64,000 nucleotides of DNA from Entomortierella parvispora E1425 (GCA_020891255.1 BQFW01000002.1:186001-250000); one strand, 5' to 3'. Positions 1-64,000 are shown, numbered from the stretch's first letter. A program made the numbers and translations. The notes: a model not told the origin generated them from the sequence alone.

Positions 1-950
1 TGTGATCTCAGTAGACAGTGTTCATTATATCTTGGATGAAGGCGGTTGGGAATTCAAGGACGAGTTCAGGGATTCGTTGTATCGTTCTCACTACCTTCGA
101 GAGATCTACCTGAAAGCCGATCCTCAGTATGATGCCCGAGTGACAGTGCCTGTGCTTTGGGACAAGAAGACCAAGACCATTGGTAAGCTTCACCCTCACC
201 CTGCGTCTGTTGGGCCCCAAAGAGGATCGAACTGCTCGATTTCAAGAATGCAACAGCCAACAACACCACTACGTGACCTTTTCTAAACACACCCCGCGTT
301 CTCTCTTCTTCCCATGCTCTCTCAGTCAACAACGAAAGTAGCGAGATCATCCGCATGTTGAACACAGCGTTTGACAAGCTTGTACCTGGGAAAGCCGGTA
401 TCAACCTTTACCCTGACCACCTCAAGGCTGAGATCGACTCTGTGAACGAATGGATCTATGACACTGTCAACAATGGAGTGTACAAATGTGGATTTGCGAC
501 CACGCAGGAAGCCTATGACAAGAATGTCTACCCGCTCTTTGAGTCCCTTGACAAGATCGGGGGCATGTTGAGCAAGTCGGATTACCTGGTGGGCAAAACG
601 CTCACTGAGGCAGATGTCCGTCTGTGGACGACAGTCATTCGATTCGATCCGGTGTACCATGGTCATTTCAAGTGCAACATCAAGGGCATCGAGAAGGACT
701 ATCCTCATATTTTGAAATGGGCCAGAAGGATCTATCAGATGCCCAAGGTCGCGGAGACGGTCAATATGAAATGGATCAAGGATGGATATTACCAATCGCA
801 CCCCAGTGTAAGTTTCTACCAATGAGAGAAAAAAAACGATGCACCTCTACGTGTTTTGACACGTTTTTGAATGCTTTTTTTTAGATGAACCCCACTCGTA
901 TCGTGGCTGCCGGTTGGGGCCCTAATCTTGCAGAACCAAAGATCGTCTAG
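1..950 (+). CDS. ECM4: Omega-class glutathione transferase / glutathionyl-hydroquinone reductase (Ecm4/Gto family), 5'-truncated by the window edge; copy 1
   Basis: Exons <1-182, 326-807, 885-950 with GT..AG introns. Spliced text has [43 protein letters not shown] and [25 protein letters not shown], typical of the Ecm4/YqjG family. Confidence 0.93.
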
Positions 951-1563
951 GCGCGCGAGAGATGAGGTTCACGCGGACGCGATAGTCCATTGGCCGTTCT
1001 TGTAGCAAATAGGGATGAATCTTGCAAGAAATAAAAAAGAAAAAAAACGGCTTTGTTGGCCTAGAATCATTACAAATACACGAGACGCCTGCGCAGTGTT
1101 GTCCATTGCTTGGTACTGTGAAGGATCGACAAAAGTATGCATCCTGCATGCAAGCGGCGCTTTGAACCCCCCGAGCCAAATCGCTTAAATGACAAATACA
1201 AGCTGGGGCGAGGGTAGGAAAGGTTGGTGAGCCTCCCTGTTCATCCCTCGGTATGGCCCCCCATTTCACGTCGTCATTTCTGTGTTTCCCCTTCTTCCTT
1301 TGTCTTTGAGGAGGTATCTGCAGAAAAAACCAACTTCTCTGGGCACGTCAAGTCGGGTGTCCTGATGCTTGTGTTTCCTCAGCCACTGCATGACAAATTC
1401 GCCCGCCAAATGAGCACATCCCATCTTTCCTCTGCCTTTGTATAAAACCCTTCGTTTATCACTTCTTGTCCTTCCACATTCTATCATTCAAACACACTCA
1501 CATCCCTCTATTCAAATACTCTGAAAGAAAAGACTCGCCTACTCATCTCAGTCTCCAACCAAC

Positions 1564-1595
<32 letters not shown>

Positions 1596-3054
1596 ATGGC
1601 GACCAGCACAAACCAAACTGTCTCTACTGCCGCCGCCGCGGACACCACGCCCACAGCGACCACCCGTGGCCCAATAACGTCTGTTAAACACGGATGGGCC
1701 AATGCCAATGGAGAGTTCAAACGCGCTCCATCGACTTTCCGTGACTGGATTCAAGACTCGCCAGATGCAAAGTTTCCCGCTGAAAAGTAAAAAGATCTCT
1801 CCCACCGCTCAGTTTCCTGCTCTTGTCTGGGAGTCATGAAAGAAAAAGGTGCTGATGGACCATGCTTATTTCTACCGGTTTTCCTTTTAGGGGCCGTTAT
1901 CATTTGTACATCTCATACGGTTGCCCATGGGTAAGGAGAGAAGCAAGGATTCTTCAGGGATTGGATTGGAAGGAAAGAATGGCAGGCAACTCGAGCATCA
2001 AAAGGATCTCATTTTTTTTGTTTTTTTTTTTTTTTTTGGGTTGGATCTTTTGGTTGGTTCAAAACCACTTAGGCACATCGAACTTTGCTGGTCCGAGCGC
2101 TTAAAGGTCTGGAGGATGTGATTTCCCTGGACTCTGTAAATTGGGTTCTAGGAGAGAACGGATGGGAGTTCAATGAGGTCTACAAGGACTCGCTCTTTGG
2201 CTCCCAATATTTGAAAGAAGTTTACCTCAAGGCCAATCCCGATTTCTCTGGACGTATTACCGTTCCTGTCCTCTGGGACAAGAAGACTGGAACCATTGGT
2301 ATGGGCAAGAAGGATCGCATGTTTGTTTTTTGTTTTTTTTCAAACGAGCCAACGGTTCTAACACAGCTTCAACTGATGACTTCATTTCTACAGTCAACAA
2401 CGAAAGCAGCGAAATCATTCGCATGCTCAACTCTGCCTTTGACAAGTTTCTGCCCGAGGCCTCCCAGGGTGTCAACTACTACCCTCCAAAGCTCCAACCG
2501 CAGATCGATTCCGTGAACGAATGGATCTATGACACTATCAACAATGGCGTGTACAAATCTGGATTCGCCACCACTCAGGAGGCCTACGAGAAGAATGTTT
2601 ACCCACTCTTTGAATCCCTGGACCGGGTCGAGGCCATCCTGGCAGAATCGGGTGATTACCTGGTCGGACATACTCTGACTGAGGCGGATATTCGATTGTG
2701 GCCCACAATCGTCCGTTTTGACCCCGTATACCATGGCCATTTCAAGTGCAACATCAAGGGCATCGAGAAGGATTACCCTCATATCTTGAGGTGGGCACGT
2801 CGCATCTACCAGTTGCCCAAGGTTGCGGACACGGTCAAGATGCAGTACATCAAGAATGGGTACTACTCAGCCGTCAGTGTAAGTTTGAGCCAAAAAAAAA
2901 AAAAAAAAAAAAAAAAAATCGAAAGGAAGACTCGACAATGAGAACTGAAGGACACAATTGACCATGTACCCTTTATTTCATGACAAACCAGATCAACCCA
3001 ACCCGCATCGTTCCTGCCGGCAATGGCCCCAACTTGGCCGAGCCCAAGATCTAA
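1596..3054 (+). CDS. ECM4: Omega-class glutathione transferase / glutathionyl-hydroquinone reductase; copy 2, complete
   Basis: Exons 1596-1786, 1891-1930, 2073-2298, 2394-2878, 2992-3054, frame-consistent. Contains [11 protein letters not shown], the catalytic [16 protein letters not shown] and [13 protein letters not shown]. Confidence 0.95.
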
Positions 3055-3146
3055 ATTAGAAACTTCGATTACATTGACACCAGCCATATATTCACATGAA
3101 ATTAAAACTACTGTAAATTCTTGAGAAAAAAAAAAGATCGCCGCGT

Positions 3147-5748
3147 TTACGTCATACTATCTCTTCTAGCACGCTCCTTCTCAGCCCTGAACTCCTTTCG
3201 TTCTCGCTCCTGCTCTTCGCTTCCTTCCCAATACGTGCTGTTCTCCTTATCTGCATCTGCGGAAGTACTGCTTTCGTCTCCGATGAAATCCACCTTGGCT
3301 GTGCCGCTGACGTCTGCACTTCCTGCCCGGCGCACAAACTCGTCCACATGTTGAACAGCCAGCTCGGGGGTCTTTTTGTAGCCCATGAGGAATCCTTGAA
3401 GCTGAGCAATCGAATAGGTCTGATCCGGAATCGCCTCTGCAAACTTGGCCGCGAGAACTTCTGTTTGCTCCTTTGTCAGTCGTGATCCAGAAGGCGCGCC
3501 TCCAATAGTACCAGCGACCTCGGGCGGACACTTTTCAGTCAGGAAAGGTTTGGTTTCTTCATTCGTGACAAACTTGTCCTTTTCTAAAGTCTTTTTCGAT
3601 TCCGCCTCTGTAGACTGTGGAGACTTGAGATCTAGGAGAGGTGCGGCAGTTGTGACAGTTGGTTGAGGGAAGAATTTTGTAAAAAGCTCCTGAGCTTGAG
3701 ATTTGGTGGCCTTTCCGAATCGAGCCCGCACATCAACACGTCCTGGACGGATCAATGCCTCATCCAAGCGGTCCAGATGGCTAGAAGGAGATGAGGGAAC
3801 ACATAGGTTAATGTGTCGTGTCTGGATCAATGCAGAAGACTTAGAGGGTCTTGGACATACTTAGTTGTCATGCACAGAATACGGCCCTCCTGCGCAGAGA
3901 CACCATCGACCGAGTTGAGTAGTCCTGAAAACGTAATTCCTACAGCTGCATCCTTGGACTCTCGTTGTACAAAAGCCGCATCCACATCCTCGATCAGCAG
4001 TAGGCAACGCGTTGGTGTCTCTGAAACGAGCTCAGACAAGGTGTCATCGGTGATGGTTTTGCTAGACAGGTTGACGACGTAGATGTTGAGACCAAGTTCT
4101 CCTGCAAGTGCGTGGATAAAAGAAGTCTTTCCTGTTCCAGGTGATCCATAGAGAAGAAGCTAGAATGGAGTTTTCGAGAAACATATAAGTGAGCACACAA
4201 GGTATTTTGACTAGGCTCATCCATATGTCTGAACAACTTACACCGCGGCGGAAAGGCAAACCTCTTTCCGCATACCAGCTCTCACTTGCAAGGAACTCTT
4301 TTGCATCATTGACAATATAATTTTTCAACTTTGGGTCCATAACAATTGTATCCAGCGGTCTAGATCATAGGATCAACGAGAATATAAGTAAAATGCCCGT
4401 AGTTCCCACCAATCTGGCTGATATGAACGATCTCCCTCCCTCCTCCTCTTCTCCTAAGGAATTATTGAACATACCTCTTTGGTCTAGACTTTGTACGTCT
4501 CCAGTTTCCATATTGATCAGCAGCAAAAATGACTGTCCTGGCCTTGTCGCGATCGATAAACTTGCTCTGAGCCTCCATGATTAATGACTGAATTAAATCT
4601 CTAGAACGTCCGAGAGTGCTAATGGTGATATTTTCGACTGCGGGTCCTCCTGAAGTCGCCACAGTGGAACCACTGGGTCGAACACGCTCACGATACATCT
4701 GCAAGAGAAGAGCGGATAAAATTAGATTCGTGTCTAGGATGAGGGATATGTCATGCGGTGTCATTCTACAGAATGTCGCCACTTACCCAGAGCAGGCGGT
4801 TCTTGTACCAAAAGAAATGAAGGCCTACAGTGAAAACGTCCACAAACGTTAATATCCATCACTGCCGGAAGCCCTCCGAGACGATGGGCGCAGGCTCTTC
4901 TGGGATCCACAAAGAGAGACAAGAGCAAACTGCAGTACCTGGTGCAGGTAGAAAATAAGTCGTAGCGGTGATTCCGTCGCCTCCCTCTCCATTAATCTTT
5001 TGTGCTCCACGAGCAATAGTTGTAGAGACCGAGAACTGAGTAGCCTTTTTGGCGTAAGGATGGTCGCTGAGCCAGTTCTAGTTTATGAAACATGAAAACG
5101 ATGTCAGCTTGCTGGCCTTGTATTCACCCCACTCAGTCGAAATAAAAGAGAAAAAAATAGCATGAGAATGCAATACCAAGATCCAGCTGTAGGACTCATC
5201 CCTAGAGTCAAACTCTGCAGTGACCACGATTCTTTTTTTGATATAGTCGAGTGCATGCGATCCAAGAAGACGTACTCCTCTATTTTTGTTCAAAAGGCAT
5301 TGGGTCGTCTTTGTGAGCCTCATATTTCCACGCATTGGCTTTTTACTCGGATTTCGTTCGATTTCACTTACGCCAGAATACCTCCGATCAAAGCCAGTTG
5401 AAACCCTCCAGCGGCAAACTGGTTGTCGCCCAATCCAAGTTTCTCGCTTGCCGATGATACCATCTTGCCAATGTCCTGGGCACCGTCTGGAAGTGCAGAG
5501 TAGGCTCTCTGGCTGGTCATAGCCACACCCCCCACCAGGGCCGATCGTCCAAAGGAGCCCAAACTGGAGACCAAAAAGGGCCTTCCGGAAGAAGAGGCAG
5601 CGGCGACTGAAGACAATCCGGTCCCCGCAAAGGACTTGAACCCCATGCCAAGACCTAGCATTCCTGGGGCAGAGGAGGACAAAAGAAGGGGCACAGAGGT
5701 TGGACAGGTAGCCAAGGAAGCCATCGAGATCCGACCCAGGTGCGCCAT
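3147..5748 (-). CDS. BCS1: Mitochondrial AAA chaperone BCS1-like
   Basis: Eight frame-consistent exons: 5748-5372, 5279-5177, 5077-4939, 4824-4787, 4698-4475, 4359-4242, 4159-3861, 3780-3147. Motifs: AEFDSRDESYSWIL, HFFWYKNR, WYAERGLPFRRG, Walker A GSPGTGKTS, Walker B LLIEDVD, TFSGLLNSVDGV, ALIRPGRVD. Confidence 0.93.
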
Positions 5749-6031
5749 TAAGGGGAAGGGAGGAGGGTGTGAATCAGATCAGCGTTGTAGCTTTCAGGAC
5801 AGATTCTCTGGTGTAGGCAATGGATCAATGAGAATGAGGAAGGGGAGAATGCAAGGAGTGGATCAGCCAAGAGAAAACGCGTCGCGTCGGACAGAGGACT
5901 GGAGGCAGAGTGAAGAGAACAGTCAGCAGTCACCCCTTCCTTTCTTTCTGAAGACGCCTGGCCCTTTGTTCCCTTTCTTCATTCATTCATTCATTCATCC
6001 ATTCCTGTCGCCTGCTCATTAGTCAACAAAC

Positions 6032-7098
6032 ATGTCAAACCCTTCTTCAAGGCAACCCATCTCCAGTTCAGCTGGGATTGACAGTCGTCGCTCTATAGAC
6101 AAGGAACTCAACCAGGAGGCTGCTGGAAAAGGCAACAGCACCGTCCATGGTAGGTACACTTTGACCCCAACGACGATCACCTTCAACATAGAATACCATC
6201 CGTTGCTCCCCTTCCTTCATTTGAAGATTACAAAAAGCACCTTCGAGTTTTATCGCTCATGTGGAGACAACATCTATTTCACTATCTTAGGTATCCCACC
6301 CTTCACTGTTCCTCGTGCAGACGGCACTCTTGAGGCCAGTCCCGAGATCCAGTCCAACAACGAGCCCCGGACTGCAACGGCCCGTATGATGCGTCGCCGA
6401 CAGAACGAAATCAGTAGAGGCGATCAAGACGGCGACGGCAACTATACAAATCAACAAGGACACCGAGATGGCAAAAACCAGAACGACCCTTCAGATAAAC
6501 ATGATGGGTCCAATCGAGCTGGATCTGATAGACACGGCAGCGGCAGCAGTGGAAGCGGAGGACTCGCAGGATACACGTCAAGAAGACCCTTCCTGCAGAG
6601 GATCCGAAAGGCGTTCATGCCAACGCTCATTGGCGGTATTTTGGGTTGGTACTATGACGCGACTAGTGTGTTGATCTACAGGACGGATGCTCGCATCAAA
6701 GGGTACGTTTCTTTCTCTAAAACGCCTCTTTCCCCAAACAATAATTCACATATCAGGAAGTCGTCAGGACACAATGAACCTAACTATCTCCTTTTTTTTT
6801 TTTTTTTTTTTGAAATGACCTCAGGAATCTCTTGACATTCTCGCTTCTCTGTCTGATGACGATGTTGAGTATCTTTTTCTATCTTGAATTCATCCGCCCT
6901 CGAGTCCTCAAGCGACCTACTGTCTACGTAAACTGGGAAAAGGAATTGCTTTACCCTGTTCGGATTGCAACGGCCTCACTGGTGATGGGCGTCTTTGGAT
7001 CCATCATTGCCCTCTGGCCCGTTTGGCATCTCTCCACGATATTTGTCCTGACAGCAATAGCCGTAGCCATTGTGAACGTCCTAGGTATCTTCTTTTAG
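6032..7098 (+). CDS. TMEM128-like multi-pass membrane protein with a disordered N-terminus
   Basis: Exons 6032-6149, 6291-6702, 6825-7098. The first intron (141 nt) is in frame and stop-free, so retention is possible. C-terminal segments SIFFYLEF and IATASLVMGVFGSIIALWPVWHLST resemble animal TMEM128 as I recall it. Confidence 0.7.
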
Positions 7099-7250
7099 CC
7101 TTGAACTTCCAGCATATTCATACTTGAAGATAAAATATAATCCCATGTACCCAGAATCAAATGTTTTCTTTTTGTGTGAATTTATTTGTTTTTGTGGCGA
7201 CTGAGCTGCCCTGGTATGTCTTTTGAGTAGGTGGTATGCTGATGATAGTT

Positions 7251-9791
7251 CTAGTTCAACTTGGACGCTTCCAGGCGCAAACGCTCGTCCTCTGCAACAT
7301 CGGAGCTAGTAGTTCATTTGTGAGTGGAAGAGAAAAAGGTCAGCATCTGCAGATTTTGAAGATTATCCTTTTGTCTCTCCTTTTCTGCAGGTAGACTTAC
7401 AAAGGATCACTTCTAAAAGCAGGAGATCTACTTGACGCAGATCCTGTTCGGCTGCCAGCGTTTGATCGATGAGAGTTGGACCGACCGCCTGCCTCCAAAT
7501 CATCATCGCGGTCATCATCCTGGTCATCCTCATCCTCGTCCTCCTCTTCGCCGATATCAAACATGGCGACCTCATCATCCTCCAACTCGTAGTCGCGTCT
7601 CTGGGGACGAAGCTTCATGCCTGTCAATCCCATGGACTCGGCAGCCCTGGCATTGTTGTGATCCGCATGCTCGTCTGCCTCGTCAAAATCATCCTGTTCC
7701 AATTGCTCAATTCCATAGCGCTATAGATTGGATATAGTCAATGAGCGATCAGCATGTCATAAAACAAAAAAGCCTATTTCGCGCTCATTCAAATAAATAC
7801 TGAACAAATCTCAAGAAAAAAAGTTACCTTGTTGTTCTCAGTGGGTCTCCAGAGAATGACGATGGTCACAAAGACAAAGAGATACAGAATGTTCAACCAT
7901 CCATCGAGCAAGAACCATTTGATGCGCCAATATGAAGCAGGCCAGTCAGGATCCGTCATGTTCATAAAGTTGAACGTGTTGATCACAAAGAACGCGCACA
8001 AGACAGTCAGCGAAAAGACCAAGAGACGCCACAAGCGGGTGTACATCTTGACCTTCTCGGTCTGACGACGCAAATTGAGCGTAGAAATGGTCGAGGTAAG
8101 CGATTGCAAAGTCCAAATGTAAAAGCTGGTCATGGTCAAGGCCAAGGGCACAACGACTATGAGCACAATCATGGCGCTGACATCCTCGACGGGCGACATT
8201 GTTCCAGCAGAGTAGATGATTCCAAACAAAAAGTGCGCCAAACTCAAAATAATGACTTTCTTCATCGTGCCTCCAAGCGTTGGCCTATGATCGGAGAGTT
8301 TCAACATAGGTCAGTGGGTTTGTACGACAATGGCCGTAATCTTGACCAGATTGTCTGAGATCGATCCTTACAAGACAACACCATATCCCATGGAGACAAT
8401 GAGTAGCATGAAGAGCGAAATACTGTTTCTTCCTGAATTAAGGATGGCAACCATGACCAACAATGCAATGGCTAAGAAAAGAAGACAAAGGTCAGGGCTC
8501 TGAAACTTTTGACAGAGAACAATTCCTCCTTTTACAACTTACAAGGTTTCCCGGTCTTGTTATAGTCATCCCAGAAGCCCCAGTTAAACGCCATTTCGAC
8601 CATTAAGAAGAGAATCACTCCAGAAATGATATGTTGAATCGTCAAGATCTCGCGCCAGTGTTTGGCGCACAGAATCATCCAGGTGATGCCGACGAATGTA
8701 TAGACCAAAGACAAGGCACCGTAGAACTAATGAGTGTGAAAGAGTCGAGTTAGCTGTCAGTTCTATGCCCCGCTTGTTGCTCCTCATGACACGTCATGAT
8801 CTATTCTTACGGGCAACTTTGGGAAGTCCGATCCAGCGAGCTGCCCAAATTTGTTCTTGAATTCGACCACACCAGTATACTGTGCCTCAACCCCGTTAAC
8901 TTCCATGGGCCAGGTCCTTGCGCAATAGTATCCTGTCTTCGGGACACGGTATTCCATGTATTGAATTCCACTTTCCTCCTCCGTGGTAAAGTTGAAGACA
9001 CCTGTCTGAATTGTTGAAGCAACCGACTTGTCATAGAGTACAGTGCCGAGCTCTTGCTCTGTGCAAAGCTCCGCTCTCACGGCGACACTATCGCACACGT
9101 ATCTTGTCTAATTGGAAGAAAGGGGTTGGAAACGCGTCAATACAAGAACGATCTTCACTCAACCCTGGGCGTTAATCTACAGGGGTTTAAAAGTCCGAGG
9201 AATTCTCAGGGGTCGGCTGTGGACCCTTTCTTTTTTTTTTTTTTTTTGTCGGTTGATCGACCCGCCTTTTGGTCCTTCTCTTACCTCTCCGTCGGCGTCA
9301 GTCTTTCCGACAAGGTTGTTGTCATTCCACTCGTAGATAACCGCAACAGCGTTTCCTCTCGATTCTGGGTCCATGACAACTGATACAAGGCGTTAAATCG
9401 CCAGATGATAAGGGCACACGCGTTAGTTCTTCCCTACTTTCTCTGTGATGAGGTCATTGTTACAGCCGGGCTGTAGAAACTTATAGACGGGGCGTACCTG
9501 CAATCTCGCTTTGGTTGTTGCTATAGTAAACGCCTCCGCAGGCATAGTCGTAATCGTCGCTGCTCTATAGGGGGGTGGATATATAAGGGTGAATATTTGG
9601 GCTCGGTTATGCACGACGGGTTCCATGTCGCAGGGCGGTGACCCAATTAGGTTCCCGATGGTGGATGTACAAGAACAGTAAACGGGTAAACATACAATGT
9701 AGTCTTTGAATGCCTCGGAGAGGGAGACATTGAGGAGGAGCACCGCAAGGGTGAGGACCAGCATGCGGTGAAGTGATCTCATGGGTGCCAT
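7251..9791 (-). CDS. PTM1: Lung seven-transmembrane receptor family protein (PTM1/GPR107-108-like), multi-exon
   Basis: Signal peptide MAPMRSLHRMLVLTLAVLLL. Segments NKFGQLAGSDFPKLP, WMILCAKHWREILTIQHII and WRIKWFLLDGWLNILY..LWRPTENN. Acidic tail; last exon 7305-7251 (DPFSDVAEDERLRLEASKLN*). Internal exon boundaries were not all resolved. Confidence 0.88.
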
Positions 9792-10278
9792 GACGAGACC
9801 GCGCGAGAGTGAGGGTTCAGGAAGACGGGTTCACAGGGACGTAGCTATTGACGTGTCGCAGTTGGAAAAGATAGTGAGTGGCACAGTGAATGTAGGATGG
9901 AGAAGATGGAGAAGATGATGATGAAGAGGAGAAAGTTGAAGCAAGAAACGGAACAGGGTCGAGGCGAGAGCACACAGCCAACGTGTGGATAAATGAAATC
10001 AATCTTGGCCCGTCCGTCAGTCTGGCCAGACTGGATTGGATTCCTGCGCCCAATGTGCCGACCAGGCGGCCATCTTGTCACCGGATTGGCGCAATCGCAC
10101 TTGCTGCCACAGAGCAGCGCAGAAAAGGGCTTTCCATGCATGCATCCCTTGTTCCTTCCTTCCTGTCTTTCATTTATCCTTCCCCCCTTCCCTTCCTTGC
10201 TGCCTCAACATCGACTGCAGCAAAACACTCAAACACCACACACCCCAACCCAACACACCTACACACTCACACACAACC

Positions 10279-11276
10279 ATGGGTTGCGACGGAGGCTCCA
10301 TCCCCAGACGAGACGAACTTGTCAAGCAAAAGCAAAAGCAGGCCAAGGTCGACCAGAGTATCCTCAACAGGGTCCACTGGTTCTCCTGCGCCCTCTCCAA
10401 AAAGGCCCTGGCCTCGCCGGTGGTTGCATGCGGACTCGGAAAGCTCTACAACCGGGATGCCATTCTGGAATTCCTCCTCGACAGAACCGCCTATGGCGAT
10501 GGTGACAAGATTTGTCAGCACATCAAGTCCCTCAAGGACGTTGTGACTCTGCAGCTCGAGCCCAACCCTTCCTTCTCAGAGACTCAGTCCAACAGCCTGA
10601 CAGACCACGACAAGGAGCCTGTTGCGCGCTATGTGTGCCCGATCACGATGAAGGAAATGAATGGCAAATATCGCTTTGTCTACTTGGACACTTGTGGCTG
10701 TGTCATGTCCGAGCAGGCAATGAAGGAGATCCCCTCAAAGACTTGTATCAAGGTAGGTCGTTCAGATTATAGAGTCGAGTCTCCCCGGTCTTGTTTCTTT
10801 TCATAAGCAATCAATACTGATATTTTTTCCTCCTTCGATGAATGTTATAGTGTACGAAACCCTTCGAGTCTTTCAATGTGATCGTCCTGAACCCTAAGGA
10901 GGATGAACTGGAGGCTATGGAACTGGCCCTTTTGGAGAAGCAGGCTAGGATCTTGGCGGAGAAAAAGGAAAAGAAAAAGTCCAAGGCAAGCAAGAAGGAG
11001 TCGGACGGCGTGGAATCTTCTAAATCCTCCAACAAGCGTAAATTGGACAGCAGTGAGGAGTCGTCAGCAAAGCACAAGAAGCAACATCTTGCAGCCAGCA
11101 ACTACCCTTCGCCACCTCCAACTCAGACTGTGTCATCAACCCATTCACTTACGGCGGCTGTGGCGGCTAAGGTGGCAGAGCAGATGGCAGTAAACGCTTC
11201 TCGAAAGACGTCGAGCGCCATTCAGTCTCTATACAACACTGGAAAGGTTCACAAGGAGAATTTCATGAACAGATAA
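10279..11276 (+). CDS. RTF2: Replication termination factor 2 (Rtf2, RING-like)
   Basis: Exons 10279-10752 and 10851-11276 (299 aa). Signature start MGCDGGSIPRRDELVK, then CALSKKAL, GKLYNRDAILEFLL, CPITMKEMNGKYRFV and CGCVMSEQA. Confidence 0.95.
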
Positions 11277-11881
11277 CTTCCATCTAGTTTTGTGTTCTCT
11301 GAGATATCCTTCGCCCTTTCTACCTTGTATAATATTCTGTAGTTCTATAGCCCTTCTATAAACCCTCGAACCAAAGCAAACATATTAATCAAGGTCGAAT
11401 GTTGAGGTGCTGCCTGGCGGGCCAGAGTGATGTGGAATTCTCTTTCATAGACATTGACGAGATCTATATATCTTGACCATTGGTTTTCTACTCGTGGGTT
11501 TCATTGGCGGGGACAAAAATAAGATGTTTATATGATCTTCTCGTGACGTGCGGTGACGGCATCTCTCATTTTGCAAGATGCCCACCATTGCATCGAGATA
11601 CTAATCGCACTCTACTGATTCCGTAGTCAGCGGAAGGGACTTATGGTCATTGGTAGGCGCCCGTTGAGGAACGGCTCCTCCTTTTTGATTGAGCACACTG
11701 TGGACAGGTTTTGATAGAAAGAACCAACATCTGAATGGGAAAGGCACCACTGTCCACTAGTAGGCATCGCACGAACATTACACCTTGATCTTTTGGCGCT
11801 CTATGACGACCACCTAAAAGGCAATGAAGACCTCTTCAGTCCAAACAAATAAATCTCTCTGGCGTTCTTTGGGAAGACCTC

Positions 11882-12035
11882 GGATCATTTCATCCGTCGA
11901 ATCGAATAAATATCGGATCGAATCGAGTCGAATCGTATGAATCTCCTACGCGACAGGGTTCGAATCGAATCGGCTCTGTGTTCGATTCCAGAAAGTCGAG
12001 TCGAATTCGAACGAGCCTTATCCGACTCTATTCGC
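11882..12035. repeat. Degenerate TCGAA/TCGAG pentamer array downstream of tRNA-Trp
   Basis: Read directly: gtcgaatcgaat..atcggatcgaatcgagtcgaatcg..gttcgaatcgaatcgg..gtcgagtcgaattcga. Confidence 0.8.
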
Positions 12036-12215
12036 CCGCTGCTGATAATACATGCTTGGCAGAAAAAAAAAACATTGAGTTGAGCTGTGGAAGCAGCCTC
12101 CGCTGGCGCCACAGACAAACCATTTGTGGTGTTTGCGCATCACAAAACATGCAGACGACGCGTTACGCCCTCGTAGCTTTCCCAGCGATTGCTGGCTAGG
12201 AAAAAGAAAAAAGAA

Positions 12216-12288
12216 TGGAGAATGAGAGACTTGAACTCCCGACCTTCCGCTTTGGAGACGGACGCGCTGCCAATTGCGCCAATCCTCC
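12216..12288 (-). tRNA. trnW-CCA: tRNA-Trp (CCA), intronless
   Basis: Reverse complement GGAGGATTGGCGCAATTGGCAGCGCGTCCGTCTCCAAAGCGGAAGGTCGGGAGTTCAAGTCTCTCATTCTCCA folds into a full cloverleaf (acceptor GGAGGAT/ATTCTCC, D stem GCGC/GCGC, anticodon loop CTCCAAA, TTC loop). It is followed by an oligo-T Pol III terminator. Confidence 0.96.
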
Positions 12289-12348
12289 TGTCATTTAATC
12301 TGATTGGATAATAGGTTTATTTCTGAGTTATCTTTGTACCAACCATGC

Positions 12349-12380
12349 GATAGATCACGTGCTAGATAGTCACGTGATCA
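12349..12380. promoter_or_regulatory. Tandem E-boxes (ATCACGTG, GTCACGTG), about 70-90 bp upstream of tRNA-Trp
   Basis: CACGTG at 12356-12361 and 12371-12376; both match the Cbf1/USF-type RTCACGTG consensus. Function is inferred. Confidence 0.55.
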
Positions 12381-12484
12381 TCTGGCGAAATTTCATATGT
12401 ACCTCTTTTAATGAAATTATCGAACCTTTCGAAAGTGAAACTGATTGGATTGGATCAACTCCTGCAGATATTGTGCTCAATTGC

Positions 12485-12621
12485 TTCGACAGCTATCCAA
12501 CTTGACAGGGATTCGACCCGACTTGACTTGTATTCGACCTGACTTATATTCGATTCGACAGAGATTCGACCGGACTTGTATTCGACCCGACTTATACTGA
12601 TTCGACAGGGGTTCGACTCGA
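12485..12621. repeat. Higher-order tandem repeat (~50 bp unit, about 2.3 copies) built from ATTCGAC/GACTT submotifs
   Basis: Units start at gacaggg 12504, gacagag 12557 and gacaggg 12604. Internal attcgacccgactt / attcgacctgactt / attcgaccggactt. Confidence 0.82.
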
Positions 12622-12783
12622 TGGATGGGGCCGATGTTGCTGGCATAGCGTAGTGATCCTGCGCCCTTTTAGCAAAATGAGGATACCTCTCACAGTTCTT
12701 TTCCAAAGCGACAAGGGCACATCGCTTACAGTTGGACTTGAATGTGTAAAAAACTTCGTAGTCTTTATTATATTTTGTTTTTT

Positions 12784-13802
12784 TTAACGGTACCAGGACG
12801 TCAAGGCAATACGTTCATTGAAGGAAGGCATGACGGCATGGTCCATGACACCACTCAAGAAGATGACACAGCGACCAGCCTTGGGTGCAATATCAATCTG
12901 TTTCTCTTCTTCGTCGCCCATGCCCTTGTCAAAGATACGAAGCTCTCCTCCATCGCCCTGCTTCCAGTTGGGATTGAAGTATACAATTGCCTAAAGAACA
13001 AAACAAATAAACGCGTTAAAAAGACCAGTATCGTTTGAGCGGCACTTCAAGAGCTCGCTTTCCTCATCCATTTTTTTTTTTTTTTTTTTTTGAATGTCCT
13101 TACAGTGACGCGACGTTGATCCTTGTCCTCTCTGTCGCTTGTAGGGAAAGAATCACGATGTCTCTCGTAATGGCTCGAATCTGGAGGGTAATAGGCCAAT
13201 TGGTATTCAGCCTGTCCATGAAGGTGCACAACCTTGGCCAAATCCTCATGCAATTGCTTCGAGAACCAATCCACACAGGCCTTCAACGCTTGACTCTGTT
13301 CCAAGAATTTGGAGCCGGGTGACACCCAGATCGTGTAATCGCCTCGTGCGTTTCCCTCACGGAAGGGATCGTCCTCCTCGTTGTGCTTCCCACTGGCTTT
13401 ATCCATCTGACCCGTCTTGAACATCTCGGTGCCCCACTCACGAACGGATTGGATCACAGAGAGATCAAGCACGTTCTCGAGCGTGGTATATCCTTGGTGA
13501 AAGAGCTCGTTGGCGTGATCGGATGTGAGGACTTTGAAGGCTGAAGAGTCAACGTCTTCATTAAAGAGCTCCTGGGCAAGGAGAATGGGGGGCATGGACG
13601 CATCGAGGTGCTGCAGGAGATCCATCTCTGAAATCTCTTCCACCTCCTCTTCCTCTTCCAAGCCTTCTTCGTACTCGTAATCCGAAGGGAGAGACTCGAC
13701 ATCGTCGCCGGGGAATGGAGGCAGATCTGATGAGCCTTTGGATGTGGCGTACTTCATGATGCGGCTTGCAAGCGCATCCTCGCTTGATTCATTGTGGTCC
13801 AT
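12784..13802 (-). CDS. Fe(II)/2-oxoglutarate dioxygenase, PHD/EGLN prolyl-hydroxylase-like
   Basis: Exons 13802-13104 and 12990-12784 (301 aa). ARGDYTIW, HYERHRD (HxD), RRVT|AIVYFNPNW, GGELRIF, IAPKAGRCVIFLS, distal His in DHAV, and ERIALTSWY (2OG-binding Arg). Confidence 0.88.
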
Positions 13803-13943
13803 GGTGAGTAAATGTCTATGGGATGGCTGTCGTTTGAGGTTGAGCGCAAGTACAATTTTTTTTTTATTCTGTTATTGTGACCTTCTTTTTCGCGACTCGC
13901 GGTCAAGTTCACAGCACAGGGCACCATGGCACGCGATGACGAC

Positions 13944-15390
13944 CTAGAGAAGAGTGCTGTTGCTGGCTGTTCGCTGCAGATTCGTGGCTCCTCGTGAATA
14001 TAAAGTTGAGGCTTCTGTCTGGAGCTCGCACACCTGGCTGTGAACGAGTTCCCCTCGAGAGGATAAAAAATCCTTTCTTTCCACAAGTCGTGCGTTCAGG
14101 GTGTTCTGCAGCTCGTCCAAATGTCTAGGAATCAATCGGGAACGTTCATAAGTAAATGATCCACACGTCTTATTGTGCTTAAACAAAACTCACTCAATGG
14201 TCTTTGTCGTGAAGCTGATCCCTGCACGAAAGGCTGCCTCGAACTCTATAATAGTCATCCAGTAAGTATTGGTTGTTGTTTGTGATCCAGAGGAGGAGAG
14301 GACCATACAATCCAGGATCAGCCTCTTTACCTTGAAGCCTGATTTTGAATTCAGCTGTGGATGCTGGAGTAGTCAGCACCGGTTGATCATACTGGCCAGG
14401 ATGATCGTAACCATTGCCACTACCGTTAAATGATGGGGTCGTTGGCACACTTCCCGATGGCCGTTTACCTTGAGCAACAACGCTCACCGCAAAAGAAAAT
14501 GTCTTTCCCGTAGAGGTTGATCGACCTTGAGGCGTAGGTCGCGACAGTGTGTGGACTTTTCCATCTTTCCTGCTCTTGATAAAATCAGGTGTCTTGCAGA
14601 AGGAGGAGGATGTTTGTTCTTTCTCAAGAGGCGGTGCTTTGGTTCGCTGGAAGCTCACTTCATTGTCGGGGTCCATATCTTCGATTCGGTCCAGCTCTGG
14701 CGTTTGACGGACCGAGAATGGCGCGTCACCCATAAGAAAAGCGTCCAGCTGGTCGAATGTTTCATTCAGAGCGTGAGATGTGTCCGAGGTCGCTGATCTA
14801 GAGGCCAAGACTTCTTGTCCTCTCTGACGGGTAGTAGGTGAGGCTCCAAGCACTTGAGAAGGCTTTTGAGAGCCAAAGTCAAAGTCGAGGTCCAGAGGAT
14901 CTGAAGAAAGGCAGGGTGCGATGTAGTTCCGGTTTTGGGAGGCACAGTCAACCTTATCTTGCCCAGACATATCTGAGGGTAAGTGTCGTTCCTTGAAGGG
15001 CGCCTTTGCTGGCCTCCCTGATGTCGGAGAGTATTCTGAATGGCGTTTGAGTTTTCCTGACGCAGACCCTCGATTGTTGGGAGAGCGTAGCCTCTTGGGA
15101 TCAGAATCCAGGGCATCCTCAAAGATATCATCAAGATCCGGCAACGAGTGGTTATCGTCGGGAGAGTCGCCACTGTCATCTGAGATGTTTGTACAAGGGC
15201 TGCGGTGTTCTTCTGGCGAAAGTGGGATGCTGTTGTTGCCGATAATGCTCTTGTCAGAGAGGGTCATATCCTCGACTTGACTTTGTCGGGTGGATCTGTT
15301 GCTCCTGTCGAGCCAGGAAGCCGTCGAGCTCTGAGGAGCCCCCGACTTGCCAACGGCAGCTTTGGGTCGCTGTGGGAGAATCCTTCGCAT
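13944..15390 (-). CDS. Hypothetical protein, mostly Ser/Pro/Asp-rich disordered, with a small structured-looking C-terminus
   Basis: Long ORF from ATG 15390 to 14245, a probable 67-nt intron (weak GTTCGA donor, TTTAAG acceptor), and last exon 14177-13944 (~459 aa). No family recognised. Confidence 0.6.
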
Positions 15391-15510
15391 GCAGTTGACC
15401 CGGATAAATCCTGATAGAGAGTGCGGAGGGTGCGAAGGGTGAAAGAAAACGAACGCAAAGGCTTTCTGGCATTGCTCGCGCACGAAACTTCATACGATGA
15501 TTGAAACTTC

Positions 15511-15538
15511 TTTCACGTGATCAATAGAATCACCTGAC
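15511..15538. promoter_or_regulatory. E-box pair (TCACGTGA and TCACCTGA) in the divergent promoter of the hypothetical gene and 4E-BP; SCB-like CACGAAA nearby
   Basis: CACGTG at 15514-15519, CACCTG at 15531-15536, gctcgcgcacgaaac at ~15475-15489. Confidence 0.45.
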
Positions 15539-15972
15539 CACCAAAACTTTTGCGAGCACTGAAAAGACATGGAGCAGCGCCATTCGCTGTTTGTCCTTCA
15601 CTGCTTTTTTTGCTCAATCGATCAAGGTATTCACAATGACGATTTATAGAAGGATAGCTTTGATAGATTGCTCCCGGGATACAGGTTGATTGCAGTAATC
15701 CACAGAATACCTTGGCTAACGGGATCAAAGTTGAATGGACTTCTTCTACTGCTTCAATTACTGGGAAAACAACTCTGGCGAACCCTCTTTTTTTCTTTGT
15801 CTGTGAAAAGCCATAGAAGACTAACCCTTGACGTCTCCACCCTCCTTCTCCCTCTCCCCCCTTTCTCAACGTCCCTTACTACAGAAAACAGAAAAACGAG
15901 AATACCCTCCTGCATCACCCCAACGGAAGCCGTCCATTCTTTTTTTCTTTTCGTTCAGAAGCCAAAGAAAAC

Positions 15973-17030
15973 ATGTCAACCAACTCGAGAGCGATCCCCC
16001 TCCCCAGCAGACGTGCGGAACCTGGCACGCCTATCCCTCTGGACTATGGCACCACCCCCGGCGGCACCATCTACTCGAGCACCCCCGGAGGTACAGCTTC
16101 TTTGTTTTTAATAATTTTTTCCTCCTTCCCTCTCACACCCGTCAACAACAACAATCAACAACAACCAAAAACAAAAATCAAAAAACGGCAAGGAGCAAGA
16201 CAATTTCAGGAGGAACTCAGGCTGCACAGAGAAGGACCGTTATGAAAACGTTGCCAGTCTGCAGCTTCCTTGGACAAACAACACAGGGCTATTGTCAAGA
16301 GTGTTTGCATCATTTTTTTCCACCCCGAAAGTCCAGGATCACCAGGATCTTTCTCCAGGCGGGTCTCAGTCACCCATCTCTGTTGTGAGAGGTCAGGGCA
16401 GGTTGCGGAACAATTTGGACATGGGACCACGGCCCTGGTCAGGTGGTTGCAAGCTATTTTTCAGGAGACGGGAACATACGCCCAAACATTCACTGACCCC
16501 ACACGACTCTTACGTTCAATTGACTACCTACAAGAAACACCAGTGAACCAACAGCAAGGAATCAACTTCTTTTTCTGAGAATCTCCCTTCTTTCGCTGTA
16601 TTCATCAATTAGGCACCAGAATTATCTATGACCGCAACACCTTGTTGAGTCTTCGCAATTCGCCTCTGTCCCGTACTCCTCCCGCCAAGCTCGCCTTCGT
16701 TGCTGGTGTCACTGGAGCCAGCTTGCCCCACCAGGCCGGTTCCCACCTCGGTCGCAGCCACTTGAACGTCGAGGCCCATGACTCTGATTCCGAGGATGAG
16801 GACTCTGACGATGAGAAGCGCAAGGCTCACGCCAAGGCTCAAGAAGAGGAGGATGCCAAGGGTAAGAACAGAGCCAGTTTATTTTTGCCCCCCTCTGTGT
16901 TTGATCTGTATTTCAGTTCCTTGATAACTGACGACTTTGTGTCCCCATTTGTGTTTTATTTTACTTAGCCCACGCCGCTGCCTCCAAGGAGATCAAGGAT
17001 GGTCAGCTCTTCGATATGGACATGGAGTAA
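15973..17030 (+). CDS. EIF4EBP: eIF4E-binding protein (metazoan-type 4E-BP), 142 aa
   Basis: Exons 15973-16090, 16613-16861, 16969-17030. Spliced: [62 protein letters not shown]. Carries RAIP, two TPGG sites, YxxxxLL, SP/TP sites and a TOS-like tail. Confidence 0.95.
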
Positions 17031-17252
17031 AAAAAAAAGGAACCCGTTAGACTGTACATACTTTTTTTTTCTTGGAATGCAATATAAGGGAGGATCTTTC
17101 TCGTGTGAACAATTCCGAAAGCCAGCAAGCAGTCTTTGTAGAGGGGATGTTTTGTCATCATTTATTCGGTCTCTCTTGTTTCGTTGTAAAAATAATATAG
17201 TGTACAATAGTGTCGACAAAAAAAAGGGTGGTCGACACAAAGCGGACCGCGT

Positions 17253-19685
17253 CTAGGGTGCAGGGGTATCCTTGGCCAACTGGCGAGAATACGACCACCC
17301 ATTTCCTTCACGGCTAGGAGCTTGATTAGAGGCCCAAGCGGAGGAAGAAGAGGCAGATGACGAGGAAGAAGAAGAGGAGCCTCCGACCGACGCCTCCGAC
17401 TCTTCGCGTGCCATGACTTTTCGGACCTTGTAGTCTCTGGTCACGGCAGTCGAGTTTGAGGAGGACGCAGTGGGGGCGGGGGAGGTGAAAGGATTGGTTA
17501 GCAAGACCGAGGATGAAGGGCCGGCAGAGAGCTCGCCAGAGTGTAGGGTCATTGAAGTAGTAAGGTCTTGAGTCAGCATGGGAATCGACATGGCGCTCGA
17601 GTGGGCGAGGCGTTGTTGGGGAGCGGAGGAAGGACCGGCCTCCTCATCGTCCGTATCGAGATCGGAGCGTCTTCTCGGTGTTCCATGCATCAAACTGGAA
17701 GAAGAACCAGCCCTGCCGTGTTCTGATGCGGCGTGGCCGTGACGAGGGCGAGGAGCAGTCAACGCCGGATTGGGCAAAGGCGAGGATGTAGCTCCATTAG
17801 AGGACACAGACGCGGCGGTGGCAGTGAACGAGGCTTGGCTTCTGCTGCGGAGCAAATCCTGCTGTCGCTGGTATCTCGCAAAATGCTCTCGGGCATGGAA
17901 AGAGAAGAGGCGTTTCGCCTCTGACTGATGATGAGGAGGAAAATGTTGCTGAAACTGCGCATTCAATTGCTGCGCGAGCTCGTTGTGTCGACCTGGATAG
18001 AGAGCCACTTGCTGAACAAAGGCTTGAGCAAGCTGTTCTGGTGTTGGTGAGTTGGGCAACACTCCGAGATGTTGGGTGACGGGCGCAATGGGCGAAGTAG
18101 AGGCTGGCGCGGTCGAGAAATTGGGGTGGGTCATGGATCGCTGTGGGGGCTGAGCAACAGAACGGAGCGACGACGGTTGCAAAGGTGCATGGGGTCGCAT
18201 TTCCTGTCTTGGTCCCTGGAATGGTGAGGGCTGGTTTGGTTGCCGGGATTGCATGCTTGGAAGAGGACGAGGGGCAGGTTGTGGCGCCGCCGCTGGTGGT
18301 TGTGTAGACTGCAAAGCCGGTGCAGGAGTAATATGTCGGGAATGGTGATGGTGAGAGTCATGACTATGGCTGGTACTGCTGTGTCCCGAAGAACTGTTTC
18401 CATTATCACCACCTCCAATTATCCTGGCACCTGCGGCTCCTGAGCCACCTGAGGGTATTGATCCTCCTTGCATGAGATTGGTATTGCCATCTGGTTGATC
18501 TTGGAGATCTGCTGGGGGTGGTGGGGGTGGTGGTCCTGGTGGAAGGTCAGTTCCGTAGGAAGTGGAAACGCCCATCGCGTCTGCTCTCTTCTCCACGCAC
18601 CACCAGCGGTGCCCTTCACTCCAAGCCTTGCTCTGACAGGGCTTGCTGCAATATTTGGCTTTGCGGCAACGGCGACATTTAGCAAACTCACGAGGCTTGG
18701 TCTCCCACTTGCCGCAGCCAGTGTATGCACATTGGCGGATGCCTTGTCTGGTCTCGTCCTTGCGACAGGCATTCCGCATGATAACGCCAGCCCAATATTG
18801 AATCTCAAGAGGGTGGAGAGTGCGGTGGGTAAATTTTTCCACAATGGCAAAGACATTGGGGCCGGTTTCGGTGAGAAAAGAGTTTCGGAGCGATGGGTAC
18901 TTTGAAAGGTAGGCCAAGAGCTGGAGTGCATGCAAGATATCGTCCTCGCTGTAGAAGAACTGTGGATTGGTATCATTGTGAATGGAGCGCGTCGCTTCGG
19001 ATGTCACGGGGTGCTGCGAGGCCTCGTCCAGCGAGGCAAGACTAGTGACGCCACCAACGGTAGTCGCGGCGGCGGCGACAGGACTCCTGTAGGGCGAGTT
19101 ACGAACAGGCACGCGCGTATTTGTGTTCATGTCCTCAGCCAAGGGCGAAGGAGACGCATCTGCGAGCGCGGCGTCAATTCTAGTGTTGGACGGGGACATT
19201 GGCGAAGTGGCACTGCTATCCAAGGGCTGAGATTGTTGTTGTTGTTGTTGTTGGTGTTCGAGTTTGCGCTGAAGGCGCTTGCGCTCGTTTTCCTCGCTCA
19301 CTGTCTTGAGCAAAGAGAAGAAACTCTCGAGCAAGTTAACGATGACAGGTACCATTCCTGCTTGAACCACTCGCTTCCTGACCTGCTCAGTGCCACGGAC
19401 TCCTATATTGACTACGCACTGGAAGGCGAGGGTCCATTTGAGACCATTCTTCCTGTCGCGGACTTTGGTGTTTTTGAGGATGGTGACTAAGCACTCGAGA
19501 CCACCGTCGCGGGTGAGGATGTCCCGGATAGTTGGACTTGACCCTGTGAGGTATGCGAGATTGGTGAGGGAGTTGATGATGGGCAGGTAGGCTGTGCAGT
19601 CAAGGGCGCGACGGTCGTAATTGGTGCTCGTGATGCAAATTGCCGCTCTGTTCTGGAGCGGAAACATGACATTTGGTTCCCTCAT
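17253..19685 (-). CDS. MUB1: MYND zinc-finger protein (Mub1/SamB family), intronless, ~810 aa
   Basis: Starts MREPNVMFPLQNRAAICITSTNYDRRALDCT..INSLTNLAYLT; contains AFQCVVNIGVRG and YWAGVIMRNACRKD; MYND finger CAYTGCGKWE..FAKCRRCRKAKYCSKPCQSKAWSEGHRWWC. The ORF-track start at 19904 is upstream of the likely ATG. Confidence 0.92.
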   Translation of the reverse strand: MREPNVMFPLQNRAAICITSTNYDRRALDCTAYLPIINSLTNLAYLTGSSPTIRDILTRDGGLECLVTILKNTKVRDRKNGLKWTLAFQCVVNIGVRGTEQVRKRVVQAGMVPVIVNLLESFFSLLKTVSEENERKRLQRKLEHQQQQQQQSQPLDSSATSPMSPSNTRIDAALADASPSPLAEDMNTNTRVPVRNSPYRSPVAAAATTVGGVTSLASLDEASQHPVTSEATRSIHNDTNPQFFYSEDDILHALQLLAYLSKYPSLRNSFLTETGPNVFAIVEKFTHRTLHPLEIQYWAGVIMRNACRKDETRQGIRQCAYTGCGKWETKPREFAKCRRCRKAKYCSKPCQSKAWSEGHRWWCVEKRADAMGVSTSYGTDLPPGPPPPPPPADLQDQPDGNTNLMQGGSIPSGGSGAAGARIIGGGDNGNSSSGHSSTSHSHDSHHHHSRHITPAPALQSTQPPAAAPQPAPRPLPSMQSRQPNQPSPFQGPRQEMRPHAPLQPSSLRSVAQPPQRSMTHPNFSTAPASTSPIAPVTQHLGVLPNSPTPEQLAQAFVQQVALYPGRHNELAQQLNAQFQQHFPPHHQSEAKRLFSFHAREHFARYQRQQDLLRSRSQASFTATAASVSSNGATSSPLPNPALTAPRPRHGHAASEHGRAGSSSSLMHGTPRRRSDLDTDDEEAGPSSAPQQRLAHSSAMSIPMLTQDLTTSMTLHSGELSAGPSSSVLLTNPFTSPAPTASSSNSTAVTRDYKVRKVMAREESEASVGGSSSSSSSSASSSSAWASNQAPSREGNGWSYSRQLAKDTPAP

Positions 19686-19825
19686 GATGAACAACTGACT
19701 GCAGTTGGAGGAGAGAGGACGATGGAGGAAAGAGGGGGAGCAGGTGGTGAAGAAGGTGGTTCGAAAAAGAGAAGGTACAGCGTTGTTTTTGAGTGAATGC
19801 GCAAGGGACGGAGAATGAGGAGGGG

Positions 19826-19866
19826 AAGAGAGAGAGAGAGAGGAGACAAGAGAGAGAGAGAGAGAG
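19826..19866. repeat. (GA)n microsatellite upstream of MUB1
   Basis: Interrupted gagagagaga tract read directly. Confidence 0.8.
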
Positions 19867-22800
19867 GTTAGAATGTAGGATGCAGACAAGCACACGATGT
19901 GCACTGCACAATCAGGGTTTCGAGTTTGTCAAAGACGACGACGTACCTTGCAACGGCACAGCAGCAGAGGAATTGGAGGAGAAGAGGACAAGAATTAAAA
20001 AAAAAAAAAAAAAAAATGCGCGGGAGAAAGAGGACCAGAAAGTGAAAGAATGATGCAATGGTCCAGAAGGAGTGGGGGGCAAGGCAAAGGCAAGGAAGGA
20101 AAGGAGAGAGGAAAGAAGGAGCGAAAGAGAGTGGGTTGATGCAATGAGGCGGTGCAGGCTTGGTTGGGTGGTGTGTGCACTCTGTGTTTGAAGAAATGAA
20201 GGAGAGAGCGGGCTGGGGTTTGTGCAAGGACTTTAAGTGGAAGGGAGAGAAGATGGACAGATCAACACCCGGCAAGGGAACAGGCAGGAGAAGTTGGGCG
20301 GGTATTGAAGATCCGACAAGGGCAAAAAGGATGCAGGGAAGGATGGGAAGCGAAATGAATGGATGTTTGTACGAATGGACAAAAGGGCCAAGCGACAGAA
20401 GAAAGAAAGGAAGAATCGGGACTAATGACGCACTGCCTCCATGGAAAGAATGAATACACTGCCCACTGAATTCAAGCAGAGAGCCCTCTTCATTGATTTC
20501 CCAGCCCTCGCGCGGAGGAGGGCTTGGATCCGCCCTTGGATCCTTGTACTTCCTAGTCCTCAAGTGGTCTACTGCAGGAGCATGTTCGGACCCAGGGCCT
20601 CCCCTCGCTCCCCTCCGTCATCCTCGTCTGCTCCAAAGAAGAATAAAGAAATAATTCATTCGCAGACATGGTCTATGCATACTGACATCCTTCTGACTGG
20701 CCCATGGTGAGCGCATGCCATTGGGATGTCAAGATGACAGGGGTTGCAGTTTCTGCAACTGCGTGTGGTGCAGCTGTTATTGTTGTTACTGCTATTTTTA
20801 TCTTTCTGTGGATATTTCATGTAACATCGGCCTGCTGCACTGTGCGCAATGCATGGCCAAGCAGACCATGACAACACTTTTTTCAACACCCCGACAAGAG
20901 CGAGCAGATCGACCCTCTCGTGGCACTGCCTGCCAGATCGGGGCCTCTTTTTTCTTCTTTCACCCTTCTGGACGTCCATTCCAAAAGCCTCTCTTGTACG
21001 ACAGGGTCTACAGTGCAGCAGAGCGTCAAATGTCCCCCTCATGGCCGTCCTTGCCATCTGCACGTTCACGTCAGTGAGTCCTGACCTGCTGCAGACCTCG
21101 CTTCGCCTCGCAACCTTCTACTCTATTCTTCCACCCCTCCCTCATGCAATGATCGACCCTTCTGAAAGGTTTCGCCGAGAATAGCAGAGCTCTCCTGGCT
21201 TTTTTTTTGTTCCTTATTTCCTCAAGGTTGAGCACTGCCTCTTTCACAAGCACCTCAGGCGACCGAAGCTAGCTTCCACTTTCTTGCTTCCCAGCCCCCC
21301 TTGCTTTTTGACAACTGACCTGTCATCTTGTTCTATCGCCTGTGCAATTAGGGGTACCTTAACCGTTGTTAGCCTGCTCCTGCCAAAGGCAAAGTGAACA
21401 CACAGGTCAAAGGTTGCGACGCCCTCTCAAAGTGCGAATGGTCCAAGGTTGCAGCCCTAGTGAGGCACCCAAGGTTCACGACTTCATGGGCTCGTGGGCG
21501 CAGCTTGCCGAACATCAGCCGAACAGTCACATTATAATCACATGATTTGCCACCAATTTGCATGCCGAGAAGGGTGATGTCGGGCGCGGTTGAACTGCAC
21601 TGGTACTGCTTGGCATGATTTTCTTTTCCATTCTGGACTGGCTTGGCATTGTATTTGCCTATCATACATCCGGTGCAGTGGGGCGTTCCGAGGGAGTGAG
21701 CGCTAAACCGCCAAGACCCAAATATGGCTACAGTTAGGATCAACAACTGAAGTCAAAGACTCTTTGCAGCGTTGTTCTATACGCGGCGACACCGACAAGG
21801 GTAGAGCAGCTTCAAGAATCGTCGACTTTGTGTCATTGTTGTATCGCCCTGATCCGTGCCAATGAGTAACATCTTAAATGACGAGAGAACACGTTGTCGT
21901 GCGTGTGTACACTTGTGCCAAGACCTATGAACAATAATGGAACAGCGGGCGGCTATGCTTTTCGGATTCCACCCTCTTTTTTTTTTTGGCAATTGTGTTC
22001 ATCTGGATGGCAGTTTTGCCCCCCTGAACACACTCCGCCCTCTTTTCCTCACTCGGTTGGAGAGTTGCCAATGCTTATTTCCCGCAGCAATGCAGAAACG
22101 TAGCCAGCAGCCAGAAGCCACCACGCAGAAGGACTGACGAAGACGCGAGTCATGACAGGCTGGCGTGACATCTTTTATCTGCGATTTGCGTCCACGGTTC
22201 CTTCCATGCCAATGTTTGTTTAGATTAGGTTGATGTCGCTTCGCGCCAAGGATGGGCGTATCTTGCTTCGACTGAGGAGTGATGTTGAACCCCCCCCCCC
22301 CTATGAATCGAAACTGCGTCTGAAAGATGCAGCGATGGACTCCGAAAGAGTCAACTCAGGCAAGGACCCCTGCAACGCGATTTTTTTCTTGTCTTGAGTG
22401 GGCAAACAGACAGGGGGACAAATAAGGGGTAGATGTGAGTCTCCCCTTTTGTCTGATCTCCACACTCTTGGAACAGTTTGAAGTACAAAAAAGAGTTGCT
22501 CCAGCAGACACAAAGACTCCAATTGCTGGGTTGCACATTGGGAGGATGCACGTTCTCGGTAGGGGAGTCGGTCAATTTTTCGGTGGCTGCCGAGTTCAAG
22601 TGATCCTTCCCCGGACCCAGTATCAAAATAATGAAATGTATTGAAAGGGTTTCGTATTTGCTCCAGTCGTACGTATTTGCTCCAGAGGGAAGACGCCTCC
22701 CTGGTTTCCTTTTCCTCCCGCTTTCAACAACCCAATCTCCATTTTTTTTTACCTTTTTTTATCAATCTCTCCACGAGTGGGTTGCCGAGAGGTACACGGA

Positions 22801-23628
22801 CGATCAAACAACAATGACACGCACATGATTGACACTTTGTTCTGCGGTGGAAGAACCCTCGACGGCTCGATTATAATTTGCTCAGGCCAGATTTCTTGTG
22901 CCCAAATCTGGCAACGAAACTGCGGAAGAGGCGCATCCAGTCGAAAAAGGAGCACAATTGCCCCATTGCACTCAAAACAGAATAACGATCCGCGGCACTA
23001 AAAGGAGGACCAGGGTTCAAAATGACCTCAAAAACAAAGAAAAAAGAACAAAAAGAATTCTCCGCGTCAACTCAAGATGCACGGCATGCAAAAATTGCCC
23101 TCCACACTGAAAAAAAAAGTCAAAGGCGATTGGGGTCAACAACGTGCACGTCCAAGGCACTGGCGATGATGGAGCAGAAAATGACTGAATGACTGACTTG
23201 CCGACTGACTGACCGACCCGCAGGAGGACACTGACCACCCTCTGACTGACGCTGTTTCAATAATGGCTGCGCGCTTGGGTATAAAAATCAGCAGCGCCTT
23301 CAACCGTCTTCACCTCTTTTTTTCGTCTCTCATGCTTCTCTCTCTTTCACTTTTGCATCTGTTATTCTCCAGAATACAGCTTACCCTCATTCACTCTTGC
23401 ATCTCACATACCTCATTGTTCATTTTTTTCGTTTACTGCATCCTTCGGCAACGTTCAGTTTCTCGTCTTCCAACTGCTTTCGCCTTCTATCCCCCTCGCG
23501 TCTATCCCGTCACCGCTAGATCAACACACCGTCTTCTTGTCAAAGCGACTCTCCACTATCTCTCTTTGTTTAACGTAGCGCAAAGCCACTCCACGACCCC
23601 CCCCCCCCTCTCCTTGTATATATCAGCC

Positions 23629-25887
23629 ATGGGCCACTCTAATAACTGGTTCTCTGTCCACCTCGACAAGCCCTATGTCGTGATCCCTTCCTCCACATCA
23701 TCAGAAGCACCATCAGAAACAGCACCCACAAGCACACCAGCAGACTCTGATCCGGACAGAGGTCGAGTCAAGGGAACTGTGGTCCTTCATCTCACCAAAC
23801 AAACAAAAGTCAAGTCGCTCTCTATTGTGTTCTCGGGCCTCGCCCGAACAGCCTTCTACTTTGATGCTTCTCGAATCCAAGGATCAAAAGAGTGTGTCGC
23901 CACAGGTAAAGTAAAGCGTCATCGATCATTTTTGTTTTGTTGCTGCAGCTTGGTACAGATTGGGACAAGTTGAGGCAGTTTACTTTGCCGAAGGATATTT
24001 TCAGCTGGGGCAAGAGAGAGACAGGGCGTAGGGGGCCAGTTACCCCGACAGTCTATGATCCGGGGGATGAATGTTCAAGGCCAGCAGCACCATGCCTTAT
24101 TAGTTGAACGCTCCACGTTTGTAACCGATTGACATCATCTCGAATCATTTGTGTGGTCGAACTTTGGTACGACCACGATTGATTCCACTAAAGGCAGAGA
24201 GGGCCGACTCTTTCCATAGACTTGTTTGTGTCTATGATGTGTTGCGGGTGCAAAAAAAAAAGATCAGAGAGCAGTGGTTCTGGGTGGTATGTGCATTTTG
24301 AGAGACATGGATCCGATGCAGGCACCTTCAGGGGCGTTTGATTCACAAATAGTGCAAACAGCGACAAAATATGCCTCATTTGGGCCAGGAAAGGAACGCT
24401 TCGTGGTTTTTTTTTGCTCTTGCTTACCTGCTGCGGGCAATGGAGCCATTTTTATCTTTTTTTCTTCAATGCCACGCACAAAGGGGTAGTTGGTCAGGGC
24501 GCAACGCAGGGGAACCGGAGTGAATTAAAACTGGACCAGACCCATCGGAGTAATAATAGGATCCCTGGGGACATGTATTATAGAGAACTTTTTTTTTCTG
24601 ACACGCGTCATTCTTCCTCCCGTCTTTCACCCTATAGACAAGAGCACGTTCAGCTGCTCTTTGGTCCACGAAACCGAGTCGCTCATCGTCACCGAGCCAA
24701 AGAATCCATTGGTCCTTCCAACTGGCACACACACCTTCCCCTTCTTCTTTGCCGTCCATGAATCATTACCAGCTGTCGTCTCGTCGCGGCCGATTTGTAT
24801 CAATTACCAAGTGACAGCCTCCCTTCAATTGATGTCGCTTTTGCCTTTCACCTCCCCTTACCAATCCACAAAACCCGTCATCCTGATCCACAAGGACGAA
24901 GATTTGAATGAGGACTTGTTCAACACGAGTTGCTTACGATTCACCTCCAAGACCTCGGAGAGATTCTCGGGTCAAGTGAGTTTTCCTTGCAAGGTTCTAC
25001 CTCAGTCGGGCACTGTCCCTCTGATGTTGAACCTTAGTCTGAAGGGCAATGCCACCTCCGTCAAGAGGCTGACGATCGAGCTTTTGGAGTCCATATACGT
25101 GTTGGCCGGTGGTGATGAGGCAGAACCTTCCTCAGAGATCCTCGTGGATGAACGACTTGTCTCTCGTCAAAACTGTCCCCTTCAGAACTGGCCCACCTCT
25201 ACTGTTGAAGAACCCGTCACGATCCCCAAGCGATTGATGTTCAAGATCCCACAGGCACCGCTCAACAATTGGTCCAACATTGATTGGGAGGTCACCCCAA
25301 CATCCTATCGGGCGAGTCTCGAAAAGGGATTCTGTCACACGTCTGGACGTCTGGCCACTGCCAATACCCGGGTGGCCCACTGCATCCGCATCTCGATCCA
25401 ACTCCAGGGACTGACGTGCGACCAAGAGTCAGAGATCGAATTTGACTCTGCAGAGAACGAGATTGAGGTCATGATTGTGGGCCATCAAGAATACAAGGAC
25501 GATGAGTCCCATCCACCCAGCTACTATCGATCCTTCACCACAGAACTGGTCGACGGCGCCAAGATTCACGAGATTGACCGACAGGCCATCGAGGCTCTTC
25601 AGGACGAGCTTCCGCATCACGCTCACTGCGGCCGTCATGAGGGCGGCAATACTATGCAATTGCCCAGCTATAATGATATTTTCGCCTGTGCCTCAAACTC
25701 TTCGCAAGCTTCCGGTTCTTCATCTGCATCGTCGTCCAGAGTCACTTCTTGGACGGGTCCTAGTCAAATCAGTCTTGACCAATACTCATTAGCGGAGAGT
25801 ACGGGCAGTCAAGATTCGTATTACGCCAACCTTGCAGCCTACACTGCAAGGTATTCTAACGGCTCTGCAGCCGTGTATGCCTCCTAA
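23629..25887 (+). CDS. Alpha-arrestin (arrestin-related trafficking adaptor)
   Basis: Exons 23629-23905 and 24638-25887 (732-nt intron, 508 aa). GRVKGTVVLHL..KVKSLSIVFSG and LPTGTHTFPFFFAVHESLP are arrestin-N-like; PY motifs PPSY and LPSY lie in the tail. Confidence 0.85.
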
Positions 25888-26103
25888 TGCATTCAAAGAT
25901 AATGAAAATAAAAAATAAAACAATGAAAAAAAGGTCCAATTGTGGTCTGTGGTCTGTGGTATGTTATTTTCTCCTGTTCATCATCAATGAGATCGAGAAG
26001 TGAACACAGACATAGCACAGCTGAGAGGATAAAGAGTCATTGGTTTTTTTTTTTGCAATTTCAAAAAGAAAAAAGTGACAACAAAAGAGTTGGTGTTTAT
26101 TCT

Positions 26104-27110
26104 TTAAGCACGCTCCTTGCGGTCACCGCGGGGGCGGCGGGTCTCGACGGGGGCCTGCTTGACCTCGACGGCGGAGACACCGGCCAACTCCTCGAAGTTC
26201 AAGGACTTGAGCAAGTTCTGGGTCTCGGTATCGATCTCAATAGCAGAGGTATCGAGAGCAGAGAACTCGGGAATGTAGTTGTCCTTGCGCTCGCGCTCCT
26301 CCTCCTGAAGCTTGAAGGAGATACCACGGACGGGTCCGCGCTGAATACGCTTCATCAAGTGGGTGGTGAAACCAGCAATCTTGTTACGGAGACGCTTGGA
26401 GGGGATGATGGCGACCTCGGAAGCAATCTTCTTGTTGGTCTGGAAGTCCAGAGTCAAACGAGGGTAGTACTTCTCGATGAGGACCTTGGAAGCCCTCTTG
26501 ACAGTCTTGGTACGAACGCGACCCTGTTTGCAAAAGAAAAAAAGAAGAATCCAGAGGTCAGTTCAGCTGATCGGTTTGCTGAAATTGTGATATCGTAGAG
26601 TCTGCCAAGGAATTGCTCCTGCTGTTGTTGTTGTTGTAGTCGCTGCAGTCATTGTATTTATTGTAGTTATTGCGGACGGTTGTTACTGCTGTTGTAGTTG
26701 CCTTCCGATGCAGATCAACATCTCGGCAGTCTTTGAGGAAAGAGCCTCTTAGAGGAGCCGATCCTGATGCCTGTAACTTCCATTGCTGATGGTTGTGACT
26801 CCTTGGATCTGTTGTAGGTAAACACTGCAGCGACTTTCCCAAAGACGGAGGCTGGCATCCGTTTGCCTCTGATGTTGCCATGTGAAGACTGAAGAGTCGC
26901 CCCGAAAAAGTGATCAAGTCAGGAATGGCTGAAGAGCGAGCGGGGAGCTGTTTCCACCACCCGTAAATCAGTCCAACCCCTCCAAGATGCCATTCTGAAT
27001 CGGATGCAGTGATCGATGGTTGCTGAATCGCCCATTGTCCCGATGGATGGTATCCTTCGTCGATGGATGCCTCCTGTGTTGCACTCTGATTTGGCAGCGT
27101 GACTGACCAT
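26104..27110 (-). CDS. RPS17: 40S ribosomal protein S17 (eS17)
   Basis: ATG-only first exon (27110-27108, ccaaaATG|gtcagt), 584-nt intron, exon 26523-26104: [58 protein letters not shown]. Confidence 0.97.
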
Positions 27111-28537
27111 TTTGGATAATTGATTTGAAAGAGGAGGTTTGATCCAAACCGAGCGCACAGAGCGAACGCCTATATCTCGGTGATAGACCCTTAATGGAAA
27201 TCTTTTGAGACAGTTGGTGGCAAATCCACGTCGCTTGGTGGCTCTGAGTTGCTGGTTCCTTTGCATGTGTGGCAAGATGAACTCAGCCTTCACTCAAACA
27301 AAGGCAGTTCCCACTGTCAGCCTCTCTCTTTCCGTTACTGCTGGTCCTCCTGGTTGTTACTGCTAGTCCCGCTTCCCCTAATTGCGTCTGTGGTGCTGTG
27401 TGCACTCACTTTTTTGTTCTCTGCCAATCGCAGCGAGACCAAAAAAGGGGTTCTTCCTCGCAAATCGTGCAATGCATTTGCACCCACAGCCGCGCGTCAG
27501 ACAGCCCATCCTTTCTTTGTCACACCTGGGGATGCGGAAGAGAATCCAGAAAAAAAAGTACTGGGGACATGCCGGGATTCCTCTGTTCTTCTCTCCATCT
27601 ACAGTAGTTGAGCCTCGTTTTTTTTTTTTTTTTTTTGAGTGCCGAACAGCTGAAGTTTTCTATTATTTCCTGCACAAGAGATGCCAAGAGGACAGAGAGC
27701 GAATTGCAAAGAGGTACGGTACGAGAGGAAATTGAAGTTTGGCGTAATCGCATCGTCTCGCTTTTTCTCGTACAGGCACGACCTGCGCCAAATGAATCCA
27801 AATAAACAATCGATCCCTGGACAGAAATAGCAATTGCTGGCACACGACCCGCGAGCGGAATTTGTCCTTTTCTTTTTCTTGCTCTCAACTCAACCTTGCA
27901 CCACAAGGCAAGCCACACGACACATTCTTTTTGCCCTTTCACCAAACAAACCCTTACGGGAAGGGGCAGCGGACTAAAATAACAACCCTCTTCCTCACAC
28001 GAGCTGCCAATATCTCGTGCAAGAGCCTCAATTGGCCGAGGAAGTACCTGAACTGGAGCAAGTGCAGTCTGCCCACGCCCACTTTGTTCTTTCTTTTCTC
28101 CTCTGCCAAAAAAAAAAAAAAAAAAAAAAAAAAACAACCCCCACCTCCCATCCCCTCCCCAACCCTTCTCCTGTTTCGACCCTCTGTCTAAGGGTCTTTT
28201 CTCCAAGCCGCTCCCTGCTTCCACATTCGTCCCTTTCCCGAACCACCTCCTTTGGTGTCTCTGTTGAGGTAAAGATGTTCAGACAGTTGCACTAGTCGCG
28301 CAGCGCCTCGTTGTTCATGCACGAGGCCCACAATAGCAGACGAGCAGGTTCGGTACGGCGCCTTGCCTTCGCCCACCTGCCGTCTTGCCGCACCCTTTTC
28401 GTGCTTTGTTCTTCTTTTATCTCATCCATTCTTCCATTTTTACCTTTACCAACAATCTAAAAAAGAACAGAAGCGCGGACAAAGACCTGCATCAGTCCGA
28501 TATTAGATCATAATACATTTGTCCAAGAGATACCACC

Positions 28538-30002
28538 ATGTCGACACCCTTGTTTGATTTACCGACACAGCAACAGGAGGAGAAGAGAGGTGGTCGTTCT
28601 CAACTCCAAACGGCTTCCACAGTAGACCCAAGCACTTTTCCTTCAGTGGCCAGTCAACTTCAAAGCAATTACAACAACAACAGCCATAACAAAAACAATA
28701 CCGACTCTTCTTCTTCTCCCTTTTCCACTAATACCGCGGCTTTTCATTCACCCTACGGTGGGCTTCAACAAGACATTAGCGTCCCCCACGAACAAGGACA
28801 AGCGTCCTCCAGTTTTCCCTCTTGCTCTTCACCATCGGCTCCACAACCCTCTTCTTTCTGGACACCACCACCATCTGCTCAGCATCCCTCACCCTATCAG
28901 CCATCGTCGACCAGCCACCCCAGCAACGATCACCCCTACCAACAACAACCTCCAGCGACTCGTTTGACAGGTGACGACCACCAGCCAACGGCAACAACAA
29001 CCTACCCCTGGGCGATTCACTCGGCTACATCTTCTGTCTCGGTCTCGGATTTACCTAACGCGACGCCTACAGCGACGACCACCTCTCGCTTCCATCCTCA
29101 GCGCTACTCTGAACGCCGTAAATTAGTCCAATCGTTCCAATCCTCGGTCGATTCGTCTCGAGCACAAACCCCCGTTGCCATGGATTCACGACCTCGTCTT
29201 GGCCTGTCCAACAATGGTGACAACCATGATAACAACAACAAGGGGATGTACCTCCCTTCAGGGACAGAGGAAGCCCGTTTTTCACGCCAGTCACTTGAAA
29301 CTCTTTCCAACTCGCGGCCTCTTTCCCCTGTATTGAACAAGACAGCCAAGAAGCCGTTCTGGATGTCGTTCCCCCGTCGCTTCCGGCCCAAGGGCGCCGT
29401 CCGACCCAAAAAGTCCGACTCGTGGGGAAACAAGAAGGCAAAGTTCTCGAACGAGCGAACCTTGGTCCATTGGATCAAGGCAGCCATGTTGCTGGGTTCG
29501 TTGTCCATGACGCTCCTGTCGTTCAGCGAGAACAATGTGACGCCCTATATTGGCGCGGTCCTCATCACGATCTGTTGTTTGACCTTGGTCTACTCGGTCA
29601 CGACCTTCCAAGTGCGGATGGAGTGGATTGATATGCGGAGAGACGATGTCGTTTATTACGATAGAAAGGCTCCCACTGTCCTCTCAGTGTTGTTGATGGC
29701 TACATTTGCATTCAATGCCGTAGGTATGTAACAATTGGAGAGCGAGAGAGCGAGAGAGAGAGAGCCGAGTCGCTTTTTTTTTTCTTTGTTTTTTTTTGCG
29801 TCGTGTGGTGTCTGTGCCTGTGCCTGTGCCTGTGCCCATTGCTTTGATTGTTGTGCCTGGAAAGAACCAAATACGTTGTTCCGGTGTCCATTTATTTCCT
29901 CTTTTGACTGACATCCCCCTCCTCCTCTCACCTCTAGTGACTTATACGGGCGACTTCACCTCCAACAAGGTCTACCTCCACAAGAAAGGCTTTGACGGCT
30001 AG
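28538..30002 (+). CDS. VTC-type DUF202 three-helix membrane protein (Vtc1-like domain) with a ~300-aa disordered N-terminus and no SPX domain
   Basis: Exons 28538-29723 and 29938-30002 (416 aa). KAKFSNERTLVHWI..LLGSLSMTLLSF..YYDRKAPTVLSVLL parallels the VTC NERT..W and DR.GPT.L motifs. Confidence 0.85.
29813..29836 (+). repeat. (TGTGCC)4 hexamer repeat in the DUF202-gene intron
   Basis: tgtgcctgtgcctgtgcctgtgcc read directly. Confidence 0.85.
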
Positions 30003-30605
30003 AGGATTTTTTTTTTTTGGCCTCCCAACACATACACAGCTTTTCAATCTTTTTGCATTTCTTCATCTAATCTAAAAAAAAAAGGGTCTCTCTGGCTCTG
30101 GCCCTATTTCATCGTCCACAGAACCATAATAAACTTTTTCTTTGGCCTACTTCCCTGTTTGCAATTGAAATAGTGTGCGGAGCCTTGCTCTGATATGAGG
30201 GCAAGCGGACAATTGAGAAAGCTTTTTGATGAGCAAAAAGACAGATGGACCGTCAGGACCCGTCAAGTTGTGCAGGTAAAGAGAACTGTCTTGAGGGGAA
30301 AAAAAATGCATTTACTTTCAAAACTGGACTATGAATCTGAGTGTTTCCCCAATCTTCTCCTTTCACTCTTTCTCTTTCATCTATCTACTTTCATTGGTAT
30401 TATGTTCGAAGGGGAAAAAAAAAGAAGACAAAAGTAAAAGAAATATACTCTCAACCCTACTCTTTTTTTTTCAGAGAGAAAAAAAAGGAACGGGGAGGGC
30501 ATGTGGGGGTAATGTTGTACGGAAAAATGGTGGTGATGGGTGATAAAAAAGAAAGAGCGAGGGAGAGGAAGGCGGCGACGGCTTTTTCATTAAGCCTGTA
30601 CAGCC

Positions 30606-33600
30606 TTACGCTCCTGTGCTGATCTTGCTGGGGGTGTTGGTCATGATGAATTTTGCTATATTCCCAGAAAAGAGATGAAGAGAAGCGTTAGTGGACCGAT
30701 CAGAATAAAGTTCGCAAACAAGGGGGAAAGAAAACCAGAGATAACAAGGCACGCTATCCCAATGAAGCAGGAAACTTACTGTAGAAGTTCAAGAAGTAGG
30801 CACCGAACAAGAACACACACAAAACTGTGGGTCCGATACGGTCGTGGAACTGACGGTTGGGCTTGGTCGACAAGATGTTGGACAAACGGATGTGGAAGAT
30901 ACCCAAAGCGTACAACATGGCCAAAAGAGTAATCACCGTCAACACTGCTCCTGAGAGCTTTGTCATGTTGGTTCCAAAGTTCAGCAAGGTCAATGAAATC
31001 TATCGTTACAAAAAAAAAAAAAAGTTTCATGGTCAGACGCCATCGCTCATATCAAGGTAAACTCCAAGACCTTCGAAACAGTTCTAATTTTCTTTTTGGT
31101 TTGAAACTTACAGATCCAAGCAAGACAGAGAATTGGAGCCAGTTCAGGAATGTACGCTCGTTGGCAAAGAACACCTTGGGCTCCATCCGCACGGGTGCCT
31201 GGGCACGCTTGGGTGCTGTGGACGTGCGCTTCTCACGGAATCCGAACCGCTTGCGACGAATCGTCGACTTTTTGCGCAAAAGACCCTCGTCATTCTCATT
31301 GTTGCCATTGTTGCCATTGTTGCCGTTCATGTTGTTGTTCTTCTCGGTCATGAAAGACTCAGATCCCAGAGACAAATGTGAATCCCGGTTGTTGAGGCGA
31401 TCGATCCAGGGTCTTGATGGTGGTGCCATCAGGGCCTGGTTGGAGACTGTTGAGCCATTGTCAACCAAGGGATGAGACCCTGTCACGCTCGCCTTTGAAG
31501 CCACACCCAAGGGCTGGTTATAAAAGTTGGTTGGTTCAGCAGGGCGGCGGTTGGCATTCTTCTCGGCCATCTTTTGTTGATATGTGGCCTTGTCCATTGT
31601 CTTGGGGATCTTGGGCTCAAACTCTGACAAGGACTTTGCGCCTGCCACTGTGGATTCTGAACCGCCCTCGATCAAGGCTCTAGGAGCAATTGGTGGACGC
31701 AAGTTGATCTGAGGTGTACCCACGGGCCAAGCACGGGGTAAGAACGAAGTCAAGCCGAAATCAGTATTGGGGGGCTTGCGAATATCCTGATCCATCTGGG
31801 GCAACCAGAAGGGCAAGATCTGGATCTTGTCTTCCAACAGCGTGGCCACACCGTGAATATACTTTGAGAACCTTGGGCAGGACTCGACCAAATGTGAGTT
31901 GATCAGCTCCACAATCCAGGCTGGGGGCTCCTGTCCGTGATGGGTCTGAAGCTTGACCTCCAAGACGGCATAGGGGAAACGGGTGATATCCTCTGCGGGC
32001 AACTGCTTGAAAGGCCAGTCAATACCGATGTCCTCACGCTTCCAGTTGTTGCCTGCACGGGCCCTGCCACCATAGTCATCCTCACGAATCAAAGCCAACT
32101 CGGTGTCCAAAGAGATACGCACACGGGCATCGTTATGGAGCTGGAAAGCAGTACGGCGGTAGAACGCACGGATGGTGGGTCTCATCTTCTTGGTGACCAA
32201 ACTCTTTTGGACATCGTTGGCGAGCTTCTGCATGACCTCGACATCCTTGACAGACTTTTGACCACGGGAGCGAAGTTTGGCAAACTTGACATCCATGGTA
32301 TAATCGCCCGAGAGGTAAGGGTTGATGTACTTTGTCTTAATGGGGAATCGCTCCTTGACACTCTGCTCGCCCGTCCACTTTTCACGATGGACCTTGCGCT
32401 CCAAGAAACATTGGCCGTTCTCGGTGGGCATTGGTCCGTACCAGCGGATACGAATAGCCTGGGCCATGTCCGACTTTTCCAAACGTCCTTGGTAACACTC
32501 AAAATCGTCCGAATCAACATAGACTGAGGAGATGGCCGAGTCGTTCTCCTCATACTCCTTCTTAGTGTTGAAAACCAGGACGGGGAGGTGTTTCATGATG
32601 ACGAGCTTGACCTCGGTAATGTTGTCGGGATGGACCCAGTACTTTGTGGTGTCACGCACGAACGCGTTCGAGTCCCAGTTGGCGAACTGGTCATCGCCCT
32701 TAAGCTTCTGGCCACGAGCCGTGACGATATGGTAGATGGAGGAGAGGCGAACGATGACGGCATCGTAGTTCTCCTTATGGAAGGGCTTGGTGTTGAGTCG
32801 GACGTGGAAGATGGACTTGAGCATCCATCCGGTTTGTTTCTATTTTTACGTGGCAAAGGTACAGGTACAAGACAGGTACAGGCACAGGGCAAAAGGGAAA
32901 AGAAGCGTATTAATATCAGACTCTCATGCAATCCAGCTGCGGTAAAAATAAACCTTGAGGAAATCACAAGTCAGCTCGGTAAGACCCAAGGTGTGGTGCC
33001 CCGTTCCCAAGTGCGCGTAATCGAGAAAAACACGAGCAGAAACAAAAACAGGTGCGTTTGCCGACAGGGGGGGGGGGGGAACAATGGCCGAAAGAGAAGG
33101 GTGCCCAGGAGGATCCCGAAGGGGGGGGAGAAGGACAGGAGACAGACGGAGACGGGGAGAGGCACTGCCACAAGCAAGGCCTGGGTCAAGCAGGCCATCA
33201 GCCAGCGTCGGGCCCATAAAAAAAAGAAAGAGTCGGGGGGCTAATCGCCCAGTCTGGACGATCAGGCTCTCCTGTTCTTTTTTTAATACCACGCTCATGG
33301 CAGACAGGCCGCAAATGCAATGAGAGCAAGTCCGTTTTCGCAAATCTGTCGTGTGGTGCAATCGCGGGTCTTTTTTTTTTTTTTTTTCCCTTTTGGAAAG
33401 GGGTTGCATGGCCTTGATCCCTTGTCGGGATCTGGAGGGGGGACTGGAGGATTGGAGGGAAGGGGGGGGGGGGTTTCTTCTCTCACTCATTCTTTCTTGC
33501 GGTCGTGTGGTGTCGATTGTTACAGGTCAAAGTCTGGTCGTGTGCAGTGGCTGTGTTGGTGTGCGTGTGTTTGCCGGGAACATATCTTTTTGGTCCCTTT

Positions 33601-34075
33601 TTTTTTTTTTTTTTTTTTTTTGCCCAAGCCCACCATTCAAACAGGGGAGAGAGTAAGGGAAGGCAAGTCAATTGAGGGGGGGGCAACTTACATCGTGCTT
33701 CTTGACGATCTTGAGGAATCCGGTATAGTTGAGGCGAGTGTACTTTGCCAACACATCGATCTCGGCCACCAATCGGTACAGCTCGATTTCGAGTGCCCTC
33801 CACGTCTCCTCCTCTGCTCCATTTCTCTTGAAATCCTGAGCCTGGGTGCTGTAGAAGGAGAGCTTGCGGTGGACCTCACCAATCTTCACGTTCTGGAAGC
33901 TGTAGACCTTCTCCAACTCACGTTCGAGCAACTCTACAAAGTAGCCCTCGTCAGTCTCGGTCCAGTGCTGCATGGCCGTGCGGGTCTTGAGCACGTTCTT
34001 GAGTTCGTCATAAGAGATGTAGTTGAAGGACCATTCCGGTTGAATGGACTCTTCTAGGTGCTGTCCAAACTTCAT
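30606..34075 (-). CDS. VTC4: Vacuolar polyphosphate polymerase Vtc4 (SPX + TTM polymerase + DUF202)
   Basis: Exons 34075-33692, 32839-31112, 30999-30780, 30655-30606 (793 aa). SPX: [28 protein letters not shown]|K. Catalytic motifs [41 protein letters not shown] region [14 protein letters not shown]. The last exon is less certain. Confidence 0.95.
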
Positions 34076-37000
34076 GGCAGTATGTGTGTTTCAGAGATGA
34101 TCTAGTTGGGATGAGATGAGAAAAAGAGACGATTGCGTGTGAATGGGATGAATGGGAAGAAACAAGGGAGGGAGAGCGAATGGCAGTTGGGTATGACACC
34201 ATCCTCTGCACTAGAGCCAAACGCAAAAACAAGCAAGCGCGCCAGCAGGCACGCAGCAGAGGCCTCTTTTTTTTGGTGTTGCTTTTCAGGGACAGGGCCA
34301 ACAACACACGAACGAAACGCCAACAGACGGCCAAACAGACACACGACAGAAATTAAACACGGCGAAAGAGGGGGAAAGAGGCACACGATGTGGACGGGAC
34401 AAGGTCACGAGGGGTTGTTTGGTGTGGAGGGAAGGCGGGGAGAGCACAGAGTGGCCGGGAGAGGTGAGGCTTTTGGTCGGTTGGATGGCAAGTGAGCTGC
34501 GGTTGGGAATGTGGTACCTGGAAGGACAAGCGAGGGCTGAGGGAATAAGGTGATGATGATGGGGGTATTGGAACAAACGAGTGAGTGACGGAAGGGAGAG
34601 AAGGGGCGGGAGGAAGAAGGATAGAGAGAAAGAGAGAGAGAGAAAGAGAGACAAAGAGTATGCAAGGGAGGAGGGCGAGATAGAAGAGAGAGCTGAAGAG
34701 AAGAAAAGAAAAGAGAAGAAAGAAAAGAAAGGAAGAAAAGAAAAAGAACGACAGAAGGACAAGAAACAACGACGGCGGAAGAGAGAGCAAGAGTTGGGCA
34801 AGAGATGTGATGTGTCAATTAGTTTGCAGTCAAACTGAACCTCGTTCTCTTCCTGGGCAAGAACACGAACCAAATGTGTAAAAATAAAGACCCAGCGCCT
34901 TTCTTCTTCTTTCTCCTCCCCTTCCTCCCTCTCTTTTCTCTCTGTCTCTTTCTAATATGTACGGACCCAACATAAAAAGGACGACGAACGGTTGGAAAAG
35001 TGACCGGCCTTGCCAATGCCCAGTCGGTGACGATCCTTCCTTTTGAATTGTCATTGGTAACAACAAATATTGTTCCGGTTCATGGTGATCACTCTGCAAT
35101 CCTTGTTGCTGTTGACTGTGAGGTAGAAGGGAAGACGGGGTTCCTTTCTTTTCTTTTTTTTTTTTTAAAAAAAAGGGTACAGCCAACAAGGATATACCCT
35201 CGCCTCTGCGGAGAGAAACAGAGCCAAGGGATGGGGATCGGGCTGGGGCATGGACCACGGCGGACACAGTTTGAGCCAGGCAGGAAAGTCAGGAAAGAAC
35301 AGCGGTAAAGGCAATGATGGGGGCAGTAACGAGATAGAGGACGGGAACAACATCATCACCATGCGTTGCCATCATGGTTGTCAACGATGGAAAGATCGCG
35401 ATCGCCTGACGCCTGACGTGGGCAAGTAAGAGGGAGGAGGTGAATCCCCGGAGCAGTGCCACGGACAGTGACCTGGTATCGTCCTCCCCGTCTCTTTCGT
35501 CTAGATAGTCCTGTCTATCACGCACGCTAGCAGCAGGGATCAATTGCCCAAACCAGACACACAGAGCCATCCAAAGTCCTCAATTGCTCTCAACTACACT
35601 GTTTCTTTCCGCCTGCGCGCGATATGAATAGCACGAACGCACACGACCAAATGAAAAATAAAATAGAAGAAACAGCTTTGTGTCGTGTGCATGCCAGGGT
35701 AATAATAAATAGAATTTAGATTATAGCCCGCTCAGACTCCCTTTGGCCCCTGTCGTCTCCTCCACTCTATGCCAAGTGCTGTCTGACCAAATGCAGGTTT
35801 TGCTCATGGGGTGTACAATCCTCGGGTCGTGTTTTTTTTTGGTGTTGCACCAAAAACTTGATCCCAGGATTGGGCGCAAATCTCATGTTCTCCACACTCT
35901 CTGCGCTGCATCGTGATCAAACACGCCACCCGGAAACAACACCCTTTCTTACTACACCTCTCCTCTCTTCAAGGAGACAAAATCTTTACACGACTACCAC
36001 ATACCAGAAGGCGCGCGTGAGCCAGAAAAAAAAGTATCACAACCTGGATCAAGTTCCTGAAAGGTTGGAAGGAAAAAAGGGAGAAAATCCGAAAAAAAAG
36101 TAGGAGGTGGATTGCATTACAACGATAAAAAAACTGAGACTGAAGAGAGAAAGACAGAGTTGATGTTCAGAACACGGGGAGTTTGCACGTCAGTCGTCGG
36201 AGGGTCTGCTCCATCCGTGGTCGACAGGATAGACGTTGAGTGCGCAGATGGATAGAGCTCGGATTGGTAATTGCAGGGCACGCTACAGCAGATATCTGGT
36301 TGACTGGATGAGAAAGTTGGTCCTTACCCTAAAGTTTTAGATTAATTGATCGGGGTGGTGTGAAGGTGTGTGTGGATCGGCGCGAAGAAAGAAGAGAAGA
36401 GTTGTGGACGCGATGCAGATGCAATAATAAATGCAAAAAAGTGAGGCTGGTGGTCAAAGTTGGGTACTTGAGTGCAACGTATAATGTGAAAAAAGGTATG
36501 CTGGGGAGATGCAGGGGACGGTGGGAAGAGGCAGCTAAAGAGGGAAGAGACCAATGCCGGGAGGATGCAATTGGGAGACGAACGAGCGAACAAGAACGGT
36601 GGAGAAAGAGAAGAAAAGAGCAAAAGAAAAAAAAAGAAGAAAGAGGTAGAGCAAAGAAGGAAGCAGGAAAAAAAGAGTGCAGGCGAAACGAGGTATCCTT
36701 AGGAAGATTGTTCGAGGGCTTCGTCTCGACTATTCAAAGGGTCAAAGCGGTCAAAGCCGAGGTTGGTTCATCCTCCAATACGTTAAACCCACCCAACACA
36801 GGGTATGTGACAGGGGAGCCTGGGGCAATCCCTTCGTACTCGTGTATCCTCTCCTCGCACAGGGGATATAGACAATACAAGTAGAGCGATCTTGGCGGCA
36901 AAGTTGTGTCACAGTCGAATGCTCTTCCGCACTGGTCGTATTCACGACGGGATTCCCATCTGCGCTGCTCTTTTTCTCTATTCTGCACTCTTTCCGCGCT

Positions 37001-39760
37001 TCAATCTCATGGCGATCGTGTTCAAATGACCATGGACTCGATTGACTAGCGCGAATTCACGCCAGACTTTTTTCGTGTGCCCCATTCTTGTAAACACAGG
37101 ATGTCCACACCGATCCAATCTGCGCACACGACCAAGGAGAAAGAACCATAAACCAAGTAAACAAAGGGAAAGCTTCGGGGGGTTCAACCAACGAGACCAA
37201 GGAGGTGTCTTCCAGCTCCTTCTATTTTTTGAACAGGAAAAACAAACTCCTTGCTCACTCAGTTTGCTTCTCATAATCCTCCTTGTTTCCTCTCGCCCCC
37301 TCCCTTTATCAGTGTTGCCTTTAAAAAAATGGCAGACGACAACTACATCGGACGAGGCGAAGATGCAGGTGGTTCGGAGGCCAAGCATCAAGGGAGGATA
37401 CCAGCCAATTGGACCATGATTGTGCTGTCATTGCCCGAGAGAAGTAGAGGGAACGCCTGTACCTGTACGCAAAGAGAGACAGGGAGAGCGACGTGAAGGA
37501 GACTGGCGAAAAAGGAACAAAACGGGCTGTGTTCCTGTTATGAAAGGTCAGACAGTTGAAATGTCGCGTTGTCCCCCTTTGGTGTCCTGCGCTTCTTTTT
37601 TTGAGTATGATAAGGCGCTTGTCAATGTTGATCGTGTGAGCATATCTGGACAGGCCCTGAGTCTGACAAAGGAGCAAGTCGAGAGATGGCTAGAGAAAGT
37701 GGGAGTGGAGCGCAAAATGAGGAGTGTTCCTGCCAGGAGAAGCCATGACTATGGTCCGTGCCTTGCTTCGCGTTGTGTATTATCCAACCATCAGGTCTTT
37801 GTCCTCTTTGGAGCCAAGGGGTAATGAATGATGAATGGATGCTACGCCATGTTATATCGCTAGCTCAAACTCAAGATTGACACTGGAAGGACTTGGATAT
37901 CCAAAGGTCATCCAACATTGTTCTTTCATAACATCGACAATTAAGGGTTTCGCATGTCTTCAGCGCGGGTTGCACAGTGCGCAACAACGGCAAAACGTTG
38001 GTGGTGGTTGCAGTACAGTAGGACTTTCCAACGAAAGTTTTCCTCAATTAACTCACGCTGGCTATCTTTGGTGGGTCTCCACTGGTGTTTTTTTTTTTGC
38101 AGGACGTCAAGCATGTGATGCAGTCCAGCGGAACTGCACGGTGCACAGTAGAGACAGGACTTTGGAAGCGAGCGCCAGCAACAAAGAGCACTAGGGATGG
38201 TGTTAGTCCCCTCTACAACTCTATATAGTAACTGCAGTCATTGGCTGCTGACAGTGGATGGAGTAAGCTGGTAATCGCAAGCAAGCAACGCAGTTATGAA
38301 AAAAGTTCAGAAATATGAGCGGAGAATGGGATATGGTTACGATGGCGGGGAGCAGGGCGCCACAGAGATGAAGAGCCTGGTCGCTCATCGCACGACGTTT
38401 GTGCCGTTTCTTTTATTTCAAAGTGGGCCCGGCTGGTTGGGACAGTACGTGAGGTCAACGTCTTGACTTCAAGAACCGACGCAATCCCACGTCCAGAGTG
38501 GACCGTACTCAAGACAACTCCTCGCTGCCCAACATTTCATTCGACAACTGTGAGTGTGGAGGGTATTGCAATATACACCGGCGCTGAAGTTATCAGGGTG
38601 GAACCCGACGTTGTTCAGTGGGGTTCAAATGCCAATGTACACCGCTGCTTGGTAGTCCCTGCAGCTGGGGCCTTTATTGTCTTTATTTTTGTTTGTTATC
38701 CAGCAGCGCGTCAGCAAGGACGGTCGTTGTATATTGAGGATACCTGTGGCAGTCAAGAGCCAAGAGAGCCATCCGAGGAGGAAATCGCATTTCTCAGCGT
38801 TTATCCGCCAGCTTTATTTCCGAGAATGCGAACAAAACGCCTCATGGGAGGAAGGCAATATAATTCATTTGGTTCCAGCAAGTGCAGTGGGACTGAGCAC
38901 AAAAAGAGAAAAGAACGGCTCTTCAGCTTCCTGCCCATCTTTGGGTTGCAGCCCAGTCCAAAAGACGGTGGGAGGAAGGGCAAAAGTCAGCTCGATTCAT
39001 GGTCAGACAGACAAAATAGAAGGAAAGCCAGTGCTCAAACACGATGGAAGAGAGAGCTCTCAATTCTTTGTCAAGTCTACCTGCAATGGCACGTCAGGAC
39101 AGCCTGCAAAAGAAGAATGATTATCCAAAGTGCCCTTGGTTACACACATGGTGTGCGGGCATGGTTCGACTGGCAGCGAGAAGACAGGGCGATATGAGAG
39201 AGATGAGCAAGGCCGTTGCACAGGCACGGCACCTTGATGAAATTGTTGCAAGCAGCGTCGCACAAGTAATAGAACAACAGACAAGAGGCAGCCATCCACG
39301 ACTGAACAACGGCAAGAACCAAGAGGAGAGACAAGAACAGCGACAGGCAATCGATGCTGCCATCGCCATCTTCAGCGGAACAGAAGAAAAGAAAAAAAAA
39401 AAAAAAAAAAGAGCGAAAGTGAAGGTGGATCGCGGTGCTTGATAGGTACGTCCTGTGCCCTGTGGGATTGAATTGCGGCCCTTCTTTCCTTCGACCATAA
39501 ATCCTACCTGTCTTCGACCGCTTTTTCTCTCTTTCCTCTTCTTCTTTGTCCGTTGATCCTTCCCCCTTCCCCTTCCACGCCTCGCTCTTCTCGGTGTGTC
39601 CTTCCACCCTCTCCTTCTCCTTGTCCTTCCTAACCGCCTCTCTCTCTCATTGTAACGACCCAACAGTTCCTGGATTCCCCTCCCCTCCCATTCAAAACTG
39701 AACCCCAGAAACACAATCTCAATCTCCTCCACATTCTAGTCTCAATCACATTGCATCGAC

Positions 39761-41179
39761 ATGTCCGACACCGCCACTGTTGTCATTGCCCCTGAGCACG
39801 ACCGCGTCGTCTACAAGACCTACAAGAGGCGTTACATTGGCCTCTTTGCCGTTGTTCTCCTCAATATTTCAACTGGATTTGTCTGGTTGACATATTCGTC
39901 TGTTCCCGATGCTGCTACTGCCTACTTGGACTGCGATACTGACACTGTCAACCTGACGACGATCTTGTACTTTGTCGCCTTCCTCATCATGAGTCCTGTC
40001 TCGGGATGGATGTTTGAGCGCCACGGCATCAAGCGCTCGTTGCTCTTTGGAGCCACCATCCAGCTCGTCGGCGCTTTCCTCCGTTATTTCGCCAACTTCA
40101 TCGCTTCTTCCCCTGGCCACAACGGTGGCCGTCTGGCCCTCACCCTTGTTGGTCAGATCATTGCTGCTGCTGCCCAGCCCTTCTTCCTGAACGTGCCCCC
40201 CAAGTTTGCTGCGGTCTGGTTCTCTGAGAATGGTCGCACCACCGCCACCATGATTGGTTCCGTCTCCAATGCTTTTGCTGCTGCCTTGGCCCAGCTCATC
40301 ATTCCCGTCATTACCACCGACAAGGACTCGATGTCGACCTCGGTCCTGACCTGCGCCATCCTCTCGGTCGTTGCGTTTATCCCCGTCTTGCTCATGGCTG
40401 ATCGTCCCCCTACCCCTCCCTCGCCTTCAGCCGCCGAGGCCCTGTTGGAGACTTCGGAAGAACCCTTCTGGACCAGTCTCAAGAAGGTTGGCTCCAACAA
40501 GCAGTTCCTCATCCTCATGTTCATTTTTGGCACCTTTGTCGGTTTCTTCAACGCCTTCTCGTCGCTCATCACCCAGTTTACTGCCCCTTACGGTTATACG
40601 TCGAGCGAGGGCGGTTACTTTGGTGCTGCCATGATCGTCGCAGGTCTCATCGGTGCCGGTGTTTCGGGCCCCTATATTGATCGCACCAAGCAGTTCAAGA
40701 GCCTGTGCAAGATCTTTGTCCCTATTGCAACAGTCTTTTATATCATCTTTGTCTTTGTGGTCCGCAAGGACTTTTTTGGAGGAATCATTGCAGTTTCTGC
40801 CCTTCTGGGGTTGTTCTCCTTCGCTCTTTTGCCCGTCATCCTTGAGCTGGGTGTCGAATGTACCTACCCAGTCACCCCTGCATCTTCGACCTCGCTCCTC
40901 TGGACTTCAGGACAGTTCTTTGCCGTCATTTTCCTGTTGATTCTTGGCCGGCTCCAGAACAACGAGAAGTCGGAAGAGACTGGCATCAACCCTCCATTGA
41001 TCTTTATCGCTGTTTGGTGCGTTCTCGCTACCATCCCCATCTACTTTTTCACGAGCCCCTACCTCCGTATGGAGGCCGAGCAGCGCTCGCACAGAAATGA
41101 GGACGGATTGGCCCAGCCCAAGGAAGTCCTGAACGAGAAGGCTGAATACCACGATGTCAGCCTTGAAGAGTCCAAGTAG
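39761..41179 (+). CDS. MFS transporter, FLVCR/SLC49-like, intronless
   Basis: 472-aa ORF with ~12 hydrophobic helices; YKTYKRRYIGLF, GQIIAAAAQPFFLNVPPKFAAVWFSENGRTTAT, LELGVECTYP. Confidence 0.88.
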   Translation: MSDTATVVIAPEHDRVVYKTYKRRYIGLFAVVLLNISTGFVWLTYSSVPDAATAYLDCDTDTVNLTTILYFVAFLIMSPVSGWMFERHGIKRSLLFGATIQLVGAFLRYFANFIASSPGHNGGRLALTLVGQIIAAAAQPFFLNVPPKFAAVWFSENGRTTATMIGSVSNAFAAALAQLIIPVITTDKDSMSTSVLTCAILSVVAFIPVLLMADRPPTPPSPSAAEALLETSEEPFWTSLKKVGSNKQFLILMFIFGTFVGFFNAFSSLITQFTAPYGYTSSEGGYFGAAMIVAGLIGAGVSGPYIDRTKQFKSLCKIFVPIATVFYIIFVFVVRKDFFGGIIAVSALLGLFSFALLPVILELGVECTYPVTPASSTSLLWTSGQFFAVIFLLILGRLQNNEKSEETGINPPLIFIAVWCVLATIPIYFFTSPYLRMEAEQRSHRNEDGLAQPKEVLNEKAEYHDVSLEESK

Positions 41180-41715
41180 ATTGTTTCCTCGCTTGTACCC
41201 CTAGCTTCAACCTCTCTGTCGTCGACATATACCATATTTTCGTCGTAGATACCAACAACGCAGGCTTCAATCATCAACCTAGAGCCAAAGAGCCAATAAA
41301 TATCCAATTAGAGGTACATGCAGTGCAATTGCGCGGATAGCATAGAACGCGCGAGGATGATGACAAAGGTATTTCTCGCCCGTAGAAAGAGAGGGAGTAC
41401 AACAGATGTAGGTTCAGCCAGGGAAACCTGTTTGAAATGAAGACGTCGGGTCGAAGGATTTCCCTTTTTCTGGCCCAGACGCACACAAGTCACGTTACTC
41501 GTCCACCTCACCCTCTCTGGCTGACGGCAGTTCCTTTTTTTTTTTTTTTTTTTTTTTTTCTTGTTGCATTGCATCCCTTTCAACCCACGCCAGTCGCCTT
41601 CACCCGCATCTCCTCTTTTCCTCTCCTTGCACCTGCTCGTCGACCTCTCAGTCTCGGCCACTTGCATTCTTCCAGAACAGTATCATCCTCACATCCTTTC
41701 CACTGCGCAGGAGAA

Positions 41716-43660
41716 ATGTCGGAAGCAAAAACTAGGAAACCCGCCAGTAAATTACCAAAATTGTTGCTCTTTGCCTTCTTCCATTCTCCCATTCGACTCG
41801 TTCGCAGACTCGCCCTGCATTTATTTCGCAGAGCAGGTGCCATCTGCAAAGTCAGCCATGCGGGGGAAGGGCGCATTGATGCTTGCTGCAACAAAAGACC
41901 TGGTTTATTCACATCATGTCTCTGTTTCCGCTCTTTAAATAGACACGGCCTTCAAGCAGCAGCGCCTGAAGGCCTGGCAGCCCATCCTGACCCCAAAGAC
42001 TGTGGTGCCCACCTTCATTCTTGTCGGCATCCTCTTTCCCTCTATTGGAGGACTCCTGCTCTGGGCCAGTGACACGGTAAATACTTGCTTGAGAGTCCCT
42101 TTTTTCCCCTAAACTTTTGGCTCAAGCCCTGTGAATGGTATCACCTGGCAGGCAACATGGCAGTTATGAAGTGAAGGGCCGACAACCGCTGACATCAGAC
42201 ATTAGGGCGAGTCACTCATCAGTGACAGGCACAAAAGGAGAAATAAGACTGACGAAAACGTGGACGAGGCAAGGACAGCAGCAGGACCTGGAGCAGGAGC
42301 GAGAGCAATGGCAGGAGCAGTGGCATTGTTCCTGGCTGTTTTATTGCTTCTTTCCTGCGATTCCATTTTTATCGTCGGCGAGGGCTGTTCCGTGCTCCGG
42401 TGTTATTGCATTCAGCCAGCTCACAATGTCGATTTGCACCACGCAACTCTAGGTCGCCGAGATTGTGATTGACTATACCAAGTGCGATAAGGCCACACCC
42501 AACTATACGCCCATCCCTCAGGACTCGTACTCTGTCAACTTCCCTGGCTCATCCAGCAGCGGAAGCCCACCAGAGTTCAAGGCTGTTCAGGCTGTTGGGA
42601 CCGCTAACAAGGTGTCTTGGTCTATGACAAAGTGCACCGTGAAGATTGATATTCCCGTCAAGATGAAGCACCCTGTCTTTGTGTACTACCGCTTGTCCAA
42701 CTTTTACCAGAACCACCGTCGTTATGTCAAAAGTCTGGATGCAAAGCAGCTTTCAGGAGTAGCCCGCACTGCAGCTGACCTTAAGGGAGGCGGATGCGAC
42801 CCCTTGTCGATCGTGACCGAGAATGGTGTCCAATACCCCATCTACCCTTGTGGACTCATCGCCAACTCGATTTTCAATGGTGAGCGAGCACGGCAGCAGC
42901 AGCGACAATTGTCATGGCAAGCGTTGGTCACTTTGAGAATAATTGCTAATCTTTCAAGCGTTGTCACTCTGACTCTCTAGACACCTTGGCCCTATTCCTC
43001 AACCCGTTCGACAACACGACCAACGCCAACAAACCATACATCCTCACGGACACTGGCATTTCATGGGCGAGTGACGCGAAAAAGTACGGAGTGCAAACAT
43101 ACACAAACCTCACCCAAGTACGACCTCCACCCAACTGGTTTCAATATTCGCAGGGATACTCGGCGGCGTCGCCTCCTCCTGATATCAGCAAAGACGAGCA
43201 CTTCCAGGTTTGGATGCGAACAGCAGGTTTGCCCAACTTCCGCAAGCTTTACTCCAAGAATGAGCAGGATGATTTGCTCCCGGGAACCTACACCATTGAC
43301 ATTGATATGAGTAAGTGATTCTTGGCTTGTCAAGGGTTGAAATGTTTGAGGGTAACGGGATAAATATCTAACTCCCTTCCATCTCTAGACTATAACGTGA
43401 GCTCGTATGGTGGCACGAAATCGCTGGTGATCTCGACTGTGTCCTTCATGGGTGGCCGCAACCCTTTCTTGGGTGTTGCGTATGTGGTTGTCGGAGTGTT
43501 GTGTGTGCTGTTGGGTGTGCTGTTCATTGCGCGCCACTTGTACAAGCCCCGTCGTTTGGGTGATCACACATACCTTTCTTGGAACCAGAACGCTGCTTCA
43601 GGAGCGGCAGCCAACTCTGCATCGACCGCCACAGCGACTGGTGCCAGTGCGCGGTACTAA
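41716..43660 (+). CDS. CDC50: CDC50/LEM3 family P4-ATPase flippase beta subunit
   Basis: Exons 41716-41746, 41943-42076, 42453-42879, 42981-43310, 43389-43660. KPANTAFKQQRLKAWQPILTP, YYRLSNFYQNHRRYVKS, YPCGLIANSIFND, EHFQVWMRTAGLPNFRKLY, GGRNPFLG. Confidence 0.96.
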
Positions 43661-44064
43661 ACATTTTGTTCTATACTTTCTATTCCAAACACGACTCTTT
43701 TCTGTCCAAACCTGAAGTTACCTGTCCCTGGCCCCATCAGAGCAGAGGAGAGCAGAGAAGATCAGTGCTTCAACAGTTTTCATCAAGTACATCAATAAAG
43801 CATCAATACCTCAATGGCTTCGACCCCAAAAGAACGTGTTCGGGTTCAGCTCAAAGAGACATCGAAAAAAAAAGAAAAAAACGACGTCACGTCAAGCAGC
43901 AGCTTTTTTCCCCACGAAGTCGCGTCTTCGTCCGATTTCTTCTCTTCTCTTCTCTTTCTTCTTTAACCACACCAACGCCTCCTTTCGTCCCTTCTTGGAT
44001 TCACTCGAAAGAACCCATCACCATTCTCTCCGTTCAGCGACTCAGCCAAATCACACGCCACATC

Positions 44065-45818
44065 ATGTCCAACAAACTCTCAGAGAAGCTCGTCATCACC
44101 CAGGTCGACTTCCACGGCAAGAGGGTCTTGATGCGGTAAATGGAGCGAGATCTCGTTTTTGTCTTTTTTTTTTTGTAGATAATGAACCCCGTTCTGACTG
44201 ACAGTCGGCCATCCTCCTTTTCTTCTGGTCTCATAGTGTCGACTTTAACGTTCCCTTTGCCGATGGCAAGATCTCCAACAATGCCCGCATTGTTGCTGCC
44301 ATTCCCAGCATCAAGTACGCCCTGGACAACGGTAAAGAAATGAACAAGGTTGCTGCTCCGGTCCTGCTCCCCGTAGCCCACCAGAAGAGGCCTGTCATAT
44401 GATTTAGTGTCTGCTTTGGTCTGCTCCGTGGGACGCGATATTTTGATCCGGGAACCAGAAGAAGATGACTGAAGAGGCTCTATCAATTGCTCAACGACTT
44501 TTTACCCTAACATCCGTCTTTTTTCTCGTTCTTTCGGTCTCTTTCTCGTGTAGGTGCTGCTTCCGTTGTCTTGATGAGCCATCTCGGTCGCCCTGATGGC
44601 AAGAAGGTCGAGAAGTACAGCTTGGCCCCCGTCGCCAAGGAGTTGTCGACCCTTCTCCACAAGGATGTCGAGTTCCTCGATGACTGCGTCGGCGAGAAGG
44701 TCGAGGCTGTTTGCGCCTCTGCCAAGGATGGCAAGGTCATCCTTCTTGAGAACTTGCGCTTCCACATTGAGGAGGAAGGAAAGGTCAAGGATAAGGAGGG
44801 CAATGTCACCAAGGCCTCGGAGGCTGATATCAAGAAGTTCCGCGATTCGCTTTCCAAGCTCGGAGATGTGTATGTCAACGATGCCTTTGGTACCGCTCAC
44901 CGTGCCCACTCTTCCGTTGTCGGCATTGACTTGCCCGTCCGTGCTGCTGGTCTTTTGATGACCAAGGAACTCCAGTTCTTTGCCCAGGTCTTGGAGGAGC
45001 CCAAGAAGCCCTTCCTGGCCATCTTGGGAGGCGCCAAGGTCTCTGACAAGATCCAGTTGATCGAGAACTTGATGGACAAGGTTGATGCCATGATCATTGG
45101 AGGAGGAATGGCCTTCACCTTCAAGAAGACCCTCGAGAACGTCAAGGTAAGAGAGGCGCAAAAAAAAAAAAAAAAAAAGAGATCTCGCGTTTTGGGGGAG
45201 TGAGGGGTCAAAGCCACAGGGCCTCCTCAACAAAAAAAAAAAAAGACTTCTTATCAGAGAGATCCATGTTCCTTATCACATTCTAACGTTTTCGTCTTGA
45301 TCTTATCTTTTCTATAGATTGGCAACTCTCTCTTTGACAAGGACGGTGCCGCTATTGTTCAAAAGTTGGTCGACACTGCCAAGGCCAAGGGCGTCAAGCT
45401 CTACTTGCCCGTTGATTACATCACTGCCGACAGCTTCTCGGCCACTGCCAAGACTGGTTACGCCACTGACGAGACCGGTATTCCCGATGGATGGTTGGGA
45501 CTCGACTGCGGCCCCAAGTCCAACAAGATCTTCACCGAGGCCATCTTGAGCGCCAAGACCATTCTCTGGAACGGACCCGCTGGTGTCTTTGAGTTTGATG
45601 CCTTTGCTGAGGGCACCAAGGCTGCTATGGAGGCTGTTGTCAAGGCCACCGACAACGGTGCTATCTCGATCGTCGGAGGTGGTGATACCGCCACTGCTGT
45701 CGCCAAGTGGCACATGGAGAGCCGTATCTCCCACGTCTCCACCGGTGGTGGAGCTTCCTTGGAGCTCTTGGAGGGCAAGAACTTGCCCGGTGTCGCTGCT
45801 CTTTCCCTCAAGCAGTAA
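44065..45818 (+). CDS. PGK1: Phosphoglycerate kinase
   Basis: Exons 44065-44135, 44237-44331, 44554-45146, 45318-45818 (419 aa). [62 protein letters not shown]. Confidence 0.98.
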
Positions 45819-45957
45819 AAAGACGGTCAGGAAAACAAAACAAAACAAAAAAATCGATATCATGTACATAAAACTGTTTTCAATAAAAACAGATACAAAT
45901 GAAAAATCCTTCTCCATGAACCTGCAAGAGTTGATTTGTCGTGTTTTATTTTTTATT

Positions 45958-47316
45958 TTACTGTTGCTGATGACTGGAAGCAAGAATGTGGTCGACAGCA
46001 GCCGGGAAATCTGCAAATGTGCCATCGAGACCTCCAAAGACATCCCGATCTTCATCTCGAGCCCTGTATTTGCCAGTTCGGACCAAGAAGCGGGTCAGAC
46101 CCAGCTCTGCTGCACCTCCACCCAGATCCTGTTCAACATCATCGCCAATCATGACGATCGATTGGGTCGTCGGATCCCGACTTTGTGAGGATTCTTTAGA
46201 AGCAGCAGCGGCGGTCGTCGTTGAGGTTGAAGGCGAGGCAATGTTCAGCTTTTCGATGGCCAACTCGAAGAATGCCTTTTGGGGCTATTCAAAAGAAAAG
46301 AGACATTATTGGTTAGAATGAACTCATTGAGGACAGGGGCGATGATATAGGGTCATTATGAACTAATGGATGGAAGGGTGAGATACCTTGCCCACAACAT
46401 GAGCCTTGACTCCTGAGGCAAATTCGAGGGCTTCAACGAAACCTCCAGGACCCATGGACAATTGTCCCGGTTCAGATGCGAAGTATTTGGCCTTGTGAAC
46501 AGCGATCAGCGATGCAGGCTTGCTGTTGGATTGGACGAGAATCCTGAAGGCCTTGTCGAGCTTTTTTGGTTCCCAAAAAAAAAAAAAAAAGAAGTCAATT
46601 TCCGTCGAGTGAAAGGGACAAAACCCATCTTCCTGCGGTGACTAACCATGTCGTAATGGAAGCTGGATGGCGACAATCCGACTACAACCGAGTCATGAGG
46701 TTCTGATAGAGGAATCCCTTCAAATTCCTGGATCGCATCCGGTTCAAATAAGAGCAATGGCCTATGGGAGGGAAAGAGGTGTATAGGTTAGATCGCGTGC
46801 ATCTTGATGCCGTCAGAGATGGGTATATCCCTTGCTGTGCTGGCCATCCCTGGTTCCCTGAAGCGCCTTTACCTCAAACCTCGAGAGCTGACGAGCTGCC
46901 GACAGGCCGACAACGAAGTGAAGATCTAATCATAGTAACATCATTTTAGGAGTCAGATTCTTTGTCCAACAGACAGCCTAAAAACCCATCTTCCATGAAC
47001 TATAGTACCTCATCTCTCTTGACATTGAATCCTAGTCCTCGCAACTTGCTCGCCAGAGTCTCTCCTGAAGACTGGGTCGTGTTTGTGCAAAACAAGAACT
47101 AAAAGGGACGAAATCAATCATATTAGTCAAAAAACAAAAAAAAGAAAGGCGCGTCGTTTTCACTCTTCTTTCCATCTTTCTCGTTCAGTCGCCTCTTACT
47201 GGTATCCCACTCTGACGAAGTCGCGCCAAGGCCTCCACAGCACCCGGGATCGCCTTGTCGCCTACGTGCACTGTGCCCGAGAGGTCAATAAGCACGCCAC
47301 GAATCGCTGGACACAT
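45958..47316 (-). CDS. HDHD2: HAD-family class IIA hydrolase (HDHD2/LHPP-like)
   Basis: Six frame-consistent exons: 47316-47200, 47098-47009, 46925-46873, 46761-46647, 46560-46387, 46284-45958. [49 protein letters not shown]. Confidence 0.9.
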
Positions 47317-47536
47317 TTTTTGCATGTGTGTTTTCGTATTCCGAATGAAGTGGAGTTAGAGGCGGCAAGACGGGGCAAAGACAGATTCGAGCCTTGGAAG
47401 CGTTTGGTGTAATCTTTATTGTCTTTGTGAATGAATGAATGAATGCTGAGACGGATGAAGAAATGCATGCGATCGACTCCATCCTCGAAACAGCGCGCCG
47501 ATCACGTGCGACATGATTTTTCAGAGGACTCATTTT

Positions 47537-48372
47537 TCACATACTGGTCGTGGCCTGTGTGGCCAAGTTGAACAGCTGGCGACCATTCTGAGTCCCAACG
47601 GCGACGACATCGGCCGTGATCTAAAAGGGCGAGAAAAGAGTTATGGAAGACCATGGCAAACGTTGGGACGTGAGTTTTTCTGTGGCAGGTCCGCAATTGA
47701 TGATGGGAAGGGTGGAAAGAACAGCCTCCTCCTTTCTCTTCTCTTTCTCTTCTCTCCCTTGCTTGGTCACTTACACCGGGGAGACCCACGGATGGGACGG
47801 CAAAACACATCTTGAAGGATTTGCCCTGTCCGGCTTGAATTGGGCACCCACTTGCCACATCGCAGATTTGGAACGTTTTGTCATAGAATGTCAATACTAG
47901 TTTTTTTAAAAAAAAGAGCAAAGGTAAGAGAGGCTGTGAGAACAATGACAAACCCCTGACCCCGACACACTGTGGGATGGAGTGATAGATGACTTACACC
48001 CTGCTCCTCCAGTGGCTAATAGGTGAATCTGGGCACTGTGGTCAATTGTAGCTCTAATGTCTCCATGAATCGTCACACAGACGTCTCGACCTATTTTGAT
48101 GGCGGTAATAGACAGCGACTCGATCTTGACCCCCTGCGAGGTCGTAAAGATGATAAAATCCGGAGAGAAGTAGGAGTAGTCAGTGTTGGTATATCGTCAG
48201 TCAAGATAAAGGCAGCTTTTTTAAACTCGAAAAACTATGAAGCGGGCGAGTTTGTAGAGAAAGCAGAGAAGCAACTTGCATCGTTTTCGGATCCATTGTC
48301 AGTGTAATCGGTAGCTACTGCCCATTGAAGGAAAAGCGTGGATAAGACAAGGAGACTGGAGGTAATCTTCAT
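47537..48372 (-). CDS. Secreted ML-domain (MD-2/NPC2-like lipid-binding) protein, paralogue A, 144 aa
   Basis: Exons 48372-48280, 48133-47998, 47896-47775, 47620-47537; first intron is GC-AG (GCAAGT donor). Signal peptide MKITSSLLVLSTLFLQWAVA; QICDVASGCPIQAG. Colinear with the neighbouring paralogue. Confidence 0.75.
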
Positions 48373-49023
48373 GATTTTTTTTTCTGAAGAAGGACGAGGT
48401 TGGAGGACGAGGTTGGAAAGATGTGAGAAAACGTGAAGAAGGGAAAGGAACAGAAGGCACAGGAAGGAAACCAAAATAAATTGAGTGCGGAGAGACAGAC
48501 GATCTCCTGAGCAAGTCTCCAGGAAAAGAAAGCGGGTATGTGCTCGACCTCCTTTGCCCCGTTTGAATCAAGGGAGTCAAGGGGGCAGTTGGCAACGATG
48601 GTTTGATTTGGACCTTCCTCCTTTCAAGAAGAGCCTGAAGAATCACGATGTACTGCGTCAGTCTTAATCCCCCTCTGTCGAAACCAGCGCCATCGCTGGC
48701 ACCATTTGCCATGTGGTGAGTCCAGGATTATGAATTGGGAGGTGGAAAACTTTTTTGGTTTTATTCACAGGGCTAGATACAATAGATAACACTCTGACCA
48801 AACGCCCAGAAGGCGCCAGATCAAGAAGATAAAAGAAGAGAACAGAAGAGAGCGAGGATGGTTACCCCCCTCTCTCCATGAAAAAGTAGAGAGTTTTCTT
48901 TGAAAAGACGCATCAAGCGCTACTCCGAATTCCTCCCTCCTCTCCCTCGTCCTCTCCTCCCTCTTGGAATCAATCTTTTCTCAACTCGGAATCATAAAAA
49001 CAAGCGCAAAAGAGGCCCTTGTT

Positions 49024-49574
49024 TTAAGCAGAGGAGAAGGTCAAGGGTCCGGAGATGCAGAAAATGGGGGAGGAATCCGCGTTGGTGGCGGTAGCCTGGA
49101 GGTTGATGGAGATACCAGCGGGGACGCTGCTGGGGACCGTGATGCAGTCGGTCAAGGAGGTGGTGGTGACGGGGATGGGGCAGGGGTTGGCACCTCCGGC
49201 CAAGGCAGCGCAGAGATCACCGCTGTTGGAGTAAACGTTGATTCCAACTTTTGAAAAAGTGAAGATGGAGAAAAAAAATCACGCGTTTAGTTTCTGCAAA
49301 AAATAACCCCTCCAAAATTGAGAGACGCGACATGAAGAAAAAGTGGTTGCTTACAGAAGGTGGCCGTAACACTGATCGTAGCTCCGGTGGTGACGGGCTT
49401 GGACAAGGTTCCGCTGAGGGTGACGCAAATGTTCTGGTTGACCACGGGGGGGTTGGGAGTGTAGGAGACCGAGCCGAGGGTGAGGGAGTCGGAGGAAGTG
49501 CCGCAGGAGGAGAAGGCGGCGGAGGCAGAAGCAGCCATGGCGGCGACGGCAACGATAGCAGAGAAGAACTTCAT
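49024..49574 (-). CDS. Secreted ML-domain protein, paralogue B, 147 aa
   Basis: Exons 49574-49355 and 49247-49024. MKFFSAIVAVAAMAASASAAFSSCG..YTPNPPVVNQNICVTLSGTL..DLCAAL..CPIP..PIFCISG; six Cys. Confidence 0.88.
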
Positions 49575-52500
49575 GGTGGATCGAGTCTTGAGCTGGGAGG
49601 CTTGTGCGGTTGAGAGGAGAGTAGTGTTGAGGGGTAAGGAACAAGAAAAAAAAAGGCGAAAAGGCAGGGGAGATCGTCGCGTTTTATACCTCTTTTTTTT
49701 GCATCCATGAATGAGAATTGAGCGATCCCGCATGCAGATGCTGGCCAGACTGTGGGATGACATGAGCAATGTGTCGGCAAGGGTCCTGCTGCTCAATGCT
49801 CCTGAGGAGAGTGGGAAATTGAAAATTGCCTTTGGACCTGTGTTCCTTTCGGTAGCGCGAATGAGGGGGGATGTGTGAAGAGAAAAAAAAAGAGGTCCAA
49901 CCGCCGGATTGAATAGCGCGAGTTCCGGCAAGCATTCCAGCGGAGAGTGGATTGAATTGATGGCCAGAAAACAAACAAACGAACCCTCTCATCCCCTCAT
50001 TGCCTTCAGAAGGGAGAAAACACAATGAACCCATTCGCTTATTCAAGGCGGAGCTCTCTTTCTCAATTCTCTTGGAGGACACAAGAGGGCTTGTTTGGCA
50101 TTCCACACCGTTGTCCCTGTTCTAGTCTTATCAGGCTAGTCTCTATCCGACTTCAGTAGGCTCAACCCGAGTCGCAATGTCACAGGTGGCGGACTCTCTG
50201 TGAAATCCAGCGTGTGCAACCCATCGTAAACACAACTACAAGGCAAAAGTACGGTTTTCTGACCAGGAAATGGCCCTTTTCTTCACTACCAGCAACGAAG
50301 GTCCACAGTCTAGAATGATCGGCCGACAAACTTCTTACATGTGCCATGAACGTGCTATGAATGTACCATGTCATGTCTTTTTGATCGCTGCATAGAACAC
50401 ATGCCTCATTTCCCACTTTGTTCAGTCAAATACAAAGAACCGCGGACATCCTGCTCAGACAACAAATAACGCGTGTAACATCTTTGCTTGATTCTATTGA
50501 ACTTGCATGGTGTGGTTAAGACTAAGAGGAAAGGAGATCATGCGGCGCTTGCCCAGCCCTTATTTCTCCACATCATGTTATCTACACGGGCTGCATCAAC
50601 GACTTCAACGGCCCATTGTCGAATGCGGAGTCGACGTTGAATGCAAGGGGTATGAAAAAAACGAGTTTCCCTCTGTGGAGAGACAGAGGAAAGGAGAGAG
50701 GCAAGGGATATTTATTTTCTTGTGCGGTCCGAGCATCGGAATGCTGGACTACGATTTGTTTGACTGGTGGAGATGTTTGCGCAAAAGGGGCTACAATCCA
50801 AGGTTGGTTCTGCTAATGTAATGTACATTGGTAAGAGTCTTTCCGGGAAAGCTTTCTGAAGGACTTTCAGGCTATCCCGAAAAGGGCTATTTGCTCCATT
50901 AGAAGTACTTTGAGAAGGAAGCGTCCAGATTCTTCTCACAAAAAAAAAAGGCCGCGTGTTGCCTCAGTCTCTATGACCTTTTACTCATTCACCCCAGCGT
51001 GAACCTCATTCAAGTCGTTCAAAGAAGTCGTTCAAAGCAGTCCATCCATATAGCCAGTGAGGGAGAAATGAAAAGCTCGAGCAAGGATTTCATTCTTCTC
51101 AGGGTGTAGTCCTCCCCGCCCTCTACCACTCTAATACACGACACTCAATCAACCAACTCTCTTGCTCTGTCTGACAAAACCAGCGCACATCAACAAACCA
51201 TGCTTGGACACAGGGTCTTGTCGCCCCTTCTGCCTCTGCCTTTGTACTAGCACAGGTGTACACATCCAAAGGTTTTTCCCAGACGGGTTGATCTGCGATC
51301 AGGGTCCTCTTTGACAAAAAAGAAATTGCTCTCGTTGCTCCCACTCTCATCCCCTCCCTTTTTTCATTCACAGACAGATGTTTCCATGCCGGCGGATAAC
51401 CATTGCAGACGTGTTGCCCTCGCAGCTCTTTGATTGGCTCTACAGCACCCACGACGCGTCCGAAGGTCAATTATTGGACGCGAGCGAAAAAGGAATGGCG
51501 TCTCGAGGGACCTCTTGAGAAGGAGTCAGCAAAAAACGTTCTCAAGAGCGAATTGTCGGGTTTTGTGTCCCTCATGGTCCATGGAGTCTTTTTCTTGGTT
51601 ACAAATAGTTTGGCCGGAGACACGGATGTACCCTTTTGTGATTGTTGTTGTTGTTGCTGCCATCGTCGCATTGACAAAACTTCATCCAATTTCCCATCTG
51701 TCCTCTCCTTCCCTGGCTTGGGCCTATTGCAAAGACAACAAGAGAATGAACGGACATCAAAGAAACATGCAAGATAACAACGGAGGGCGGGTCCATGACC
51801 ACTAACGAGAGGGGCAAAGGAGCCAATGACGGGTTGGGCATTGTTGAATAATCACCTTCAACACAACCAAACAAAAAAAAAAACAATTTCCGAGTTAAGG
51901 CGCTCCACATTCTCATTTGCGCCACAGCCGGCCCTTCCGCATGCGGTGGTGCCCTGATTGCTGGCTAGCTCTTGAAGCTTTCCAGCCTTGTTTACATTTG
52001 TCGCTGACATGTGTCGGAGTCCAGCAGGGGGGAGGAGGGAGAGGAGGGAGAGGGCTACATGGGTGCATGGAGTATGAGAAGGAAAAAATATTGTTTCGAA
52101 CGGGAAAAGCTACTTTCGCCGTCGGCGTCATCCCTTGCCAAAGAGACAGAGAAAAAGAGCCTACACTTTGTCTGTCAGATGCCTCCGGCCAATCGACCTC
52201 TTTGCTTTGAACATACATCCTCGTTGTGGTTTCAAACAACCTTCACCTTCCGAATTGCCTGGGTTTTGTTGCACCCATGACTCTGAAGAACACATTTTGA
52301 ATGGCCACAAAGATGTTGAGTTCAATTAATTGCTTCTACATGTACATACTCTTCCGTCCCCCTTTCTCTCACTCTCGCACCAACGTTATTAACTTTGCCT
52401 ATTTTCTCTCCCCGCCCCACCCCCCTTCCCCTTGGATTCTGTAGTCTATAATACCATGCAGGCGTGGGAGCATGGAGCAAAAAGACGGCGCGATGATGCT

Positions 52501-53660
52501 AGCTGGCGTAATGTAAGTGAGGAAAACATGGCTACAAGGCTCAGTCAGAAAAGATGACCAGAGGAGGGGGGAAGCTTCAGGAGTGCGTGTGGAAAGAGGT
52601 TGGGTAAGTTCAAGAAGGGTCGATCCGAAGAAACAAAGGCGTATCTTTTTTTTTCGAACCCTGAGTGCTCTCCCTCAAGAAGTGAGCACTCACAAACGCG
52701 TCAGGGGAAACCTTGTCTTTGTTGGTGTTGACAGTTGTGGGTGAAATGGGCTGGCTAGCTTGCAAAACATTTAATGTGCGCTTTGTTCCAGTCTCCCACG
52801 GTCGACTCAAGCATGAGGTCTGCATGCATGTCAACAAAAAAAAAATATCGAACTGCGAGGGCTAAGTGTCCTTTCCTGCTCATCCAAAGAGCTCCTCTAC
52901 TTCTTTGAGCTACAGTAGTTGACATTTCTGGGAAAAAATACGACAGGTACCTTCTCCTCCATGATGCGAGTCTAGCCTCCGAAGAAGCCCAGGCACGGCG
53001 CTGGTCGACTTGGCACATGTCAGTGCCCAAAAAAAAAAAAAAAAATTTGAGTGCGACAAGGGAGACGGATGGAGCGGTAGCTGCGTTGCATGTTGTCGAC
53101 CAGTTTTCATCGCGCTTTGATCGTTCACCTTTTCATTGGACAGGCTACACTGGTTTTCTTGTGCAGTAGTGCAACCTGAGCCAATGGTCATGCCAGAGTG
53201 GCCTGATGTTGGCCAGACATTTGTTCCCGCTGTTCAACTCACATTCAGCTTCCTATCTGCATGTCCTTTTTTGCAAAAAACTTGCATTCGTAGTCGCCTC
53301 CCCCAAGACGCGACACATTTTGTATTTCCTTCTGTTGGATCAACTTTTTATCTTCATCACCATTCGCAAGAGCTCTGCATTCGCTTGATGTCTGCGGTCA
53401 GTCCAGAAAGGTCCATAGTCCACCCTTTAGAAAAATGTTGTTGTGGGTCGACCAAGGATGTATCTTGCAATTGAAAAGCACTTGAAGTGGCGACAAGAAT
53501 AGAATATTGGGAATTGAACGGACCCTGATGCAAAAGAGCCAGAGAATGGCAATTCTGGCTTCTATGCGTTGTTGTGGGCATTGTAGATACTAGGCCAAAG
53601 AGCCGAGTGAGGGTAGGTTGCAAAGAGAAGAACGCGCCCCGCTCGCTCGCGCGGATTGTC

Positions 53661-53678
53661 CACGTGATAGATCACGTG
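53661..53678. promoter_or_regulatory. Tandem E-boxes upstream of the mIF3 gene
   Basis: CACGTG at 53661-53666 and 53673-53678; CTCGCGCG at 53646-53653. Confidence 0.55.
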
Positions 53679-53731
53679 TCATAGTTATTTAAGGGTCTAT
53701 TACCCCTTTCCGTTCCCGATTCGTTCAATTA

Positions 53732-54832
53732 ATGGACATGGGACCTTCTTCACTTGCCTCAGTCTTGCATCAACTCTTCGCCATGATCCCTGTCTGCCGC
53801 CCCGGATCCGTCCTTCTGAAGACCTCTTACAACCAGGTCGTCCGTGCTTCCTACACAACTCGGTCCAATGGTGCTGCTTTCCTGAGTACTCTGGATTTCC
53901 TGGCCCCTGCACCTTCTCAACCAAGAGGCGTGCAGGGTACCCAGGTTGAAAAGTCTGCTGTCCGACCTTCGAATACAAACGCAAGCAGCAAGAGGGAATA
54001 TTTCAAGAACTCACCCTCTGCCCGCAATGGCGCCTCTAGCTCAACTGCCTCTATCCTCGAAGGCCTAGAGCTCCCTCTGTTTGGGACCAACGCAACGACA
54101 CAGGGCAACAATACCAGGAGATCTGGTACCAGTGGAGCCGACTTTCTCGACCGGGTCATGAACACCCCTTCTCTCCCCAACACCAAAAACGCCGCTCGTG
54201 GTATTAATCCAGGCCGTGGCAGCAGTAATACGAATAGCGGAGGCGCTCGCCCTCCCAGGAACGACTTGGGAAGCAAAAGCAGACCGGAACTGGACCGACC
54301 TCGTCGAGATGAAGAAATTGAATCTCAGTGGATCCAATACGTCACCGAGGACGGACAGATGGGAGGCCAAAAGACTCTTTCCTCAGTTCTCAGGACGTTT
54401 GACCGGTCCAAGTATTTTTTGATTGAGGTCGACTCGAGTGCGAACCCTCCTATTTGCAAATTGTTCTCCAAGAAGGAGATGTTTGACAAGGCAAAGGCAT
54501 TGAAGCAAGCCAAGAAGGCCAGCACGACGACGACCAAGGAGCTGCAGTTGAACTGGGGCACGGATACACATGACCTGAACCATAAGTTGACGAAATGTCG
54601 CGGCTTTTTGGAAAAGGGGTACCGGTTGGAGATTCAAGTCAATGGTCGAAAGGGCAAGTCCACTACGGCAGAAGAACGAGAGCAGGTGATGGCCAGGATC
54701 AAACAGGAATTCGAGCCGGTCTCGAAATATGTCAAGAACCCAGAATGGGTCAAGGCTACGACCGTGACCATGCTCCTTCAAGGTATTGCCCCCAAAGCAG
54801 ACAAGAACAGCAAGAAGGAGAAAGAGCCATGA
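53732..54832 (+). CDS. AIM23: Mitochondrial translation initiation factor IF-3 (Aim23/mIF3-like)
   Basis: RDEEIESQWIQYV, YFLIEVD..PPICKL and KELQLNW..HDLNHKL..FLEKGYRLEI match the IF3 N- and C-domains, after a long presequence-like N-terminus. The true start Met is uncertain. Confidence 0.85.
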   Translation: MDMGPSSLASVLHQLFAMIPVCRPGSVLLKTSYNQVVRASYTTRSNGAAFLSTLDFLAPAPSQPRGVQGTQVEKSAVRPSNTNASSKREYFKNSPSARNGASSSTASILEGLELPLFGTNATTQGNNTRRSGTSGADFLDRVMNTPSLPNTKNAARGINPGRGSSNTNSGGARPPRNDLGSKSRPELDRPRRDEEIESQWIQYVTEDGQMGGQKTLSSVLRTFDRSKYFLIEVDSSANPPICKLFSKKEMFDKAKALKQAKKASTTTTKELQLNWGTDTHDLNHKLTKCRGFLEKGYRLEIQVNGRKGKSTTAEEREQVMARIKQEFEPVSKYVKNPEWVKATTVTMLLQGIAPKADKNSKKEKEP

Positions 54833-54953
54833 GCTGTAGAGTCACGAGGTGATAGAGAAATAAAATACAAAGAAAAACTCTAGAAACAATGAAGGTTGCA
54901 CAGTCATCAGATCTTTTTTTTTTCTTCAAAAGGTTGTTGAATGGTTTTATTGT

Positions 54954-57288
54954 TTACATGAAGCCATAAAGACCGTTTGCATAGAGAGGGAATTCCTCGT
55001 ACTTGGTAGGCAGTGTACGAGGGTCCCTACTGTACCGAGTTGGTGGTTTGATTGGGAAGATCTCAGCACTATGAGGAGGCTCTGCTCGAACAATCCGGAT
55101 CTCTTCAGACCGCATCACGATGGGTCCGCGTCGAGTGGTGCTGCTTCTGAAGGTGTTCAAGTTGTTCCTGTACAGTTGGCTGTCTGAGATATTGTTGCTG
55201 TTTTCATCGTAATGGGAGACTCTGTTGACATTAAAGGCATTCGTGATCGTCGAGGGTTGAGTGGGCGGCATGCGTGGTGGACCAGGGTTGGCAAAGTCAA
55301 AGCTATCGGTGGATTGAACACGGAGTTCGTGGGTATCCATGATGTTTTGTTGGAGTTGCTGATCTTGATGTTCTGCTCGGATGCTGGTGACAAAGATGCC
55401 GCTGTTGGTATTGCTGTCCTGGTTACGCTTGTAAAATGAGGTCCTACCCGGTCGCGTAATGGCGAGGTTATCTCTGGGATACCGAGGACCGGCTGGCTTC
55501 ATTGGTTTCAGCTCTTCTAGGGCTTCTATGGTAGTCGCTTCTAGATGGATAGTAGGCTCTACTTGAGCCACAGCCACAGCCTCTGCATGGGTTTGAACGG
55601 GAGAGCCATACCACGAATGACGGTTCACCTGTTGACGGAGTCGAGACGATGCCAAGCTGACTGCCTGGAAGAGTCTTGCTCGGGCATTTAACAATGGAGA
55701 TGCCGGTACTGCGGGGGGAGTCGAGGGTTCTGGCACTATCGTGAGTTCGGACGAGACGTTGACTGAAGGTGCGAGGGAGACATCCTGCATTTCATGAGTG
55801 TTGTTCATGCTTTCCATGTAATCCGTTTGATCGTCTTCGTCTTCAAAATAATCGTCTCGCGCTCCATTGTCAGGGATGTGAACCATGGTCGGAGCAGTCT
55901 CCACGCCCCCGCCGGTAATTCCGACGCTGCCAAGAATACTGGTACCAAAGCCTGTCCTTCGTATTCTCTCATGTCGAATGCCTCCTGTAGCGGCTGCAAT
56001 CGATAGGTCATTCACAGCAGATACAGCAGCTGCAAGGGCTGGATTCCTTGAAATGGAATTTTCGCGGCTGGGCCAGTTACTATCCTTTTCCTGAGTTGTG
56101 TACGCATCCAGAATCCCAAATACACTGCTCTGATCACTTGCCGTTTGGATGCTGGTATGTCGGTCCACAATTGCTTGGGGGTGCTTTTCGAGGCTGATGC
56201 CAGCGCCTGTGCCAGCGCCAGCGCCAACACTATTAGGAAGGTAGATTCTATTCCAAGGCGCCGTCATTGTTGGAATCCTGGGACTCATTCGTTTTGGATC
56301 CATCAAAGCCGCCCACAGGGCGGATGCTGCCGCCGCCACACGGGAGGGGCCTTCGTTCCATGGAGGATCCCGGGGGCCCATCGACGGTGAGCCCTCTGTC
56401 GAAGATGCCGCAGAAGCTGCCGCTGCTGCCACTGCCGCCGCTGCTGCTTTTGCAGTGGCCGCCTTTTTCTGTCGCCTGATAATGACCAGACTCGATATGA
56501 GAACCAACGCGGCAGCACCTACAGTCGATCCGACAATGATGATCGTGTCTGATTTTCCTGGATGAGTATCTCCGGCATTGCCACCACTGACTGAATTGGA
56601 AGAGGTTGTCGGGGAAGAAGTTGTCGGCTGAGCACCACCATTACCTTTTCCTACATCTGTTACTGAACCACCCCCGGGCATATTTGTGGGTTGAGAGCCT
56701 GATGTTTGGGACGGTCCAGCAGTTGTCCCCCCAGGAGGAACCACAGGTGGCACAACACCCGAAGATTGAGCAGGTGCGGACGGTAGAGACGAAGCAACGG
56801 CGGATGGACACTCACTTGCCAAGGTGCACGTATAGCCGCTCATGACTACCTCGTCAAATTTCGCAGGTCCAGCCTCTGTTGCTAGCACCTGGGTGAAGTT
56901 GATTGTGATGCTTTGATCAGGTGTGTTGCAATTCACCCCGTAAAGTCCGAAGTATGAACAGCCCTTGGGGAGTACAGCGATGACAAACGTTTTCGGGAAA
57001 CTGATTGAGTTGTCGATTCCACCACTTATGGTGTACTGTGGGGCTGCTGAAAATAGTATGTTGTATTCAGCGGCATTGGACCCTGGTTTCGGAAGCGTAA
57101 TAGAGGAAAAAGAGTAGCAGCAGGCTGATGAAGTGAAGGTGCGACGAAGGGCGTTAGAGATGTTTAAGCTGCTGACTCGAAAAGAGGGGCGTGTGTTGAG
57201 GGTGATGCTTACAGTTGGACAGAGCCATTGTTTGGGAGAACAGGACTACACTAGCCATCACTAGGGCTAGGAACTCCGTCAACTTCAT
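54954..57288 (-). CDS. Type I single-pass membrane protein: signal peptide, 6-Cys ectodomain, Ser/Thr stalk, TM, long cytosolic tail
   Basis: Exons 57288-57213 and 57124-54954 (748 aa). MKLTEFLALVMASVVLFSQTMA; TM IIIVGSTVGAAALVLISSLVII followed by RRQKK. Confidence 0.8.
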
Positions 57289-60015
57289 CCTGATGTTATG
57301 AAAAAGAACCAAGCAAGGGAGTTTGAGGAGGGAGAGATGTCGACAACTATCGTTTCTTTTTTGTTCGTCGGTGGTGAGATGAAGGAGATGAGACAAAAGA
57401 AAAGAAGCCTGAGAAGAATCGATGGTTGTCCGAGGGAGGAGAGAGACGTGAAGAGAGGACGGATGAAGAAGGAAAGATGTGAGAGAGGAGGGTATGTGAA
57501 GGAAGGAGGAAGAGAGGTACAAAGCCAAAAGGCCCGCCAACTGAGGGTATCCAGTTTGGAGTGCCGGAACAGGGCAGGGATGGGCAGGGTCAGGTCGGGA
57601 CCGGTTGAAGAAGGAAGAGGATCAATTAACGGCAGTTGAAGTGACAGGGAGAAAAAGAAAGAAGGAAGAGAAGAGGGTCTGCAAGGGTCAGTTGCAGTTC
57701 ATTGACTTCACTGGCAAGTCAGTCAGGGTCAGGCGGGTTCCGCGTCGATTCTCTCCCTTCCGAGGGGCCACACATCAGGCCCACGTACGACCATAGGACG
57801 CGTCTCTGCAGGATTCAAGATGTCATCTCCATATTCTTCATGGTCTCGAGTTGAAATCTCGATTCCTTTCCTTCACTTTCCTTCCATCGATGGATGTTGC
57901 ATCAGTAGAGAATCATTCTTTCTGCGGATGGGGATGGGAGAAAGGAAGTCAGCCAGAGAGATGGCCCAGGGTGCTCTTTCAGATGTGTGAACGGTTGCGC
58001 CTTCTTACCACATTGCATCGAGATAGGTGGACGAAGCGAGCCCAAATAAAAGCACGGCCCTCAGCATCTTGTGCCTGACAGAGCCACAGCTCCTTCTCTC
58101 GCGGATAAATATTGAAGTGAGCAGCACAACTTTGGCGAATCACCTCGTTTCTTACCCAGATTGCCAACCATTTCTTTTCTCTTTCCCCTCTCAAGATTCT
58201 TTACCTTGAATTTACTTCTTGACATCTCGTTGTCCCTGTTCTGCCAGCCCGGCTACTTTTGGGATTGCGATGGGCGAGTTCATGAAAGTCTCTGGCCCTG
58301 CAACCCACTCACCAACAAAGACCCAGCGTTTTCCGCTTCGACCGTTCTGTCCCCCCCCCCCCCCCCTGACGCTCTCAGCGGACGAGCGCGTCCCAATCGC
58401 GGCAGCGCCGTGTGTACGAACCAGCCATCCACACCATCAACAAAAGCATATCTGTTTCAGGTCCGCTTTTTTTTTTTTTTTTTTTTTTTTTGGCAATAAT
58501 TTTCGCTCCCGCACTTTCTGCATATCTCGCTGTCTCTTCCTCGCGCTGTCTTCAAGTGCAGTCTGCGGGATCTACGTCGGTTTAGGTAAGAAAGGGGTGG
58601 AGGAGGGTGCCTCCTCTGTCTCTCGCTCTCTATTCGCGAGGGATGGATAACGGAGTAGTTGGAAAAAAACCCAATCCGATGGGCCTCACAATCAATGTGA
58701 GCCCTCCGATCCCTGAAGGTGTCTGCACGAAGTGCCACCAATTCTAAAGGGAGACAAAGACCGGCCACTCCTTGCCAAGATGCAGCCATTTTTTCAGTGC
58801 AGTAGGAGGCCCCTGATGAAATGACGCACAGTTCCCAGCGATAGTTTGCTTGGGCAGCAACCGTTCTTGGCTGGGCGAGCGAGCCGATGATGGTTCTCAA
58901 TTCTTTTTAGCGCGTTGGCAGTGGTCTAGTGTTCTCTCTCTTGGTTCAATTGAGAGCTCCCTGCTGCCAAGTAGACCACACGTAGAGAACTTTTGCATCA
59001 ATGGACAGCAGCACCTGGCATCTTTTCAGAGTGCACCCAAGAGAGAAATAGACAAAGGATTCCATGGACAACAGGCGATGCTCCAGTCTGCGGACAATAA
59101 ACTGTTCTTTCATGCACATGCGACAAAACGACAGTACTGTACACAATAGGGTACGGTACCACTCGAGGGCTAGTTGTGTATCGATACACCTTCCCAACTT
59201 GGGTACTGACAAGAGGACAGAGCCCTCTGTTCATTGTGAGAGGAATGCCTCCAATCTTTCTGTTCCCTCTCTTTTTTTCACAAATTCCAGCACATGCATG
59301 ACAATTGAGAGTAACGTATACACCAGGCCTGGTACAACAGAGACAGGGGGGTTTGCCGTGGACAATGGCCAGTGGTTGTAGGGCCAGCCTGTGGTTGTTT
59401 TTGTTGTTTTGCAATTTAAAGCAAGAGACAAAGGTGACGCTAGTGAGCAGCCCGCACAAACACAAGAGCGATGGGCAAACACTTGTTGGTAAAAATATTC
59501 TTGTTCTTTGCGAGAGCCCTGCATCGATGGATGGTGGACATGCGACTGTGTGCTCCTCTCCCCCCCACTGTCCAATGTCCAATGTCCCCTGGTCGTGCAG
59601 CAGCATCCAATTGCAGGCCAGTCGAAACGGCCAGCAGGGGAGAGACAAACAGACAGGGACGAAAGAGAAACCGTTGGAAAGCGGCCATTGTAATGGAAAT
59701 GAACACAAAAATACCAACCATGGGCCGCCTGCAGGACAGGTCGAACGATGACTGAATGCACATGGCCCGTCGACATTCTCTTCTTCTTTTTCCTTCTTTC
59801 CTCTTGTCCTGTGTCCACTCTTCACGACCCCCTCCACGGCCTGCCTTGCCACTGTCCTTTCCTTTGTCCTTCCTCGTATCTCCCCTCCTCCCCTCCCTAG
59901 TGCCCCTCTCTCTGTGCTTCTGCCATTGCTTGCTCAAATAGCCCAGCCGATCAATCCCCCAGAGAGCCATTCATCACCTCTTCCTTCCCTCCTCCTCCAT
60001 TCAACTCGATTCATC

Positions 60016-61987
60016 ATGTCCTCATACTCCTCCCACACCTCTCCTCACAATTCACATTCCGCGTCCACTGGCGGGGGTCCTCCCCGGCCAGGCGCGTTCT
60101 CGTCCCGGACCCAGAGCAGCGGAAGCAACACATACAACGCGACGCGCTCGTCACCGTCCCCGACTCCCTATTCTCCACCCATGAGCCATCACAGCTATTC
60201 TTCTTCCTCTAATAATAATAATAACATCAACATCAACACAGGCACCTCTGGGGCTGCGACCCATGGGCCCATAGACGACCAAGGGTTCTCGCAAATCTAT
60301 GCAGTCGACTATTCCTCCAACCAGTCCAATGCGTCGACCACCGCCCCAACGTCGCCAACGACCACACTCTTTAGCTCACACACTCCAGCACGGGGTAATT
60401 CCCCCGCAATGGCCTTCTCAAACACGCCACTGCCCACACCGACAAAGTGGAAGAAGTTCCGACTTCGCGTAATGAAGATGGCGACGGTCGAGCGCCTGCA
60501 GCTGCTCTGGGCGTTGCTGGCTATTCTGGGCACCATCTCCTGGATAGCCCTCATGCCAGCGCTTGGGTTCAGGTATGTACAAACAAAAATAAGCATTCGA
60601 CAAAGACAGAAGCGACAACAACAACAACAACAAACATCCTCAACGCGGGTTTATTTGATTGTATTGCGATTGTTGGATGATATCGGTTCAGTTCAATTGC
60701 TCACAGTCGTTCTTTCATTGTGTTGCACCTGTTGTCCGTGGACTTTTATAGACATAAGGTCGACGACAAGATGTTCAAAGTTTCGGTGTATACGTTTTGT
60801 AAGTACCTCTCCCCCGCCACCGAGTGTTGACAGCGGAGGTCTTTGACACCAGATGCTCGACGATCTCAAAAAGAACAAGGCTCTTTTTATCTCGCCGAGG
60901 TAGCAAACTAACGATCCGTTCGTTCCTTTTCTTGCTTTCTTCTATATCCGTATTTTTAGTTTTGGTGGCCACCATTGGTACCTCCCTCTCAGCCATCTGG
61001 CAGTCTCTGTGTCCTTTTCTGATCCGACAAAGTCAACGGGCACTCTTGCCCCGGATCATCAATCACCCCGCAACACAGACAGCCACCATTCTGATCTCTG
61101 TGATCTTGACCATTCTCAACTTCTTCAGTTGGATCATTTTGGCGTCCAATGAGGACGCCGGAGCAAAGACCAACTGTCAAGAAGGTCCCTTGTCCAAAGA
61201 AGCAGGATACACGGCCCAGTGTCGCGGTGTCAATGTTGCAGTTGCAACGGATGCAGTGGTGTTCTTGCTTTGGATCCCCATCTCGGTCGTCATTGTTTGT
61301 GGTACAATTGAGCGTGGGTTGTGGTGGTGGGGCGAAGACGATGGCTGGGCCCAGAACGAGGCCATTGTCGGTGGCTCTAACATGATGTCAGAGGAAGAGT
61401 TTGATATGAAGATTGGCATGGGCGGCAGCAAACAAATCCAGAGACGCCAGACGGTCCATCCTGACAACCAAGCAATCTCGTCTCCTCGTCAAGAGATGGT
61501 GATGATTCAACAACCCAAGCCAGCTTTTGTGACCCCGATCGCGTCCCAGTTCCGATCGACCTCCTCCATGGGTTCTCCCAACGGAGGTATGTCCAGTCTC
61601 GAGAATGCAGATGATGAGGAGGATTATACCAACTTTACACCCTCCAGTTACAGAAAGCATCATCGTCAGAGACAGCAACAATCGGAACCCAGGCGGTTGA
61701 CAAGACGGGCTTCCAGTAATTCATTGTCAAGTCGACTTTCGACCTTCTTTGGTGCTGGATGGAGCGGAGGTTCAATGCCAGAGCCAGACCAGATGCCAGC
61801 AATGCCCGAGATGCCATCCCAATACCGTCAACATCAACAGCAATCTAACAGTTCTGTAAAACCACAACAGCAAAGAAAGAACAATTCCAAGGCTGAGGTT
61901 GCAAAAGAACAAAAGGAAGAAGAGGAAGACACTGGGCCATTGCATGGCGCAGAGTACTCCGCGCAATGGCATTCGCGTTGGGCATAG
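60016..61987 (+). CDS. Four-TM membrane protein (MARVEL-like topology) with disordered termini
   Basis: Exons 60016-60572, 60752-60798, 60960-61987, frame-consistent. Four hydrophobic helices; extracellular-type loop NC..(14)..QC; Ser/Gln-rich tails. Family assignment is tentative. Confidence 0.72.
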
Positions 61988-62976
61988 ACTAGTTCCTACG
62001 TGTCGTGTTTTCTATATATTACTAAACGGTGGCTGATTGCCCCATCCTACATCATTTGTGCCTAAAGCCATGTGGCACCTCTCTTCCCTTTTATGAATGT
62101 GATCGGTACCTCGCCCGGTATACGAATTACCATCTTATAGGGCTCATGAAAGCGTGATCTCCTGAACGTTACCATCGAGCAGCAGTGGGCCAGAAAACAG
62201 GATATGTTTGTTAATAAGGGCGGGCTGTGTTTAAAACATAACCATGTCCGAGAGAAAAAGTGAGATACCGTTTGCCCGGTAGGTTGAATCCACCCGAGAG
62301 TGAGGTGACGGATGGGATTGGGCGCATCCGAGTGTCATGGCCAAGAAAAAAAAAGCACTCAATCTCCAGGAATAAACCACAGGTGTGCTTGGGGGGGATT
62401 TGTCAGATGTGGTGAGGCAATTTCATTTATATTGACAGGTCGGGCGTCGAAAGAAGTTTGAATGGGTGACTTTCTTTCATTGTCAAGCTAGTGGGCGGGC
62501 TGTGCGACTTGCTATGGGGGAGGGATAAATATGCCCATTTTTGGGACTGAGCAAGAGAGCACTCAATGAAAAAACAAATGTCATGGCGTTCGCGGCTGTT
62601 GGTACCAATTGCCCCCAAGGTACAACCAGCCCAGAGCTCGTTTTTCTTTTCCAGAGGCAATTCGAAGAGATTCTATTTTGGTCGCACCGCCACGCCTCCA
62701 GGGACAACAGGCGGTGAAGCCAAGGACAGCGATCAAGGCCGAGGGTCGCTCCTCTGCGCCTTGTACCTGGCTGTCTTGGCGGGATGGTCAACGGGATGAG
62801 AAAAAAAACCATATAAAAGTCGAACGAAGGTCGCACATCTTGGATTCCTTTTCTCTCGTTCTTTCCTTCCTTTCTTCACCCACTCTCTCCATCCAAACAA
62901 CGCTCGTCAGCTTCACCGCGTCTCGCTCTTCTTTTCCCCCTCCACCTTCACCTTCACCCACACTCACACATAAACA

Positions 62977-63793
62977 ATGTCGGCCGCTCTTCCTCCTGGC
63001 TGGTAAACGCTCTCCCCATCCTCCAATTCCCAATGCTTGACGAGCCACTTTGGCTCGTCTCAATTGCACAGCCTACTCACCTCGACCTACCTCTGTTTGC
63101 ATCCTCTGATTTCTCCCTACAGGACTTCGCAGTTCGACCCCCAATCCCAGAGATACTTTTACATTGGTAGGTTCCTCTATCGGAGGCAGTTAGTAGTGTT
63201 GCACCCACGCTTTCAACGAAACCACACTGTAGCCCCAGCCCATGTTGTTGTTTTCTGACGCCCTCTTCAATTGCTCACTGTGCGTCTGTAGAAATTGCCA
63301 CCGGCCGGAGAGAATGGGATCACCCCTCGCGATTCGTCGCCATGGGTGCAGCCTACCCTCCTCCTTACCCCCAGCCCTACGGAGCTCCTCAACCTGTTTA
63401 TGGCGCTCCCCCCGCTCCATATGGATCGCCCTACGGAGCTCCTCAATATGGCATGCAGGCCCCAACGACAGTGATTGTGGAGGAGGGTCGCCACCATCAT
63501 CACCATCATCACCGATATGACAACGAGATCATCATCCAGGAGCAGGTCATTGTTCCCCAGCCTCAATATGTCATGCAACCTCAGGTGGTAGAGGTCGATG
63601 TTATCCGTCCCCACCACCACCATCATCATCATCACGACCTCGTAAGTGAGCGTTTTTCGTTGTCTATGGACTTTGCCTTTCACATTTTGTGAAGAGGTGA
63701 CCTGATAACCCTGGCGTGTTTTGAAACGTGCTCAAGGAACTTACCACGCTATTTCTTTTTGACCATTTTTCGTAGAACATCGAGTTCTTTTAA
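62977..63793 (+). CDS. Small WW-domain protein with PPxY, Tyr/Pro/Gly repeats and two poly-His tracts (Wwm1-like), 145 aa
   Basis: Exons 62977-63002, 63123-63166, 63292-63641, 63776-63793. Spliced: MSAALPPGWTSQFDPQSQRYFYIEIATGRREWDHP (canonical WW), then YPPPY, PYGAP repeats, H7 and H8. Confidence 0.88.
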
Positions 63794-64000
63794 AGGAAGT
63801 TGACAAGTAGCCTCGGCATGGATTCCAAGATCGCTGTTCCGGAGTAGTCAATCTTTATTTCTCGGTTCGCTTGTTCATCTGGCAATCTGGCGCCGTCAAC
63901 CATTCGCTCGCAGAAACCAGTTTCCTTGCAAAAAAAAAAAAAAAAAAAAAAAAAAAGGAAAAAAAAAAGGATAAACCATCCGCCTTGCCCGCTCAAGGTT

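Follow-up and report, generated by a model that had tools for sequence, protein, structure and literature searches.

What is the DUF202-domain gene that converges on VTC4 in Entomortierella parvispora, and how does it relate to the polyphosphate machinery encoded beside it? To our knowledge, VTC is the sole polyphosphate synthase of eukaryotes, and the logic of its subunits (Vtc1, Vtc2/3, Vtc4, Vtc5) has been worked out almost wholly in yeast; the Mortierellaceae, for their part, abound in soil and the rhizosphere and take part in phosphorus cycling. The original prediction, made from a 64-kb stretch of DNA (the window), described this gene, EMPS_00926, as a candidate new VTC subunit. On the sequence evidence presented here, it encodes a conserved, uncharacterised Vtc1-like protein that belongs to a family seen, among the matches listed, in Mortierellaceae alone.

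EMPS_00926 consists of two exons on the + strand (28538-30002), and its spliced translation, 416 aa in length, is identical to the database protein (P0001 / EMPS_00926). Exon 1 (28538-29723) is one open reading frame with an ATG start, comprising codons 1-395 and the first base of codon 396; the N-terminus that it encodes, MSTPLFDLPTQQQ, is kept in P0002, the closest orthologue. It is followed by a phase-1 intron of 214 nt (29724-29937, GTATGT...CTCTAG), whose position is unchanged in the orthologues L001, L002 and L003, and by exon 2 (29938-30002), which supplies the end of TM3 and a 20-aa tail, with the stop codon at 30000-30002. The tail motif TYTGDF..NK is likewise kept in orthologues. For this gene and for VTC4, splicing was assigned from consensus sites, reading frame, the match to deposited proteins and the retention of these sites in five further genomes. 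The current annotation calls the product hypothetical, a DUF202 protein or, by an automatic name, 'vacuolar transporter chaperone', and NCBIfam returned no match for it.

Most of the protein precedes the membrane domain. Residues 1-265 (28538-29332) are predicted to be disordered and are 55% S/P/T/Q/N by composition; Pfam recognised no domain in this region, and the full-length ESM Atlas model averages a pLDDT of 0.50. The length of the region differs between orthologues (totals of 230-480 aa), with short islands (YPW, SxASS and RRRLIxS) kept among them. Next comes a polybasic juxtamembrane patch of 37 residues (aa 266-302, 29333-29443), in which 13 K/R stand against 1 D/E. Across the orthologous clade, hereafter clade I, the patch reads FWxSFPRKFSFRPKG..RPKK.DS.GNKKAK, with F282, R283 and P284 invariant. 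The disorder and the basic patch that had been anticipated ahead of the membrane domain are thus both borne out.

The remainder of exon 1 (29444-29723, aa 303-395) encodes TM1 to most of TM3 of a Vtc1-like membrane domain, the sole Pfam match in the protein (DUF202, PF02656; 36.9 bits vs a cutoff of 23.4). That this domain is of the VTC type, as proposed, is supported by both sequence and fold, for which the best matches in the PDB are yeast Vtc1, then Vtc4 and Vtc3. With phmmer, yeast Vtc1 was recovered at E 5e-8, followed by the membrane domain of Vtc4 at E 2e-5. An AF2 model of the membrane domain (pLDDT 81) places helices at residues 296-328, 335-366 and 377-399 of the protein; the top 13 Foldseek matches in the PDB are chains of yeast VTC complexes (7YTJ, 8I6V, 9UMG), and superposition on the Vtc1 chains of these structures gave TM scores of 0.74-0.86 and rmsd values of 1.6-2.5 A. 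In yeast VTC, K24 and R31 line the cytosolic pore rings, while E30 and R83 form an inter-subunit ionic lock, and both features are described as strictly conserved in Vtc1-4 (PMC9911596; bioRxiv 10.1101/2023.01.27.525886). The equivalents in EMPS_00926 are K300, E306, R307 and R360, the last three being invariant in 13 orthologues. Among 86 domains of the wider family, the R83 equivalent is present in every one, and the E30 and R31 equivalents are each present in 84, the other 2 having gaps at both columns; the K24 equivalent occurs in 54, including EMPS_00926, and has been lost in 32. Identity between this membrane domain and those of canonical VTC proteins is just 26-38%, which makes its interface compatibility with VTC uncertain.

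As the original prediction held, the protein fits no yeast subunit class, for it has neither an SPX nor a TTM domain. Assignment to Vtc2, Vtc3 or Vtc4 was rejected, there being no SPX or VTC Pfam match in P0001 and none coded upstream in the window, and assignment to Vtc5 was rejected for lack of an SPX domain, both by Pfam and in the window. The adjacent gene on the - strand, VTC4 (EMPS_00927; P0077), carries all three Pfam domains (SPX, VTC and DUF202) in a product of 793 aa encoded by four exons (34075-30606). Exon 1 (33692-34075; 128 codons) covers the N-terminal part of SPX. Exon 2 (31112-32839) covers the end of SPX, the catalytic TTM/VTC domain (Pfam VTC, E 6e-78), the linker and the start of TM1, and it scores 520 bits against yeast Vtc4 vs 204 bits against Vtc3. 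Exon 3 (30780-30999) encodes the remainder of TM1, TM2 and most of TM3, and exon 4 (30606-30655) the final 16 codons and the stop. The three introns, all GTAAGT...AG, are of phase 0 (32840-33691, 852 nt), phase 0 (31000-31111, 112 nt) and phase 1 (30656-30779, 124 nt); the second lies within TM1, where EMPS_00926 has no intron, and the third shares its position with the intron of EMPS_00926. The converging stop codons are separated by a spacer of 603 bp (30003-30605), in which no open reading frame with homologues was found, and the tail-to-tail layout leaves the two genes without a shared promoter. No Rfam family matched within 26000-36000, no Pho4-type CACGTG motif was found near either gene, and no SPX or TTM coding sequence was found elsewhere in the window.

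We collected relatives of EMPS_00926 from the best 150 of 404 matches among 1.84 billion representatives; all of these 150 are eukaryotic VTC-type sequences. The gene had been presented as a single oddity. Instead, the trees place it in clade I of a family with at least five paralogue clades, comprising about 87 clusters at 50% identity among the matches listed, and all named members among those matches are from Mortierellaceae. Every cluster combines a long N-terminus with a C-terminal DUF202 domain and is devoid of SPX and TTM. The family forms a separate clade (support 100/99) on a long stem branch, and it bears its own signatures: FSNER instead of FANER, HW and YYDR. Searches of the literature on DUF202/Vtc1, Mortierella VTC and Vtc5 cryo-EM found no description of it.

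We then considered where this family came from. In EMPS_00926 and VTC4 alike, the donor lies 52 nt past the first base of the PTVL proline codon (17 codons and 1 nt, phase 1), precisely as the original prediction had stated, and from this it had argued for an old local inverted duplication. The same intron is present in the DNA of the unlinked paralogue clades II, III and IV (in clade V it is visible solely as read-through residues in some gene models), and an intron of the GC-AG type occupies the same position in Vtc1 of Lichtheimia ramosa, a member of the Mucorales; Vtc1 of E. chlamydospora is without it. An intron shared with unlinked paralogues as well as with Lichtheimia Vtc1 does not by itself demonstrate a local duplication, and we rejected the argument in that form. 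The duplication itself retains modest support from other quarters. In the trees the family attaches beside the Mortierellaceae VTC4 membrane domain, with bootstrap values of 80-92% and SH-aLRT of just 19-41% for the key branch, a signal drawn from about 108 columns and long branches and open to long-branch attraction. AU tests reject a grouping of the family with Mortierellaceae Vtc1 (p 0.007) or with fungal Vtc1 (p 0.034), and the TM2-TM3 loop is one residue longer in both the family and VTC4. Over 72 aa, the membrane domains of the two neighbours share 36% identity (tblastn E 2e-11). On per-group identity alone, sequence comparison fails to separate a VTC4 from a Vtc1 origin: clade I is 33% identical to VTC4 vs 29% to Vtc1, and clades II and IV are equally close to both. 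Overall, tree topology, AU tests and loop length tip the balance modestly towards an origin from the membrane domain of VTC4. Most likely, the 3' part of VTC4 that encodes this domain underwent an inverted partial duplication in an ancestor of the Mortierellaceae, and the copy resident beside VTC4 would then have given rise to the dispersed ones.

Conservation of the gene pair, which the original prediction required, was found throughout: a DUF202(+)/VTC4(-) pair occurs in 6/6 genomes examined. The two genes are adjacent in E. parvispora, E. chlamydospora, M. claussenii, Mortierella sp. GBA30 and Actinomortierella ambigua, the last of which keeps the pair despite a different upstream neighbour; in Linnemannia elongata one gene is inserted between them. 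Only clade I adjoins VTC4, clades II, III and IV being unlinked to VTC genes. As the neighbouring arrestin and RPS17e genes are likewise conserved, the persistence of the pair may reflect merely its origin and general synteny.

Taking these observations together, we consider the chances even that EMPS_00926 is a Mortierellaceae-specific paralogue of the VTC protomers, derived from VTC4, reduced to a membrane domain behind a disordered tail (a 'Vtc1-like IDR subunit') and incorporated in the VTC ring. The family as a whole probably supplies additional subunits of the polyphosphate channel. From the retention of the residues that form and lock the ring, we infer that the protein would be one of the protomers of a pentameric VTC-type ring, alongside Vtc4 and Vtc1. 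Its basic patch and disordered tail would then, given the positive-inside rule and what is known of VTC topology, lie at the cytosolic mouth, the point at which newly made polyphosphate exits the catalytic tunnel of Vtc4. In that position they could retain or steer the anionic polyphosphate chain, or acidic lipids, and the tail could serve as a handle for phosphorylation or partner binding through which gating, activity or localisation is tuned. Such tuning is done in yeast by the SPX-bearing subunits Vtc2, Vtc3 and Vtc5. A bolder version, which we regard as doubtful, is that at least five pore protomers derived from VTC4 exons, each with a differing disordered tail, swap into the pentamer and yield complexes distinct in compartment, gating or signalling.

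The family may instead form homo- or hetero-oligomeric DUF202 channels of its own, independent of the VTC synthase, in which case the adjacency to VTC4 would be a relic of its birth. In other compartments, such channels could conduct anions or polyphosphate or act as membrane scaffolds, with the disordered N-termini specifying location or partners. We think this possible, though on balance somewhat unlikely. It would accommodate the existence of five paralogue clades, of which four are not linked to VTC genes, the long stem branch with its FSNER, HW and YYDR signatures, and the convergent arrangement without a common promoter; moreover, the E30/R83 lock residues would suit a homomeric ring equally well. 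It sits less easily with the strong constraint on pore and lock residues specific to the VTC type, with the exclusively VTC-type membrane domains found as nearest relatives (best 150 of 404 matches among 1.84 billion representatives), and with the persistence of the gene pair in A. ambigua, where the upstream neighbour differs.

Two simpler explanations fare worse. That EMPS_00926 is the ordinary Vtc1 of the lineage, with a wrongly called start or an extended N-terminus, might be supposed from its membrane domain, which among solved structures is most like Vtc1, from database copies auto-named 'vacuolar transporter chaperone', and from Vtc1 orthologues of Kickxellomycotina that bear long N-terminal extensions. 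Mortierellaceae also have short canonical Vtc1 proteins, however (126-154 aa; E. chlamydospora, E. beljakovae, Mortierella sp. GBA30 and others), so EMPS_00926 is not the ordinary Vtc1. These are about 65% identical to Mucorales Vtc1, whereas EMPS_00926 is only about 29% identical to them; the AU test rejects their union with the family (p 0.007), and the N-terminal reading frame runs continuously from a conserved MST start through conserved islands. We consider this explanation highly improbable, in agreement with the original prediction. Still harder to credit is that the gene encodes a DUF202 protein of the bacterial, YidH-like type with no relation to VTC, or is a decaying duplicate without function. 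The Pfam name is merely the generic DUF202, and JGI auto-labels some relatives 'YidH (DUF202 family)', but the top matches all carry the eukaryotic VTC motif and fold, and the best 150 of 404 are eukaryotic VTC-type sequences. Nor does decay agree with a membrane domain that is 45-87% identical between Mortierellaceae genera and has numerous invariant columns, or with an intact reading frame and conserved splice sites.

If EMPS_00926 and its paralogues are indeed VTC protomers, a strongly conserved radiation of pore-type protomers with disordered tails throughout the lineage, one of them fixed beside VTC4, would imply that channel composition is more plastic than in the yeast model, and the family would offer concrete candidates for the tuning of polyphosphate storage in Mortierellaceae. 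Should the protomers be swappable, they would constitute a layer of SPX-independent VTC regulation with no known counterpart in model fungi. The family would also be a neat illustration of how partial duplication, here of a domain-coding 3' end, can found a gene family.

Among known VTC components, one close counterpart is Vtc1 (yeast Vtc1/Phm4, S. pombe Nrf1), a membrane-only protomer present in three copies per VTC pentamer. EMPS_00926 shares with it a membrane-only design without SPX or TTM, the three-helix fold and the equivalents of K24, E30, R31 and R83. Unlike Vtc1, it has a predicted cytosolic extension of 300 residues (the disordered region and the polybasic patch, +12), falls in a separate clade and is about 29% identical to the Vtc1 of its own lineage, displays the FSNER, HW and YYDR signatures and a TM2-TM3 loop longer by one residue, and belongs to a family that coexists with canonical Vtc1 in the same genomes. 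It resembles the Vtc4 membrane domain in identity (33-38%), phase-1 intron position, TM2-TM3 loop length and placement in the trees, and it adjoins VTC4 in inverted orientation; it differs from Vtc4 in having no SPX, no catalytic TTM and no phase-0 intron in TM1. As in Vtc5 and Vtc2/Vtc3, a VTC-type membrane domain is joined to a large, potentially regulatory cytosolic N-terminal part, which in EMPS_00926 is domainless and predicted to be disordered, in contrast to the SPX of Vtc5 and the SPX and inactive TTM of Vtc2/Vtc3. Lineage-specific additions to a Vtc1/Vtc4 core have a precedent in the kinetoplastid VTC binding partners VBP1-3 (PMC13375126). Unlike EMPS_00926, those proteins are not DUF202 proteins or pore protomers, and they are unrelated to it in sequence.

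Both gene models were rebuilt from the window sequence. The plus-strand DUF202 gene, whose translated ORF is 100% identical to the database entry EMPS_00926, consists of exon 1 (28538-29723), a phase-1 intron of 214 nt (29724-29937, GTATGT...CTCTAG), and exon 2 (29938-30002), and encodes a 416-aa product with DUF202 as its sole Pfam domain. Its minus-strand neighbor, the polyphosphate synthase gene VTC4 (EMPS_00927; exons 34075-33692, 32839-31112, 30999-30780, and 30655-30606; introns of 852, 112, and 124 nt), encodes 793 aa, matching the database protein (P0077), that carry the Pfam domains SPX, VTC, and DUF202; scoring 520 bits against yeast Vtc4 versus 204 bits against Vtc3, it is a true Vtc4 orthologue. 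The two genes converge, with 603 bp separating the facing stop codons, and in both the intron donor lies 17 codons plus one base past the Pro codon of the PTVL motif. Every detail of the original prediction regarding the pair and its intron position was thus confirmed by the rebuilt models, the Pfam domains, and the matching donor sites. The first VTC4 intron (32840-33691) is 4-8 times longer than the pair's other introns (112-214 nt) and contains many homopolymer runs; neither an Rfam match nor a conserved ORF turned up in it.

The EMPS_00926 protein combines a disordered tail with a Vtc1-like membrane domain. Residues 1-265 are 55% S/P/T/Q/N, with few hydrophobics, and are followed by a basic patch (residues 266-302) containing 13 K/R and one acidic residue. 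Among solved structures, the C-terminal 110 residues matched yeast Vtc1 best (E 5e-8), with the Vtc4 membrane domain ranked second. An AlphaFold2 model of residues 255-416, built with a 71-sequence family alignment as input, contains three long helices (mean pLDDT 81); its top 13 Foldseek matches in the PDB were chains of the yeast VTC complex only (7YTJ, 8I6V, 9UMG), and Vtc1 chains superposed on it with TM 0.74-0.86 and rmsd 1.6-2.5 Å. In cryo-EM structures, Vtc1 K24 and R31 form two positive pore rings, and E30-R83 is an inter-subunit ionic lock, strictly conserved in Vtc1-4, that polyP synthesis requires (PMC9911596; bioRxiv 10.1101/2023.01.27.525886). The equivalents of K24, E30, R31, and R83 in EMPS_00926 are K300, E306, R307, and R360, the last three being invariant across 13 orthologues. 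Over 86 family domains, the E, R, and R equivalents are fully conserved (two domains have gaps at the E30/R31 columns), and the K24 equivalent is retained in 54.

When 1.84 billion representatives were searched exhaustively with HMMER, 404 matched. Of the best 150, ~87 fall into a single clade; these proteins, 200-1136 aa long, all end in a DUF202 domain preceded by an extended low-complexity region, and no SPX, TTM, or other Pfam domain was found in any of them. All members with a source name (>30 proteins) come from Mortierellaceae. IQ-TREE recovered the family with support of 100/99 and divided it into five paralogue clades, several of which are represented within single species. EMPS_00926 was placed in clade I, while another E. 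parvispora member, EMPS_06014 (P0100), belongs to clade V (P0100, P0091, P0085, P0096, P0064, P0136, and P0111), whose TM2-TM3 loop, on the cytosolic side, contains an inserted basic stretch of roughly 25-45 residues. The TM3 of clade V (DRIGPTVLC...AY..NFY) is similar to that of VTC4. In databases, family proteins are named as hypothetical, DUF202, "vacuolar transporter chaperone," or "phosphate metabolism transcription protein" (the last two automatically), and no description of such Vtc1-like paralogues was found in the literature searched.

The linkage to VTC4 is conserved, with the clade I gene paired tail-to-tail with VTC4 in all five relatives examined. In E. chlamydospora, Mortierella claussenii, and Mortierella sp. 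GBA30, the two genes lie tail-to-tail within the same arrestin/RPS17e/DUF202/VTC4 block as in the window, where the region upstream of EMPS_00926 (23263-26457) holds an arrestin-like gene (plus strand, to ~25887) and a ribosomal protein S17e gene (minus strand, exon at 26104-26457). Actinomortierella ambigua, which branches deepest in clade I, has the tail-to-tail pair with a different upstream neighbor. The only break in direct adjacency was seen in Linnemannia elongata, in which an old-yellow-enzyme (Oxidored_FMN) gene (L001:12470-14203) is inserted between the two. The tail-to-tail pair may also occur in two further species. Separately, a 913-aa model from Haplosporangium sp. Z 27 (P0351) joins VTC4 to ribosomal protein S17e; this fusion is probably an annotation artifact, as the model has to extend across the place where the DUF202 gene lies.

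We next consider the origin of the pair, which had been attributed to an old local inverted duplication on the strength of the shared intron. The same-position phase-1 intron is found in clade I and VTC4 orthologues and also in clades II, III, and IV (in clade V, the sole indication is read-through residues in certain gene models). Lichtheimia ramosa Vtc1 has it too, in the form of a phase-1 GC-AG intron (L008:3376-3440); the deposited model (P0168) translates through it and therefore has a false C-terminus, CKYILFHPCRA, while the spliced end, LRLGGTDV, resembles that of L. ornata (P0167, LRLGTDV). Read-through signatures place the intron in further Mucoromycota-like Vtc1 sequences. The canonical Vtc1 of E. 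chlamydospora (L004:6001-6429) is intronless, the VTC4 of A. ambigua (L010, minus strand near 12709) has lost the shared intron, and Rhizophagus Vtc1 has an intron eight codons further upstream. The shared intron is thus an ancient feature of VTC membrane domains and, occurring as it does in unlinked clades and in Lichtheimia Vtc1, does not by itself demonstrate local duplication, even though its position in the two genes is identical.

Other evidence leans toward such a duplication. In three trees the family attached beside the Mortierellaceae VTC4 membrane domain, with bootstrap values of 80-97% and SH-aLRT of only 19-71% from an alignment of only ~108 columns in which both lineages sit on long branches; adding one more VTC protein gave 96-99/89-93. 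AU tests rejected joining the family to Mortierellaceae Vtc1 (p 0.007) and, marginally, to fungal Vtc1 (p 0.034). Compared with Vtc1, the TM2-TM3 loop is longer by one residue in both the family and Mortierellaceae VTC4. The clade order is ladder-like, IV, II, V, (III, I), which is what a resident copy repeatedly spawning dispersed copies would give. We somewhat favor an origin of the family by inverted partial duplication of VTC4.

The EMPS_00926 protein would be a protomer in a pentameric VTC-type ring. Given VTC topology and the positive-inside rule, its polybasic patch and disordered tail would lie on the cytosolic side, at the mouth of the channel and next to the point where the Vtc4 catalytic tunnel ends. 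Possible ligands there are the nascent polyP chain, inositol pyrophosphates, and acidic lipids; the patch and tail could also be a handle for phospho-regulation or partner binding, and the tail's short conserved islands (YPW, SxASS, and RRRLIxS) are consistent with linear motifs. In the main rival explanation, family proteins build VTC-independent rings elsewhere in the cell. At the loci examined, clades II, III, and IV have no VTC gene alongside; the lock residues are conserved family-wide, and clade I keeps its place next to VTC4. Both readings fit these observations, and we lean only slightly toward a VTC-type ring for EMPS_00926.

Several known VTC proteins bear comparison. Canonical Vtc1 (126-154 aa), searched for with Lichtheimia Vtc1 as the query, is present in many Mortierellaceae, including E. 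chlamydospora, E. beljakovae, Mortierella sp. GBA30, Actinomortierella, Gryganskiella, and Dissophora, and is ~65% identical to Mucorales Vtc1, whereas EMPS_00926 is only ~29% identical to it; this coexistence and divergence rule out EMPS_00926 as the lineage's ordinary Vtc1. Kickxellomycotina provide an independent case of extended Vtc1: in orthologues from Spiromyces aspiralis (P0098) and Mycoemilia scoparia (P0110), 100-200 aa of low-complexity sequence precede a Vtc1 domain that is otherwise canonical. Three 743-aa SPX-VTC-DUF202 proteins from Podila species (P0356, P0357, and P0359), whose membrane domain clusters with Glomeromycotina Vtc1 and not with Mortierellaceae VTC4, may be a Mortierellaceae Vtc2/3-type subunit. 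As originally proposed, EMPS_00926 fits no yeast subunit class, being neither a Vtc1 orthologue nor of the Vtc2/3/4 or Vtc5 type; its DUF202 domain nonetheless tests as VTC-type, and we infer that the protein acts like a Vtc1-type protomer.
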